The notes beneath the pieces are model-generated. The model saw nothing but the letters and a program-made list of their open reading frames with translations, searched no databases and was not told the DNA's origin. DNA of 61,791 nucleotides from Candidatus Omnitrophota bacterium (GTDB lineage Bacteria; Omnitrophota; Gorgyraeia; Zapsychrales; Fredricksoniimonadaceae), in contig JADFZK010000013.1 of NCBI GenBank assembly GCA_015232565.1, forward strand, positions 1 through 61,791, read 5' to 3'. The translations under genes were made by a program, and so were the position numbers. Positions within the stretch are counted from its first letter, which is position 1; the number at the start of each line of letters is the position of its first letter. Of this stretch, positions 1 to 61,791 are shown in pieces.

Positions 1-41
1 CATTACTATAGCTGTAATGGTCCGGGGCGGAAGCCTTCTAG

Positions 42-3000
42 ATGATTATCAATCTTTCACCCTATGAGCACGAGCGTATTGTCCCGAAGGCTTTTGGGAT
101 CACGGAGATGGGCCGGGACCTTCTGGCGCAGGACTATATGCTTAAGCAGATCACCGCATCGGTGATCTATCCTGAAGGCGAGGTTGGCAAGGCGTTTTGG
201 TCCAAAGTTTATGCCGAGGCCCAGAAGCGTTACGGCACGACAGATATTCCGGTGGATACTTTTAACAAGGTTTGGATCGTGCCAGAGAAAGCTGTTATTT
301 ACGAAAGCCAGAATTCGGCTTATGTGGTGGAAACTCGCCTGAAAGTAATGCTGGAAACCGACTATTTAGCGACCTCGACCAAAGAAATGCCAACCAGCCC
401 TGGCCCCTTTAGGGGGGGACATGATGCCCCGCCAGCGGATCTCAACGAGCGGGGCTTCGTGTCCCCACGCCGGTTGCCAACCCCTCAACCAACGAATGTG
501 AAAGCAACCCAGGTCTCAACCCCAACGCCAAACGATCCAAACGATCCAAACATCATTGCCAGGAACGTCCTGCGTGAGATCGTTATCCCTGTTCTGGAGA
601 AAGAAGTCAATGAGGGCCAGAATTTTGCGCAGTTACGACAGATCTATCACTCTTTGGTCCTGGCGCTCTGGTTCAAGGCCAGGATCAAAGAAAGTATTCT
701 GGGCAAAGCCTATGTGGATTTAAAGAAGACCGGTGGGGTGGATATTGAGGACAAAGAGGCCAAGGATAAGATCTGGGCGCAGTACGTTGCGGTGTTTAAA
801 AAGGGCGCTTACAACTACATCAAGGAAGAGCTTGATCCGGTTACCCGGGAGGCGGTGCCGCGGAAGTATTTCTCCGGCGGGACAGACATGGGGCAAACCA
901 GCCGGGTGATGACCAAAGCTGATAACGGGCAATTGTTTTCTGGAATTTCAGGTAACGCCAAGGTGATCGTTGAATCCAGGTTTACACCTCTCAATGGTGA
1001 TAATGCTAAAGGACGAACGCGATCGCTATCTATGGACAGCTCGATGTTATTGGCCGGGCCGGAACAACTGCAAAAGATAGCCGAGGCCAGGAAGCTGATA
1101 AACTCTTTTCTCAAGGATTGGGAGCAATGGAAAGAAAAAGCGGGATTCGGTGCAGGAGCTTCCAGGGGTTTGGATCATCTAATAGGTGAACCTTGCACCC
1201 AGATCTTGGGTGGTCTTTGGGATCTGAAAAAAAGAAGAGCTTCAGTGGAATTATATGTGAATTTCCAGGTTGTTTCGCGAAATTTGGTTCAGATCTCGAG
1301 TAGTCTTTACGCCTTGAGCAATGATTATCTGCTTAGCAGTTTATTATCGGAGAAAGGTTTGGCCCGGCTTTTCATGGCAAATTTTCCATCAGTGGTTCCT
1401 GTGGATATGCGGGGACAATCTTATGTGGCCCGCACTATTGCTGATGAGGCCTTTAATGAGAATATGATCGCGCGCATCAGGGAATTTCGCGATACGTACG
1501 AACGTTTATTGCCGCAAGTTCGTAATTTGTTGAGTGACATAAAGCGTCAATTCCATTTTGTAAAGAGCGACTTGAGTATAACTGCCGAGAAGGCATTAAT
1601 AAAAGAATTGAGCCTGGTTGGTTCAAAGACGGACGGCAGGATCACCCGGGATATCACGGACCGGCTGAATGATATTTTTCGCGAGTCCCGCAATAATCGT
1701 CAGGGTCAGGGGTATGCTGCCAGCGTGCAGAGTTTGCACAAATATTTTGATTCGCTGACAGCGGATAATTCTCCTGACCATATTGAGTTGCGAAAATTAA
1801 TCTGGCTCTCGGCCGGGCTTGACAGCGTTATAGGGGATGCGTCTTTGGATGTGCTTGTGCACGGTGCGGATCGCGATTCGATATTGGCTTTGCTGGGTGA
1901 TTATGTGAAGGGGGGAGAGATTAATTCAGCCCGGGTGCGTCGAACTATGATCATGGGTGGCAATGATATCGAAGTGGATGCGGTGGACGAAATGCTTCCT
2001 GGAAGGGAAATCACCGTGATTAATTTTCAGGCTGACAGGCTTGAGCCGATTGCGGAAAGTATACAAAGAGGGCGGCTGACGTCCGCGATCCATTGGCTCG
2101 GCATGGATGGCACGCGCCTGGATCCGGTCATTTTTCCTGACGGATCGTATAATCTCTTTGTGATGAACGGTATTGAACTGTCGGCTTTCGTCGATACGGA
2201 CCAGGGCCACCGGAGCGTGGAGGCATTGATCGAGACCGGGATCCGTCTGCTTGCACCTGGTGGAGCGTTCTTTGAAGGCTCGTATGGGGTTAACGCCGAA
2301 CGTTATGTTCGCTGGATCAATGCCGGGTTTCTTGTTCACGATGAACTGCATCCGGGCCTTTACTTGCGGACACCAAAGCCCTTCCGCAAGAGCGAGTGGC
2401 TGTCAGAATGGAAGGATGACCCGCTTTTATTGACCTGGGACGAATTGGTGGCGGAGATCAAAAAGATCCCGCTGGTGTTCCAGGATTCGGAAACAAAGGC
2501 TATCATTGGTGTGGTGACGTTTGATCCAGTTGGAAAGACCGGGCATTTGCGGTGGGGGAAGGTCAGTAAGAGCTTACGCGAGGCAGAAGGGGTGACGCAC
2601 AGGACAATGGTCGATGCCACCCGGTCGTTTGGCGTGGATGCGCCCGGCAGAGCCGTGGACTGGGCTGTTTTCGAGTTTGCCTATGATGGTCAACACCGGC
2701 TTTACGGGATCGATGTCTATGCTCCCCTCCTGCGCGAGCGCGAGCATGTGTCGGATGGAGTATTGAAGCTTAAACGCCTTGTGAGGAAAGACCTTCCGAA
2801 GGATATGGATGCGGATCCGGAGTTAAAGCGATTGATGTTTCGAGACGGGGAATTGGCTCTCAAGTTGATCCGGGAGTTGTTGAGAAGCGCACCGGCCGAC
2901 AGTATCAGGGATCTTGAGGTTTCTACCGAGATCGCCGATGGCCGATATTTGAGCATGGTAACGTGGCCGGAATTGGCAAAAGCTTTCGGCTGGCCAGCTG

Positions 3001-3215
3001 ATGATGAGGCTCAGATCGCTGATCCCGCGCAGGAAGGTGGTGTTGATCTGACCCAAAGTTATGCGGGGCTGCGGGCCGTGAATGACGGCCAGGGAGTACG
3101 GTTTAAATTCGATCCAGCCATGATCCGGCAGGTCCAGGATTCGTCGGGCCTGAAGCCGGAGATCATTGGTATTCATCCGCTGACAACATCGGTACCGGAT
3201 TTTCTGGGAGTATAA
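42..3215 (+). CDS. Large modular protein: conserved-type N-terminal domain (NLSPYE...GRDLLAQDY...KYFSGG), variable middle with a degenerate class I SAM-methyltransferase-like fold, and a C-terminal GGVDL motif domain; probably 5'-truncated
   Basis: 1057-aa ORF. In-frame TAG at 39-41 directly before the ATG, no SD and no signal peptide. MTase-like segments MDGTRL..FPDGSYNL and RLLAPGG. Architecture resembles large proteins I recall from Omnitrophota; not database-verified. Confidence 0.6.
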   Translation: MIINLSPYEHERIVPKAFGITEMGRDLLAQDYMLKQITASVIYPEGEVGKAFWSKVYAEAQKRYGTTDIPVDTFNKVWIVPEKAVIYESQNSAYVVETRLKVMLETDYLATSTKEMPTSPGPFRGGHDAPPADLNERGFVSPRRLPTPQPTNVKATQVSTPTPNDPNDPNIIARNVLREIVIPVLEKEVNEGQNFAQLRQIYHSLVLALWFKARIKESILGKAYVDLKKTGGVDIEDKEAKDKIWAQYVAVFKKGAYNYIKEELDPVTREAVPRKYFSGGTDMGQTSRVMTKADNGQLFSGISGNAKVIVESRFTPLNGDNAKGRTRSLSMDSSMLLAGPEQLQKIAEARKLINSFLKDWEQWKEKAGFGAGASRGLDHLIGEPCTQILGGLWDLKKRRASVELYVNFQVVSRNLVQISSSLYALSNDYLLSSLLSEKGLARLFMANFPSVVPVDMRGQSYVARTIADEAFNENMIARIREFRDTYERLLPQVRNLLSDIKRQFHFVKSDLSITAEKALIKELSLVGSKTDGRITRDITDRLNDIFRESRNNRQGQGYAASVQSLHKYFDSLTADNSPDHIELRKLIWLSAGLDSVIGDASLDVLVHGADRDSILALLGDYVKGGEINSARVRRTMIMGGNDIEVDAVDEMLPGREITVINFQADRLEPIAESIQRGRLTSAIHWLGMDGTRLDPVIFPDGSYNLFVMNGIELSAFVDTDQGHRSVEALIETGIRLLAPGGAFFEGSYGVNAERYVRWINAGFLVHDELHPGLYLRTPKPFRKSEWLSEWKDDPLLLTWDELVAEIKKIPLVFQDSETKAIIGVVTFDPVGKTGHLRWGKVSKSLREAEGVTHRTMVDATRSFGVDAPGRAVDWAVFEFAYDGQHRLYGIDVYAPLLREREHVSDGVLKLKRLVRKDLPKDMDADPELKRLMFRDGELALKLIRELLRSAPADSIRDLEVSTEIADGRYLSMVTWPELAKAFGWPADDEAQIADPAQEGGVDLTQSYAGLRAVNDGQGVRFKFDPAMIRQVQDSSGLKPEIIGIHPLTTSVPDFLGV
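388..482. repeat. In-frame REP-like palindromic insertion bounded by an 8-bp direct repeat
   Basis: TGCCAACC at 388-395 and 475-482, offset 87 bp (29 codons). Internal hairpin GGGGACATGATGCCCCGC (415-432) / GCGGGGCTTCGTGTCCCC (449-466). Confidence 0.65.
528..551 (+). repeat. 9-bp tandem repeat (CCAAACGAT, about 2.7 copies) encoding PNDPNDPN
   Basis: Read directly from the sequence. Confidence 0.85.
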
Positions 3216-3467
3216 AGCTGTGAATGGTTTTAATGAGGCTGTGAACAAACACCGACGACGTAGGTGCGGCGCATGGAATGGCTTAACTGGTCAGGATCAA
3301 CCGGCGTGCGGCTGATTTAATTTGTCTGGTTTTGGCGGATCATAGTGGCGGTATACGTAACGATTTTATTTTACATTCCGAAGTTTTTAATGTATTCTTT
3401 TTTGAGATTGGTTAAATAAATTGCACAAACAGGCAAAGTCAACTGCCAACACAGAAAGGATTTATCG

Positions 3468-3989
3468 ATGAGAAAAGTTTTTGGGGTATCGGTAATGGTT
3501 GTGGGTTTTCTAACGGTTGCAGGTTCAACTCTTTTGCATGCCCAGGCTCCGGTTGATGCGGCGGCTCCGGCGGCAGTTACGGCTCCGGTTGCGGTTAATG
3601 AACCGGCGGCGGGCGCTCCGGCGGCGGCAATGGAAGAAGATAAGTTCTCTTTTGGTAAAGTGATCTCGGTGGTCGACGGTGTGGTGACGGTGAAAGAATA
3701 TGATTTCACCAAGGACGCCGATGTGGAAACCGTTTACACGGTAACTGCCGAGACCGAGCTGGGTAATGTGAACGCGGTGGCCGATCTTAAGGCCGGTGAT
3801 GATATCGTTATCGATTATCTTGAGAAGGATGGCAAGCGGGTCGTTACGACATTGGTTAAGGAAGAAAAAAGCACCGAGGTTATGAATGGTGAAGGTGATG
3901 CGGCGGCTAATGCTACCGCGCCTGCGGTTAATGATGCAGTTCCTGCTCCTGAGGCAGTCATGAATGAGGCGGCACCCGTTCAGCCCTAA
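3468..3989 (+). CDS. Exported protein with a small beta-barrel/OB-like domain and Ala/Pro-rich flanks
   Basis: SD AAAGGA, signal peptide (..LLHA-QA), GKV..V.DG..TV and LKAGDDIVIDY patterns. Confidence 0.7.
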   Translation: MRKVFGVSVMVVGFLTVAGSTLLHAQAPVDAAAPAAVTAPVAVNEPAAGAPAAAMEEDKFSFGKVISVVDGVVTVKEYDFTKDADVETVYTVTAETELGNVNAVADLKAGDDIVIDYLEKDGKRVVTTLVKEEKSTEVMNGEGDAAANATAPAVNDAVPAPEAVMNEAAPVQP

Positions 3990-4000
3990 GAGGTTTGCTT

Positions 4001-4243
4001 ATGGAAAAAGGGAAAGTGAAGTGGTTCGATCGCAAGAAGGGTTTTGGTTTTATTACCACGCCTGAAGGAAAAGATATTTACGTGCATTACAGTGGTATTC
4101 AGGCTGAAGGTTTTAAATATCTGGTGGACGGAGAAGAAGTCGAGTTCGAGGCCCAGGAAGATGACCGTGGCCAGAAGGCGGTAAATGTAGTCCGGTTGGA
4201 TCCGCCGCCCGAGAAACCGCGCAGGGAGCGCCTCGAGCCTTGA
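4001..4243 (+). CDS. csp: Cold-shock domain protein
   Basis: GKVKWF, KGFGFI (RNP1), IYVHYS (RNP2); SD GAGG before ATG 4001. Confidence 0.95.
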   Translation: MEKGKVKWFDRKKGFGFITTPEGKDIYVHYSGIQAEGFKYLVDGEEVEFEAQEDDRGQKAVNVVRLDPPPEKPRRERLEP

Positions 4244-4275
4244 AGTGTCCGTTGGGAACAGTTTATTAATATGAC

Positions 4276-4322
4276 ATCCCCGACTTTGCTCTTTGCTGGC
4301 AGTAAAGTCGGGGATTTTTTTT
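4276..4322 (+). terminator. Intrinsic terminator between csp and mntP
   Basis: Perfect 12-bp stem ATCCCCGACTTT / AAAGTCGGGGAT ending in a T8 tract. Confidence 0.85.
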
Positions 4323-4332
4323 GGATCGAAAT

Positions 4333-4896
4333 ATGAGCCTGGTAGTTATCTTTATGACCGCTGTGGGATTGGCAATGGATGCTTTTGCCGTGGCGCTGGC
4401 CAGCGGCTCTGCGGTGGCCGGGTCGCGTTGGCGCCATGCCTTGCGCCTGGGCGGGGCTTTTGGCCTGGCGCAAATGTTGATGCCGTTAATAGGCTGGTTC
4501 CTGGGATTTAAGCTTAAGTCGGTCATAACCTCGTTTGACCATTGGATCGCTTTCGGCCTTTTGGTCTTTATCGGGGTTAAGATGTTGCGCGAATCGTTCA
4601 GCGCTGACGATTGCGTTCGCAGTCCGGAGCCGCTTACTGCGCGCCGGTTGTTGGTGCTTGCGGTGGCTACTTCTATTGATGCGCTGGCTGTCGGCGTGAC
4701 CTTTGCTTTTTTGGATTGTCCGGTGGTGCAGGCTTCTGTTATCATTGGGGTGGTGACTTTTGTTATTGCCGGGGCGGGTGCGTTGATCGGGGCTTTTTGT
4801 TGTTGCTTGTGGGGCCGCCAAGCTGAGCGGCTGGGCGGTATCATTTTGATACTCATCGGAGCCAAGATACTGGTAGAACATTTATGGACCATATAG
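4333..4896 (+). CDS. mntP: Manganese efflux pump MntP family
   Basis: LAMDAFAV and ATSIDALAVG repeats, DHWIAF, six hydrophobic segments. Confidence 0.92.
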   Translation: MSLVVIFMTAVGLAMDAFAVALASGSAVAGSRWRHALRLGGAFGLAQMLMPLIGWFLGFKLKSVITSFDHWIAFGLLVFIGVKMLRESFSADDCVRSPEPLTARRLLVLAVATSIDALAVGVTFAFLDCPVVQASVIIGVVTFVIAGAGALIGAFCCCLWGRQAERLGGIILILIGAKILVEHLWTI

Positions 4897-5225
4897 ATCG
4901 CATGGCGGTAGTGGTTTTCTTTCGCGAACCCTTCGTGGATTGGCTTAACAGCGTAGACCCGGATAAGCCGGTATGGATGGGGTCTTTGACCGAGCGCGGC
5001 AATGTTTATCTGATCCCTGAATTTGAGGATATAGATGAGGCCGAAGAACATGTGGAAGAGATATTCGACGAGATATTCGTAAACGAGTTGTCGGAGTGGC
5101 ATACTGACCAGTCGCTGTGGCCGGCGGAACGCACTTACGATATGTTCCTGGAATGGTTCGATGTGCTTTATGACGTGGCGGTTTTTGACACCATCGGTGA
5201 AACCGATGACGATACCCAGAATTGA
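4884..5225 (+). CDS. Small acidic conserved hypothetical protein
   Basis: PFVDWLN...VYLIPE...IF.NEL..W...WP..R...F.EWF pattern; overlaps the mntP end. Confidence 0.75.
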   Translation: MDHIDRMAVVVFFREPFVDWLNSVDPDKPVWMGSLTERGNVYLIPEFEDIDEAEEHVEEIFDEIFVNELSEWHTDQSLWPAERTYDMFLEWFDVLYDVAVFDTIGETDDDTQN

Positions 5226-5238
5226 ATGCTCTGGTGGA

Positions 5239-5934
5239 TCATTTTAAGTATTCCTGCCTCTTTCTCTCTGCAAAACGCTCAATGGCATAACGCAACATGG
5301 TCCGCGGCATCTTTTGGTAACGGGGGCGCAGGTAATCTTCCAGTGCGTGCTGGTTGCGCTTGCCGGCTTCGCGTAACATCCAGCCGGTCGCTTTATGTAT
5401 AAGGTCTTCCCGGTCAGTCAGCAGTTTGTCCGCCAGGTTGAAAGTTTCGGCTAATTGTCCCCGGCGGATGAAAGCCAGGGTGCTTACGATTGCAATGCGC
5501 CTTTCCCAAAGCATAGTTGACCGGGCGAGTCGGCCCAGAATTTTCCGACTGCGGTCGACTAAATGCTCTCCTAACAGTTTTGGTGCCGACAGGTCTACCA
5601 GGTCCCAGTTGTTTATTCGGGCGGTATTGTCCAAATACAGGCTGATTATCTTTTCCTGATCATGAAGGTCGCTGTTTTTGTATTGCATTATTAGGATCAA
5701 CAGTGCGAGCAGGCGTTCTTCATGAACCGGGGAATGCAGTAATTTGCGGGCCTCGGTTAGGGGCAGAGTGCTGAAAGCTTTGGCGGTTAAACGGGTATGC
5801 GGGACTGTTACGCCTATGAAGATATCTCCCTCGCCATATTGGCCGGGCCCGGTTTTAAAGAATGAGCGCAGAATTTGGGCTTTTTCTGGTGAGGCATAGC
5901 CATGCAAAGCGGTGGTTGCCAGGATAGCGGTCAT
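5239..5934 (-). CDS. alkD: DNA alkylation repair glycosylase, AlkD-like
   Basis: FFKTGPGQYGEGD, NNWDLVD, IHKATGWMLRE, MPRTMLRYAIE; SD GGAG supports the 5934 start. Confidence 0.9.
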   Translation of the reverse strand: MTAILATTALHGYASPEKAQILRSFFKTGPGQYGEGDIFIGVTVPHTRLTAKAFSTLPLTEARKLLHSPVHEERLLALLILIMQYKNSDLHDQEKIISLYLDNTARINNWDLVDLSAPKLLGEHLVDRSRKILGRLARSTMLWERRIAIVSTLAFIRRGQLAETFNLADKLLTDREDLIHKATGWMLREAGKRNQHALEDYLRPRYQKMPRTMLRYAIERFAERKRQEYLK

Positions 5935-6010
5935 AAAGTCGTTCTCCAGAAATAGCGGATTCAGGTTGCTTGAGAGTTCTTTGTAAACTATTATATTCGA
6001 TGCTAATGCT

Positions 6011-6862
6011 ATGAACAATAAAGCCGCTGTTTTTTTTGTTTTCATGCTTTTTTCGTCGGCGCGTTTTTTATACGCCGCGGATACGCTTGTCCAGCAGGAT
6101 GAGGCATATTTCCGCCTGGATGAATTGAAGAAAGCTTATGCCGAGATCTCGGGTAAAGATGCGGAGATCGGCCGTGTGATACTCGAGAAGGCGGGCATAA
6201 AGGAGGAGCTGGATAAGGTTAGCAGTGAGAATAAAACCCTTTTGGACCGGCTCTCGTCTTTACACCGCGGGATACTTGAACGGGAGCGTAATGAGCCGCA
6301 AAGGCTGGAACAGTTATCCGCGCCTTTGCGTGCCCGGATCGATGAGCTCAGTCAGCAATTACAGATGCAAAAGCTGGTGATCGACCAGAAGAATCTCAGG
6401 ATCGACGAATTAACTGCGGCCCATAAGTCTTCCTTGAAAGAACTTGAACAGGTTTCCGGCGAAAAACTGGTTATCCGCACCGAATTGCAAAAGCTTTCGG
6501 ATCAGCTGGATGGCGCCCGGACTTTATTTGAGAACAAATCGACGGATGAACGGGCGGGCTTCGAGGCCAAGATCAAGGATCTGCAGTCGCGTTTGTCGGC
6601 CGAGCAGACTCTCACAAAAGAAAAGATCCGGCAGGCCGAAAAGCCTTTATTGGACAAGCTGGCGGCTCTGGAGCCTTGTCCGGCGCAATTAAAGGTAAAA
6701 GAGGCCCAACTGGCGGTTTTGAGCACGGAAAAGAGCGAGCAGTCGGTGCGCGCGCTTTCATTTGAAAGCAAAAATGCCGAGTTGCTGGCGCAGATAAACG
6801 AGTTAAAACAAAGCCTGGAAGCGTTAAAGCGTAATGCAAAGGGCTTACCGCTCAAGCCATAA
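6011..6862 (+). CDS. Exported coiled-coil protein
   Basis: N-terminal signal peptide, then heptad-rich E/K/L/Q sequence. Confidence 0.7.
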   Translation: MNNKAAVFFVFMLFSSARFLYAADTLVQQDEAYFRLDELKKAYAEISGKDAEIGRVILEKAGIKEELDKVSSENKTLLDRLSSLHRGILERERNEPQRLEQLSAPLRARIDELSQQLQMQKLVIDQKNLRIDELTAAHKSSLKELEQVSGEKLVIRTELQKLSDQLDGARTLFENKSTDERAGFEAKIKDLQSRLSAEQTLTKEKIRQAEKPLLDKLAALEPCPAQLKVKEAQLAVLSTEKSEQSVRALSFESKNAELLAQINELKQSLEALKRNAKGLPLKP

Positions 6863-6882
6863 GGCGCGGTGAACGTTCATAC

Positions 6883-8394
6883 ATGGGGTGGATGATGGAA
6901 GACAAGACAAGCAGGTTGTTCTGGTTCTGGCTGGGTGGTCTGGCATTATTGGGTGGTGTGATGGTGTATTTGATGTCGTCGGTTTTGGGCTTGGGTATGA
7001 ATGCCGAGGCGGTGACATATACCCAGGCGGCCCGGCATTTTCTTTTGGCCAAAGGGATGTCTGTTTTTAACCATGCCGGAGAGTTGGCTCCGCTGGACGG
7101 CTATCCGCCGGTTTTCCCTGCCCTGCTTGCGGCGGCCTGGTTTATTGGTTTAAGCTTTGCCGAATGGGCCCGTCTTTTAAATTCGGTGTTTTTTGGCGGC
7201 AGTATTTTCCTGGCTGGCTCGATTGTTTATTACGTGAGAGGCTCGCGCTTTGCTGCCCTGGTTACCGCCGGGATCTTTATGGCTTCTGTTCACATTCTTA
7301 AAGCGCACGGCTTGTTGGTGGCCGAACCGTTGTTCATATTTCTGGTACTGGCTGGTTTCAGGGGTTTGCTGGTGTTTGTTAATACCGGCAGTCGAAGTGC
7401 GCTTTATATGGCAGCTTTATTGGCGGCAGCTTCGGTGTTGACGTCCTATTACGGGGCGGCGTTTGCGCTGGCCGGTTTTTATTGGTTATTGCGTCAAGGC
7501 AGGGCCGAGGGGAAGGCGCGGGACGCGTTTCTTTTCTTGCTGGCCGTCAGCGTTCTTCCGGCTGTGTGGTTTGTGCGCAATGCAGTTTTGACCGGGAATA
7601 TCCTAGGCATTTCTTCGGGCGCTGTTCCCGAAGGTGTCGCCAGCCGGTTGCTGGCGGTGGTGAGCGCGGTGTCCGGCTGGTTATTGCCGGCCAAAGTTCC
7701 GGTATTATTGCATTTGACGGTGCTGGCAGTGGTTTTGGCATTGCTGGTTATCTGGCTTAAAAATAATTGTCAGAGCTTTGGCGCTGAAGTAAAACGGGCA
7801 CTGTCTTTGGCGGTTATCTTTCTGGTGCTTTTCTTCCTGGCGGCTTTATCCGGTATTGTTCCCGGGCAGATCTTGTTTGCGGATCATATGAAGCTGGTGG
7901 CTTTGTACGCTATGTTCGCGTTGATTTTCGGGTTACTGGTTCCGGTGGCCTGCGAGTTCAAGACAGCATATTGCAAAGTGGCCGTGGGTTTGGTGGTTGG
8001 TTTCTTCGGCTTGGCTTGCGCTCGTGCGGTCAATCTGGCGCTGATACTGAATAAAGAAGGTGACGGGTATTCTTCCAAAGCTACCGGCGCGTCAAAATTA
8101 ACCGAAACACTGCGCTCTATTGACGACCGGGTTCCTTTGTATTCAAATGATCCGCAGGCAGTTTATTATTTTGCTGGTCGTCCGGCGATCATGGTGCCTG
8201 GTGGAGCCGGGAACGGAGCTTTGGTAAGCCAAGTTATGTCTGCTGATTTTAATTCGCGCCGGGCGGTGGCGGTGATCTTTAACCAGGCGCCTGGTTTTTC
8301 TGTTAAGGTGTGGGAACAGTCAGCGGCCACGCTGGGCCTGGTGCCTTTACTGAAGGATAAGGACGGAGTTATCCTGGGCCTGAAGAAGAAATAA
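6883..8394 (+). CDS. GT-C fold (ArnT/PMT-like) integral membrane glycosyltransferase
   Basis: Many TM segments; YPP.FP and EPLFIFL motifs; soluble C-terminal tail. Confidence 0.6.
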   Translation: MGWMMEDKTSRLFWFWLGGLALLGGVMVYLMSSVLGLGMNAEAVTYTQAARHFLLAKGMSVFNHAGELAPLDGYPPVFPALLAAAWFIGLSFAEWARLLNSVFFGGSIFLAGSIVYYVRGSRFAALVTAGIFMASVHILKAHGLLVAEPLFIFLVLAGFRGLLVFVNTGSRSALYMAALLAAASVLTSYYGAAFALAGFYWLLRQGRAEGKARDAFLFLLAVSVLPAVWFVRNAVLTGNILGISSGAVPEGVASRLLAVVSAVSGWLLPAKVPVLLHLTVLAVVLALLVIWLKNNCQSFGAEVKRALSLAVIFLVLFFLAALSGIVPGQILFADHMKLVALYAMFALIFGLLVPVACEFKTAYCKVAVGLVVGFFGLACARAVNLALILNKEGDGYSSKATGASKLTETLRSIDDRVPLYSNDPQAVYYFAGRPAIMVPGGAGNGALVSQVMSADFNSRRAVAVIFNQAPGFSVKVWEQSAATLGLVPLLKDKDGVILGLKKK

Positions 8395-8491
8395 CCGGCC
8401 GGGTGACGTAAGATTTGAGTTTACTGGAGCGGTTTGAAGATGTATAGTTTGTATTTCGACAAGGGTTGATATTTAGAAATCAGGAGATCTT

Positions 8492-8794
8492 ATGATCAAA
8501 CACATTGTTTTATGGCAGTTAAAAGAAACCGCTCACGGAAAGAGCAAGCTCGAGAACGCCAAGATAATTAAGGACATGCTGGAGTCTTTGCAGGGCAAGA
8601 TCCCGGGGTTGCTTAAGATCGAGGCCGGGATTGATTTCAGCGGCACTGAACAATCTGCAGATGTGGTCTTGTATTCGGAGTTTTCCACGCGCGACGCTTT
8701 GGAGGAGTATCAGACCCATCCCGAGCATGAAGCGGTCAAGATCTACCTTATGGGCGCCCGCAGTGAGCGCCGTATCGCGGATTACGAAGTTTAA
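8492..8794 (+). CDS. Dabb-family (stress-responsive A/B barrel) protein
   Basis: MIKHIVLWQLK, IPGL, YQTHPEH; SD AGGAG. Confidence 0.9.
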   Translation: MIKHIVLWQLKETAHGKSKLENAKIIKDMLESLQGKIPGLLKIEAGIDFSGTEQSADVVLYSEFSTRDALEEYQTHPEHEAVKIYLMGARSERRIADYEV

Positions 8795-8886
8795 CCCGAA
8801 CGGATTAACCGCACGTTTTTTAGCAGGCAGTGATGTTTAAGAGGTCGGTTGGCAAACTTTCATTAATAATTTTACCGGGAGGGTGC

Positions 8887-9381
8887 ATGAACAAGGTATT
8901 CGGATTATTTCTGGCGGCAGGGTTTTGTTTAACAACGGGTTTTGTGCATGCCGAGGATGTGGTGGTGGCCGCCGGTAAGAAAATAACATTTGATTATACT
9001 TTGACTGTCGACAAGGAAGTGGTGGAGACCAGTCAGGGCAAGAAGCCTTTGGAATACAATCCCGGCCGTGGTGAGTTGATCCCCGGTTTGGAAAAACAAA
9101 TGCTGGGTATGAAGGTAGGGGCAAGCAAGGTGGTAGTGGTTAAGCCGGAAGATGGTTATGGTTTGGTGCGCCAGGACGCTTTCCGCGATTTTGACCGGGC
9201 TAAAATGCCCAAAGATGTGGAGCCCAAGGTGGGCATGGTCCTGGAGATGCAGGACGATAAAGGTACGGCTTTTCCCGCGGTGGTTGCCGAAGTGAACGAA
9301 AAGACCGTTAAGCTTAATTTCAATCATCCGCTGGCCGGCAAAGAGCTTAAGTTTGATGTGAAGGTGGTAGCGATCGAATGA
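8887..9381 (+). CDS. FKBP-type peptidyl-prolyl isomerase (SlyD/SlpA-like with IF domain) carrying a signal peptide
   Basis: LIPGLEK, PEDGYG, NFNHPLAGKEL.F.V; SD GGAGG; MNKVFGLFLAAGFCLTTGFVHA signal peptide. Confidence 0.88.
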   Translation: MNKVFGLFLAAGFCLTTGFVHAEDVVVAAGKKITFDYTLTVDKEVVETSQGKKPLEYNPGRGELIPGLEKQMLGMKVGASKVVVVKPEDGYGLVRQDAFRDFDRAKMPKDVEPKVGMVLEMQDDKGTAFPAVVAEVNEKTVKLNFNHPLAGKELKFDVKVVAIE

Positions 9382-10049
9382 TCCTGCAGGGCGGACCGAT
9401 GGATTTCTTAGTGGCATTAGGCGCGGGCGTGGCGATGAGTTTTACACCCTGCGCCTATCCACTTTTACCCGTCACGGTGGCAGTGGTGGCGGGGGCAAAT
9501 ACCCGGGGCGGGCGTTTAAACGGTTTTTTTCTTTCTTTGATCTATGTGTTGGGCATGGCTGTTTCTTATAGTTTGTTGGCTGCGGCCGCGGTCTTGACCG
9601 GCCGGATATTTGGGGTGATCCAGAATAATCCCTGGGTTTACTTGATAGTCGGCAATGTTATTCTTTTCTTCGCGTTGGTGATGTTCGACGTGATACCGTT
9701 ACCGATGTTCAATTTGAGCGGATCGGCCGCTCAGCGTCCACGCGGGCGCTGGGCTTTATTTGTAATGGGGGCGGCATCCGGGTTTATTATCGGGCCTTGC
9801 ACGGTGCCGGTTTTAGGTTCGCTCTTGCTTTATATCGCGTCCCGGCAGAATCTTTTTTTCGGAATGAGTTTGCTGTTCGTTTTTGCGCTTGGGTTAGGCA
9901 CCGTACTTATACTGGCGGGTACTTTCAGCGGCTTGTTGTCGGCTTTGCCTAAATCTGGCAAGTGGATGCATATTGTAAAGATAGCGGCGGGTGTGACCCT
10001 GTTAATCGTAGCCGAGATCCTTTTCGTGAAAGTTGGAGCGGCCATGTAG
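9378..10049 (+). CDS. ccdA: CcdA / DsbD transmembrane-domain protein (alternative start 9399)
   Basis: FTPCAYP and GPCTVP catalytic Cys motifs, LPKSG.WM. Confidence 0.88.
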   Translation: MILQGGPMDFLVALGAGVAMSFTPCAYPLLPVTVAVVAGANTRGGRLNGFFLSLIYVLGMAVSYSLLAAAAVLTGRIFGVIQNNPWVYLIVGNVILFFALVMFDVIPLPMFNLSGSAAQRPRGRWALFVMGAASGFIIGPCTVPVLGSLLLYIASRQNLFFGMSLLFVFALGLGTVLILAGTFSGLLSALPKSGKWMHIVKIAAGVTLLIVAEILFVKVGAAM

Positions 10050-10112
10050 CGAGCGGAGCGAGATGGCCGCGACATGCCGGATCCGGTCAGTCCGGCTGGA
10101 GCGGCCTTGTAG
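10034..10112. repeat. REP-like insertion flanked by a 16-bp direct repeat of the ccdA 3' end
   Basis: TGGAGCGGCCATGTAG (10034-10049) vs TGGAGCGGCCTTGTAG (10097-10112); stem GCGGCCAT/ATGGCCGC enclosing GCGAGCGGAGCGAG. Confidence 0.6.
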
Positions 10113-10145
10113 GTTTAATGTTTCGGATCAATTGATGAGGAGACT

Positions 10146-10703
10146 ATGAAAGCGATTCTTTTGACATTGTGCGTAGGTGGTCTTTTGTTTTCGGCCGGCT
10201 GTGACCGGGCTGAGGTTCAGGACAAAGCTGTTGTGCCAAGCATGCCTGTTGCTCAGAATGTGCCTGTTGTGCCGAGTAATGTTGCGCCATCGCAGAACAT
10301 TTCCGGGCGGCCGAAAGCGGTGAATTTTACCTTGACCCAGACCAAGGGCGGTCAGGCGTCGTTAGATGGTTTGCGCAATGGCGGTAAAGCGGTAATCTTT
10401 TTCTGGGCTACCTGGTGTCCTCATTGCCGGGAACAGCTTAAGGAAATGAGTGCGCAGAAGAAGGCTCTGGAGGAGCTGGGAGCCGCGGTTATCCTGGTTG
10501 ACATTGGTGAAGATAAAGCCGCGGTTGACCGGTTTATGGCGGCGAAAGGTTATGACTTTAACGTGTTGCTTGACCTGGATTCGGCGGTCGCCGAGATCTA
10601 CGAGATAGTCGGAGTGCCGACTATTGTTTTTGTGGGCCAGGATGGCACTATTCTGGACAGCGGGAATAGTTTTCCGGAAAATTATGTAGAGATTCTTAAA
10701 TAA
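10146..10703 (+). CDS. TlpA/ResA-like thioredoxin lipoprotein
   Basis: Lipobox SAG-C, FWATWCPHC, GVPT cis-Pro loop. Confidence 0.9.
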   Translation: MKAILLTLCVGGLLFSAGCDRAEVQDKAVVPSMPVAQNVPVVPSNVAPSQNISGRPKAVNFTLTQTKGGQASLDGLRNGGKAVIFFWATWCPHCREQLKEMSAQKKALEELGAAVILVDIGEDKAAVDRFMAAKGYDFNVLLDLDSAVAEIYEIVGVPTIVFVGQDGTILDSGNSFPENYVEILK

Positions 10704-10708
10704 ATCGC

Positions 10709-10738
10709 TTGACATACCACATTTAAGTGTGGTAAAAA
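10709..10738 (+). promoter_or_regulatory. lexA sigma70 promoter with a palindromic operator (candidate LexA box)
   Basis: TTGACA 10709-10714; TACCACA-TTTAAG-TGTGGTA 10715-10734; TG-n-TAAAAA extended -10 at 10733-10738, 6 nt before the ATG. Confidence 0.7.
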
Positions 10739-10744
10739 TAAAGT

Positions 10745-11344
10745 ATGCCTACAGACAAACTTACCTCCAAGCAAAAAGACGTTCTGAAATTCATTTACGA
10801 ACAGATCCGTTTTAAACAGCTGGCGCCGACCATCCGGGAGATCGGCGATCATTTTAGTTTTTCTTCCACCGGCACGGTCAGGGATTATTTGAATGCTTTG
10901 GTAACCAAGGGTTATATTCGTATTCAGGAAGGCAAGTCGCGCGCCATCGAGCTGGTAAAGGAAGCGCTGTTCCAGGTGCCGGTTATTGGCCGTGTTCAGG
11001 CTGGTCAGCCGGTGTATGCCGCGGAAGACCTTCTGGGGTATTTGAATCTTGATCAGTTTGTTTTTCCGGAGCCGGATGTGTTTGCACTTAAAGTGCGCGG
11101 TTTGAGCATGCGCGATGCCGGCATAATGGATGGCGATTTTGTATTGATCCGTAAACAGGAGCATGCCCAGCCGGGGGATATAGTGGTAGCGATCATGGGG
11201 GAAGAAGCCACAGTTAAACGTTTGGCCAAGCGTGGAGCGCATTTGTTTCTTGATCCAGCCAATCCGGATTTCCGGCCAATTCCGCTTACGGCGGAAGTTT
11301 CGATCATTGGCAAAGTCTTACAAGTTGTAAGGGATTATTCTTAA
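10745..11344 (+). CDS. lexA: SOS repressor LexA
   Basis: PTIREI wHTH, cleavage site GRVQAG, catalytic GLSM and ATVKRL. Confidence 0.95.
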   Translation: MPTDKLTSKQKDVLKFIYEQIRFKQLAPTIREIGDHFSFSSTGTVRDYLNALVTKGYIRIQEGKSRAIELVKEALFQVPVIGRVQAGQPVYAAEDLLGYLNLDQFVFPEPDVFALKVRGLSMRDAGIMDGDFVLIRKQEHAQPGDIVVAIMGEEATVKRLAKRGAHLFLDPANPDFRPIPLTAEVSIIGKVLQVVRDYS

Positions 11345-11394
11345 TTATTTGAAATTGTCGGCAGGTGTTTCCGAATTGGTTTGGGTATTAACTT

Positions 11395-12258
11395 ATGACT
11401 ACGCCAAAAGATGAAACCTTCAATGGCCTTTCTGCCAAGGAGTGGACGATCCTTGGCAAGAACGTTTGGAATGATCTTAGTTCTCCGCGCCAATCACATC
11501 ACCTCCTGCATGGCGCAACATTTCCAGCCGCTTTAGCTGAACGGGCTCTTAGTTTGTATTCCAAGCAGGGAGATATTGTTTTTGATCCTTTTGCCGGTAT
11601 TGGCACTACTATCATTGCCGCGGCCAAACTGGACCGGGTTGGGGTGGGGATTGAGCTTCAGGAACAGTTCTGCACATTAGCTTCTTCTCTTATCGACAAA
11701 GAAAAAACCGATCTTTTCAGCAGTAAACAATCGTCACGGCATGAAGTAATCTGTGATGATTGCCGAGCGCTGGATAAATATTTGTATTCCAATTCGGTGC
11801 AGTTAACTCTTTCGGCTCCACCTTATCCGAAGGTGGATATTCGTCCGCCCAAGGTTCAGGGCCCGGGGCGTCCGCGCAAGAACGATCTGGCGGAGGAAAT
11901 GTTGGAGCGGGTGCCAGCGCATAGCTTGCGGCAGGATGATTTTGGCAATTTTGGCTATCAAATGTATCTCGAGGAGCTTAAGCTGGTTTTTAAGAAGGTC
12001 CTTAATGTAACCAGGGAGGGTGGCTATAGCGTGTGGGTGGTGCGCGATCAACGCGATACATACAATGGCGCTCAGTATATCCCGGTGCATGCTGATATTA
12101 TAAATCTGGGCGTCTCCGCAGGGTGGCGGCATCACGATCTGATCATATGGGATCAAAATGATCAGCGTCGTCTGGTCTTGCTGGGATATCCGAATGTTTT
12201 TTATACCAATTTGAATTGTTCATATCTGGTAGTGTTTCGTAAACCCAAAGATAAATAA
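11395..12258 (+). CDS. Orphan amino (N4-C/N6-A) DNA methyltransferase family protein with an atypical motif IV
   Basis: HGATFP, DPFAGIGTT (motif I), then SAPPY where SPPY/DPPY is expected; no adjacent endonuclease. Confidence 0.8.
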   Translation: MTTPKDETFNGLSAKEWTILGKNVWNDLSSPRQSHHLLHGATFPAALAERALSLYSKQGDIVFDPFAGIGTTIIAAAKLDRVGVGIELQEQFCTLASSLIDKEKTDLFSSKQSSRHEVICDDCRALDKYLYSNSVQLTLSAPPYPKVDIRPPKVQGPGRPRKNDLAEEMLERVPAHSLRQDDFGNFGYQMYLEELKLVFKKVLNVTREGGYSVWVVRDQRDTYNGAQYIPVHADIINLGVSAGWRHHDLIIWDQNDQRRLVLLGYPNVFYTNLNCSYLVVFRKPKDK

Positions 12259-12280
12259 TGTTTTTGTGAAAGGAAAGATC

Positions 12281-12655
12281 ATGAAGATTGTGCAACCTGT
12301 TAATGCGCCTAAACCTGCTGGTCCTTATAATCATGCTGTAATTTCTGGCAATCTGGTGTTTTGCGCGGGGCAGATCCCGCTGGATCCGGCTAATGGCAAT
12401 GTGGTTGCCGGGGGTATTGAGGAACAGACCACCCGTGTTTTTGAGAATATCAAGCTGGTGCTGGCTGATGCGGGCAGTTCTATTGGGAAGGTAATTAAAG
12501 CTACTGTTTATTTAAAAGATCTTAATGATTTTGCGGGGATGAACAAGGTGTACAGTCAGTATATCCCGGCAAATTTTCCGGCTCGTTCTACACTCCAGGT
12601 CGCTCGTATTCCGAAAGATGTATTAGTTGAGATCGAAGTGATCGCGGAACTGTGA
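12281..12655 (+). CDS. ridA: RidA / YjgF enamine deaminase
   Basis: GPYNHA, AGQIP, FAGMN.VY, PARS, VEIE. Confidence 0.93.
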   Translation: MKIVQPVNAPKPAGPYNHAVISGNLVFCAGQIPLDPANGNVVAGGIEEQTTRVFENIKLVLADAGSSIGKVIKATVYLKDLNDFAGMNKVYSQYIPANFPARSTLQVARIPKDVLVEIEVIAEL

Positions 12656-12702
12656 TATCGGGATGGTAGTTGTGGTAAAGGGCGTAAAGTAGTGAGATTA
12701 TT

Positions 12703-12731
12703 TTGACAGTGTACCGATAACGTAGTATTGT
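12703..12731 (+). promoter_or_regulatory. sigma70 promoter of the cobamide operon
   Basis: TTGACA-N17-TATTGT about 30 nt upstream of the riboswitch. Confidence 0.75.
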
Positions 12732-12759
12732 CTTTTTGTTGTTTGTTGGAAATATCCAA

Positions 12760-12900
12760 TATAGGTGCTTTCTGCAGAGTTTTTTGGGAAAGCTTAAATG
12801 GGAAATCCTGTAACTTACCGGTAATTTGGTGAGAAATCAGGAACGGTCCCGCCGCTGTATCTCCGCGCTTGCGCGGGGGAGTCAGAATACCGGCCTATAG
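12760..12900 (+). ncRNA. Cobalamin riboswitch
   Basis: P1 TATAGG/CCTATA; AGGTG, GGGAA, GCCGCTGTA, B12 box GTCAGAATACCGGCC; lies upstream of cob/btu genes. Confidence 0.9.
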
Positions 12901-12969
12901 AGTTGATCATCAAATACTGCGTGAGACAGTAGGTTGAGACCAATATATTAAGGACCGATAACGGGTAAG

Positions 12970-13010
12970 ATCCTTAAGTTCTCTTTCGGGAGAGCTTGAG
13001 GATTTTTTTT
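12970..13010 (+). terminator. Riboswitch expression platform: terminator / SD-sequester hairpin
   Basis: ATCCTTAAGTTCTCT-TTCG-GGAGAGCTTGAGGAT plus T tract; upstream TTAAGGA can pair with the 5' arm as an antiterminator. Confidence 0.8.
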
Positions 13011-13641
13011 GAAAGTGAGGCTGAATATTACCAAACTATATTTGATCCGACATGGCCAGACCGATCCGGGGCGGGAACGGAAATATTGCGGGGCGCGTGA
13101 TGTGCCATTAAATGATACCGGGCGCCGTCAGGCGGAGTTGTTGGCCGGGCGTTTTAACGGTGTTGCGCTCGACGCGGTATTTGCCAGCGATCTTGCGCGG
13201 GCGGTGCAAACAGCCGAGATATCCCTGAAGGTTGCGAATGTTGTAAAGTTACCGTGCTTCCGTGAAATGGACTTTGGGGTTTGTGAAGGTTTGGGATATG
13301 ACGAGGCGCGGCAGAAACACGCGGATATCTTTGATTCCTGGGTAAACTCGCCGATGGAGGTTACTTTGCCCGGGGGCGAGTCGTTCAGTGCGCTTTGTTC
13401 CCGAGTTATTAACGGGATAGATGCGCTGGTCGCTGGCAACCCGGGGCGGAATATCGTTCTGGTAGCGCATGGCGGGCCTATCCGGGTGATCTTGCTGTCT
13501 GCCCTGGGCCGGGGGATGCAGGATTTCTGGTCTTTAAAACAGGACAATGCGGCTTTGAATGTGATCGAATATATCCCGGGGCAAGCGCCGGCGGTATTGG
13601 CAATGAATGATACTGAACATTTAAACGGGTTGGAGTTATGA
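13009..13641 (+). CDS. cobC: Alpha-ribazole phosphatase (histidine phosphatase)
   Basis: LIRHGQ, SDLARA.QTA, E..FG, VAHGG; operon context. Confidence 0.88.
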   Translation: MKVRLNITKLYLIRHGQTDPGRERKYCGARDVPLNDTGRRQAELLAGRFNGVALDAVFASDLARAVQTAEISLKVANVVKLPCFREMDFGVCEGLGYDEARQKHADIFDSWVNSPMEVTLPGGESFSALCSRVINGIDALVAGNPGRNIVLVAHGGPIRVILLSALGRGMQDFWSLKQDNAALNVIEYIPGQAPAVLAMNDTEHLNGLEL

Positions 13642-14159
13642 AAAAAAGCGTTTTTGTATTCGGGGGAGCGCGGAGCGGGAAAAGCACCTATGCTGTTGAG
13701 CGGGCCCGGGAAGCGGGCCAAAAGGTGGTTTTTCTGGCTACCTGTACATTCAGTGATGCCGAAATGGACGAACGTATCCGGCGCCATCAAAGCTCGCGTC
13801 CGGCCGGGTGGCAGCTGGTTAATGAAGGCGTAAATATTGCCGCTGAGCTGCTGAAAATCCAGGGTGCGGATACTACGGTGCTGATTGATTGCCTGGGTAT
13901 GTGGGTATTCAATTTAATGGAATTGCACGCCGATGATGCTCCGCTGGAAGCTCTTTTCGCGGATTTTGTCGGGCGGTTGGCCGAAGTGAAGGGCTTGGTG
14001 ATCATTGTTTCTAACGAAGCGGGTTGCGGCCTGGTGCCGGTGCATGCTTCGGGCCGGAGGTTCAGGGACCTGGTAGGCCGGTTGAATCAGCTGGTGGCCC
14101 GCGCGGCGGATGAAGTGGTTTTAATGCAGGTTGGTATTCCCACCAAACTCAAAGGATGA
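13638..14159 (+). CDS. cobU: Adenosylcobinamide kinase / cobinamide-phosphate guanylyltransferase
   Basis: GGARSGKS, EM.ERI..H, LIDCL, VSNE.G.G, RFRD. Confidence 0.95.
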   Translation: MKKSVFVFGGARSGKSTYAVERAREAGQKVVFLATCTFSDAEMDERIRRHQSSRPAGWQLVNEGVNIAAELLKIQGADTTVLIDCLGMWVFNLMELHADDAPLEALFADFVGRLAEVKGLVIIVSNEAGCGLVPVHASGRRFRDLVGRLNQLVARAADEVVLMQVGIPTKLKG

Positions 14160-15223
14160 TCATGCAGATATTAAACAATACGGTGTCCCGCATTGAGCGG
14201 ATCGATTTCTCGCTGGCGGAGGAGACCCAACAACGTTTGGACCGGCTCACCAAGCCGCAAGGCAGTCTGGGCCGGCTGGAAGAATTAGCCAAACAGGTGG
14301 TGGAGATCACGCGGGTGCATTCTCCGGACCTTACGCATAAAGTGGTTTTTGTGATGGCCGGCGACCACGGCGTTACGGCTGAAGGGGTAAGTGCGTTCCC
14401 TAAAGAAGTAACCCCCCAGATGGTTTACAATTTTTTAAAAGGCGGAGCCGGGATAAATGTGCTGGCCCGGCATGTGGGCGCCCGGGTGGTGGTGGCGGAC
14501 CTGGGGGTAGCGGTGGATCTGGCGTCGCATAGCGGCTTGATCGTGCGCAAAGTAAATTATGGCACCGGTAATATGAGTAAAGGGCCCGCTATGACCCGGC
14601 AAGACGCGGTGCGGTCGATCGAGAATGGTATTGAGATCTTTGAGGCCGAATACAAAAAGGGCGTTAATCTGGCGGCTACCGGGGAAATGGGTATCGGGAA
14701 CACTACGGCGGCCAGCGCTATAGTTGCGGCCATAACCGGCTTGGCAGTGGAGGCTGTTACCGGTAAAGGCACAGGTATTGACATTGCGGCTTGGCAAAAG
14801 AAAGTGGCGGTTATCGGCCAGGCTCTTTTGGTAAATAAACCAGACCCCAAAGACGGGATCGACGTACTGGCTAAAGTAGGCGGTTTTGAGATCGGGGGTT
14901 TGGTGGGGGTTATCCTGGCGGCAGCGGCCCGGCGGGTGCCGGTGGTGGTGGACGGTTTTATTTCTTCCGCCGCGGCGCTGGTAGCTGTTGTGATCGAGCC
15001 TAAGGTAAAAGATTATTTGATCGCCTCGCATGCATCGGTTGAGATCGGGCATAAAATTGTTTGGGAATATTTAAGCTTAAGACCGGTCCTCGACCTTAAT
15101 TTGCGTTTGGGTGAGGGTACGGGCGCGGCTTTGGCGATGGGTATTGTTGAGGCGGGGGTCAAGATCCTTACCCGGATGAGCACTTTTGAAACGGCCGGGG
15201 TTGCGAGCCAGGTCACACAATGA
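14156..15223 (+). CDS. cobT: Nicotinate-nucleotide--dimethylbenzimidazole phosphoribosyltransferase
   Basis: LTKPQGSLGRLE, DHGV, GEMGIGNTT, LRLGEGTGA. Confidence 0.96.
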   Translation: MIMQILNNTVSRIERIDFSLAEETQQRLDRLTKPQGSLGRLEELAKQVVEITRVHSPDLTHKVVFVMAGDHGVTAEGVSAFPKEVTPQMVYNFLKGGAGINVLARHVGARVVVADLGVAVDLASHSGLIVRKVNYGTGNMSKGPAMTRQDAVRSIENGIEIFEAEYKKGVNLAATGEMGIGNTTAASAIVAAITGLAVEAVTGKGTGIDIAAWQKKVAVIGQALLVNKPDPKDGIDVLAKVGGFEIGGLVGVILAAAARRVPVVVDGFISSAAALVAVVIEPKVKDYLIASHASVEIGHKIVWEYLSLRPVLDLNLRLGEGTGAALAMGIVEAGVKILTRMSTFETAGVASQVTQ

Positions 15224-15954
15224 AAAAATTCTGGATGGCTTTACAGTTTTTGACGATTCTGCCGGTTAAGGTGCCGGGTTCATTTGCCGGCAAGGATCTT
15301 AATTTTCTTCTGGCGTGGTTTCCGGTGGCGGGGGCAGTTATGGGCCTGTTACCGGCGGTTATTGTAGTTGCCGGCGGCGTTTTACCGCAGATGGCGCTGG
15401 TGGCGGTGGCGCTGACGGCGTATACAGTATTGACCGGAGCTTTGCATATCGATGGCTTTGCCGATACCTGTGACGGAATATTCAGCGGCCGGACGAAAGA
15501 GCAGATGCTGGAGATCATGCGTGACAGCCGTATTGGTACTTATGGTGCGGCGGGGGTGGGCTTGCTTTTGCTTCTTAAGTTCGCTTTTCTGTTGGGCTTG
15601 CCCCAAATGATGCTTTGGAAAATGTTTATTCTTATCCCGATGTTTGCCCGCTGGATCCAAAGCCTGGCTTGTGCCGGAACCCGCTACGCCAGGACTACTG
15701 GCAAGGCGGCTTTGTTTTTTCAGTATGCCACGGTTTGGGACGTAGTGCTCGGCGGGATATTTTGCCTGGCCGTGATCTTTGCCCTGCTGGGGATGAAAGG
15801 CTTATGCGTATTTGGGGCGGCTTTATTACCGGCAGTTTTGTTTATCCGGTTTATTGAACAAAAGCTGGGCGGTATGACCGGGGACACGGTCGGCGCCGCC
15901 AGTGAGATAGCGGAATTGAGCGGTTTATTCTTTGGCCTGGTGTTCTTACTATGA
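15220..15954 (+). CDS. cobS: Cobalamin synthase
   Basis: TGALHIDGFADTCDG, IMRDSRIG, GGMTGDTVGA. Confidence 0.95.
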   Translation: MKKFWMALQFLTILPVKVPGSFAGKDLNFLLAWFPVAGAVMGLLPAVIVVAGGVLPQMALVAVALTAYTVLTGALHIDGFADTCDGIFSGRTKEQMLEIMRDSRIGTYGAAGVGLLLLLKFAFLLGLPQMMLWKMFILIPMFARWIQSLACAGTRYARTTGKAALFFQYATVWDVVLGGIFCLAVIFALLGMKGLCVFGAALLPAVLFIRFIEQKLGGMTGDTVGAASEIAELSGLFFGLVFLL

Positions 15955-16784
15955 AAAAGACGGCGTTCCTGATTCTTTTTTTTATCCTGTTTGCTTCAGC
16001 GGCTGGTTCGGCCGAGAAGCCGGCGCAACGGATAATTTCTTTAGGGCCGGTTATAACCGAAGAGCTGTATTTGCTTTCCAGCGGGGATAAACTGGTGGGC
16101 TGTACCACCTGGTGCAAACGTCCTTTAGCCGCGGGTCAAAAGCCCAAAGTCGGGAATGTTCAGGAGATCAACCTGGAGAGTGTTATTGCTTTAAAGCCGG
16201 ACGTTGTTCTGGCCACGGTGTTGACCGATCCGCGCGCGGTGACCAAATTGCGCGGGATGGGTATCCGGGTGGTCGAAGTCCCGAATGCCCGGGATTTTGC
16301 CGGTTTATGCCGGGTCTTGCAACTTTTAGGAGAGATCACTGGGCAGGAAAAAGAGGCCCGGCAGATCATTGCTGAGGCCCGGGAGCAGGTTCTGGCCCTG
16401 AAGGCCAGGATCAAAAATTTGCCTAAGGTAAAGGTGTTTGTTCAGGTGGGGGTTAATCCTTTGGTTACTATTGGGCGCGAGTCGTTCGCCAACGACCTTA
16501 TTGAATCGGCCGGGGGTGAGAATATTGTGGCCCAGCCTGGTTATTTGCAATATTCGCGGGAACAGGTTTTGGCCAGTTCTCCCGAGGTCATGTTTATTTC
16601 CAGTATGGGTTTCGACGGCGAGAAAGAAAAACGGAACTGGCAGAAGTTCGGGGCTCTTAAGCCGGTGATGGAGGGGCGGGTTTTTATTCTGGATGAATAT
16701 TTATTGTGCAGTCCGACTCCGGTGAGTTTTGTGGAGACGCTAAAGACGGTGATCCGTTACCTGCATCCGGAGGTTGGGATATGA
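15951..16784 (+). CDS. btuF: Cobalamin ABC transporter periplasmic binding protein
   Basis: Signal peptide, QRIISL.P..TE, E..IALKPD; context. Confidence 0.85.
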   Translation: MKKTAFLILFFILFASAAGSAEKPAQRIISLGPVITEELYLLSSGDKLVGCTTWCKRPLAAGQKPKVGNVQEINLESVIALKPDVVLATVLTDPRAVTKLRGMGIRVVEVPNARDFAGLCRVLQLLGEITGQEKEARQIIAEAREQVLALKARIKNLPKVKVFVQVGVNPLVTIGRESFANDLIESAGGENIVAQPGYLQYSREQVLASSPEVMFISSMGFDGEKEKRNWQKFGALKPVMEGRVFILDEYLLCSPTPVSFVETLKTVIRYLHPEVGI

Positions 16785-17770
16785 CCCGCTGGACAGCCTG
16801 GTTATTGGTTCTGGTGTTGTTGTTAATGCTGGTGGGCCTGTTTTCTTTGTCAGTAGGGTCCGCGGGGATACCCTTGACCAAATTGGCCGCGGTTTTGTTT
16901 CAGGGCCCGGGCAGTACGGAATACAGCATTATCTTTGATATCCGTTTGCCGCGCATTTTACTGGGGTTTGCTATTGGCGGGGCTTTAAGCCTGGCGGGTG
17001 TGATCCTGCAAGGTATGTTCCGTAACCCGTTGGTGGAACCGTATACGCTGGGCATTGCCGGGGGTGCGGCTTTGGGTGTTTCTTTGAATATCGTGTTGGG
17101 GCTGGCGGCTTCCGGCCGGTATGCGGCACCGTTATGCGGCTCTCTGGGGGCGGGCGTGGTCATCATTTTTCTGTATTTCTCCAGTATCCGCCGGGGTATG
17201 GTTAAATTGCAGGGCTTATTGCTCAACGGGGTGATGATCAGTTTTATCTCTTCGTCGTTAGTAATGCTGTTGATGTCTCTTTCCAGCGCCGAAAGCCTGC
17301 ACGGAATAGTCTTTTGGGTCATGGGTTCTCTGGGTGAGCCGGACAGCGCGCTGATCGGCCTTATGTTCACGATGTCGGCAGGGCTTTTGCTGATCTCCTA
17401 TTTCTTTTGTTTGCATCTAAATGCGTTGGCCCTGGGGGAAGAAGAGGCCCGGCATCTGGGGGTGCCGGTGGAGCGGACCAAAAAGATCCTGTTTGTGCTT
17501 TCTGCGCTATTGACGGGTTTTTGTGTTTCGGTGGCCGGTATGATCGGTTTTGTGGGGTTGGTGGTGCCGCACTTGATGCGGCGTTTGGTGGGGCCGGATC
17601 ATCGGATCCTGCTGGGGGCGTCGTTCCTGGCGGGGGCTATTTTTCTGATCTTCTGTGACACCCTGGCCCGGATAATCATTGCGCCTTCTGAACTGCCGGT
17701 GGGGGTTATAACAGGGATCGTGGGCGGGAGTGTGTTCGTTTACGCTTTGGCTCGCGGGGAGGTGCATTGA
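16781..17770 (+). CDS. btuC: Cobalamin ABC transporter permease (FecCD family)
   Basis: IRLPR, QGMFRNPL.EP, LGEEEA..LG, IGFVGLVVPH, ELPVG; ATGA overlap with btuF. Confidence 0.9.
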   Translation: MTRWTAWLLVLVLLLMLVGLFSLSVGSAGIPLTKLAAVLFQGPGSTEYSIIFDIRLPRILLGFAIGGALSLAGVILQGMFRNPLVEPYTLGIAGGAALGVSLNIVLGLAASGRYAAPLCGSLGAGVVIIFLYFSSIRRGMVKLQGLLLNGVMISFISSSLVMLLMSLSSAESLHGIVFWVMGSLGEPDSALIGLMFTMSAGLLLISYFFCLHLNALALGEEEARHLGVPVERTKKILFVLSALLTGFCVSVAGMIGFVGLVVPHLMRRLVGPDHRILLGASFLAGAIFLIFCDTLARIIIAPSELPVGVITGIVGGSVFVYALARGEVH

Positions 17771-18564
17771 TGCTTGAGATCAGCCACCTTACCTGTGGAT
17801 ATGGCACAAAAGAAGTGATCTCCGCAGTTAGTTTTCAGGTGAAAAGCGGGGAGTTCTTCGGGGTCATTGGGCCGAACGGTTCGGGGAAAAGCACTCTTTT
17901 GCGGGCTTTGTCGGGAGTTATTAAACCCATGCAGGGCCGGATCTTGCTTAACGGGGAAGATGTGGCGGGTATTGCTTTACGCGATCTTGCCCGGCAAACC
18001 GCGGTGGTGTCCCAGCTGGTGCCGGCGGCGCCGCTGACCGTGGCCGAGTTTGTGCTGATGGGGCGTATCCCGCATTTTGGTCTTATGCAATTCATGGAAT
18101 CAAAGCAGGATCTGGAGCTGGCGCGGGAATGTATGCAAGTAACGGATTCCTGGCGTTTAAAAGACCGGTCACTGGACCAGCTGAGCGGCGGAGAGCGCCA
18201 GTTGGCCCAGATCGCGCGGGCCCTGGCCCAACAGCCCAGATTGCTTTTGCTCGATGAGCCTACGGCGCATTTGGATATTACGCATCAGGCGGCGGTGATG
18301 GACCTGTTAAAGCGGCTGGTGCACGAGCTCAATTTAACCGTGCTGATGGTGTTACACGATCTTAATCTGGCCAGTGAGTATTGCGACCGGTTGTGCCTTA
18401 TAAAAGAAGGGCAGGTTTTCAAGACCGGCACGCCTTTGGAGGTTATTGATCCCCGGGTGATCGGGGAAGTTTATCGTACGGAGGTTGTGGTGAACAACAA
18501 TCCGGTGTCGGGCAAGCCGCATGTGCTGATAGTGCCGCAGGATTTGCAAAAGAATAAAATGTAA
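17767..18564 (+). CDS. btuD: Cobalamin ABC transporter ATPase
   Basis: GPNGSGKS, LSGGERQ, LLLDEPT, H-loop. Confidence 0.88.
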   Translation: MMLEISHLTCGYGTKEVISAVSFQVKSGEFFGVIGPNGSGKSTLLRALSGVIKPMQGRILLNGEDVAGIALRDLARQTAVVSQLVPAAPLTVAEFVLMGRIPHFGLMQFMESKQDLELARECMQVTDSWRLKDRSLDQLSGGERQLAQIARALAQQPRLLLLDEPTAHLDITHQAAVMDLLKRLVHELNLTVLMVLHDLNLASEYCDRLCLIKEGQVFKTGTPLEVIDPRVIGEVYRTEVVVNNNPVSGKPHVLIVPQDLQKNKM

Positions 18565-18714
18565 TGCTGGAGCTTCATTCATGTGACTAAAACACATTTA
18601 ATGAAGGATCGTGATCTTGATAATACGATCAGGGAAATCGGGTGAGAATCCCGGGTAGTCACGCTACTGTAAGATGAACTAATGGTTCATTAAGCCAGAA
18701 TACCTGCCAGCATT
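18563..18714 (+). ncRNA. Second cobalamin riboswitch (btuB leader)
   Basis: P1 AATGCTGG/CCAGCATT; AGGGAA-TCGGGTGAGAATCCCG, CTACTGTAA, B12 box AGCCAGAATACCTGCC. Confidence 0.85.
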
Positions 18715-18798
18715 TAATGCTTTCGTGCCGCGGATGACGGCATGCAGAGCGCATAAATAAGAACAATTGAATCAACAAGACGGGATGGGTAAATTGCA

Positions 18799-20667
18799 AT
18801 GTTGAAATTAAGAATGTCGTTAAGTATGGCGGGTATCCTGGTGGCATGTTGTTCGGGGTATGCGGCTGATGGTGTGGATCTGGGGCAGATTATGGTTAGT
18901 GCAACCAAAACAGAGGCCCTTCAGGGAGAGGTTGGCAGTGCCACTACCGTAGTTACCTCCCGGGATATTAAGAAAAGTGGAAAGACCATGGTGGTTGAAG
19001 TTCTGCGCGATATTCCGGGATTAACGGTGGCTTCATCCGGGGCTTTGGGAGGGGCCACTTCGGTATATTTGCGTGGCGCTGATGCCGGATATACGTTGGT
19101 AATGATCGATGGCGTGGAAGTTAATGATCCCATGTCAACGGACCGGTCTTTTAATTTTGCAAATTTGTCTACAGATAATGTAGAGCGGATCGAAGTGGTG
19201 CGGGGTCCGCAATCTACCCTGTATGGTGCTGATGCCATAGCGGGGGTTATAAATATTATTACAAAAAAAGGCAGTGGCGCTCCCCGGTTCGCAATGTTTT
19301 CCGAAGCGGGTGCGCATAACACTTTCAGTGAGGGTGTATCGTTAAGCGGTGGCAGGGGAAAATGGGAATATTTGTTCTCCGGTTCGCGCCTGGATTCCAG
19401 TGGGATCTCCAGTGCTTTTGGCGGAGCGGAGCCTGATGGGTACAAGAACTCTACGCTTTCATCCCGGGTGGGGTATAAGTTTTCGGATAATACCAGGTTA
19501 GAAACCACTGGACGCTTAAATGATACGACAAGTGATGCGGATGATGGCAGTAATCAAGATGATCCGAACAACGTTGTTTTTGAGCGAAACATAAGCAGTA
19601 AGGTGGAGTTGTTTAATGCCCCGACTCCGGAATGGAAGCAAAGCTGGTCTTTTTCTTATTCTCTAACCAAAAAGCAGAATAAGGATCTTTCTGACACTGT
19701 GGATGTTGGGGAATTTGTTCATAGCTGGTTTGAGGGAGATAACAAGCTATTGGCCTGGCAACACGATCTTTCACCGGTTGATTGGTCTACAACTACGGTC
19801 GGAGTGGAATATCAGCAGGAGCGCGGGTATTCGGATGGTTGGTATGATACAAGTTCTCGTTTGGACAGAAGAAGTGTAGATAACAAGGCGTGTTTTCTTC
19901 AGAACCAGTTCAAGTTTTGGGACAAGTTGTTTATTACGCCAGGGGTAAGGCTGGATAATAATGAAAACTTTGGCGTGCAAGATACCTACAAACTGTCGTC
20001 GTCTTATTTGATCACCGCTACCCAAACCCGCCTGAAAGGCAACTGGGGTACCGGTTTTAAGGCGCCTTCTTTGTATCAGTTATACTCTTCTTACGGGAAC
20101 GCGGCGTTGCAGCCAGGGTTGAGTAAAAGCACGGATCTAGGTTTTGAGCAGGCGGTTCTTAATAACAAACTTTCTTTCGGTGCGATGGTTTTTGAGAATA
20201 ATTTCAGGAACATGGTGGACTATGACTTTAATGAGAATAAATATATAAATATCGGGCAAGCCGAAACCAAAGGTGTCGAGTTGGATATAAAGTTTACGCC
20301 AGTTGAACGGTTGAAGCTCGCAACAAATTTTACTTATACTGATACCGAAGATAAGGCAACCGGGAGGCAACTTTTAAGGCGTCCGGCGCGGCAATTTAAT
20401 TCTTCCGCGGATTGGCGGGTTTCGGAAAAGGCTCGTTTGAATTTAGGGGTTACGCATGTTGGCAGTCGTAAAGACATTGATTCTTTGTGGGTTTGTATTA
20501 CTGATAAAGCCTTTACTGTTCTCAGGCTGGCATCATCGTTTGATATTACCAAAGACCTGCAGGTTTTTGGCCGCATAGAGAACCTTTTCGATAAAAGATA
20601 TCAAGAGGTGTTTGGTTATGCCACCATGGGGCGTTCGGCTTACGGCGGAGTTAAGTTGTCATTCTAG
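18799..20667 (+). CDS. btuB: TonB-dependent cobalamin receptor
   Basis: TonB box region (IMVSAT), plug ERIEVVRGPQSTLYGADAIAGVINIITK, C-terminal ENLFDKRY...GVKLSF; B12 riboswitch upstream. Confidence 0.9.
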   Translation: MLKLRMSLSMAGILVACCSGYAADGVDLGQIMVSATKTEALQGEVGSATTVVTSRDIKKSGKTMVVEVLRDIPGLTVASSGALGGATSVYLRGADAGYTLVMIDGVEVNDPMSTDRSFNFANLSTDNVERIEVVRGPQSTLYGADAIAGVINIITKKGSGAPRFAMFSEAGAHNTFSEGVSLSGGRGKWEYLFSGSRLDSSGISSAFGGAEPDGYKNSTLSSRVGYKFSDNTRLETTGRLNDTTSDADDGSNQDDPNNVVFERNISSKVELFNAPTPEWKQSWSFSYSLTKKQNKDLSDTVDVGEFVHSWFEGDNKLLAWQHDLSPVDWSTTTVGVEYQQERGYSDGWYDTSSRLDRRSVDNKACFLQNQFKFWDKLFITPGVRLDNNENFGVQDTYKLSSSYLITATQTRLKGNWGTGFKAPSLYQLYSSYGNAALQPGLSKSTDLGFEQAVLNNKLSFGAMVFENNFRNMVDYDFNENKYINIGQAETKGVELDIKFTPVERLKLATNFTYTDTEDKATGRQLLRRPARQFNSSADWRVSEKARLNLGVTHVGSRKDIDSLWVCITDKAFTVLRLASSFDITKDLQVFGRIENLFDKRYQEVFGYATMGRSAYGGVKLSF

Positions 20668-20699
20668 TGCGGTGATTAATAATTTTTTTTCAAGTTGAA
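20665..20699 (+). repeat. Solo terminal-repeat-like end related to the 160-bp MITE family
   Basis: TAGTGCGGTGATTAATAATTTTTTTT matches the reverse complement of 46226-46251 at 23/26 nt; its TAG is the btuB stop codon. Confidence 0.6.
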
Positions 20700-20844
20700 G
20701 ATGGATGCGGATGTATATTTTGCCATTAACAACCTTTTTGCTGAGAAATATAACAATTACACGAGTTTTGATGCTTCCGGCATGCCTAATAACTACCCTG
20801 CGCCGGAATGTGATTATATTCTGGGCATGAAATGTCGTTTTTGA
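20689..20844 (+). pseudogene. Relic C-terminal fragment of a second TonB-dependent receptor
   Basis: 20701-20844 translates as MDADVYFAINNLFAEKYNNYTSFDASGMPNNYPAPECDYILGMKCRF*, a typical TBDR final-strand signature (NNLF..KY...YPAP....G...F). Confidence 0.75.
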
Positions 20845-21073
20845 GCCTTAGTGTAGTCGGTTTTTCGGCCTTTGTTTTTGCAGGCAGGCAGGTCCTCGGG
20901 GCGGGGTGAAAGTATTCCTTGTGTTTATTTGCGTTTTGAATTATATTTTAATTATCCGTCAAGTCGCTCTTGATAGTTGAGCTATGAATCTGCTGGCGAA
21001 TATCACTATCAACAGTATTTGCATAATTGTAACAGGTTGGTTAGATCTTTTAACATTAACGAAAGGAGCTTTT

Positions 21074-24000
21074 ATGCCATCCTTACTAATGAAAAGATCC
21101 ATTCTGTTCGGTCTTCTGCTGTTTCTAGTGTCTACAGGTAGTTCTTTTGCCGGTTCTGCCACAACTACCACTACCCCTACCACCACGACTGCAACAACCA
21201 CTAAAACCACGGTCAGCACTGCTACAAAAACTTCTTCGAAAGTTGCACTCACTGATTTGCTTGGCGGAACGGTTAAAAGCGCCGCGTCAACTAAAACACC
21301 TGTTGCCAAAGGGGTTGTTTCGGCAATGAGCGCGTCGGGTTCTGGCACGGGGCTTGACACGGGCATTCAAAATGTGGGTAAAACCGTGATGGTCGATCAG
21401 CGCAGTGGTGGAGCCGGGGTGAGCGTTCCCTTATATATCCCCGAAGGCCGCGGAGGGATTACGCCGCCCTTGCAACTTACCTGGTCGCCAACAGCGGGCG
21501 ACGGCCCGTTTGGCTGGGGCTGGAGCATGGACATGGGTTCGGTGGTGCGCAATACCAAGAACGGCGTGCCAAAGTATGATGCGACGGATACCTTTATTGC
21601 AACGTTGGGCGGCAAAAGCTACGAACTGGTCAGCATCGGGAATAACGAGTACCGTTCCAAATTCGACGACGACCGCATGCAATTCTTCTTTATCAACGGA
21701 GTCTGGAGCGCCAAAGGCCGTAGCGGCACAACGTATTATTTTGGCAGTCGGCCTGGCTCAACGGTGAATGATGGCGGGTCGAAAGTGTTTCGGTGGAAGC
21801 TGGATCGAATAGAGGATTTGTTTAGGAATGTGTTGGTGGTGGATTATGGGGCGGATGAGAGTTATGAAGTGCGCTATGGACTCAAATCAGGGCTAAGCAC
21901 GTTAACAGACGTGAACGATAAGTCAAATTTTGCGTATGTGATCAATGTGATTGCTCAGTCAGTGAATCGATCTGATGTGTCAACAGAGTATAAGCCAGGT
22001 TTTGCAGTGAGTAAGAAACGTCTTGTTTCGACAATCACGATTATCGGCGGTGGAAATTTAATGAAAAAATATAGTTTTTCTTATGCATCCAGTGGAAGTA
22101 CAAATCGAACATTACTAAAGAATGTTTCCGAAACCGGCTCTGATGGTGTAACAGCTCAGTCAGTGGTTAATCTTCAATATAACAACATGGAGACATTGGA
22201 GTATTCATTAAAATTCATTAATGACCCATTGCAAGGCGAGGATCAATGGAGAGTAGTGTTGGGCGGAAACTCATCGAAATATCTATATGTGAATGCTCCT
22301 AAAAAAGTATTATTATACTATTATCAGGATAATCCGAGTGTTAAGTGGTGGATTCGTTTGTATCTCAATGGAAGTGAAGTTTTCTCAAAAGAGTCTGAAG
22401 ACCGATCAGCAAGAGGGAGCTTCACTATTAGCTTAAACAAAGGTTATAATTACCTGGATTTTCAGACAGGTTGTTGGGGGAATTGTGATTTTGGATTAAC
22501 TGGTTTTGATGACCAAGTAGATTTATTGACTTCTTCGCAGGTAATTATTCCGCAGTTAGCCGGTGATTTTAATGGTGACGGCAAGACAGACGTGGCGACA
22601 TATTTTTCGGATACGAGTTCTATTAAAGTGGCACTTTCGGATGGTTTGAATTTTCTTCCAAAGACAACGTGGATCGAATCGTTTTCTAAGGACAAGAAGC
22701 TTATACTCGGCGATTTTAACGCGGACGGTAAGGTAGATATTGCGGCGTATGATTCATCCGCCAGGACTGTCCGCGTGGCGCTTTCTGACGGTGCTAAATT
22801 TACGGATAGTGGCATTTGGTTGAACAATGTGCCTTTGGGTGCGGATGTTTATGCCGGAGACTTTAACGGTGATGGCCGCAGTGATCTTTATATGATGACT
22901 CGACCTTCCGGTTGGCAGGTTCAGCTCGCGCAGAGTACGGGTACTGGTTTTCAGACAGGCGATTCATATACGCCGCAGATGGGTTCCACGAATGCTGCGA
23001 TTATTCCGGGAGATTTTAATGGGGATGGGCTGACTGACTTAATTTCATTCGATTCGGCTATGGGCAACTGGGAGTTTCAGCTTAATATCAATGGTTTTGG
23101 AAATACGGGCATTTATTCTGTTGGCGGTTTTGCAGAAGGCAAAGCGCCTGCGATCGCAGATTTTAATCATGACGGGAAAACAGATATTGGCTATTTTGAT
23201 GCGGCGAATAAAACGATTTATTACTGGCCTTCGATTAACGGCGGTTTTGGTGTTGCACAAACATTATCATTTAGTTTCACCTTAACCGATCCCGCCACTA
23301 CCCAGCTTCAAACCGCTGATTTTAATGGCGACGGTATTCTTGATTACATGGTTTTCAATAACAGTGGAAAGGTTGAGATCGCCTTGTCCGGCGACACCAA
23401 ATTCAACGACCTGCTCACTTCTTACGATAATAATCACGGCGGCAAAGTTGATATCGAATACGGTTCCTCGGCCGATGAGAAGAACAAGTACATGCCCTTT
23501 ACCGTCCCGGTGGTCAAGAAGGTTACCGTTAGCGATGGTCTCGGAAACGCGGTGGCGTCTACCTATTCTTACGATGGAGGATACTGGGACTCTGCGGAGC
23601 GCGAGTATTACGGCTTTAAAGAAACCCGTGTTACCGACAGCCTCGGGAACTACGCCCTGGCGCAATACAATCAAGATAATCTGTATATGCGCGGCCGCAT
23701 TGACCGCACGGCGATGTACGACAAAAACGGCAAGATCTTGCGCGAAAGCCGTTCGCAGTGGAACAACGATCCGGTGATCCCGGGCCGGGAAGACGCGCGT
23801 TTTGTAACGCCCAAACGTGTTGACAATTTTGTGTATGACACGCCCACATCCGGCCTGCGCACCGCGCAGGAATTCGTTTTTGATGTGCCGCTGGGCCTTC
23901 TGAACGAAACCCGCGACCTGGGCGAAGTGGATTTCAGGACCGGCCTGGATAAGGGCGAAGACCTGGTGCGCACCACGATGACGTACAACAATAATCCGGC

Positions 24001-27000
24001 GCTGGGGTTGACGGGTTTTGCCGCCTCGCGTTCGTCGTACGACAAGAAAGATGTGCTGATCGCCCGGGAATGGAACACTTACGATAACGCCGCCGACTAC
24101 ACCACCCCGGTGCAAAAAGGCCTTATCACCCAAAAGAAGATCTGGAACGTGGTGCAGGGCAGTGAGCGCGATCTGGTTTACGAGTATACCTATAACGATT
24201 ACGGGGCCATTACTAAAACCAAAGACCCGAAAAGCGGCACCAGTGAAGTGATCTATGATACAACTTTCGCCATGTTCCCGCTGGTGAAACACAATGCCAA
24301 ACAGCAGGAAGCGGTAAACACCTTCTATGGTATTAACGGCGTGCCGTTAACCGGAGGCATTTGGGGCGCGTTACAATCCACCACCGATATAAACCAGAAA
24401 AAAGGCACGTATTTTTACGATACGCTGGGCCGGGTTACCTCGGTTGTTTCGCCGCTTGATTCAACAGCTTATCCCACCACTTCCTATGAGTACATAGACC
24501 AGCCGAATTACCGCCTGGTGATCAGTCATAGCCGGGTGGAGCACAATGCACCGGCTACCCTTGACTCGTACACTTTTTACGATGGCCTTGGGCGTCCTGT
24601 TGCCCAAAAGTCTCCAACGGCTGTGTCGTCCCAATGGGCGGTGTCGGGGCATGTGGTTTACAATTCGCGGGGGGAGGTGTCGAAAAAACTTCTGCCGTAT
24701 TTATCCAGCAAACCCGCCGCCGAACTGGAACTGCCCGATCCCGCTAAACCGGGAACGGTTTTTGAATACGATGCCTTGGGCCGTACGGTGAAAGTAACAT
24801 ACCCTGATGGCACCTATGCCAACTCGATCTATACCGGACTGAGCGTGACGAGTTACGATCCTAATGGTCATCGGCGGATGAATGCGTTAGATGCCCGCGG
24901 GCGGGTAACGAGCGCGGTGGAGTATGTGGGGGCAGACGGGCGTTGTCCCCTCTATCCCAACACCTCTTTTATGCCCTACGGTGTTACGCGGTATGTCTAC
25001 GACATCCAGGGCAATCTGGTTAAAGTGATCGACGCCAGGAGCAATGTAACCGAGATGGTCTACGACCAGCTAGGCCGCAAGGTCGCCATGAAAGATACCG
25101 ACATGGGTGTGGTGCGGTATTCCTATGATGATAATGGCAACCTCGTAACTCAAACCGACGCGTTGGGACAGATCAAGTCTTTTGTTTACGACGATCTTAA
25201 TCGCGTAACGTTTAAATCAACGCTCAATGCCCAAACGCCGGTAACACCGGTAACGTATCATTACGATATGAACCCCAATGGCGTGGGCCGGTTGTCGGAA
25301 GTGACGTACAACGCCGACAAAGCCACGTTCAGTTATGACGATCTGGGCCAGGAGATCGCCTCGACCAAAACGATCAACGGCGCCGCTTACGGCACCGGGC
25401 GCGTGTTCGATGCGCTTGGCCGGATGAAAGAAGTGACGTATCCTGATGCTGCTGTTGTAAAGTATCGGTTCAATACCGCCGGACAGCTCAATCGCGTGAA
25501 GTTTACCCGCACAATGGATGTTGGCGGGGAAACATGGGTCTCAACCAAGGATATTGTTACCGATATCCAGTACGCTGTTAACGGTCAGATCAACAGCAAA
25601 ACCCTGGGCAACGGCGTTACGATCACGTATACCTATGACCCGTTGAATTTCCGGCTGAAAGAGCTGGTTTCAAAAAATACTAAAGGCGAAACGCTTCAGC
25701 GCCTGAACTATTTCTACGACTATGTCGGGAACGTCACCAAGGTAGTGGACGGGGTCACCGCGATCACCCGGACCTTGCGTTATGACGAGCTGAACCGGAT
25801 GACGTATTCCGACGGCCGTGAAGGCCCGATGTATTATTCGTACGACAATATCGGGAATATGATTAAGAAGGGCGCGCTTACCTACACGTACGGCACTTCC
25901 TGTTATAAGCCATGGCCGGCGTCTTTACCCGGAACGGGCGGCACAACGGGTGGCACTACGGGCGGCGCGGCGGATGCGTGCTCCGGACCCGGGCCGCATG
26001 CGGTGGTGGCTATTTCCGACGGCACAAATATGAGTTACGACGCCAACGGCAATATGAGCGAAATGCAAACGCCGGCCGAGGCCAAATTTTTCTCATACGA
26101 CACGGATAATCGTTTGATCAGGGTGGAGAAGCGTTCGAAGCTGGGGTTCGCTACCATTGCGACCCTTTTTACCTACGACGGCGATGGCGGCCGTACCGGA
26201 AAAACCAGCGTGCAGAATGTGGTATCGCCTTCCACAGGCATGGTGGTCAGCACTATTACCATACCCACCCGCTATGTGGGCGAAATTTATGAGGAAAACC
26301 AGGGCGGGAAAGTGGATTACATTTTCGAGGGCGGTTCGCGCCTGGCCGCGTGGGATGGCCAGTCTATGAGGTTTTTCCTGGGCGATCATCTAGGCAGTAC
26401 CAATGTGGTGGCCGATGATCAGGGAGGTATTAAGGAACGCATCGAGTTTACTCCCTGGGGTGAAAAATCGTTTATAGATACGCCCGGCAGTCAAACCGAG
26501 AAAGCCTGGCTCTTTTTCACCGGAAAGATGGTAGACGAGGAAACCGGATTGATCTATTTCGGGGCCAGATATTACAGCCCAAAGATCGGCCGGTTTATTA
26601 CGGCGGATACCATCGTACCAAGTCCGTACAATCCGCAAACATTGAATCGGTATTCGTATTGCAATAACAATCCGTTGACGCTTGTCGACCCGACGGGGCA
26701 TTGGCCTAAATATCTTACTAAGGTAAATAAAATATTAGGTCACTTAATGGATTCGTGGGGACAAGTTACAGGTGGTGATTGGAGCGGTGAAGCTTACGCT
26801 TCTGTTACGGTAGGAGATAACAGTAGTACACAAAACAGCGGATCAACGAAAAATCGTTCATATTCAGGGAGTAGTAGCGGGAACAGTTATTCGGGCAATA
26901 GTTATAGTGGAAGTGACGGGTATTCATATTCGATTTTTGACCCGGTGCTTGCGCGGCTGAGCGCAGGACCTTCTAGGTCTTTAATTGTTGATTTGGGAAA

Positions 27001-27544
27001 GATAACGGTTTATTACGATAAAGGTCGAGACAGAGGGGTTCCACCGGTCGATTCGTTAGACTCGGTCCAGCTTGGTCTTGACGTGGCGGGGATGGCACCT
27101 GGGATTGGTGCTTTGCCTGATATTGTTAGTGGCGGAATAAGCTTGTTCAGAGGTAATTATCTTGGTTTTGGATTGTCGGTGCTTTCGGCAGTGCCTGTAT
27201 TAGGCGATTTTGCATCTGCGGGTAATATTTCAAAAAGAGTATTTTGGTCTGGGAAAGGTGCGGAACGAGCAGCAATGAACTTTGCAAAAGGTGTTAATGC
27301 GACAACCTTAGAAATGACAGCTGTTGGTAAAAACTTAATAGCAGCTGATAAAATGACTAGTTCATTTAATAAGATGGCCTGGCGAAATGCGTCGGCAGAC
27401 TTTGCACGTGGTGCCTCTGGTGAAGTTCATGTCTTTCATAGCATATATGGTGTTAGAACGGCAAGTACTTGGGCTGAGACTGAGTATGGAATCTTGAAGA
27501 ACAATAGGAATGTTTCTCGTATTATTTATCATAATGTTGAATAG
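21074..27544 (+). CDS. Secreted TcB/TcC-like polymorphic toxin: signal peptide, SpvB-N, 6 FG-GAP repeats, TcdB-mid, YD/RHS repeats, RHS core, PT-TG, Tox-ARC-like tip
   Basis: SD AAGGAG before ATG 21074; PEGRGG..P.L.L.....GDGPFGWGW; (G/A)DFNxDG..D x6; EREYYGF; DHLGS, YFGARYY.P..GRF...D, PLTLVDPTG; tip FWSG/TLEMT/W..AS..FA..ASG.V/S.W..TE. Confidence 0.88.
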   Translation: MPSLLMKRSILFGLLLFLVSTGSSFAGSATTTTTPTTTTATTTKTTVSTATKTSSKVALTDLLGGTVKSAASTKTPVAKGVVSAMSASGSGTGLDTGIQNVGKTVMVDQRSGGAGVSVPLYIPEGRGGITPPLQLTWSPTAGDGPFGWGWSMDMGSVVRNTKNGVPKYDATDTFIATLGGKSYELVSIGNNEYRSKFDDDRMQFFFINGVWSAKGRSGTTYYFGSRPGSTVNDGGSKVFRWKLDRIEDLFRNVLVVDYGADESYEVRYGLKSGLSTLTDVNDKSNFAYVINVIAQSVNRSDVSTEYKPGFAVSKKRLVSTITIIGGGNLMKKYSFSYASSGSTNRTLLKNVSETGSDGVTAQSVVNLQYNNMETLEYSLKFINDPLQGEDQWRVVLGGNSSKYLYVNAPKKVLLYYYQDNPSVKWWIRLYLNGSEVFSKESEDRSARGSFTISLNKGYNYLDFQTGCWGNCDFGLTGFDDQVDLLTSSQVIIPQLAGDFNGDGKTDVATYFSDTSSIKVALSDGLNFLPKTTWIESFSKDKKLILGDFNADGKVDIAAYDSSARTVRVALSDGAKFTDSGIWLNNVPLGADVYAGDFNGDGRSDLYMMTRPSGWQVQLAQSTGTGFQTGDSYTPQMGSTNAAIIPGDFNGDGLTDLISFDSAMGNWEFQLNINGFGNTGIYSVGGFAEGKAPAIADFNHDGKTDIGYFDAANKTIYYWPSINGGFGVAQTLSFSFTLTDPATTQLQTADFNGDGILDYMVFNNSGKVEIALSGDTKFNDLLTSYDNNHGGKVDIEYGSSADEKNKYMPFTVPVVKKVTVSDGLGNAVASTYSYDGGYWDSAEREYYGFKETRVTDSLGNYALAQYNQDNLYMRGRIDRTAMYDKNGKILRESRSQWNNDPVIPGREDARFVTPKRVDNFVYDTPTSGLRTAQEFVFDVPLGLLNETRDLGEVDFRTGLDKGEDLVRTTMTYNNNPALGLTGFAASRSSYDKKDVLIAREWNTYDNAADYTTPVQKGLITQKKIWNVVQGSERDLVYEYTYNDYGAITKTKDPKSGTSEVIYDTTFAMFPLVKHNAKQQEAVNTFYGINGVPLTGGIWGALQSTTDINQKKGTYFYDTLGRVTSVVSPLDSTAYPTTSYEYIDQPNYRLVISHSRVEHNAPATLDSYTFYDGLGRPVAQKSPTAVSSQWAVSGHVVYNSRGEVSKKLLPYLSSKPAAELELPDPAKPGTVFEYDALGRTVKVTYPDGTYANSIYTGLSVTSYDPNGHRRMNALDARGRVTSAVEYVGADGRCPLYPNTSFMPYGVTRYVYDIQGNLVKVIDARSNVTEMVYDQLGRKVAMKDTDMGVVRYSYDDNGNLVTQTDALGQIKSFVYDDLNRVTFKSTLNAQTPVTPVTYHYDMNPNGVGRLSEVTYNADKATFSYDDLGQEIASTKTINGAAYGTGRVFDALGRMKEVTYPDAAVVKYRFNTAGQLNRVKFTRTMDVGGETWVSTKDIVTDIQYAVNGQINSKTLGNGVTITYTYDPLNFRLKELVSKNTKGETLQRLNYFYDYVGNVTKVVDGVTAITRTLRYDELNRMTYSDGREGPMYYSYDNIGNMIKKGALTYTYGTSCYKPWPASLPGTGGTTGGTTGGAADACSGPGPHAVVAISDGTNMSYDANGNMSEMQTPAEAKFFSYDTDNRLIRVEKRSKLGFATIATLFTYDGDGGRTGKTSVQNVVSPSTGMVVSTITIPTRYVGEIYEENQGGKVDYIFEGGSRLAAWDGQSMRFFLGDHLGSTNVVADDQGGIKERIEFTPWGEKSFIDTPGSQTEKAWLFFTGKMVDEETGLIYFGARYYSPKIGRFITADTIVPSPYNPQTLNRYSYCNNNPLTLVDPTGHWPKYLTKVNKILGHLMDSWGQVTGGDWSGEAYASVTVGDNSSTQNSGSTKNRSYSGSSSGNSYSGNSYSGSDGYSYSIFDPVLARLSAGPSRSLIVDLGKITVYYDKGRDRGVPPVDSLDSVQLGLDVAGMAPGIGALPDIVSGGISLFRGNYLGFGLSVLSAVPVLGDFASAGNISKRVFWSGKGAERAAMNFAKGVNATTLEMTAVGKNLIAADKMTSSFNKMAWRNASADFARGASGEVHVFHSIYGVRTASTWAETEYGILKNNRNVSRIIYHNVE

Positions 27545-27564
27545 CTTTTTGGAGAGGCTTTAAT

Positions 27565-27828
27565 ATGGTAAGCAATTTACAATTTCCTCGTGTTCGTCGA
27601 ATGATGGATGGACGGTCTGGCGAGTTGTTTTATGAGGAAGAAGGTCGTTTTGTTTCAACATATATCGAAATGTCTGGTGATCTTAAATATACCTTTTTGG
27701 TTTGGCTTGAAGATATTAAGAGTAAAGAATGGTCCAGCGGTGAGAAAATAACAGAATCTGATTTTGAAAGGATCCGGATTGCGTTCATGGAATGGGCAAA
27801 AGAGAAGGGAATAGAATGTCAATGGTAG
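27565..27828 (+). CDS. Probable cognate immunity protein (Imm74-like)
   Basis: 87 aa, SD GGAGAGG, 20 bp after the toxin, AT-rich like the toxin tip; GRSG.L.Y.E.GR pattern. Imm74 is the family described next to Tox-ARC; assignment by context. Confidence 0.7.
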   Translation: MVSNLQFPRVRRMMDGRSGELFYEEEGRFVSTYIEMSGDLKYTFLVWLEDIKSKEWSSGEKITESDFERIRIAFMEWAKEKGIECQW

Positions 27829-27964
27829 TTGGAAACACCGAAGTATAATTCTTTGCTCTGAATTAATCTTTTGGCATACAGATATTTGGCAATAAGATAA
27901 AGGTTAATTATGGCTATTTGTTGTCCACCCGACGAAGCCTGCATAAGAACGCAGGAGTGTTGTT

Positions 27965-28075
27965 ATGGGTCGTGATTGCAGAATTCATTATCCGGGTTTA
28001 ATCTATCATGTTGGTAATCAAGGAAATAACCGACAGGCGGTATTTTTTGAGCCGGATGATTAGCAGCATTATCTC
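27965..28075 (+). pseudogene. RAYT / IS200-like Y1 transposase N-terminal relic
   Basis: MGRDCRIHYPGLIYHVGNQGNNRQAVFFEPDD*QHYL matches the RAYT N-terminus (R.HYPG..YHV..RGNNRQ..F); in-frame TAG at 28061; SD AGGAG. Confidence 0.75.
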
Positions 28076-28322
28076 GGACGAGCAAAACCTCTATAAGCAA
28101 GGTGAATTACAGTAGTGGGCAACTACAAGGATTTCTTGTTAGTTCGCCGTGAGGGCGGTCGTGATGTATGGCGTCGTCGCATTTCATTGATTTTGTGTAA
28201 TAGGTTTCTGCACACTTTTCCAACTATCCATAATAGATATCAAGAATAGCATTAATAATATATCCTTTAAGCTATCTAGTATCAATACATCGAATTAACA
28301 TGCCCCAATAGGCGTGTAGCGC

Positions 28323-28351
28323 TTGACATGTTCTAAGGAAAATGGTATAGT
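28323..28351 (+). promoter_or_regulatory. sigma70 promoter of the hipBA-like pair
   Basis: TTGACA-N17-TATAGT with extended TG. Confidence 0.75.
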
Positions 28352-28379
28352 TCTTGTAGGAAAAGAAACGGAGAGAGCT

Positions 28380-28697
28380 ATGGACTATTATTCGATGAAC
28401 GATGAAGGTGTTTTGCAAGAGCTCGGCAGCAGGATCCGCGGCAAACGATTGTCCTCCAATATATCCCAAAACATGCTGGCTTCCCGGGCGGGAGTGTCCT
28501 TAAAAGTCATTCAAAACATTGAGTATGGCAAGACGGCCACGATAACCGGTTTCTTACGCGTAATGAGGGCGCTTAATGCCCTGGAACATCTGGATAGCTT
28601 TCTTCCCCAAGTGCGTTTCCGGCCTAGCGAGCTTATTAAATTGGAAGGGAAACGCCGCCAACGGGCGTCAAGGGCGATATTGACGGAAGGGAATTAA
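28380..28697 (+). CDS. XRE-family HTH antitoxin (HipB-like)
   Basis: ELG.RIR..RL..NISQ..LA.RAGVS...I.NIE.G; directly upstream of hipA. Confidence 0.88.
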   Translation: MDYYSMNDEGVLQELGSRIRGKRLSSNISQNMLASRAGVSLKVIQNIEYGKTATITGFLRVMRALNALEHLDSFLPQVRFRPSELIKLEGKRRQRASRAILTEGN

Positions 28698-28699
28698 AT

Positions 28700-30025
28700 A
28701 TGGCCAATGATCAAAAAAGCGCCCTGGGTGCAACGGTCCTTCTTTGGGGAGAACCGGTTGGTTCGGTCTTTTGGAATAACCAAACCAATGCGGCCGAGTT
28801 TGAATATGACGCAACGTTTATAAAAAAAGGTTTTCAGGTTGCGCCTATAAAGATGCCGTTGTCGAACGAGATCTATTCGTTCCCAGCGCATTTAAATCAA
28901 AGTTTAAACGCTCTCCCTGGCCTGCTTGCGGATTCATTGCCTGATAGATTTGGCCACGCTTTGATGGATGCCTGGCTCAGAATGCAAGGGCGACCGGCGG
29001 GGTCATTAAATCCGGTAGAACAGCTTTGTTATGTTGGCACGCGAGGTATGGGGGCCCTTGAGTACCGCCCCGCAATTAATACCGGAACTCTGGATTCCAT
29101 CCCATTGGCCATTGCCGAGCTGACCGGGATTGCAGCTTCTGTGCTCGATAAAAAGAATGAGCTGTCCGTAAATGTACTTAATAATCCTGCGGATGCATTA
29201 TTATCATTGATCCAGATAGGGTCTTCTGCGGGGGGGAATCGGGCCAAAGCTATTATTGCCTTAAATCCATCCACGGGGGAAGTGCGGTCGGGGCAGACCG
29301 CTGTTCCGGACGGATTTGAACACTGGATCCTCAAGTTTGACGGGGCTAATGAACGATCTTTAGGCGATCCCGTTGGTGTCGGCAGAATTGAATATGCGTA
29401 TCATTTAATGGCCTTGGAAGCCGGTATAAAGATGATGCCTTGTCGTTTGTTGGAAGAGAGTGGCCGGGCTCATTTTATGACCAAGCGGTTCGATCGACTT
29501 TCAGGGAACGCCAAGCTTCATGTTCAGTCACTATGTGCGTTACAACATTACGACCATAGTTTGGTTCAGGTTTATAGTTACGAGCAAGTCTTCTCTACGA
29601 TCCAGCAATTAAGGCTAGGGAATGAGTCCAGTCAGGAAATGTACCGGCGCATGGTTTTTAACATCCTGGCGCGCAACCAGGACGATCATACAAAGAACAT
29701 AGCTTTTGTGATGAATAAAGCCGGCGAGTGGCAACTAAGCCCGGCATTTGATATGGTTTGGCAATATAGCCCTCAGGGGCGTTATACCAGCGTTCACCAG
29801 TTAAGTGCCAATGGGAAGCGCAATAATTTCTCTATTGCAGACTTGGAGAAAGTTGCGGATTCATGGGGAATCTATAAAGCAAAAGAGATCCGCCATCAGG
29901 TATCAGAATCGGTGGCCAGCTGGCCCCGGTTCGCTAAAAAAGCCGGAGTAGAATCGCAGACAATTGAAAGCCTTGGAAAGACGTACAGGCTTTCACTCTT
30001 CAAGCGGACTGCTGTTTCAAATTAG
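28700..30025 (+). CDS. hipA: HipA-family Ser/Thr kinase toxin
   Basis: DSLPD.FG N-terminal coupling domain, SAGG.R.K loop, RFDR, NQDDHTKN, SPAFD. Confidence 0.93.
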   Translation: MANDQKSALGATVLLWGEPVGSVFWNNQTNAAEFEYDATFIKKGFQVAPIKMPLSNEIYSFPAHLNQSLNALPGLLADSLPDRFGHALMDAWLRMQGRPAGSLNPVEQLCYVGTRGMGALEYRPAINTGTLDSIPLAIAELTGIAASVLDKKNELSVNVLNNPADALLSLIQIGSSAGGNRAKAIIALNPSTGEVRSGQTAVPDGFEHWILKFDGANERSLGDPVGVGRIEYAYHLMALEAGIKMMPCRLLEESGRAHFMTKRFDRLSGNAKLHVQSLCALQHYDHSLVQVYSYEQVFSTIQQLRLGNESSQEMYRRMVFNILARNQDDHTKNIAFVMNKAGEWQLSPAFDMVWQYSPQGRYTSVHQLSANGKRNNFSIADLEKVADSWGIYKAKEIRHQVSESVASWPRFAKKAGVESQTIESLGKTYRLSLFKRTAVSN

Positions 30026-30161
30026 TTGAACCAGAAACTTAGGAATGTCTACGTTGAGAGTGAAAGTCAATATCAGCGATTAAGCCGGTTGTTACATTAC
30101 CCACTTGTTACGGATGCTAAAGTGTGCTATCCTTTCAATAGAAAAGAAAGGAGCAAAGACT

Positions 30162-30401
30162 ATGTTATTGACCATCGATTCCCGCAAAAGGATCCCTCTG
30201 GGCAAGGTTCTTCCCGACAATGACGTCACCTTGTTTGAGGCCACGGTTGAGGGCGGGCGGATCATACTGGAGCCTATGCGTGCGGTTCCCGAGAGAGAGG
30301 CCTGGTTGTACAAGAACCCTAAAGCCCTGGCTTCCGTAATGAAGGGGCTTAAGGACTCCGCCGGGGGAAGAGTTAAGACTTATATTTCAAAAGAGAAATA
30401 G
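30162..30401 (+). CDS. AbrB/MazE-like antitoxin
   Basis: IDSRKRI.L, GRIILEP, EAWLY.N..A...V..GL.D...GR; SD AAGGAG. Confidence 0.75.
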   Translation: MLLTIDSRKRIPLGKVLPDNDVTLFEATVEGGRIILEPMRAVPEREAWLYKNPKALASVMKGLKDSAGGRVKTYISKEK

Positions 30402-30403
30402 CC

Positions 30404-30694
30404 ATGTTCAAGGTCTTAACAACAGTGTCCTTCGATGAAGATTTTGTTGCCTTGCGCCAACAGAAGTCAATGGCCGCCAGGGTCAAGGCGATCGACAAGA
30501 CGCTCAAGTTTCTGTTAAACCCAAGGCATCCCGGCCTACAAACGCACGAGTTTACTTCACTCAAGGGCCCGAACGGTGAGAAGGTTTTTGAGGCGTATGC
30601 CCAGCAGAACACGCCCGCGGCTTATCGTGTATTCTGGCATTATGGGCCAGGCAGAAATGAAATCACCGTTATCGCGTTCACAGCTCACCCCTAG
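30404..30694 (+). CDS. RelE/ParE-superfamily toxin
   Basis: NPRHPGLQTH, FEAY.....P.AYRVFW.YG, C-terminal HP; 2 bp after the antitoxin. Confidence 0.78.
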   Translation: MFKVLTTVSFDEDFVALRQQKSMAARVKAIDKTLKFLLNPRHPGLQTHEFTSLKGPNGEKVFEAYAQQNTPAAYRVFWHYGPGRNEITVIAFTAHP

Positions 30695-30852
30695 GGGTTC
30701 CAAGGGACATTGAACAAATAAACGGACTTTTGAATCGTATCTTGGCAATGGTTAGGGCCATTTCTCTGCGATGGGCTTCGCTATCATTGCTCAATTTTAA
30801 GATTGTTCTATAATTTTGTGCTACTTCTATGTTAGGAGTTTCGGGCACACCG

Positions 30853-33800
30853 CTATAACAACGGCGCCAGCCATTTTTGGGCCGTGGGTCGGGGCCAGTT
30901 TTTTCTTTTGGCGTAGTCTTCCAGCTGGTCCGGGCCGATCGATCCGATATGAAAGTATTGCGCATCCGGATGGGCAAAATAGTGCCCGCAGACTGAAGAC
31001 GCCGGGGTCATCATAAAACTGTCGGTCAGAGTTATGCCGGTGTGGGCGGTGGCGTTCAATAGCTGGAACACTCCGGCTTTTTCGGTATGGTCCGGGGCCG
31101 ACGGGTAGCCTTGCGCCGGTCGGATACCTTGATATTCTTCGGCGATCATTTCATTGTAGGACAATTTCTCCATAGCGGCGTAGCCCCAGTATTCCTTGCG
31201 GACCTTCTCATGCAGGTATTCCGCCAGGGCTTCTGCCAGGCGGTCGGCCAGCACTTTTACCATCAGGGTTTTGTAGTCGTCGTTAGCAAAATATTCCAGA
31301 GCTTTTTCGAGGCCGGCGCCGCCGGTAGCCGCGAAAGCGCCGATATAGTCTTTTATGCCGCTGGTGTGGGGCGCAATAAAATCGGCCAGGCAGAAATAGG
31401 GCTGGTGTTCAACATTCTTTAATATCTGCTGACGCAGGAAAGCGCAGGTGGCCAGCGGCTGGTTCCGGCGCTCATCCGCGTAAACCACAACATCATCGCT
31501 AATACTGTTGGCCGGGAAGAGGCCAATTACTCCCTGGCAAGTCAGTAGTTTCTTCCGGCTGATCTCCTCCAGCATGGTTTGTCCGTCATTGAAAAGTTTT
31601 TGCGCTTCCTGCCCGTTAGCGGGGTTTTGGAATATTTGCGGATGCCGGCCTTTAAGCCCCCAGGACAAAAAGAAGAATGACCAGTCAATGTAGGGGCGCA
31701 TGGCTTCCAGGGAGATATCATTAAAGGATTGTACGCCGAGCCGGGCCGGTGTGGTGATCCGGGCTGTGGACCAGTCGGGCTTAAAACCCTGGTTACGGGC
31801 GGTTTCCAGGCTTACCAGTTGCCGCTGGTTTTTGATCTGGGCAAAACTGGCGCGCAGGGACTCCTGGTGGTCGGTGTTCCGGGCAATGTAAGCGCCTTTA
31901 AGGCGCGCGTCGAGAAGATTGCGGCAAACTCCCACGCCGCGGGAAGCGTCTTTCACATAAACTACCGGCCCCTGATAGGCCGGGGCTATTCTGACCGCGG
32001 TATGATTCTCGGATGTAGTGGCTCCGCCTATAAGCAGGGGGATGGTAAAACCGTTCTTTTGCATTTCACTGGCCACTGTCACCATCTCATCCAGAGAGGG
32101 CGTGATCAAACCCGACAGGCCGATGATATCGGCCTGGTGTTCTTTGGCGGCGGCAATTATTTTATCGCAGGAAACCATCACGCCAATATCGATGATCTCA
32201 AAATTGTTACAAGCCAGGACCACGCCGGCAATGTTCTTGCCGATATCGTGGACGTCGCCTTTTACCGTGGCCATGATTATCTTGCCATTACTTTTGGAAC
32301 TGCCGGCTTTATCCTGCTCGATCATGGGCTGAAGGAATGCCACTGCTTTTTTCATGACCCGTGCGCTTTTGACTACTTGCGGCAGGAACATCTTGCCCGC
32401 GCCGAACAGGTCGCCTACATGGTTCATGCCGGCCATTAACGGCCCCTCGATTATCAAAAGCGGGCGGGGATATTTTGCCAGCGCTTCGTTCAGGTCGGCC
32501 TCGATAAAATCAGTAAGGCCTTTTACCAAAGCATGGGCCAGGCGTTCTTCCACCGGCGTATTGCGCCAGGCCTGGTCCTCGGCCGTTTTCTTGTCTTTGG
32601 AACGGAAGGTTTCCACAAAAGTTACCAGGCGTTCGGTGGCGTCGCTGCGGCGGTTTAAGATCACGTCTTCCACCCGTGCCAAAAGGTCCTGGGGTATTTC
32701 GTCATAAACGCCCACCATACCGGCATTCACAATGCCCATGTCCAGGCCGGCTTTAATAGCGTGGTAAAGAAAGACCGAGTGCATGGCTTCCCGGATAGGG
32801 TCGTTGCCGCGGAAAGAAAAAGACACATTGCTTACCCCGCCGGAAATGCGCACATGGGGAAGAGTGCGTTTGATCTCGCGTACGGCTTCGATAAAATCCA
32901 AAGCGTAATTGTTGTGGGCTTCGATCCCGGTGGCGACCGCAAAAATGTTGGGGTCGAAGATAATATCTTCCGGAGCAATGCCGGCTTGCCTGGTGAGCAG
33001 ATTGTAAGCCCGGGTGCATATGGCTATCTTGCGCTGTTTGGTATCGGCCTGGCCGTCTTCATCGAAGGCCATTACTACTATTGCCGCACCGTATTTTCGG
33101 ATCGCGGCGGCTCGGGCCAGAAAGGCCGCTTCACCTTCCTTGAGCGAGATAGAATTCACAATGCCTTTGCCTTGCACGCATTTCAGGCCGGCTTCAATAA
33201 CGTCCCATTTGGACGAATCGATCATTATCGGTACCCGGGCGATATCGGGCTCGGCGGCTATCAGATTAAGGAATTTGACCATGGCGGCTTTGGAGTCCAG
33301 CATGGCTTCGTCCATATTTATGTCTATGGCCTGGGCGCCGTTCTCTACCTGCTGGCGGGCGACCGCGAGCGCTTCGTCGTAGTTGCCGTCGATAATAAGC
33401 CGGGCGAATTTCTTGGAGCCCGTAACATTGGTGCGTTCGCCGATGTTAAGAAAAATGGCGCCTTTGCGCAGTACCAGCGGTTCCAGTCCGGAATAAGAAG
33501 AAACCGGCTCTATTTGCGGAAGCGGGCGGGGCGGCAGGTCTTTTACCGCCGCGCTGATGGCTTTAATATGGTCCGGGGATGATCCGCAACAGCCGCCCAC
33601 AATATTGACCAGCTTGTTCTCGGCGAATTCCCTTACCAGGGCGGCCATTTCTGCGGGGGTTTGATCGTATTGCCCAAATTGGTTGGGGAGCCCCGCGTTA
33701 GGATAAGCGCTGATATAACAATTGGCCAGCCGGGAAAGTTCGGCCAGGTGCGGGCGCATATCTTTTGCGCCCAGCGCGCAATTGAAGCCAAAAGCCAGCG

Positions 33801-34533
33801 GTTGGGCGTGTTTTAACGATATCCAGAAAGCTTCGGCGGTCTGTCCGGAAAGCGTGCGGCCGGAAGCGTCGGTTATAGTGCCGGAAATAATGATCGGCAG
33901 GGGTTGGGTCGCTGTTTCATTATACGAAAGCGCGGCGAATACCGCGGCCTTGGCGTTTAGAGTATCGAAAATGGTTTCGATCAGGAAAAGATCGGCTCCG
34001 GCGGAAGCCAGGGCCTGGATCTGTTCCAGGTAAGCCGCAGTGAGCTGGTCGAAGTTTACCGCGCGGTAGGAAGGATCGTTAACATCCGGCGATATGGATG
34101 CCGTGCGGTTGGTCGGCCCGATAGATCCCGCGACAAAACGCGGCTGGCGGGGGTCTTTCCGGGTGAATTTGTCGGCCGCGGCGCGGGCTAGTTTGACGGA
34201 AGCTATATTCAGTTCCCGCACCAGGCTTTCCATATGGTAATCCGCCAGGCTGATGGCGTTAGCATTAAAAGTGTTGGATTCAATAATATCCGCTCCGGCT
34301 TCCAGATATTGTTCGTGAATGCCCTGAATGACCTCCGGCCGGGTGAGTGACAGCAAGTCATTGTTGCCCTTAAGGTCCGAGGCCCAGTCCCGGAAGCGCC
34401 CGGAAACGCCTCCGCGATAATCGCTCTCGGTCAATTGGTGGCGCTGGATCATGGTGCCCATGGCTCCGTCGAGTATCAGGATGCGGCGGTTCATTTCCCG
34501 GGCAATTGCGGTGGGTAGTGGTATTTTATTCAT
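30853..34533 (-). CDS. metH: B12-dependent methionine synthase
   Basis: [25 protein letters not shown]12 motif [18 protein letters not shown]-terminal reactivation domain. Confidence 0.98.
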
Positions 34534-34540
34534 AGCGTAA

Positions 34541-34569
34541 ACAATAAAGTAAAGTTATATTGATGTCAA
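34541..34569 (-). promoter_or_regulatory. metH sigma70 promoter (probably leaderless transcript)
   Basis: Minus strand TTGACA-N17-TATTGT, then 7 nt to the ATG; no SD. Confidence 0.7.
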
Positions 34570-34720
34570 TGGCAGACTGAATATCCCGGCTTTCCTTGGG
34601 CGGTTGATTTTATTATTTGGTGCTATCGGGAATGCGTTTTTCCATTAGAATACTAGCCGCTCAAGTTGGCACCGGTTAATAATGTCCGGGATCTGGCGTC
34701 ATTTAAATTGAAGGAGCAAA

Positions 34721-35068
34721 ATGTCATATCCAGAAAGCTTCAATAATTTGCGCAGTGATTCACGCGTTAGTTCCGAATTGCCGGCCCGCCTCAGCATCGG
34801 TTCCCAGTTAACCTTGAACGGCCGGTTGAAAGACTTGTCCTTAAAAAGCGCCTTTATCCGGATCAAGCACAGCGTGTATGTCCAGCTTAATGACGAAGTC
34901 GGCTTTGCTATCCAGATTTCCATGAATAATGCGGAGGAGCTTATAGAGGGTATGGCTCGTATTTCGCGTATCGCCGGCGGGGAAGGCCTGGCGATCTATT
35001 TTACCCGGATGGAAGAGCCTTCCATCAGGCGTTTAAAAGAACTTTTGAAATCGATGGGGGTTTGTTAA
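34721..35068 (+). CDS. PilZ-domain protein
   Basis: RxxxR (RSDSR) and DLS.KS variant of D/NxSxxG; beta-barrel pattern. Confidence 0.7.
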   Translation: MSYPESFNNLRSDSRVSSELPARLSIGSQLTLNGRLKDLSLKSAFIRIKHSVYVQLNDEVGFAIQISMNNAEELIEGMARISRIAGGEGLAIYFTRMEEPSIRRLKELLKSMGVC

Positions 35069-36460
35069 ATGGACCAGGTGAAATTCTATCTTGACGAAAA
35101 GGATATGCCGAAGAAGTGGTATAACATTGCCGCCGATCTGCCGACGCCCATGCTGCCTCCGCTCACGCCCGATGGCCAGATAGTGAGGCCGGAAATGCTC
35201 GAGGCGGTTTTTCCCAAGAACCTGATCGAGCAGGAAATGTCTACCAAACGCTGGATCGATATACCGGAAGAAGTCCGGCAGATCTTTTACCGCTGGCGGC
35301 CGTCTCCTTTGCGCCGGGCGGTATATTTGGAGAAATTCCTTAATACCCCGGCCAAGATCTTTTACAAGGATGAAAGCGTTTCGCCGGCCGGCAGTCACAA
35401 GACCAACAGTTCTGTTCCCCAGGCCTGGTACAATAAACAGTTCGGCATAAAGCGTTTAACCACCGAGACTGGCGCCGGCCAATGGGGTACGGCGCTTTCT
35501 TTTGCTTGTCACATTATCGGTTTGGAGTGCAAGGTCTTTATGGTGCGGGTGAGTTTCGACCAGAAGCCCATGCGCAAGACCATGATGGGCCTGTGGGGGG
35601 CGGAATGTATCGCCAGCCCCTCGAACGAAACCAGGGCCGGCCGCGACATCCTGGCTGAAATGCCGGATACGCCGGGTAGTCTGGGCATTGCCATCAGTGA
35701 AGCGGTAGAAGCGGCGGTGACCGATAAGACCGGGCGCACCCGTTATGCCCTGGGCAGTGTGCTGAATCATGTCCTGTTGCACCAGACCATCATCGGCCTG
35801 GAAGCGCAAAAACAGCTCAAGAAAGCCGGGATCAAGAAGCCTGACATAGTTATTGGTTGTGCCGGCGGCGGCAGTAATTTCGCGGGCATTGCTTTTCCTT
35901 TTACTTTAGACAAGATCAACGGCGCCAAGATCGAGATAATCCCTGTGGAGTCGGCGGGTTGCCCCAAAATGACCAAGGGGCTGTTTGCTTACGACCATGG
36001 CGATGTGGCGGGGATGACCCCGTTATTGCCTATGCATACATTAGGCAGTCAGTTTATCCCTCCGGCTATACACGCCGGCGGTTTGCGTTATCATGGCATG
36101 GCACCTTTGGTCAGCCAGGCGATAGTGGAAGGCCTGATGACGCCGCGCGCGGTGGACCAATTAAGCAGTTATGAAGCGGCAATTATCTGGGCCCGGACGG
36201 AAGGTTTTGTGATCGCTCCGGAAACTTCGAATGCCGTGGCCTGTGTTATTGATGAAGCAAAGAAAGCCAAAAGAGAGGGGAAGGAGAAGGTCATTCTTTT
36301 TAATTTGAGTGGTCATGGCCTGTTAGACCTGGCCGGATACGACAAGTATTTGAATGGCAAGCTGGAGAATTCCAAAGTCCCGCATGATGAGATAGCGCGT
36401 TCTCTGGCCAAGGTGCAAAAAACTTACGCCGCCGCGTCACGCAAGACCGGCAAGTGGTAA
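35069..36460 (+). CDS. trpB2: TrpB2-type PLP enzyme (tryptophan synthase beta-like)
   Basis: KWYNI.ADLP N-terminal extension, [33 protein letters not shown]; no trpA alongside. Confidence 0.93.
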
Positions 36461-36517
36461 GTTGATCATAATTCTCCTCACCGGATACCCGGACGAGGAT
36501 AATACCAGGAGGGAAAT

Positions 36518-37117
36518 ATGAAAAAATTATTCTTGTTGTGTGTTGCGCTGCTGGTTGCGGTAGCGGCAAGTTCGGCTGTATTCGCGGCTGATCTTTATCA
36601 GGTTGATGCGGCGCATTCATCTATTGGTTTCGCTGTTAAGCACATGATGGTGGCCCGGGTGAACGGGGTTTTTGGTGATTTTCAAGGAGATATCAAATTT
36701 GATCCGGCCGATCTGCCGGGATCGAAGTTTGATTTCGTTATTAAAGTAGCCAGCATAGATACCCGCAATAGTGGTCGGGATGCGCATTTGAAAGGCGCGG
36801 ATTTCTTTAATGCGGAAAAGTTTCCTGATATCGTTTTTAAAACCAAAGCGGTTGCCCGGACTGGTGAGGGCGTTTATGCGGTTACTGGCGATTTAACGAT
36901 GAAGGATGTTACTAAAGAGGTTGTTATCCCGGTTACGGTGGACGGGCCGGTGTTTAATCCCATGGCCAAGGCCGATGGTATTGGCATCGAAGCGGTCTTT
37001 AAAGTAAATCGCCAGGACTACGGGGTTAATTGGAACAAGGATTTGGATAACGGCGGGGTAGTAGTGGGCAATGATGTGGCGGTTAATGTGAATATCGAAG
37101 CCCACAAGAGCCGGTAA
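36518..37117 (+). CDS. yceI: YceI-family periplasmic protein
   Basis: Signal peptide, D.AHS.I.F.VKH, SIDT....RDAHL...DFF. Confidence 0.92.
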   Translation: MKKLFLLCVALLVAVAASSAVFAADLYQVDAAHSSIGFAVKHMMVARVNGVFGDFQGDIKFDPADLPGSKFDFVIKVASIDTRNSGRDAHLKGADFFNAEKFPDIVFKTKAVARTGEGVYAVTGDLTMKDVTKEVVIPVTVDGPVFNPMAKADGIGIEAVFKVNRQDYGVNWNKDLDNGGVVVGNDVAVNVNIEAHKSR

Positions 37118-37135
37118 AAAATCGGGTTTCATCTT

Positions 37136-37516
37136 ATGCGTTCGAGAGCGGTGTTTTTATCCTTGTTAATGGCTATGCTGTTCGGCGCCGCTGGTTGCGC
37201 CATGCTGGAGCCGGTAGAAGAAACAGCTCCGCGTTATGCCTCGTCTACCGAGCTCTATAACAAAGCGCTTGAGAATTATCAGAATGGCAAGTATTCCCGG
37301 GCGAAAGACTTGTTCCAGGAGTATATTGCGCAGTATCCCAATAGTACCATCTTCCGTATCGCTTTGTATTATTCGGGGCATTGTTATCAGATGTTAGGCG
37401 AAGAAAAGGAAGCTTTGGTTATTTACAACCGGGTCGTAGCGACCTATGGCGAGGACGATTTTTGGGGTGAACAGGCTTTTAAGAGGATCGGCCAGATCAA
37501 AGGCGACCCTTTGTGA
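37136..37516 (+). CDS. TPR lipoprotein (BamD/CpoB-like)
   Basis: Lipobox AAG-C, TPR pattern, YP.S. Confidence 0.75.
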   Translation: MRSRAVFLSLLMAMLFGAAGCAMLEPVEETAPRYASSTELYNKALENYQNGKYSRAKDLFQEYIAQYPNSTIFRIALYYSGHCYQMLGEEKEALVIYNRVVATYGEDDFWGEQAFKRIGQIKGDPL

Positions 37517-37549
37517 ATTTTGGTCAGGTGGAATTCTTAAGGATGCAAT

Positions 37550-38158
37550 ATGGCGGTAGATAATCATTCTGACATCAAACAGGGTCCGGTATCGGATCCG
37601 GCTTTCTGGGTAGAGAAGCACGGCGATTATTTGTATCGTTACGCGCTTATGCGGGTGCGTAACCGCGAAGCGGCCGAGAACCTGGTGCAGGAAACTTTTC
37701 TGGCCGCCTTGACGGCTCGCAAATCGTTTGGCGGACGTTCGAGCGAACGTACCTGGATGGTGGGTATCCTTAAGCACAAGCTCATCGATACTTATCGCAA
37801 GTCTTTCCGGGAGAAGTCGATCTCCGAGATCCAGACCGACGAAGAGCAAACCGTTGACAGTTTTTACGACGCGGTGGGCAATCCCGGTAAATATCCCAAA
37901 GACTGGTTACCGGATCCCGAGAAAATGCTTAATTCCAAGGAGTTCTGGGAGGTGCTCAAAGGTTGTCTGGCCAAACTGCCGGAACGAACGGCCGCGGCTT
38001 TTTCCATGCGCGAGCTGGACGACCTGGATACCGATCAGATATGTAAGGAGCTTGGTATAAACCCGACGAACCTGTGGGTAATTCTCCATAGGGCCCGGTT
38101 ACAGCTCAGGGGGTGCCTGGAAATGAACTGGTTCGAAAAGAAAGCCGAAAATGCTTAA
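37550..38158 (+). CDS. ECF sigma-70 factor
   Basis: AENLVQETFLAA, TW..GILKHK..D, region 4 NLWV.LHRAR..LR.CL. Confidence 0.92.
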   Translation: MAVDNHSDIKQGPVSDPAFWVEKHGDYLYRYALMRVRNREAAENLVQETFLAALTARKSFGGRSSERTWMVGILKHKLIDTYRKSFREKSISEIQTDEEQTVDSFYDAVGNPGKYPKDWLPDPEKMLNSKEFWEVLKGCLAKLPERTAAAFSMRELDDLDTDQICKELGINPTNLWVILHRARLQLRGCLEMNWFEKKAENA

Positions 38159-38459
38159 TTGGGAAAAAACCGAAAAGACCCCGCTGATCACTTCCTGCAA
38201 ACAAGCCGCTCGTTTGGTGTCGGTTTCTATTGAACGCCCGCTTTCCCTGCGTGAAAACATTACCATGCGTATTCATTTGTGGATGTGCCGCACCTGCACG
38301 CTTTATCGCCGGCAGATCAGCCTGCTTCGTAAAGCTTTTGTCCGGCATGAAGAGGTGCTGGCCTTAACCCCGCCCTCGGAGGGCGAAAGCCTGGATGCCC
38401 AGAGCAAAAAGCGGATCCAGGATGCGATCGTTAAAAGCAGTTGCGGGGAAACACAATGA
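38151..38459 (+). CDS. Zinc-finger (zf-HC2) anti-sigma factor, soluble
   Basis: SC..A..L.S and H-LWM-C-RT-C (HxxxCxxC); overlaps the sigma gene. Confidence 0.85.
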   Translation: MLNWEKTEKTPLITSCKQAARLVSVSIERPLSLRENITMRIHLWMCRTCTLYRRQISLLRKAFVRHEEVLALTPPSEGESLDAQSKKRIQDAIVKSSCGETQ

Positions 38460-38827
38460 GGTTGTTGATCGCCGATGATGAAAAAGAGGTCGAGTTACTG
38501 CTCGCGCCAGCCCTGGCACAGCACGGCTTTGCTGATGTGACTTTTGTGCGTGATCCGGCCGTCTCGGTCCAGAAAATCCAGGAACTCCAGCCGGATGTGG
38601 TTATCCTCGATATTAATTTCAACGTGAAAGATTTTGACGGCTTCGAAGTGTTGCGCCGGGCCAAACTCTTAAGTGTGCAGACCCGCTTCATAATGTCTTC
38701 GACTTACACTGAGTTTAGCGGCAAAGCTATCGCGGCTGGCGCCGACGGCTTCCTGCCCAAACCTACCTCAATGGACAAAATGATCAAAAAGATCAACGAG
38801 ATCGCCGGCAAGGCCGGTCTTGCCTGA
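38456..38827 (+). CDS. Single-domain response regulator
   Basis: IADDE, ILD, KP. Confidence 0.85.
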   Translation: MRLLIADDEKEVELLLAPALAQHGFADVTFVRDPAVSVQKIQELQPDVVILDINFNVKDFDGFEVLRRAKLLSVQTRFIMSSTYTEFSGKAIAAGADGFLPKPTSMDKMIKKINEIAGKAGLA

Positions 38828-38930
38828 GAGGGCTTTATTTTTCTTTGCTGACAAAGGATTTTGATTAAGAGCAACTGATGTTATTATTGTGTGAAGCCGG
38901 GCAGGTCCGGGTTAACCGATCGGAGGAAGA

Positions 38931-39308
38931 ATGGCCAATATTTTGATCTGTGATGATGACCCCACGATTCACAAGCTGGTGGGCGAGTTCCTTAAGCGCA
39001 GCGGGCATGAGGTCACCTTTGCCAAAGACGGCCTGGATGCCCTGGTATTACTCAAGAAACAAAAGCCGGACTTGATGGTGCTGGATGTGATGATGCCGGA
39101 GATCAATGGCTATGATGTTTGTCATAATGTTAAGTTCGACGACCGGTTAAAAGACCTGCCGATCGTCCTTTTAACCTCCCGCGATCAGGAGCTCGACGAA
39201 CGCCAGGGGGCGTTAATGGGCATTGCCTACATGAGCAAAAATTGCTCTCCCAAGGAACTGACCGATAAAGTCAACCAGATCCTGGCCGCCAGACAGCTTA
39301 AGAAATAA
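38931..39308 (+). CDS. Single-domain response regulator
   Basis: ICDDD, LDVMMP..NG, LLT. Confidence 0.88.
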   Translation: MANILICDDDPTIHKLVGEFLKRSGHEVTFAKDGLDALVLLKKQKPDLMVLDVMMPEINGYDVCHNVKFDDRLKDLPIVLLTSRDQELDERQGALMGIAYMSKNCSPKELTDKVNQILAARQLKK

Positions 39309-39338
39309 TTATTTCAGTGGTTGGTAAGAGGGTTGTCC

Positions 39339-40121
39339 ATGCGCAGGTGTAATGTTTTATCTTTGATCCTGGTTTTGCTTTTGGCCCCGGGTTTGCTCCG
39401 GTCCGGATATGCCGAGGTCCGTCCGCTGGCTGATCCGGCGGCGATCACTCCTTTTAAAAAGTACAATCCCGATATCGACAAATACGCCTTTGCTAAAAGC
39501 TTTATTCTCAGCGTTAGTTACTACAAACGGGTTTTCGACCGGTTAAAGACCGAAGAAACCGCCAAGGCCGCTACCTGGTCCGATCAGCGGCTGATTTTGC
39601 AATATATTGAAGACCGCACGCTGGATAATACCGAATTGCGTATCGCCCGGAATTATCTTACCAAATTCGTCAAGTCGCAAAACGGGTTGGTCCAGAAGGT
39701 GTCGCGCCAGGCTATAGCCGCGTATGAAAAGTCGCTGGCGTTGAGCATTAAGGAGCGCGAGCTTTGGCAGGTGCTGTATCGTTTTAAAGGCACCGGCCAG
39801 CCGGCGGATTTTGATGAACCGCAGTTCATTGGCCAGCATTTGAGTGTGGTGGCCGAGAGAAAAGAAGCCGACAAACAATTGTTGTCCGCCAGCATGCTGG
39901 TGCGGGTTATCCTTTTGAGCGCGGTGCGTTGTGACAGCGAGGAATGTAAGGATCTGGCTCTCACTAAAGACGAGCGCCGCAAACTGACGGGCTATCTGGA
40001 TGATTTTGCCCGTGACAATATGGCCTGGGGTATTAAAGCTGGCCAATCGCCGGTGGAAGGCTGTGTGGCCGCTCTCCGCGAAGTGCTGGAAGACCAGCTT
40101 TACGTTAGTTCGGACCAGTGA
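39339..40121 (+). CDS. Exported hypothetical helical protein
   Basis: Signal peptide; GTGA overlap with the next gene. Confidence 0.65.
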   Translation: MRRCNVLSLILVLLLAPGLLRSGYAEVRPLADPAAITPFKKYNPDIDKYAFAKSFILSVSYYKRVFDRLKTEETAKAATWSDQRLILQYIEDRTLDNTELRIARNYLTKFVKSQNGLVQKVSRQAIAAYEKSLALSIKERELWQVLYRFKGTGQPADFDEPQFIGQHLSVVAERKEADKQLLSASMLVRVILLSAVRCDSEECKDLALTKDERRKLTGYLDDFARDNMAWGIKAGQSPVEGCVAALREVLEDQLYVSSDQ

Positions 40122-43100
40122 GCGGCCGGGGATCTTTCCATTCTCCGGAAGTCTTCGTTTGCGAAGCTTCGGCGGGTTCCGGCAAGACCTACGCGCTGGC
40201 CGAACGTTATGTCCGCCTGATCCTGTATTTATCCAGTAAATCTTCCCGTCCGCCTTTACATTCGATCCTTGCCATAACTTTTACCAATAAAGCCGCTTTC
40301 GAGATGAAAGCCCGGATCATCCGGTTCCTTAAGGAACTGGCGCTGGGTGTAATGAACAGCTCCGAAGAGGCCCGGATGATCGACGGTCTGGGCCTCGATC
40401 GTCAGCAGGTGCGCGTTCTGGCCATGCGGATCATGGCCGGCATCCTGCGGGGATATAATTATTTCCAGGTCCAGACCATTGATCGTTTTATTAATACTTT
40501 GCTGGTCAGTTCGGCTTTCCAGATCGGCCTGACTTCGGCGTTCCGGATCCGGGATGATGCCCGGGAATATTTGGAACTGGCGGTGGACGAACTTATTGAT
40601 GAGGCCAAAAGCAATGGCGCGGTCCGCAAAGCTTTCGACGATCTTTTAACCAGTATTCTGCTGGTGGAGGCCCGTTCGGCCTGGATGCCCAAAGAAGTGG
40701 TCTTCGAAACTGTGCATGGTTTGTTCAAGGAATTCAATACTTATGCCCGGCCCTTTGTGCGCGGCGCAGTTACTCCCGGGGATATTCTGCTGGCCAAAAT
40801 CCAGGTGGTAAATGAGGTGCGGGCTTTTGTGGATAATATGCCCTCAGGTATCCATAAGGGGGTCGATAAGGCCCTGAGGAAATTCGTGGCCAACGACCGC
40901 CGGGCTTTTTTGTTTAAAGACGGTTTGTCGGCGTATTTTGCCAGCGATGCGGAAGATATTCCGCGTTTTGATCTCGCCGGCGCGCATTTGGACCAGTGGC
41001 AGAAGATCCGTACCGGCTTCATTAATGCGGCCGACCTGGAAGTCCGGCATTTGTACGACCCTTATATTGAGGTCTTTGAACGGGTGCGGGAAAAGCTGGC
41101 GCGGGCCTGCCTGAAAGATGATGTGCTGTTTTTAGCGGAGCTTAATTCCAAGGCTCGGCTTATACATGAGCAGGGCATTGTTCCCGAGGAGTTGTATTAC
41201 CGCCTTTCGACCCGTTTTGAACATTACCTTTTCGACGAGTTCCAGGATACCAGCCTTTTGCAATGGGAGAATCTGCGCATTCTGCCGGAAGATGCCATTG
41301 CGCGGGGAGGCTCTTTGTTCTATGTGGGCGACAAGAAACAGGCTATTTTCTCCTTTCGCGGCGGCGATACCACTCTTTTCGATGATATCCGCCGGCAATA
41401 TTCAGCGGACGGTTACAACCTTTATACGCATGCCTTGTCCGAAAGCCGCCGTAGTCATAAAGCGATCGTGGATTTCAATAATGCGGTTTTCAGCCTCGAC
41501 AATCTGCAACGGGTAATGGCTTTGGCTCCGGCGCGTATTTTGGACCAGGCCGAACTGGAAAGAGTTTATGGGCAGGCCGCGCAGATACCTTTAAAGGTTT
41601 CGCCTCCGGGTTGTGTGCGGGTGGAGTTTCTGGAAGGAAAGAATCAGGAGGATGCCCGGGAAGATGCATTGCGGCGAACTGTGGCTTTGCTGGGGGAATT
41701 GCGCCAGCGTTTTCAGCTTAAGGATATCGGTATCCTGGTGCGTAAGAACAGCGATGTGGCCATGATGACTCGGGCTTTGCTGGAAGCCGGTATCCCGGCG
41801 GCGTCCGAGCGTACTTTGAATATCAAGGAACATCCCCATGTGATCGAGGTGGCGGCTTTCCTGGGTTTCCTGGACGCACCGGTAGATAATGAGTCTTTTG
41901 CCGTGGTGGTGCAGGGGGAGATCTTCCGGAATGTTTCCGGCTTGTCTTTGGCGGCCGTACAGGACCTGATAGTGGCCTGGCGGCAAAAGAAGAATGAACC
42001 TTATTTGTATAAAGAGTTCTCAAAGGCTTTTCCGGCGGTCTGGCAGGAACTGTTTGAAGAGTTTTTCCGCAGTGTCGGTTTGTTCCCGGTCTATGAACTG
42101 AGCGTAAGTATTTTCCGTCGTTGGCGGGTGCTGGAGGGGTTCCCGCCGAGCCGGGGATTCCTGATGCACTTTCTGGAACTGGTCCGGGCGAAAGAAAATG
42201 ACTATCCTTCCCTGGGCGGGTTCCTGCGTTATTACACTGCCGGTGAAGGGGAAGCTTTTTATGTGCCGGCCGCTGGTGCCGAGGCGGTCAGAGTGGCTAC
42301 GGTCCATAAAGCCAAAGGTTTGGAGTACAGTGTAGTTATCCTTCCGTTCTTTACCCTGGGGCTGGAACGCGGCGGGGCGGGGGGAGTCCTGGCGCCCAGG
42401 TATGTGCTAAGGAACGTCGAGGCCGGGCTGGCCTTGTATCATTTTAACGAAATGCATACCAAATTCTCCGTTCTGGCCGAGGAAGAGTCGGTGGGAGAGA
42501 AAATGCTGACCTTCTTTAGCGAGCTTAATAATGCCTATGTTGCCCTTACCCGGGCGGTTTGTGAAATGTATGTTTTTGTTCCGCCTAAAAGTGGTAACTC
42601 TCATAATATGGCGCTGGACCTGATACCCAAAACGGCTCTTAGCGTTGGGTTGCCGGCGGTGGAATATCCCCGGAACAGTGCCCGGGAAGACGACCTGGCG
42701 GTTGAGGTTAATCCTCCGGAATGCCGGGACTGGTTGAGCTTCCTGAAGGATGAATTCATCACGGCCGACCAGGCCTCTTTACCAGATCGTCAGCTGGGGA
42801 TCGCCTTGCATGAAGCCTTGGCCAAAGCCGGGAATATTGCGCCGGCCGGTTGGGAGGCGTTCCTGGACTCCGTTTTGCCGGTTCCGGGCCCTTTAACTGC
42901 GCGGATACGTGCGCTGTTGCTGGACTTTCTGCGGGCCCCGGCGGTAGCCGCACTTTTCTCTCCGGGGGATGACCAGGTCTTTACTGAATATGAAGTGGTA
43001 GATCGTTTTGGCCGCACCAAACGCCTGGATCGGCTTATAGTCGGTAAAGACCAGGTAGTGGTGGTGGACTTTAAGACCAGCCGGGCCGCGGAAGAGGCGG

Positions 43101-43228
43101 GTGCGCAGGCCCAGGTGCAGGAGTATATCCGGCTATTGCGCGAGATCTGGCCCGGGCGCCGGATCCGGGGCGTGCTGGCTTACATTATTGACAAGGAAGT
43201 GGTGGATGTCGAAGATCTTCACGGTTGA
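40118..43228 (+). CDS. addA: AddA/RecB-like SF1 helicase-nuclease
   Basis: ASAGSGKT, DEFQD, VGD.KQ.I..FRG, TVHKAKGLE, YVALTRA, C-terminal LDRL...VDFKT nuclease. Confidence 0.88.
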   Translation: MSGRGSFHSPEVFVCEASAGSGKTYALAERYVRLILYLSSKSSRPPLHSILAITFTNKAAFEMKARIIRFLKELALGVMNSSEEARMIDGLGLDRQQVRVLAMRIMAGILRGYNYFQVQTIDRFINTLLVSSAFQIGLTSAFRIRDDAREYLELAVDELIDEAKSNGAVRKAFDDLLTSILLVEARSAWMPKEVVFETVHGLFKEFNTYARPFVRGAVTPGDILLAKIQVVNEVRAFVDNMPSGIHKGVDKALRKFVANDRRAFLFKDGLSAYFASDAEDIPRFDLAGAHLDQWQKIRTGFINAADLEVRHLYDPYIEVFERVREKLARACLKDDVLFLAELNSKARLIHEQGIVPEELYYRLSTRFEHYLFDEFQDTSLLQWENLRILPEDAIARGGSLFYVGDKKQAIFSFRGGDTTLFDDIRRQYSADGYNLYTHALSESRRSHKAIVDFNNAVFSLDNLQRVMALAPARILDQAELERVYGQAAQIPLKVSPPGCVRVEFLEGKNQEDAREDALRRTVALLGELRQRFQLKDIGILVRKNSDVAMMTRALLEAGIPAASERTLNIKEHPHVIEVAAFLGFLDAPVDNESFAVVVQGEIFRNVSGLSLAAVQDLIVAWRQKKNEPYLYKEFSKAFPAVWQELFEEFFRSVGLFPVYELSVSIFRRWRVLEGFPPSRGFLMHFLELVRAKENDYPSLGGFLRYYTAGEGEAFYVPAAGAEAVRVATVHKAKGLEYSVVILPFFTLGLERGGAGGVLAPRYVLRNVEAGLALYHFNEMHTKFSVLAEEESVGEKMLTFFSELNNAYVALTRAVCEMYVFVPPKSGNSHNMALDLIPKTALSVGLPAVEYPRNSAREDDLAVEVNPPECRDWLSFLKDEFITADQASLPDRQLGIALHEALAKAGNIAPAGWEAFLDSVLPVPGPLTARIRALLLDFLRAPAVAALFSPGDDQVFTEYEVVDRFGRTKRLDRLIVGKDQVVVVDFKTSRAAEEAGAQAQVQEYIRLLREIWPGRRIRGVLAYIIDKEVVDVEDLHG

Positions 43229-45995
43229 CTTTACCAAAAATTATATTGCTGAGCTGACCGCGTATATTGAGCGTGAATATATCGCGTCGGGCCGTTCGCT
43301 GGCCCGGTTGGCGGTAGTTTTTGGCGGACAGCGTCCGGCGCATTTTGTGAAACGCGAACTGGGTCGGCGCCTCGGCCGGGCTTTTGTGCCGCCGCAGTTT
43401 TATACTATTGATGGTTTGATGAACAGGATAGCGGATACCAATGGTGTTTTACGTCCGTTATCGGCAGTTGAAGAGCGTTACGAACTGTTCGGCCTGGCCA
43501 GGGCAATTGCGCCCGAACTGCTGGTTAAGGGCACGTTCACGCATTTTTTGCCCTGGGCGGGGGAGATCCTGGATTTTATCGGCGAGCTGGACCTGGAAGA
43601 TGTCAGCTCCCGGGACCTGCAGAATATTGCCGCCAGCGCCCGGATCGGGTATCCGGTACCGGACAACATCAATCGTTTGCTGGAGCGCATACTGGAATTG
43701 CGGGAAGCTTTTCACCGGAGTTTATTGGCGCGCGGCTTAACCCGGCGCAGTTTACAGTATCTGCGCGCGAAAGAGAATGTTGCGCAAGCGTCTTTGGATG
43801 TGGACGAGATCATTTTTGCGAATTTCTTTTATTTTCATCGCACCGAGGAGGCGGTGGCTAAACATTTTTTTGCCAAAGGGCAAGCCACGTTGATCTTCCA
43901 GGGCGACCAGCGCAAATGGCCGGTGCTGGAACGTATCGCCCGGCGTTTCGGTTGTGAATTGCTGGAAGGCGCCAGTCCGGTACCCACGAAGTTCCAGCTG
44001 GCGGCCTATTCGGCTTTTGATGTGCATTCTGAAGCGGCCATGGCTCGCGACCTTTTGCTGGATATCAAGGACCAATCTTCCACGGTGGTGATCCTGCCGG
44101 ATAGCGGGTCACTGGTGCCGTTATTATCCGCTTTCCCCGGTGCGTTGGCCGGCTTTAATGTTTCAATGGGTTATCCGTTGAAGCGTGGCAGTCTGTATGT
44201 GTTACTGCAAAGTATTTTTAAGGCCCAGTCGTCTGCCCGGGAGGGGGCGTATTACTCCCGGGATTACCTGGCGGTTTTGCATCATCCTTTGGTCAAGAAT
44301 CTGGGACTTTTGGAACCGGGCTCAGCCTTGCGGGTACTCACGCATAAGGTCGAGGATCTGCTTAAAGGCCGTATTGCCGGCAGTGTGTCGGGCAAGCTTT
44401 TTGTCCGGCTCGACGAAGTGCTGGCCGATCCGGTGCTTTTTGCGGAAGCGGGTAAAGCGCTCAATGCGATGGGCCTGGCGTTTACGCCGGCAGACCTCGA
44501 ACGGGCGCTCAAGTCCCTGCATGGCATCTTTTTTGCCCAGTGGGCCGGGGTCCAGAGCTTAAGGTCTTTCGCCGGGGCGCTGGGTGTTTTCCTGGATACC
44601 ATGAGATCCTTAAGCAAAATGGAGTCTTATCCGCTTAATATGAACATTGCCGCCCGGATGGACGAGATCAAGGAAAGTTTTGCGCAGGCTTCTTTTGCGG
44701 ATGAGGCCCTGGGTATCGGGGAGACGATCAAGCTTTTTGAAGATATTGCCGGACGGGAAATGGTGAGCTTTTCCGGTACGCCGCTCAAGTCTTTGCAAAT
44801 TCTGGGCCTTTTCGAAACGCGCTCACTTAGTTTCCGGAATGTAATAATCATGGACACTAATGAGAGTGTTTTGCCACGGGTAGAAGCCCGTTCGGCGCTT
44901 ATTCCGCGCGAGGTCATGATCCAGCTGGGGATCGACCGGTTGGAACTGGAGGAAGAGATCCAGCGTTATCAGTTCATGCGGGTAATATCCTCGGCTGAAA
45001 ACGTGCACATTATCTACCAGCAGAACAAGGAAAAAGAGCCCAGCCGTTTTCTGGAGGAGCTTATTTGGGAACAGCAGGTAAGGGAAGGTGCTTTGCGGGC
45101 CTTTCCAACTAAACGCGCGGTTTTCCAGGCCGGGGTAAGCGCGGTAAAACGTGTGGCGCCCAAGACCCCCAAAATAATGGAATTTCTTAAAACTTTCACT
45201 TTCTCGGCCAGTAGCGTGAACGCTTATGTAAAGAATCCGTACGAGTTTTATTCACGTTATGTCCTGGGCCTGCGCGAGCAGGAGGACCTCCTGGATGAGC
45301 CGGATGCCGCGATCATTGGCAACTTTCTGCACAAATTCCTGGAGGAAGCCTACCGTCCGCTGGAAGGCTCCCGGCTGGTTTTGGCTGATGATTTCGAGTT
45401 GCGTTTCTGGTCATTGTTCGAGCGGCATTTCCAGGCGGAGTTTTCCCAGCGGATGCGGTCGGATGATTTTCTGGTCAAACGGGTAATGGAGCATAAATTA
45501 AAGGCTTTTCTGGCTTTTGAAAAAGACCGGCTGGCCGGCGACGTTCGCCTGCTGGCGGTGGAGCGCGATTATCCCGGTGAGCTGGAGCTGGCTTCTGGCC
45601 GGTTCCTTTTCAAGACCCGGGTAGACCGGGTGGAAGAGCTGGCTGGCGGACAGTTGTTGGTCCTTGATTATAAGACCGGCTCCTCGGATAAAATGCCTGC
45701 CCGTCCGCTGGTGTTGTCTTCGGCCCCGGACCGGGCCGAAATATTCAACAAGGTCCACTCCTTTCAGCTGCCCCTTTATATGCACTTTGTAGCGCAGGCC
45801 CTGCCGGGCCGGGCGGTTAATGCCGGGCTTTATTTACTGCGTAATGCCGAGATCCGGCCTTTCTTTACCGAGCGCTTTACTGATGCCGATAATATCCTTG
45901 CGCCGTATTGGCGTGCGCTCGACGTGATAATGTCCGAGATCATGTCTGGGGATATTCCATTCGAGGACAATGACTTGTCCGACTTTGATGTTTAA
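43206..45995 (+). CDS. addB: AddB-like inactive helicase with PD-(D/E)xK nuclease
   Basis: QILGLFETR.L.F, FSAS, G...H..LE, RVDRVE...LDYKTG, FQL.LY; follows addA. Confidence 0.85.
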   Translation: MSKIFTVDFTKNYIAELTAYIEREYIASGRSLARLAVVFGGQRPAHFVKRELGRRLGRAFVPPQFYTIDGLMNRIADTNGVLRPLSAVEERYELFGLARAIAPELLVKGTFTHFLPWAGEILDFIGELDLEDVSSRDLQNIAASARIGYPVPDNINRLLERILELREAFHRSLLARGLTRRSLQYLRAKENVAQASLDVDEIIFANFFYFHRTEEAVAKHFFAKGQATLIFQGDQRKWPVLERIARRFGCELLEGASPVPTKFQLAAYSAFDVHSEAAMARDLLLDIKDQSSTVVILPDSGSLVPLLSAFPGALAGFNVSMGYPLKRGSLYVLLQSIFKAQSSAREGAYYSRDYLAVLHHPLVKNLGLLEPGSALRVLTHKVEDLLKGRIAGSVSGKLFVRLDEVLADPVLFAEAGKALNAMGLAFTPADLERALKSLHGIFFAQWAGVQSLRSFAGALGVFLDTMRSLSKMESYPLNMNIAARMDEIKESFAQASFADEALGIGETIKLFEDIAGREMVSFSGTPLKSLQILGLFETRSLSFRNVIIMDTNESVLPRVEARSALIPREVMIQLGIDRLELEEEIQRYQFMRVISSAENVHIIYQQNKEKEPSRFLEELIWEQQVREGALRAFPTKRAVFQAGVSAVKRVAPKTPKIMEFLKTFTFSASSVNAYVKNPYEFYSRYVLGLREQEDLLDEPDAAIIGNFLHKFLEEAYRPLEGSRLVLADDFELRFWSLFERHFQAEFSQRMRSDDFLVKRVMEHKLKAFLAFEKDRLAGDVRLLAVERDYPGELELASGRFLFKTRVDRVEELAGGQLLVLDYKTGSSDKMPARPLVLSSAPDRAEIFNKVHSFQLPLYMHFVAQALPGRAVNAGLYLLRNAEIRPFFTERFTDADNILAPYWRALDVIMSEIMSGDIPFEDNDLSDFDV

Positions 45996-46091
45996 ATCTT
46001 AATTATTTTGTAATGCAAAATCCCGGCTTGTTCGTATAATACCAGAACGTACGGGGCTGGTTTTCTGCCCGGTTTAACTAAGGGCGCATAG

Positions 46092-46251
46092 TAGTGTAGT
46101 GAGTCCAACACTTCTTTATATTTGAGGAGCAATAGAAAATCGAAAATAGACCGCAATGGAGCCAAATGTTTTATTATTTCTCCATTTTCGATTGCTCCAT
46201 TGCTCCAGTGTGGTGATCCAAATGTAAAGAAAATTATGAATCACCACACTA
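46092..46251. mobile_element. 160-bp MITE-like palindromic element, copy 1
   Basis: TAGTGT...ACACTA ends with an imperfect TIR of about 35 bp; ungapped 142/160 identity to the reverse complement of 52332-52491; no transposase. Confidence 0.8.
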
Positions 46252-46261
46252 AGGGGACGGC

Positions 46262-46639
46262 ATGCCAAGGACTATTCTTATCGTGGATGATGAAGAAGCG
46301 GTGGTGGATATAACCCGGCGCAAGCTTGTCCAGGAAGGTTACCTGGCGATCGGGGTGTTCGACGGTGAAGAAGCCTTGCTGGCGCTGCAAGAGGGCCCGG
46401 TGGACCTGATCATCCTCGACGTAGAAATGCCGAAAATGAACGGTTATGTGTTCCTGAATGAACGCAAGAAGATCGCCGGAGCCGAGCAGATCCCGGTAAT
46501 TATGTTGACGGCTTTTGATTCCATGGAACCGATATTCCGGCGTAACGGAGTAGCGGAATATTTAACCAAACCTTTGCGTTTCCAGGAATTGCTAACCAAG
46601 ATCGCGGGTTTGTTGGAGCCTTTGGATGTTAAAAGATAA
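46262..46639 (+). CDS. Single-domain response regulator
   Basis: IVDDE, LDVEMP.MNG, MLT, KP. Confidence 0.88.
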   Translation: MPRTILIVDDEEAVVDITRRKLVQEGYLAIGVFDGEEALLALQEGPVDLIILDVEMPKMNGYVFLNERKKIAGAEQIPVIMLTAFDSMEPIFRRNGVAEYLTKPLRFQELLTKIAGLLEPLDVKR

Positions 46640-47309
46640 TTTGGCGGCGGTACGTTCGCGTATCGACGCGGTTTGCCGCGCTTGCGGCCGTGATCCGCAA
46701 TCAGTTACTCTGGTAGGGGTAAGCAAGTATTCAGTTGCCGCTACGGTTAATGAAGCCATCGCCGCCGGGCTCACTGATATTGCGGAAAACCGGGTGCAGT
46801 CCGCAAAAGAAAAATTCCCTTTAGTCAATTTGACGGGAGTAAAAAAGCATCTTATCGGTCACTTACAGTCTAATAAAGCCAAAGATGCGGTGGCTATTTT
46901 CGATCTTATCCAGTCGGTAGACAGCATTTCTTTATTGCTGGAGATCAACCGGCGGGCCGAGCTGGCCGGTAAGGTTCAGGACATACTTTTACAAGTTGAT
47001 CTGGCTGGTGAAGAGCAGAAATTCGGCTTGCCCGAGCTGGCGGTGCCGATTTTTTTGGAGGCAGTAACCCGGTTAACCAATGTGCGCTTGCTGGGGCTGA
47101 TGACCATGGCTCCGCTAACGGAAGACCAGGCTTTGATCAGTGCGGTTTTCAAGCGTTGCCATACTTTATTTAGAACGATCGGCCGGGAATGGCCGGCGTC
47201 CGAACGCATTAAAATGCAGCATCTGTCGATGGGGATGAGCGGGGATTTTGCCAGCGCTATCGCCGAAGGCGCCACCATGGTCCGTATAGGGAGCTTGATA
47301 TTCAAATGA
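46626..47309 (+). CDS. yggS: PLP homeostasis protein
   Basis: VSK, ENRVQ, IGHLQSNK, LSMGMS.D, VRIGS. Confidence 0.95.
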   Translation: MLKDNLAAVRSRIDAVCRACGRDPQSVTLVGVSKYSVAATVNEAIAAGLTDIAENRVQSAKEKFPLVNLTGVKKHLIGHLQSNKAKDAVAIFDLIQSVDSISLLLEINRRAELAGKVQDILLQVDLAGEEQKFGLPELAVPIFLEAVTRLTNVRLLGLMTMAPLTEDQALISAVFKRCHTLFRTIGREWPASERIKMQHLSMGMSGDFASAIAEGATMVRIGSLIFK

Positions 47310-48088
47310 AAATAGCCTTCATCGGTTGCGGTAATATGGGCGAGGCGATACTCGCGGGAACAGCCAGCCAGCATTCATGCGTGGTTTGTGAAGCGCGCGC
47401 TGAAAGGCGGTCGTATCTTAAGAAGAAATACCGTTGCACTTTTGTGGATACTGCGGCCAAGGCGGTAAGCGGCGCGGAGGTGGTTTTGCTGGCAGTTAAG
47501 CCGCAGGACCTGGCTCCGGCTTTGGCGGATATCAGGCCGGTGTGCGGCAAACAGCTCTTTATTTCTATTGCCGCCGGCATAACCGCGGCGTTCATAGAGA
47601 AGTCGTTGGGCGGTAAGGCCCGGGTGGTGCGGACCATGCCGAATCTTCCGGCTATGATCGGGGAGGGAGTTACTGCGGTTTCTTCCGGGAAATATGCCAC
47701 GCCTGGCGATCTTAAGGCCGCGCGGAAAATACTGGCGGCGGTGGGGGCGGTGATCGTGGTGCCCGAGAAAATGATCAACGCTGTTACCGCGGTTTCGGGC
47801 AGTGGTCCGGCCTATGTGTTTCTTTTTGTTGAGTGTTTGATGAACGCGGCGCGCAAACTGGGTTTTAATGACCAGGAATCCAAAACGTTGGTGTATCAGA
47901 CCCTTTCCGGCAGTGCCCGGATGCTGGCCGGGAGCGCGGACAGCGCGGAAGTTTTGCGTCAGAAGGTTACGTCAAAGGGCGGCACTACCCAGGCGGCGAT
48001 TGGAGTGTTACAGGAAAAAGACATTTCCGGTATGTTCCTGTCCGCTGTTAAGGCCGCTCATTCCCGGGCCAAACAGCTGGCTCAATAA
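47306..48088 (+). CDS. proC: Pyrroline-5-carboxylate reductase
   Basis: GCGNMG, AVKPQ, RTMPN, SGSGPAY, VTSKGGTT. Confidence 0.96.
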   Translation: MKIAFIGCGNMGEAILAGTASQHSCVVCEARAERRSYLKKKYRCTFVDTAAKAVSGAEVVLLAVKPQDLAPALADIRPVCGKQLFISIAAGITAAFIEKSLGGKARVVRTMPNLPAMIGEGVTAVSSGKYATPGDLKAARKILAAVGAVIVVPEKMINAVTAVSGSGPAYVFLFVECLMNAARKLGFNDQESKTLVYQTLSGSARMLAGSADSAEVLRQKVTSKGGTTQAAIGVLQEKDISGMFLSAVKAAHSRAKQLAQ

Positions 48089-48159
48089 TTTGTAAATAGA
48101 CCTAAGCACATATCTTTTCTTAATTTGGCGATATTTAATAAATTACAAAGGAGTTTGTT

Positions 48160-49020
48160 ATGGCAACAGTTGGTGTGATAGGTGGTAGCGGTCTTTACCA
48201 GATCGACGGTATAACGGAAGTCAAAGAGGTGGTGCTGGACACGCCTTTTGGCCGGCCTTCGGATGCGTTCATTACCGGTAAGCTGGAAGGTGTTCCGGTG
48301 GTTTTTCTCCCGCGCCACGGCCGGGGGCACCGTATTTCTCCGACCGAGATCAATTACCAGGCCAATATCTGGGGCATGAAGAAGCTCGGGGTCAGTGCCC
48401 TGGTTTCAGTTTCGGCGGTAGGCAGTCTTAAACTGCAGATCAAGCCGATGGATTTTGTGTTGCCCGACCAGTTCATTGACCGTACGGCTCCGCGCCGGCA
48501 CATGACTTTCTTTTCCGGCGGGATCGTGGCGCATGTCGGCTTGGCCGAGCCGGTTTCGGAGAAGATCGCCGAGGTAGTGTATGACGCTTGCGAGCAGGCA
48601 GGGGTTACCGTGCATAAGAACGGCACGTATCTTAATATGGAAGGCCCCCAGTTCTCCACCAAGGCGGAATCCAATCTTTACCGCAGTTGGGGGTGCGACA
48701 TCATAGGTATGACCAATTTGCCCGAGGCCAAGCTGGCCCGCGAGGCCGAGATGGATTATTGTACGCTGGCCGCGGTGACCGATTATGATTGCTGGCATCA
48801 TTCACATGGTTCGGTGACCGTGGAAATGATCATTGATTATTTGGGCAAGAACGTTGAGAACGCCAAGAAGATCCTTAAACTGGCTATTCCCCGTATCGGC
48901 GCCATTAAAAAGTTTTCCGCGGCTAATGCCCTGGCGAGCGCTATTATGACCGATCCCAAACTCATTCCCGATCAGAAGAAAAAGGACCTGGAGATCATAA
49001 TTGGTAAATATATCAAGTAA
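48160..49020 (+). CDS. mtnP: S-methyl-5'-thioadenosine phosphorylase
   Basis: IGGSG, PRHG..H, EGPQFST.AES, GMT..PEA, TDYDCW. Confidence 0.95.
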   Translation: MATVGVIGGSGLYQIDGITEVKEVVLDTPFGRPSDAFITGKLEGVPVVFLPRHGRGHRISPTEINYQANIWGMKKLGVSALVSVSAVGSLKLQIKPMDFVLPDQFIDRTAPRRHMTFFSGGIVAHVGLAEPVSEKIAEVVYDACEQAGVTVHKNGTYLNMEGPQFSTKAESNLYRSWGCDIIGMTNLPEAKLAREAEMDYCTLAAVTDYDCWHHSHGSVTVEMIIDYLGKNVENAKKILKLAIPRIGAIKKFSAANALASAIMTDPKLIPDQKKKDLEIIIGKYIK

Positions 49021-49090
49021 CCGCATGTAACCTGTAAGAATGCGGGAGGTCCATTGACAAACGTTAATTTTGTTATAAAGTATTCCCCCT

Positions 49091-51910
49091 ATGGATTACC
49101 AGAAAACACTTAATTTACCGAAAACCGATTTTTCCATGAAAGCCGGGCTGGCTCAGCGTGAACCGGGAGTGCTGGCGGCCTGGGAAAAATCCGGCCTTTA
49201 TAAAACTATCCGCACCCGTTCCACGGGTAAGCCGACGTTTATTCTGCATGATGGCCCGCCGTATGCCAATGGTAATATCCATATTGGCCATGCGCTTAAC
49301 AAGATCCTCAAAGATTTTATCGTTAAGTACAAGACCATGCGGGGTTTTGACAGTTTGTATATTCCGGGCTGGGATTGTCATGGCTTGCCGATCGAACATG
49401 CGCTTCTTAAAGAACTGAAAGCGCGCAAGTCTGACGTGGATTGTGTGCAGTTCCGTAAAAAGGCCCATGATTATGCCATGAAATATGTTGGCCTTCAGCG
49501 CGAACAGTTCAAGCGCCTGGGCGTTATGGGGGAGTGGGATAATCCGTATCTTACTCTTACTCCCGGTTATGAGTTCTGGATCCTCCGGAGCCTGGCCGAA
49601 CTTACCCGACAGGGTTATGTTTACCGCAGTCTTAAACCGGTGAACTGGTGTTTCGATTGTGAAACGGCGCTGGCCGAGGCAGAAGTGGAACATGAGGATC
49701 ATTCTTCACCCGCGGTCTTTGTGCGTTTCCCGGTGAATAATCCGGAAGCTTTGGATTGTCCCAAGGGCAAGAAAGTTTCCCTGCTGGTCTGGACCACTAC
49801 ACCCTGGACCTTGCTGGCGAACGTGGCCGTGGCGGTCAGCCCGGTGTTCGATTATGTGTTAGCCGAGATGGGCGACGAGATCCTGATCGTGGAAAAGACC
49901 CTTTCCGCGGCCGTGCTGGATAAGGAGCCGGGCAAAAAGCACTGGCGGGCGCTGGCCCAGGTAAAAGGCCAGGCCTTAACCAAATTGTTTTATACCCATC
50001 CTTTTGGCAAAAAAGAAAATTGCCGGGTGGTCACGGTGGATTATGTTACCAAGGAAGACGGTACCGGGCTGGTGCATACTGCGCCCGGTCACGGGCAGGA
50101 AGATTACCAGACCGGGGTGGCCAATAACCTGGAGATCCTGATGCCGGTAAATGGCCGCGGTGTTTTTACTGCCGCCGGCGCTCCGTTCGAAAACAAGCAT
50201 GTTTTTAAAGCTAATCCCGAGATCATTGCCGACTTGCAGGCTCGCGGCCTTTTATTCCATACCGAAAAGATCCAGCATTCCTACCCGCATTGCTGGCGTT
50301 GCAAGAACCCCATAATTTTCCGGGCCACCTTTCAGTGGTTCCTGAAAATTGACAATAATGGTTTGCGCGCCAGGCTTAAGGAAGCGGTGGAGAAAGCGGT
50401 CCGCTGGTTTCCCCCGGCGGGCGAGGAGCGTATTAAGGCGATGGTGTCCACTCGTCCGGATTGGTGTTTGTCGCGCCAGCGTTACTGGGGCGTGCCGATC
50501 CCGGCGTTTAAACTCAAGGGCCGGGATGAACAGTTTCTTTTTCCCGAAGTCATCGACCATGTGGCCGCGCTGGTTAAGGAACACGGCAGTGATGTCTGGT
50601 TTGAAAAAAGCGTGGCCGAGCTTTGGCCGCCTGGTTTTACGGTGGCCGGCCTGAAGATCGAAGATTTGGAAAAAGCCCATGATATCCTGGACGTCTGGTT
50701 TGATTCCGGGGTCAGTCATCAGGCGGTGTTCCATGAAATGTTAAAACAGCCTTTGCCGTCCGACCTGTATCTGGAAGGCTCCGACCAGCATCGCGGCTGG
50801 TTTCAGTCTTCGCTTATTCCGTCGATGGCTATGGATGGCCGTCCGCCTTACAAGCAGGTGCTGACCCATGGTTTCGTGGTGGACGGGGAAGGCCGCAAGA
50901 TGTCCAAGTCGACCGGGAATGTTATCGCTCCCGACGACATTATCAAGAATAATGGCGCCGATATTCTGCGTTTGTGGGTGGCTTCAGCGAATTATAATGA
51001 TGACATACGGCTTTCCAAAGAGATCATGGACCGCCTGGTGGATGCTTACCGCAAGATCCGCAATACTGCGCGGTATTTTTTAAGCAATCTGGATGGTTTC
51101 AGCCCCGATACCGACCTGGTGGCTCCGCCGGACCTGCTGGCAGTGGATCGCTGGGCTTTAAGCCGTTTAAGCGCGCTGGTTGAAAGGGTCACCAAGGCGT
51201 ATGAAGTGTATGAATTTGCTGTTGTTTATAAAGAAATTTACTCATTTTGTAACGAAGATATGTCGGGCTTTTATCTTGACATCCTGAAAGACAGATTATA
51301 TACTTCGAGCTCTCGCGCCTTAAAAAGACGTTCGGCGCAGACGGTTTTGTATCATTGCGTAGACGTTTTGGCTCGACTGCTTGCACCGGTCTTAAGTTTT
51401 ACCGCCGACGAGATATACGGCTTTATGCCAAAGACTGCTGCGGCGAAAGAAATTGGTTCGGTGCATTTACTGGCCTGGCCGGTGGCGGACAGTGGTTGGC
51501 GGGATAGCGCGGCGGAAGAGCGTTTGGTGCGTTTTCTGGAATGGCGCCCGTTCATTCTTAAGAAGCTGGAAGAAAAACGCGCGGAAGGCGGCATAGGCGC
51601 TTCGCTGGAGGCTCGGGTGGTAATATGTCCGGTTTCCGAGCGTGATGCGCAGTATCTGTTGTCTTTGGCGGATGAGCTGGCGTCTTTACTGATCGTGTCT
51701 GAAGTGGTGGTGCTTAAGCCGGATAGTGCGCAGAAGTCTTCGCCCACGGCGGGCTTTCTGGGCAATATAACAGTGGAAAAAGCGGGGGGCGTAAAGTGCC
51801 CGCGCTGTTGGAATTATAAAATTGATGTTGGGTCGGACCTGGACCATCCGGAGATTTGCGGCCGTTGCGTCCGGGCGGTTAAAGGTATAGATATCGCGGA
51901 CACGATATAA
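49091..51910 (+). CDS. ileS: Isoleucyl-tRNA synthetase, type 1
   Basis: HDGPPYANG, HIGH, KMSKS, C-terminal CPRC...CGRC zinc finger. Confidence 0.98.
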   Translation: MDYQKTLNLPKTDFSMKAGLAQREPGVLAAWEKSGLYKTIRTRSTGKPTFILHDGPPYANGNIHIGHALNKILKDFIVKYKTMRGFDSLYIPGWDCHGLPIEHALLKELKARKSDVDCVQFRKKAHDYAMKYVGLQREQFKRLGVMGEWDNPYLTLTPGYEFWILRSLAELTRQGYVYRSLKPVNWCFDCETALAEAEVEHEDHSSPAVFVRFPVNNPEALDCPKGKKVSLLVWTTTPWTLLANVAVAVSPVFDYVLAEMGDEILIVEKTLSAAVLDKEPGKKHWRALAQVKGQALTKLFYTHPFGKKENCRVVTVDYVTKEDGTGLVHTAPGHGQEDYQTGVANNLEILMPVNGRGVFTAAGAPFENKHVFKANPEIIADLQARGLLFHTEKIQHSYPHCWRCKNPIIFRATFQWFLKIDNNGLRARLKEAVEKAVRWFPPAGEERIKAMVSTRPDWCLSRQRYWGVPIPAFKLKGRDEQFLFPEVIDHVAALVKEHGSDVWFEKSVAELWPPGFTVAGLKIEDLEKAHDILDVWFDSGVSHQAVFHEMLKQPLPSDLYLEGSDQHRGWFQSSLIPSMAMDGRPPYKQVLTHGFVVDGEGRKMSKSTGNVIAPDDIIKNNGADILRLWVASANYNDDIRLSKEIMDRLVDAYRKIRNTARYFLSNLDGFSPDTDLVAPPDLLAVDRWALSRLSALVERVTKAYEVYEFAVVYKEIYSFCNEDMSGFYLDILKDRLYTSSSRALKRRSAQTVLYHCVDVLARLLAPVLSFTADEIYGFMPKTAAAKEIGSVHLLAWPVADSGWRDSAAEERLVRFLEWRPFILKKLEEKRAEGGIGASLEARVVICPVSERDAQYLLSLADELASLLIVSEVVVLKPDSAQKSSPTAGFLGNITVEKAGGVKCPRCWNYKIDVGSDLDHPEICGRCVRAVKGIDIADTI

Positions 51911-51934
51911 TTTTCATCAAAAAGGACCTGAAAA

Positions 51935-52321
51935 ATGCCGGATAAATTGGACGCCAAGAAGATCGAATTTTTCAAGAAAGCTTTATTGTCGATCAAAGCC
52001 CAGATCAACGGGGACATTCGCAGTATGGCTAACGAGAGCGAAGGGGACCAGGCCGACAAGGGCGATCTTTCCGGCCATGCCATGCATATGGCGGACGTAG
52101 CTACCGATATGTACGATCGCGAATTCAACCTGACCCTGGCTTCGAATGACCGCGAGATCTTGCAGAAGGTGGATGCGGCTTTGGCGCGTATTGAAAAGGG
52201 CACTTTCGGGTTTTGCCTCAAGAGCGGCAAGCGGATCCCCGAGCAACGCCTGAAGGCCATACCGTATGCCGAATATTGCCTTGATGTCCAGGAAGAAATG
52301 GACCGCAAGGGCGAAAGATGA
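51935..52321 (+). CDS. DksA/TraR-family regulator (2-Cys variant)
   Basis: Coiled coil with HMADVAT tip, AL.RIE.GTFG.C..SG..I...RL.AIP.A..C. Confidence 0.88.
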   Translation: MPDKLDAKKIEFFKKALLSIKAQINGDIRSMANESEGDQADKGDLSGHAMHMADVATDMYDREFNLTLASNDREILQKVDAALARIEKGTFGFCLKSGKRIPEQRLKAIPYAEYCLDVQEEMDRKGER

Positions 52322-52331
52322 CCGTCATCCC

Positions 52332-52491
52332 TAGTGTGGTGATTCATATATCTCTTTACGTTTAAATCACCACACTGGAGCAATGGAGCAATCGAAAATG
52401 GAGAAATATTAAAACATTTAGCTCCATTGCGGTCAATTTTCGATTTTCCAATGCTCTTCAAATGTAAAGAAGCGTTTGAGACACAACACTA
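52332..52491. mobile_element. 160-bp MITE-like palindromic element, copy 2 (inverted relative to copy 1)
   Basis: CTAG at both ends; flanks CGTCATCC / GGATGACG are themselves complementary. Confidence 0.8.
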
Positions 52492-52507
52492 GGATGACGT
52501 GAGGCTT

Positions 52508-53014
52508 ATGAAACGATCATTCTCCGATATCATAATTTGCCTTACCACTGTGGCCCTGGTAGTTTCGGTTGATCGTTTGACCAAGGCTTTCTTCTCTGCT
52601 GTCCTTCACCCCGGGGAATCGATCCCCGTTATCCGTAACATCTTTCATTTCTCTCTGGTGCACAACACCGGCATCGCTTTTGGCTTGTTCAAGGATAACA
52701 ATTTTGTTTTCTTTGTTATTCCGGTAATAGCGATCGGCCTTTTGGTGTACAATGTTTACTATTACCACAAAGTCGGGGAACTGGATCGTTTGTACATAGC
52801 GGCTTTTTCCCTTATTCTGGGAGGGGCGATTGGTAATTTGATCGATCGTATGTTGTTGGGCTATGTGGTGGATTTTCTGGATTTCCGGGTGTGGCCGGTC
52901 TTTAATGCCGCCGATAGCGCGATTACCATAGGGGCTTTCCTGGTTTTGCTGAAATGTTTTCCCCGGCCCAAAGAGAATAAGGACGTAAAGTTTAAAGCGG
53001 TTCTTAAGGATTAA
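52508..53014 (+). CDS. lspA: Lipoprotein signal peptidase II
   Basis: D..TK, NTGIAFG, GGA.GNL.DR, V.DF, FNAAD. Confidence 0.96.
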   Translation: MKRSFSDIIICLTTVALVVSVDRLTKAFFSAVLHPGESIPVIRNIFHFSLVHNTGIAFGLFKDNNFVFFVIPVIAIGLLVYNVYYYHKVGELDRLYIAAFSLILGGAIGNLIDRMLLGYVVDFLDFRVWPVFNAADSAITIGAFLVLLKCFPRPKENKDVKFKAVLKD

Positions 53015-53015
53015 A

Positions 53016-53783
53016 ATGTTCCCAGTGATCTGTCAGATCGGGCCTTTGGCGATTTATTCTTACGGGCTTATGCTGGCCCTGGCGGTGTTCGTGTCTGCCC
53101 GGTTGCTGGCTCGGGAGGCTCGAGTTATCGGTATTGAAGCTGACACCGTGTACGACCTGGTTTTTTGGGTGGTGATATCCGGCATTGTGGGCGCCCGGAT
53201 ATTTTATATCTTGCTGAATCTGGGCTTTTTTATCGATGCGCCTTTTGAGATCCTGATGTTACAAAAGGGTGGTTTGGCCTGGCAGGGCAGTTTTGCCGGC
53301 GGATTATTGGCGGGCCTGCTTTTTATTCGTCGGCGCAAACTGGCGCTTTGGCCTTTGCTCGATATTGTGGCCCCATATATTGCCCTGGGATCAGCTATCG
53401 GGCGGATCGGTTGTTTGCTCAATGGCTGTTGTTATGGCCGGGCGGCGGATTGGGGGCTGTATTTTCCGGCATGGGGTGAACGGCTTGTTCCTACTCAGAT
53501 ATTTATGTCGGCAGGCCAGTTGCTGATCTTTCTGATCCTGCGTTCTTTGGTTTTAGCGTCCAGGGCCAGGCCGGATGGAGCAAGAAAGATTTTCTATGCA
53601 GGCAGAATATTTATTTTGTATCTGATGTTGAGTTCGCTGGAAAGGTTCGGTGTTGAATTCTGGCGGGCCGACCATGTTTTGTATTGGGGCTTGAGTATAT
53701 TCCAGTATGTATCCCTTGTGGTTTTTGTTGTCGCTTTGGGCTTGCACCGCAGGCTTAGTCTCCAGAGCATAAGGCGCTCCTGA
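53016..53783 (+). CDS. lgt: Prolipoprotein diacylglyceryl transferase
   Basis: YSYG, GAR..Y, GGL.W.G, GRIGC..NGCCYG, RF.VEF.R. Confidence 0.92.
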   Translation: MFPVICQIGPLAIYSYGLMLALAVFVSARLLAREARVIGIEADTVYDLVFWVVISGIVGARIFYILLNLGFFIDAPFEILMLQKGGLAWQGSFAGGLLAGLLFIRRRKLALWPLLDIVAPYIALGSAIGRIGCLLNGCCYGRAADWGLYFPAWGERLVPTQIFMSAGQLLIFLILRSLVLASRARPDGARKIFYAGRIFILYLMLSSLERFGVEFWRADHVLYWGLSIFQYVSLVVFVVALGLHRRLSLQSIRRS

Positions 53784-53803
53784 GCGCCCAGGAAAAAGAA
53801 AAT

Positions 53804-54706
53804 ATGCTCACACATACTTTAAATGTTACGCCAGAGGATGCGGATGTCCGGGTGGATATCCTGGTTACCAAAGCCTTGCCGGAGGTAATTCCTTCCCGGA
53901 TGTTCGTCAAGCGCCTGCTGGATGAAGGCCGCCTGCAGGTCAACGGCAAACTGGTTAAGGCCTGCTACAAGGTTCAGGCCGGTGACAGTGTGGCCATCGA
54001 TGTTTGCGTGGCCGATTATCCCGACGAGCGCATTAAGCCGGAAGATGTGGCGTTAGATATTGTTTATGAGGATGATGCGCTTATCGCTTTAAACAAGGCG
54101 GTGGGCATCGCGGTGCATCCGGCTTCGGGGCATTACGGCGGCACTTTGGTGAACGCTTTGGTGCATCATTTTGGCAGTTTGTCGGATGTGAACGGCGCCA
54201 AGCGTCCGGGGATAGTACATCGCCTGGACAAGGAAACGTCGGGAGTGTTGCTGGTCGCCAAGACCAATATGGCTCATGCGCGCCTGGCAAAACAGTTTGA
54301 AGGGCATACCATTATTAAAAAATATGTGGCCCTGGTGGAGGGCGAGGTGCAGTTTGATGAGGGCGTAATTGACGCGCCTATTGGTGAGCATCCCAAATAC
54401 CATGACTTGCGCTGTATAGCCAGGGAGGGTGAGGGCAAAGAGGCTTCTACCCGTTACAAGGTTGTTAAAAGGCACAAAAATTGTACCGCAGTGGCTTTGT
54501 TCCCGACTACCGGGCGCACGCATCAGCTCCGACTGCATATGCGCCATTTGCGGCATGCTATACTGGGCGATGAGAAGTACGGGAACAAGGGTAATTTTGT
54601 TCGTTTGGCCTTGCACGCGCAGTCGATAACTTTTGCGCATCCGTTAAATAAATTGCTTATGGAAATTTCGGTTCCATTGCCGGCCGAATTTCTGCCGTAC
54701 TGGTAA
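53804..54706 (+). CDS. rluD: RluA/RluD pseudouridine synthase with S4 domain
   Basis: NK..G..VHP, HRLDKETSG, TGRTHQ.R.H. Confidence 0.92.
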   Translation: MLTHTLNVTPEDADVRVDILVTKALPEVIPSRMFVKRLLDEGRLQVNGKLVKACYKVQAGDSVAIDVCVADYPDERIKPEDVALDIVYEDDALIALNKAVGIAVHPASGHYGGTLVNALVHHFGSLSDVNGAKRPGIVHRLDKETSGVLLVAKTNMAHARLAKQFEGHTIIKKYVALVEGEVQFDEGVIDAPIGEHPKYHDLRCIAREGEGKEASTRYKVVKRHKNCTAVALFPTTGRTHQLRLHMRHLRHAILGDEKYGNKGNFVRLALHAQSITFAHPLNKLLMEISVPLPAEFLPYW

Positions 54707-54786
54707 TTTTTTTTACAACAACCCTTTACTTACATCTCTGGTTTTTTATAATATAAACACCATGAACAAGTTCTCGAGGCTTTCTT

Positions 54787-55641
54787 ATGTCATCCAGTAA
54801 AGGCAGCCGCACAGTACTTATTTTTCTCGTCCTGATAATTGTGATCCTGGTTTGCGGGGTGGCAATATCCCTTTTCCTTTTACAAAAAGAAACCCAGTCC
54901 CGTATGGCTGTCGAATCCTCATTGGAGGTTTCGAAGGAGCGCAATGCCCGGGTTGAGGCCGCGCTGAAGGAGTCCGAGAAGCAGGTGGAAGTGCTCAAAG
55001 GCAAGAACAAGGATGCTGATGAAAAGATCAACAACCTTATGGAAGAGCTGGATCTGGAAGCCGCTTTGCGGGATGAAATAAAAGCCGAGAACAAGAAGCT
55101 TAAGGAATTGATCGAGGCGGAAGGCAAGTCCAAGGTTGAAATGCGCCAGAAACTTACTGCCGAGCTGGATGCGGTCAAGGCCAAATTAACGGCGTTGGTG
55201 GCTACGTCTGCCGATAACGCCCAGGAGGCCGCGGCGCTCAGGAAAACGGCGAATGAACTGCAAAAAAAGAATGCCGAACTGGAAGCCAAGCTTAAGGACG
55301 TGGAAGAAATGGCCGGAGCGCGCCCGCGTAGTGAGATCCTGCCGGTGCCGGGCCAACCGGGCGACGAGAAAGTGGACCTGGACCGGATCGTTATTTCACC
55401 CGGGGCGGCCAAGGAAGGCCGGGTCCTTAATGTTGACAGTGAAACTGAATTCCTTATTTTCGATCTGGGCAGCAAGAATGGCATCAAGCAGAATGACGTG
55501 ATGTCCATTTATCGCGGCAAGACTTTTCTGGGCGACGTAAAGGTTTCGCGTGTTCAGGATGATATGGCGGCGGCCGATTTTATTCCGCCTTTTTCCAGCC
55601 GCAAGGTGCGCAAGAACGACCAGGTCGTTCCCAAGCGTTAA
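54787..55641 (+). CDS. Membrane-anchored coiled-coil protein with a C-terminal beta domain
   Basis: N-terminal TM helix, long heptad region, G.V..V......I.D.G...G motif. Confidence 0.75.
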   Translation: MSSSKGSRTVLIFLVLIIVILVCGVAISLFLLQKETQSRMAVESSLEVSKERNARVEAALKESEKQVEVLKGKNKDADEKINNLMEELDLEAALRDEIKAENKKLKELIEAEGKSKVEMRQKLTAELDAVKAKLTALVATSADNAQEAAALRKTANELQKKNAELEAKLKDVEEMAGARPRSEILPVPGQPGDEKVDLDRIVISPGAAKEGRVLNVDSETEFLIFDLGSKNGIKQNDVMSIYRGKTFLGDVKVSRVQDDMAAADFIPPFSSRKVRKNDQVVPKR

Positions 55642-55642
55642 T

Positions 55643-56911
55643 ATGCAACTTAAGGTCCTTCCTGCCATAGCCCTGCGGGGTGCGCTGGCCCTGCCGGCTT
55701 CAAAATCTTATTCTATCCGGTCCTTCTTTGTGGCGGCCTGCGGCGGCCGGTCCCGCATTATCAATCCCTCTGATTGCGATGATGCCGTGGTGGCTTTGGC
55801 TATTGCCCGGGCCTTTGGCTCCCGGGTGCGGGCTATTAAAAGCGGATACGAGGTTTCTGCGGGGCCTGTTGCGGCCACTCGACCGCTTAAGGTCAAGGTG
55901 CGTGAATCGGGGACTTCTTTGCGTTTTGTACTGCCTTTATTACCGTTCTTCAGTTCGACGGCCGAGGTCAATGGTTCGGGGACTTTGGTCGGACGGCCGA
56001 ATCACCATTTGTGCGCCGCTTTGCGTGACTGCGGGTTGTTGATCCAGGGCGCCGGCGCCAAAGAATCGGTGCCGGTAATTTATTCCGGCGGAACATTGAC
56101 CGGTGGCCGGATCGTGATCGACGGCTCGTTGAGTTCCCAGTTTGTTTCGGCCTTGATGATCGCCGCTCCCTTGGCGCAAAAAGATACCCGTCTGGTGATG
56201 GCGGGAGACAGTTTGGTTTCCCGGGATTATGTGGTCATGACCCGGCAGATCCTGGCTCGGGCCGGTATTCAGGTGGTCCCCAAAGGCCGCCGTGAGTTTC
56301 TTATCCCGGGCGGCCAGGGATATAAAGGCCTAAAGAATTTTAAGGTGCCTTCCGATCTCGGGTTAGCGGCATTTTTTATGGTAGCGGCGGCATTGGTGCC
56401 TGCGGACATTACACTCCAAGGCTTCTTTGACGATTCCCTGGTCCAGTCGGACGGGGCCATTCTGGGTTTTCTGGCTAAGATGGGGCTCAAGTTCACCCGC
56501 ACCGCTCACGCTATCAAGATCAAAGGCCCGCAAAGATTGCAGGGTGGGGTCTTCTCATTAAAAGACTGCCCGGACCTGGTGCCGATCATGGCGGTGGCCG
56601 CGATGTTCGCGTCTGGACCGGTAAGGCTTAAGGATATCGGGCACGCCCGGGTCAAAGAGTCGGACCGGATCAGTGACCTGCGTAAAGAATTGCTTAAGGT
56701 TGGAGCCAATATAGAAGAGAAGCCGGATGAAATGCTGATCTCACCTGGTGTGGCTTATAAAAGCGGGGTGACTTTAGACCCCCATAATGACCATCGTCTG
56801 GCCATGGCCTTTGCGGTGCTGGGGCTTAAACTCGGGGTTAAGGTGGACAATATCGAGTGTACAAAAAAGTCTTATCCCGGTTTTGTCAAAGCGCTGGCTT
56901 CTGTTCGGTAA
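55643..56911 (+). CDS. aroA: EPSP synthase
   Basis: SKS.S.R, ESGTS.R, SSQF, KESDRI, DHR.AMAF, KSYP. Confidence 0.95.
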   Translation: MQLKVLPAIALRGALALPASKSYSIRSFFVAACGGRSRIINPSDCDDAVVALAIARAFGSRVRAIKSGYEVSAGPVAATRPLKVKVRESGTSLRFVLPLLPFFSSTAEVNGSGTLVGRPNHHLCAALRDCGLLIQGAGAKESVPVIYSGGTLTGGRIVIDGSLSSQFVSALMIAAPLAQKDTRLVMAGDSLVSRDYVVMTRQILARAGIQVVPKGRREFLIPGGQGYKGLKNFKVPSDLGLAAFFMVAAALVPADITLQGFFDDSLVQSDGAILGFLAKMGLKFTRTAHAIKIKGPQRLQGGVFSLKDCPDLVPIMAVAAMFASGPVRLKDIGHARVKESDRISDLRKELLKVGANIEEKPDEMLISPGVAYKSGVTLDPHNDHRLAMAFAVLGLKLGVKVDNIECTKKSYPGFVKALASVR

Positions 56912-57031
56912 GGTCTGGAACTCTTCTTTTTCTAGGCACTTACAATTTGACTTCAATTCATTTTTCATATAAGATGTTCTCCATTCATAACTTGGATCTT
57001 TCCTATAGAAAACCATTTTTCAGGGGAAAAC

Positions 57032-58105
57032 ATGATTCAGAAGCTCATCAAAATCCTGCAGGACATTAAAGAATACTTCCTTGGGTACTTTTCTACCGAC
57101 TTAGGCATTGACCTTGGTACCGCGACCACTCTGGTTTATGTAAAAGGGCAGGGCGTGGTGCTGTGCGAGCCTTCGGTAGTGGCTATCGAAAAAGGTACCG
57201 GCCGGGTGGTGGCGGTGGGTGATGAGGCCAAGAAAATGCTCGGCCGGACGCCCAGCAGTATTGTGGCTATACGGCCCATGAAAGACGGTGTGATCTCCGA
57301 TTTCGAAGTGACCGAGGCGATGCTCAAATATTTCATTAAGAAAGTGCATCCCCGCAAGTTCTTTATCCATCCGTCGGTGGTTATTGCTATTCCTTCCGGG
57401 ATAACCGAAGTGGAACGGCGCGCGGTAATTGATTCGGCTATTCACGCCGGAGCACGCGATGTTTGTTTGATCGAGGAGCCCAAAGCCGCGGCGATAGGCG
57501 TGGGCCTGCCGGTGCATGAACCGGGTGGTAATATGATCATCGATATCGGCGGCGGTACTACCGAGTTCGCGGTGATCTCGCTGGGCGGTATCGTGTATGC
57601 CAAATCTATCCGGGTGGCGGGCGATGAAATGGATACTGCGGTGATGGAGTATTTGCGCAAGACTTACAATTTGATGATCGGTGAGCGCACTTCCGAAGAG
57701 ATCAAGATCCGGATCGGTTCCGGTTATCCTTTGGAAGAGGAGCTCACCATGGACGTGCGCGGGCGCGACCTTATTGCCGGCCTGCCCAAGACCATATCGA
57801 TCACTTCGGTTGAAATTCGTGAAGCGCTGGCAGATACTGTTCAGGCCATTGTGGACGCCGCCAAATCTACCCTGGAACACACTCCTCCCGAATTGTCGGC
57901 CGACCTTATTGACCGCGGTATTGTTATGGCCGGTGGTGGTTCACTCCTAAGAGGCATCGACAAACGTATCGCCGAGGAAACCGGCCTGCCCGTTCATGTG
58001 GCGGAAGATCCGAACACTGCGGTCGTGCGGGGCACCGGCGAGACGGTCAATATGCCGGCCAGGTTGCGTAAGCGCCTGATGGCTCAGGCCAAACTGGATT
58101 TTTGA
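57032..58105 (+). CDS. mreB: Rod-shape actin MreB
   Basis: IDLGTA.T, EPSVVA, DIGGGTT, GGG.LL. Confidence 0.97.
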
Positions 58106-58125
58106 TCTAAGGGCCCGTAGCTCTC

Positions 58126-58905
58126 ATGCTTCGAAAACTTCCGAAACAGCTTATATACGCTCTATTCATTGTTGTCCCCTTCTGGCTGTTGTTCTTCAAT
58201 TCGCCTTTTTTCCATGGTGTAAAGATGAGTTTGATGTCTTTCGGCGCGTCGTCAGTGGCCGTGGCCCGCTGGCCGGTGGACGAGCTGGGGCGCGTGATCT
58301 CGTATCGGAAGACCTACAATGAATACCAGAAGTTAAAGCGCGAGGTGGGCGGCCTTAAGGCCCGCCTGGTGGCTTTGGAGGAAAATGGCGCGGCCAATAA
58401 AAGATACGTGCGCCTGCTGGACCTGCGCAACAAGTCGAATTTTGTTACCGAAACTGCTTTGGTAGTGGCGCGTGACCCGGCCAACTGGAATTCTTCCCTG
58501 ATGATCAACAAAGGCAAGCTGGACAAATTGCGCCCGGGCATGGCGGTAATAAATTCTTCCGGTGTGGTCGGGAAAGTGGCCGAGGTGGCCAGTGATGTGT
58601 CCAAGGTTATTCTGCTGAACGATTCGGGTTTTAGTGTGGCGGTCATCAATCAGCGGTCGCGGGAGAGCAGTTTGTTGAGCGGTTCTTTATCCGGGGATTG
58701 CCGTTTGCAGTATTTGCCGGAAGATGCCGATATCCGGGTGGGCGACGAGATCGTTACTTCGGTCTTAAGCTCGGTGTTCCCGGAAGGTTTGCTGGTCGGT
58801 ACGGTAAGCGAGGTATATCCCGGTGAGCCGGGCACGCCTCCGCGCGCGGTGGTCGAGCCGGCGGTCGAGCCCAGCAAGGTGGAGGAAGTCCTGGTCATTA
58901 AATAG
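58126..58905 (+). CDS. mreC: Rod-shape protein MreC
   Basis: TM plus coiled coil, INKG......GM.V...G.VG, FPEG..VG.V. Confidence 0.93.
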   Translation: MLRKLPKQLIYALFIVVPFWLLFFNSPFFHGVKMSLMSFGASSVAVARWPVDELGRVISYRKTYNEYQKLKREVGGLKARLVALEENGAANKRYVRLLDLRNKSNFVTETALVVARDPANWNSSLMINKGKLDKLRPGMAVINSSGVVGKVAEVASDVSKVILLNDSGFSVAVINQRSRESSLLSGSLSGDCRLQYLPEDADIRVGDEIVTSVLSSVFPEGLLVGTVSEVYPGEPGTPPRAVVEPAVEPSKVEEVLVIK

Positions 58906-58917
58906 TACGAATATCCT

Positions 58918-59406
58918 ATGCGCCAAATATTGCTTATCCCAATCATCTGTTACCTGGCGCTTCTGCTGGAATTCACCTTGTTCAATCTTTTTGGCCGCTG
59001 GGGCGATCCGCATCTGCTTTTGCTGGTGGTGATATTCTTCAATCTTTACTCAGGGATCCGTTTTAGCCTGTGGGCGGCTTTGTGGGCGGGGATGTTCAAG
59101 GATTGTTTTAGCACCATGCCTTTTGGCACCAATATATTCGCTTATGTGGTGTGTGCTTATGTTTCCCTGGCGGTACGCAAATATTGCTATGAACGCGGGT
59201 CGGATATTTCCCGGCTGTGGATGGTTTTGTGCGTGGTTACCACGCACACGGTGGTAATGGGTTTGACGCATAAAATGACTTTTGAGGAAGTGCAATGGCT
59301 CGACGTGTGGGGTAGTATCTGGTTACCCGAGCTGGTCATAACAGCGGCAGTAGCCATCCTGGTCTTTGACCGTTTGCGGGACCTGGCAAAATTATTGAAA
59401 TTCTGA
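58918..59406 (+). CDS. mreD: Rod-shape protein MreD
   Basis: Hydrophobic 162 aa, P.LLL, G...D; position after mreC. Confidence 0.88.
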   Translation: MRQILLIPIICYLALLLEFTLFNLFGRWGDPHLLLLVVIFFNLYSGIRFSLWAALWAGMFKDCFSTMPFGTNIFAYVVCAYVSLAVRKYCYERGSDISRLWMVLCVVTTHTVVMGLTHKMTFEEVQWLDVWGSIWLPELVITAAVAILVFDRLRDLAKLLKF

Positions 59407-59408
59407 TC

Positions 59409-61103
59409 ATGCGCCTGAACATAATCCGTCACAGTATCCTGGTCCTTTTTCTCCTTATCCTGGGTAACCTTTTTTATTTGCAGGTCATCCGGGGCGGCTA
59501 TTACGCGCACCTGGGCCTGAGCAATTCGATCCGCGTGGTGCCATTTGAAGGAGCGCGCGGCCGCATCCTGGACCGTAACGGCAAGTTGCTTGCTCAGAAT
59601 ACCAAGGCTTATCATGCCGTGGTAGTGCCTCAGGATATTCGTGATAAACGGGCCCTGTTCGCTTTTATGGCGGATGTGCTGGGGGTCGAAACAGCGGTGG
59701 TGGAAAAACGGTTCCTGAAGAACAAATTAACCAAATTCGCTCCGGTCACCCTGGCCGATAATTTAAAGCGTTCCCAGGTCATCATGATCGAGGAGAATGC
59801 TTTTCGTTTTCCGGGGTTGATGGTGCTGGAGAAATTTTCCCGGCATTATCCTTCCGGTGATAGTGCGGCGCATCTGGTGGGGTATGTGGGTAAGGCCGAT
59901 CCTTTCAAGATGAATCGCATTACCGAATATGGTTTTAGCGCGGAAGATGTGGTGGGTTATTCGGGCGTCGAGGAATATTACGATGCCGTTTTGCGTGGTC
60001 AGCCGGGCGGCCGGCAGATCGAAGTCAACAGCCGCGGTCAGCAGACGCAATTGCTGAGCGTGCGCGAACCCGTCGATGGCACCAGCCTGACGTTGACTGT
60101 CGACCGGGATATTCAGCGTTCTGCCCAGGAAGCTTTGTCCGGGCGCCGGGGGGCGGTGGTGGTTATGGTTCCGGCCAGTGGCGAGGTCCTGGCGGTGGTA
60201 AGTTCGCCTTCATTTAACCCGAATGCCTTTATCAGCAAAGAGGATCGTGAACCGGTGGCGCAATACCTGCAGGATCCGGCGGCGCCTTTGCATAATCGCG
60301 CCGTTTCCGGAGCTTTTCCGCCCGGATCGGTTTTCAAGATCCCGGTCTCCCTCGGCGGATTGGAAGAACGTAAAATAATACCGGCTACCACTTATGACTG
60401 CCCCGGATATTTTCAGATGGGCGACCGCACCTATCGTTTTCCGCATGCCTGGGGTGCCCAGGACCTTACCCGGGCGCTGGCGCATTCCGCTAACGAGTAT
60501 TTCTTCCACATCGGGCTTTTGCTGGGATCCGACGGGATGGGCAAATACGCCCGGGCTTTCGGGTTGGGCAGCCGGACCGGTATCGATCTGCCCTCTGAAT
60601 CCAAAGGCAGTTTGCCGGGCTTAAATGTGGGGCGTTGGTATAAAGGGGACACTTTGAATATGTCGATCGGCCAGGGCTATGTTCTGGCCACGCCGATCCA
60701 GTTGGCGCGTTTGATGTCGGCTTTTGAGAATTCCGGGAATATGCCGCGGCCGTATATAGTGCTTTCCGGTTTGGCCGAGCCGGTAAAAACACAGTTTACG
60801 CATGTTTCTTTTCGCCCGGAAGTGTGGGCGGCGGTTCGCGCCGGATTAGCTGAGGTGGTTTCTTTGGATACCGGCACAGCGCATGCGCTGGCCGATATTC
60901 CTGGTGCGGTAACTTACGGAAAGACCGGTACGGCCCAGGCCGGCGCCGGGAAAGAGGACCATGCCTGGTTCGCGGGTGTTACCCGTACTGATAAGTCTGT
61001 TATAGCCTACTGCGTTTTTCTGGAGCATGGCGGCTCCAGCGCCAATGCCGTAGCTCTTACAAAAGAGCTCCTGACCGCCCTGCGCGATCAAGGCAAAATC
61101 TAG
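59409..61103 (+). CDS. mrdA: Penicillin-binding protein 2
   Basis: RG.I.DRNG, SxxK (SVFK), SAN, KTGTAQ. Confidence 0.94.
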   Translation: MRLNIIRHSILVLFLLILGNLFYLQVIRGGYYAHLGLSNSIRVVPFEGARGRILDRNGKLLAQNTKAYHAVVVPQDIRDKRALFAFMADVLGVETAVVEKRFLKNKLTKFAPVTLADNLKRSQVIMIEENAFRFPGLMVLEKFSRHYPSGDSAAHLVGYVGKADPFKMNRITEYGFSAEDVVGYSGVEEYYDAVLRGQPGGRQIEVNSRGQQTQLLSVREPVDGTSLTLTVDRDIQRSAQEALSGRRGAVVVMVPASGEVLAVVSSPSFNPNAFISKEDREPVAQYLQDPAAPLHNRAVSGAFPPGSVFKIPVSLGGLEERKIIPATTYDCPGYFQMGDRTYRFPHAWGAQDLTRALAHSANEYFFHIGLLLGSDGMGKYARAFGLGSRTGIDLPSESKGSLPGLNVGRWYKGDTLNMSIGQGYVLATPIQLARLMSAFENSGNMPRPYIVLSGLAEPVKTQFTHVSFRPEVWAAVRAGLAEVVSLDTGTAHALADIPGAVTYGKTGTAQAGAGKEDHAWFAGVTRTDKSVIAYCVFLEHGGSSANAVALTKELLTALRDQGKI

Positions 61104-61168
61104 CTCACGAACCCTCTTCGTGAGCACTCAAAAAACACGGCAATTTTTCTTACTATTTAGTTGAACGC

Positions 61169-61220
61169 TCCAACCTGTTTGGTAGGATGAAGTTGTTGAT
61201 CCCTACAAATAGAGGTTGGA
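61169..61220 (+). promoter_or_regulatory. Leader stem-loop occluding the SD of the downstream gene
   Basis: TCCAACCT (61169-61176) / AGGTTGGA (61213-61220) with inner imperfect pairing; GAGGT lies in the 3' arm, ATG at 61229. Confidence 0.5.
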
Positions 61221-61228
61221 CCTTTTAC

Positions 61229-61791
61229 ATGGCCCTTTCATACATATATAGATTTATATTATCGACGCGCTCTGCGTCTATAATTCTATTTAATATAATC
61301 CTCTCTATATTTTCTCTCCGCACTCTTGGCTCTCTGCTTATTTTGGCCGCAGTTTTTCTAACGCCCTCGGTGGCTTTTTCTGCTTCGGATATTCAGGCTG
61401 TGCTGGACTCAAAGAATGGCGCCAGTTCCTTTGCAATTCAGAACAGTGATTCGGTTAACGTGGCCAATGTGGATTCCCTGGGGAATGCCACATTCAATGG
61501 CAATTCCACCACTGTCGGAAAAGCTACCGCTAATGGCGGCCTGGTTATTTCTACCGATGCTACTTTTAACGGCGGCATGTCGGTAGCGGGGCATTCAGTG
61601 TTGAACTCGGCGGGTGTTACCGGGGCGCTTACTGCGGGCAATTTGACGGCGGGAGCTACCACCGTGGATTCGTTGTACAGCCGGGGCGCGGTGGGTATCG
61701 GGACGGTCACACCGGCCAGCAGTCTGGATATACGTGGCGGCGGGGTGCGGATATGGTCGGGCAATGCTGGCGCCGGACAGGATCAATTGAC
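61229..61791 (+). CDS. 5' part of an exported VGIGT-repeat adhesin / fibre-like protein (runs off the window)
   Basis: 187 open codons: MALSYIYRF...long hydrophobic signal..AFS-ASDIQ...ATFNG x2...GAVGIGTVTPASSLDIRG. Missing from the ORF track because it has no stop in the window. Confidence 0.8.
   Translation, partial: MALSYIYRFILSTRSASIILFNIILSIFSLRTLGSLLILAAVFLTPSVAFSASDIQAVLDSKNGASSFAIQNSDSVNVANVDSLGNATFNGNSTTVGKATANGGLVISTDATFNGGMSVAGHSVLNSAGVTGALTAGNLTAGATTVDSLYSRGAVGIGTVTPASSLDIRGGGVRIWSGNAGAGQDQL

Follow-up and report, generated by a model that had tools for sequence, protein, structure and literature searches.

Polymorphic toxins carry a variable toxin domain at the extreme C-terminus and have an immunity gene immediately downstream. 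In TpsA exoproteins, such as CdiA and FHA, the signal peptide is followed by an N-terminal TPS domain. T9SS cargo proteins of Bacteroidota consist of a signal peptide, functional domains and a conserved C-terminal sorting domain.

Very long 'multi-enzyme' or Archaeovorin-type proteins have been described in the phylum Omnitrophota (bioRxiv 10.1101/2023.11.21.568195; bioRxiv 10.64898/2026.06.07.730766). In the accessible text of these preprints, they appear as proteins of many thousands of residues with signal peptides and strings of metabolic or regulatory Pfam domains, for which an extracellular or membrane location is suggested. The very long Omnitrophota proteins are mostly read as membrane-associated in the accessible part of one of them (bioRxiv 10.64898/2026.06.07.730766).

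IS1111 elements are described, in the available portion of the source, as having subterminal inverted repeats with short extensions and a non-coding region downstream of the transposase (PMC11187229). The seekRNA-guided members ISEc11, ISKpn4 and ISPa11 combine a DEDD transposase, 6-nt/3-nt extensions and a long non-coding region in this position, and their targets are a repeat element, an integron site or a transposon end (PMC11187229, available portion).

Here we describe an open reading frame (ORF) at the start of a 61,791-nt stretch of Candidatus Omnitrophota bacterium DNA (GenBank assembly GCA_015232565.1, contig JADFZK010000013.1, positions 1 to 61,791 of the forward strand), hereafter the window. 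The ORF (42..3215, plus strand, 1057 aa) is almost certainly a truncated member of a protein family with a conserved head, a variable cargo and a conserved tail. We consider it reasonably likely that the locus as a whole represents the 3' part of such a gene from Omnitrophota, cut by an IS1111-type insertion sequence (IS).

The family resembles T9SS cargo: a Sec signal peptide is combined with functional domains that vary freely, and many paralogs share a short conserved C-terminal domain. It resembles TpsA exoproteins in its conserved ~300-aa N-terminal domain after a Sec signal peptide and its variable distal parts. Unlike T9SS cargo, it belongs to a different phylum, its tail has no match to a Por_Secre_tail-type model, it has the head as a second conserved module behind the signal peptide and its cargo is of cytoplasm type. 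Unlike TpsA proteins, it has no TPS-domain match, its head is mixed alpha/beta rather than a beta-helix and ShlB does not co-occur. The multi-enzyme and Archaeovorin-type proteins are similar in phylum, signal peptides, domain content and suggested location but differ in their great length, and the accessible text describes no shared head, tail or D-x-[AS]-M joints for them.

A modular protein family in Omnitrophota

An earlier note, made from the window sequence alone, had proposed a multi-copy architecture of fixed termini around exchangeable middles. Iterated searches with separate HMMs of the two ends bear this out: in this genome the front is found in 66 ORFs and the end in 59, with 51 ORFs having both. 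Both ends recur well above chance level. The 280-aa front (aa 3-280) matches 114 stretches in the genome, and the 78-aa end matches 34 places at the C-termini of the same ORFs. At best, the head is 83% identical to that of a 3127-aa paralog (C17), and the two middles share nothing detectable. The window middle is unrelated to those of the paralogs and matches only itself and part of one other ORF (C9, E 1.6e-15).

In total, 74 family ORF pieces comprise 90,080 codons, or 10.2% of the 2.64-Mb assembly. Of 5938 database candidates with lengths of 581-1850 aa, 4343 are relatives at E<=1e-10, and nearly all relatives with a named organism are labelled Omnitrophica or Omnitrophota. Across the phylum, 69 of 301 sampled genomes carry the head; within the order to which the window belongs, 26 of 28 do. 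Literature searches, which included the accessible text of two Omnitrophota preprints, found no description of the head/tail pair, in agreement with the earlier note, which knew of no functional description. Head-cargo-tail proteins are an undescribed family of putatively exported Omnitrophota proteins with about 66 copies in this genome. A complete member consists of a Sec-type signal peptide, a ~320-aa head, a variable cargo and a ~65-aa tail.

The truncated head of the window copy (51..881, plus strand, aa 4-280) is delimited by paralog matches, alignment and a structure model. It contains the motifs NLSPYE (aa 4-9), GRDLLAQDY.LKQ (aa 24-36), TFNKVWI (aa 73-79) and RKYFSGG (aa 274-280). A proline-rich in-frame loop insert with a strong DNA hairpin (414..560, plus strand; blastn, RNAfold and alignment gap pattern) is a repeat common to at least 12 paralog heads, where it occupies the same loop at 79-94% identity (blastn).

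The complete head of ~320 aa adopts a mixed alpha/beta fold in the model of an intact paralog (pLDDT 80.7, pTM 0.72). This head is confidently modelled, and the model matched no solved fold: Foldseek gave a best E of 0.032 at TM 0.13, and none of the 48,161 chains compared by VIA-align reached Z>=5 (best Z 3.7). The best match of the head profile to PDB sequences had an E of 0.025, the ESM Atlas yielded no head match >= 0.9 and no Pfam family was matched by more than 4 of 49 heads. Lipid-binding proteins (latherin, BSP30b, Der f 7) and pore formers (NheA, MakB, IpaB) appear among the head fold matches at noise level only.

The tail domain of the window copy (2973..3215, plus strand, aa 978-1057, followed by the stop codon) includes the conserved ~65-aa region GG-I/V-D-L ... 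G-L-x-P-V-I. The C-terminal block marked in the earlier note, GGVDL (aa 999-1003, nt 3036-3050) followed by G.G.RF.FD (aa 1016-1024), is present and lies in this domain. Only the last ~40 aa of the tail are modelled at pLDDT 73-84, and the rest is poorly modelled. No NCBIfam family was matched by more than one of 57 tails, and the tail profile had no match at all among PDB sequences. Neither terminus matches a characterised domain: Pfam and NCBIfam gave 0 matches at E<=1 for the protein, and PDB searches by sequence and fold were empty.

Truncation by a probable IS1111-type element

The first 50 bases of the window (1..50, minus-strand reading) are the left end, upstream of the transposase, of an unassembled IS. 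They are shared letter for letter by 11 contig ends, and the codons downstream diverge. This end consists of a 6-nt extension, a 13/14-nt subterminal inverted repeat and a hairpin. The apparent start of the window ORF, ATG ATT ATC ('MII', 42..50, plus strand), is made of IS-derived codons behind an in-frame TAG (39-41) and is identical in all 10 IS-cut copies. Intact paralogs read L/Q/M-W-V in its place.

The motif-dense N-terminal block described in the earlier note is present with all its motifs, but it does not begin at a true protein N-terminus, as the TAG and the IS end show; the 'chassis' drawn there is an IS-truncated one. We identified 48 intact paralogs that extend upstream of NLSPYE through a conserved ~75-aa leader, ending in ...KYFLASLTVPEKD-LWV, and a signal peptide. 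Relative to the window ORF they are longer by about 110-130 residues, which hold the Sec-type signal peptide as well as the hairpin and helix with which the head begins. The window copy lacks the signal peptide and the leader part of the head, corresponding to residues 1-81 of the intact-paralog model (first beta-hairpin and first long helix). Absence of the signal peptide is a secondary loss, because a site-specific IS inserted in the most conserved codons of the family.

The partner IS end occurs at 13 places, with junctions that read ...LWV followed across the breakpoint by ACCCATTAG. Twelve of these lie in family leaders and one in a transporter-like gene. The insertion point, shared by 12 paralogs, separates the Val codon from the Asn codon in the invariant W-V-N-L-S-P motif. 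Although GTNAACCT occurs 255 times in the genome, 12 of the 13 insertions are in family heads.

The partner end on C15 reaches 635 nt into the element, up to the 3' end of a DEDD transposase gene, in the order family leader, 431 nt of non-coding DNA, transposase C-terminus. Relatives of this transposase fragment comprise eight proteins (best 92% identity), with PF02371 in 8/8 and PF01548 in 7/8. The DEDD transposase pair of IS1111 (PF01548 and PF02371) is thus represented by the C15 C-terminus together with its longer relatives. The inverted repeats are set in from the two ends by 6 nt and 3 nt, and the 431-nt non-coding region is downstream of the transposase. These features make it very likely that the element is of IS1111 type.

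In its DEDD transposase, 6-nt/3-nt extensions, long downstream non-coding region and orientation-specific insertion at one sequence, with no target duplication seen, the element resembles ISEc11, ISKpn4 and ISPa11 as presented in the available portion of PMC11187229. Unlike the targets given there, its preferred target is a conserved protein-coding motif of a 66-member gene family. We also identified AUGGGUU and AGGUUGA, short candidate matches (6-7 nt) to the two target strands, flanking a hairpin within a 9-bp stem just past the transposase stop, in the order given for IS1111 elements (PMC11187229, available portion). A consensus 7-mer test was not significant (1158 of 2000 shuffles equalled it), the energy of the fold is ordinary (z = -1.06) and no Rfam family matched the C15 part of the element. 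The guide RNA is a candidate only, compared with the seekRNA of ISEc11, ISKpn4 and ISPa11.

The IS end was not found in the genome and metagenome contigs searched or, allowing up to 3 mismatches, in 167 other genomes of the order. BLASTP of the 55-aa transposase fragment against the other IS110-type transposase, on C43, gave no match. A group II intron was dropped as a candidate for the junction; inverted repeats are present, and the ends are by eye unlike group II boundary sequences.

Insertion of this element, whose DEDD transposase is followed by 431 nt of non-coding sequence, at the Val/Asn codon boundary of W-V-N-L-S-P has deprived the window copy of the promoter-proximal region, the signal peptide and one quarter of the head. 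The IS may find the family through an RNA guide from its own non-coding region. Cut off from its leader, the window copy most probably has no activity as an exported protein and, if translated from the IS-derived ATG, would stay cytoplasmic.

Could the window ORF instead be a real signal-less variant, with the IS end supplying a start codon and perhaps transcription, and with a cargo that acts in the cell's own cytoplasm? An in-frame ATG does lie 9 nt inside the IS end, and all 10 cut copies are open to their own end or the contig end (391 to 1581 aa). The common insertion phase fixes the frame, however, so the in-frame ATG may be chance, and identical IS ends suggest recent insertions, so intact frames need no selection. 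A by-eye reading of the 41 nt upstream reveals no clear ribosome-binding site, and the head model predicts that removal of residues 1-81 takes out the core hairpin and helix. We consider such a variant highly improbable.

Cargo domains

The head of the window copy is followed by a spacer (882..1046, plus strand) of low model confidence that ends in DSSM (aa 332-335, nt 1035-1046). The next segment (1047..1868, plus strand, aa 336-609) is an orphan and probably helical, with long helices modelled at pLDDT 30-70 and no match among 1.84 billion representatives. It precedes a class I SAM-methyltransferase-fold module (1869..2396, plus strand, aa ~610-785; pLDDT ~90, Foldseek and profile) that contains motif I (IMGGNDIEV, aa 637-645) and LLAPGG (aa 736-741). 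The cargo closes with a second orphan segment of mixed alpha/beta character (2397..2972, plus strand, aa 786-977, pLDDT 40-60).

Foldseek returned at least 500 PDB matches to the methyltransferase module at E<=1e-3 (best 2pxx, 9.3e-7; NodS, TM 0.54-0.63), and those among the matches listed are all methyltransferases or methylation domains. A profile of the module aligns motif I with the tRNA methyltransferase 8k5l (E 4.5e-4). These results support a Rossmann-like seven-strand fold of the class I methyltransferase kind in the middle, where the earlier note had read a methyltransferase-like Rossmann fold and called it degenerate. The module has eight relatives in all among the 1.84 billion representatives, and relatives match Methyltransf_11/25 weakly; Pfam gave no match at all for the window protein itself, and NCBIfam likewise (E<=1). 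As modelled, the window cargo is one class I methyltransferase fold between two orphan segments.

Across this genome, Pfam-recognisable cargo of cytoplasm type is found in 16 of 72 family pieces and includes ABC1 kinase, PPDK, PGM, HATPase, receiver, DnaJ, sigma-70 region 4 and methyltransferase domains. Cargo of the database relatives includes glycosyltransferases and epimerases. It is hard to see what enzymes that depend on ATP, SAM or a cluster would do outside a cytoplasm, a point against export.

Possible export and functions

Two observations are consistent with an exported family. First, 44 of the 48 intact copies have a signal-peptide-like start by a crude heuristic. Second, cysteine makes up 0.21% of family residues vs 1.22% in other ORFs >= 250 aa, with a single cysteine in the 1057 aa of the window protein. 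A junction motif, D-x-[AS]-M, occurs 0.78 times per 1000 aa in the family vs 0.14 in other ORFs (5.5-fold enriched). It follows heads closely, stands shortly before and within tails, and is found at joints in the interior of long members. The earlier note had pointed to four short D-x-A/S motifs near the junctions of the window protein (DNAK 320, DSSM 332, DEAQ 988 and DPAQ 994). All four are present, but only DSSM fits the family-wide pattern; DPAM, conserved inside the tail (aa 1024-1027, nt 3111-3122), was absent from that list.

The signal peptides and the scarcity of cysteine suggest that intact members are exported through Sec. Head and tail may be common modules for handling or sorting, by which cytoplasm-type enzymes would be taken beyond the inner membrane. 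Destinations could be the cell surface, the medium, or a host or prey cell. D-x-[AS]-M would mark module joints and may be cut. We give a role in export or delivery slightly less than even chances. A membrane-helix-like stretch follows the head in 8 of 48 members, and some family members may stay membrane-bound. No outer-membrane partner was identified for family export, and ShlB/TpsB does not co-vary with the head. As a candidate partner, ShlB/TpsB was rejected on its distribution, with ShlB in 14/15 and the head in 0/15 of group f15, and ShlB in 1/6 and the head in 5/6 of group f14. SprA_N (PF14349), used as a marker of T9SS machinery, had no match in the genome, nor in any of 14 control genomes.

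The signal peptides and membrane-helix-like stretches would also fit use in the cell's own envelope, where Sec-exported enzymes, scaffolded in the periplasm or at the surface, serve envelope or glycan chemistry or nutrient processing and the head and tail provide anchoring or oligomerisation. Sugar-metabolism cargo (PGM/PMM here; glycosyltransferases and epimerases in relatives) points the same way, as does the membrane association of most very long Omnitrophota proteins in the accessible text of bioRxiv 10.64898/2026.06.07.730766. DnaJ, sigma-70 region 4, receiver, HATPase, PPDK and radical-SAM cargo, however, need cytoplasmic partners or cofactors, and the very high paralog number and cargo turnover suit an interaction repertoire over housekeeping. 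Overall, we regard envelope use as possible but unlikely.

A further reading, close to that of the earlier note, would make the family a set of polymorphic toxins or effectors, with fixed ends that address a dedicated secretion apparatus and middles that are toxic payloads against competitors. It draws on the many paralogs with fixed ends around exchanged middles, a repertoire of ~10% of the genome, the scarcity of cysteine, as in several secreted substrate classes, and the six secretin genes and one ShlB-type transporter gene in the genome. Polymorphic toxins differ in architecture, however: here the variable part is internal and the C-terminus is a conserved tail. Among the 270 ORFs that neighbour family genes (within 2.5 kb), no immunity-like gene recurs, in a search that a highly diverse immunity set would escape, and the biggest cluster outside the family, of 6 members, resembles a mobile or defence gene. 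Pfam matches of the cargo are metabolic or regulatory, not nucleases, deaminases or ADP-ribosyltransferases, and the recognisable module of the window copy is a methyltransferase fold. Because of the central variable part, the lack of recurring immunity and the non-toxin-like cargo, 'polymorphic toxin' is an analogy and not membership, and we consider a toxin system very unlikely. By the heuristic given above, the signal peptides of the family are also ordinary Sec-type ones.

Implications

We return to the reading of the locus as an IS-cut member of a Sec-exported head-cargo-tail family. A more ambitious version would join both halves: a lineage-specific effector repertoire of host-dependent Omnitrophota, made of cysteine-free, cytoplasm-type enzymes that would leave by Sec, be handled by a head of new fold and a new tail, undergo cleavage at D-x-[AS]-M and end up in host or prey cells, many members of which are switched off or reshuffled by an RNA-guided IS1111 element whose guide evolved against W-V-N-L. 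We think this combination unlikely. If true, a guide against W-V-N-L could switch off many members at once and reshuffle them via recombination between copies.

Public gene calls that start with 'MIINLSP' are IS artefacts in which the signal peptide is hidden, and annotation could be misled by them. An IS1111-type element homing to a conserved coding motif would be a natural RNA-guided-type insertion aimed at proteins, not repeats, and the IS and the W-V-N-L codons form a testable target/guide pair. One putative export frame is common to about one-tenth of this genome and to thousands of proteins from a single branch of the phylum, which is little known and probably host-dependent. This frame has no known fold or partner and carries enzymes expected to work only in the cytoplasm. 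Explaining it would tell how ultra-small Omnitrophota interact with other cells.

Family size, modularity and range

The window opens with an ORF (42..3215, + strand) that encodes 1057 aa. It contains, each in its place, the motifs that the earlier note had read in it, and has no match in Pfam or NCBIfam at E≤1. The window covers the first 61,791 bases of contig C31 (62,632 bases), which belongs to an assembly of 2.64 Mb in 80 contigs, with a completeness of 93.9%. When every stop-to-stop frame of the genome was searched iteratively with HMMs, we identified its N-terminal block (the head) in 66 ORFs, its C-terminal block (the tail) in 59 and both in 51. Eight pieces have a tail but no head; as read from coordinates, seven of them sit at a contig end or behind an in-frame break, and the eighth is on C16. 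Together, 74 family pieces make up 90,080 codons, or 10.2% of the assembly. The full head is kept in 48 copies, and a crude heuristic assigned a basic-hydrophobic-AxA start to 44 of them. Two family genes appear to be split into a head ORF and a tail ORF on the same strand, with a single in-frame stop between them on C59 (2-3928 and 3932-6229) and about 1.1 kb on C39 (33-1205 and 2325-3125).

The window head is 83% identical to the head of a 3127-aa paralog. For the 692-aa middle, a single partial relative was found within the genome, and among 1.84 billion representatives it is matched by eight proteins, all over aa ~590-785 only. The proposal of a multi-copy modular family with uncharacterised termini is supported on two points: homologues are neither single-copy nor alignable end to end, and the termini match no known domain pair. 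Pfam matches at E≤1e-5 were obtained for 16 of 72 family pieces, every one to a cytoplasm-type domain.

We identified 4343 proteins outside the genome that match the head at E≤1e-10, counted in the 581-1850 aa size range. Organism-labelled relatives are nearly all from Omnitrophica/Omnitrophota, and relatives are annotated as hypothetical or after the cargo they carry (radical SAM, NUDIX, histidine phosphatase, histidine kinase). When the phylum was sampled evenly, the head was detected in 69 of 301 genomes and 50 of 206 genera, including 26 of 28 genomes from the window's own order, and was not found in several well-sampled families (0 of 15 genomes in f15 and 0 of 17 in f16). At the threshold used, the family thus marks a lineage rather than the whole phylum.

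Predicted structures

A model of an intact paralog's head, based on an alignment of 49 paralogs, contains three beta-hairpins and long helices (pLDDT 80.7, pTM 0.72). The best Foldseek match to it had an E of 0.032 at TM 0.13, and VIA-align returned no match at Z≥5 among 48,161 chains. The model of the window protein's cargo and tail is poor (mean pLDDT 60), with the exception of aa ~610-785 (about 90). This segment is predicted to adopt a class I methyltransferase fold, in agreement with the methyltransferase-like fold noted earlier in the middle of the protein, and its motif I aligns with a solved tRNA methyltransferase. The cargo segments on both sides of this module are orphans.

An insertion sequence at the left edge

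The front block had been taken for a true N-terminus. The left edge is instead an insertion sequence (IS) junction, as indicated by an in-frame TAG immediately 5' of the ATG and by a start shared with other contigs. Eleven ORFs, ten from the family and one unrelated, have their start 33-44 nt from a contig end, and all begin with a common ~50 nt ending in ...TAG ATG ATT ATC, beyond which they diverge as paralogs do. The partner side is found at 12 contig ends and at one site within C15, where the text always reads ...K-Y-F-L-A-x-L-T-V-P-E-K-D-L-W-V before an identical foreign sequence. The junction texts on both sides thus place the element inside the codons for the invariant W-V-N-L-S-P motif, after Val and before Asn. 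The junction maps to residues 81-82 of the head model, so that, besides the signal peptide, a hairpin and a helix modelled with confidence are missing from the window protein. The earlier observation on the window is real, except that IS insertion has created an artefactual left edge.

The C15 copy is traceable over 635 nt, where a second, different repeat interrupts it. It comprises 431 nt without a long ORF followed by a protein C-terminus. This fragment has eight longer database relatives (best 92% identity); PF02371 is present in all eight and PF01548 in seven, the domain pair of IS110/IS1111 transposases. One inverted repeat is set back 6 nt from the end next to the transposase and the other 3 nt from the opposite end; the long non-coding region follows downstream of the transposase gene. 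Exactly this spacing and placement are given as marks of the IS1111 family (PMC11187229). The end of the window's IS was not found in any other genome searched.

Of the 13 junctions on one side, 12 are in family heads, as are 10 of the 11 on the other. The one pair left over (C1/C80) interrupts a transporter-like gene at GGTT|AACCT. This sole non-family insertion, at the end of C1 and the start of C80, reads ...IPV|NLAAAQ, again between Val and Asn-Leu codons, in what appears from translation only to be a dicarboxylate/amino-acid:cation symporter-like gene. The genome contains 255 occurrences of the 8-mer GTNAACCT. In IS1111 elements, a seekRNA derived from the non-coding region directs insertion to a single target (PMC11187229). 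Immediately beyond the transposase stop codon is an internal loop enclosed by a 9-bp stem; the sides of the loop, AUGGGUU and AGGUUGA, flank a small hairpin and could pair with both target strands across the insertion point, and their order is that reported for IS1111 seekRNAs (PMC11187229). Against the majority consensus, a 7-mer test did not reach significance (1158 of 2000 shuffles did as well), and the fold energy is ordinary (z = -1.06). The structure is only a candidate seekRNA.

We also identified at least five more sets of 8-11 contig ends with identical terminal sequences (groups B, D, E, F and G), probably representing further multi-copy insertion sequences; one of these repeats interrupts the IS1111-type element in C15. 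A different, IS110-type element on C43 has an intact 366-aa transposase gene (6891-7988, - strand; PF02371 match) that adjoins the family gene at 4334-6604 on its upstream side. Within the window head, an in-frame Pro-rich loop insert (414-560) is a repeated DNA element, containing a strong hairpin, that is also found on C17, C65, C62, C29, C59, C50, C9, C78, C58 and other contigs. It is 79-94% identical among paralogs, apparently more than the adjoining head codons (judged by reading), occurs once outside a head (C29:43260-43416) and contains the ends of several contigs. Downstream of the window's family gene (3468-4896) are three small non-family ORFs, read from translations only: one of 173 aa with a hydrophobic N-terminal stretch and rich in Ala/Pro, a cold-shock-like ORF of 82 aa and a membrane ORF of 191 aa.

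Joint motif and proposed export role

Cysteine accounts for 0.21% of residues in the family versus 1.22% in non-family ORFs that are 250 aa or longer. The motif D-x-[AS]-M occurs 0.78 times per 1000 residues in the family versus 0.14 elsewhere. Its sites fall right behind heads, right before and within tails (there as F-x-F-D-P-A-M), as well as at joints inside long members; the window protein has DSSM (332) and DPAM (1024). Among the looser D-x-A/S motifs previously listed, DSSM fits this pattern, and DNAK, DEAQ and DPAQ do not.

Membership in a polymorphic toxin family, suggested by the same modular layout, fails because no recurring immunity-like partner was found near family genes and the variable part is not C-terminal. 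Tails did not match Por-type models, nor did heads match TPS models. The genome has one ShlB/TpsB-type transporter gene (C61:19922-20728), and we rejected ShlB-type transporters as partners since their distribution does not follow that of the head. Six secretin genes in the 2.64-Mb genome (on C70, C77, C26, C4, C55 and C21) are possible exits for family proteins.

Literature searches, and passages of two preprints on Omnitrophota giant proteins, yielded no account of the head, the tail or the joint motif. The head-cargo-tail family is genuine and very large. Judging from its sequences, its most likely role would be the exported carriage of enzyme cargo.
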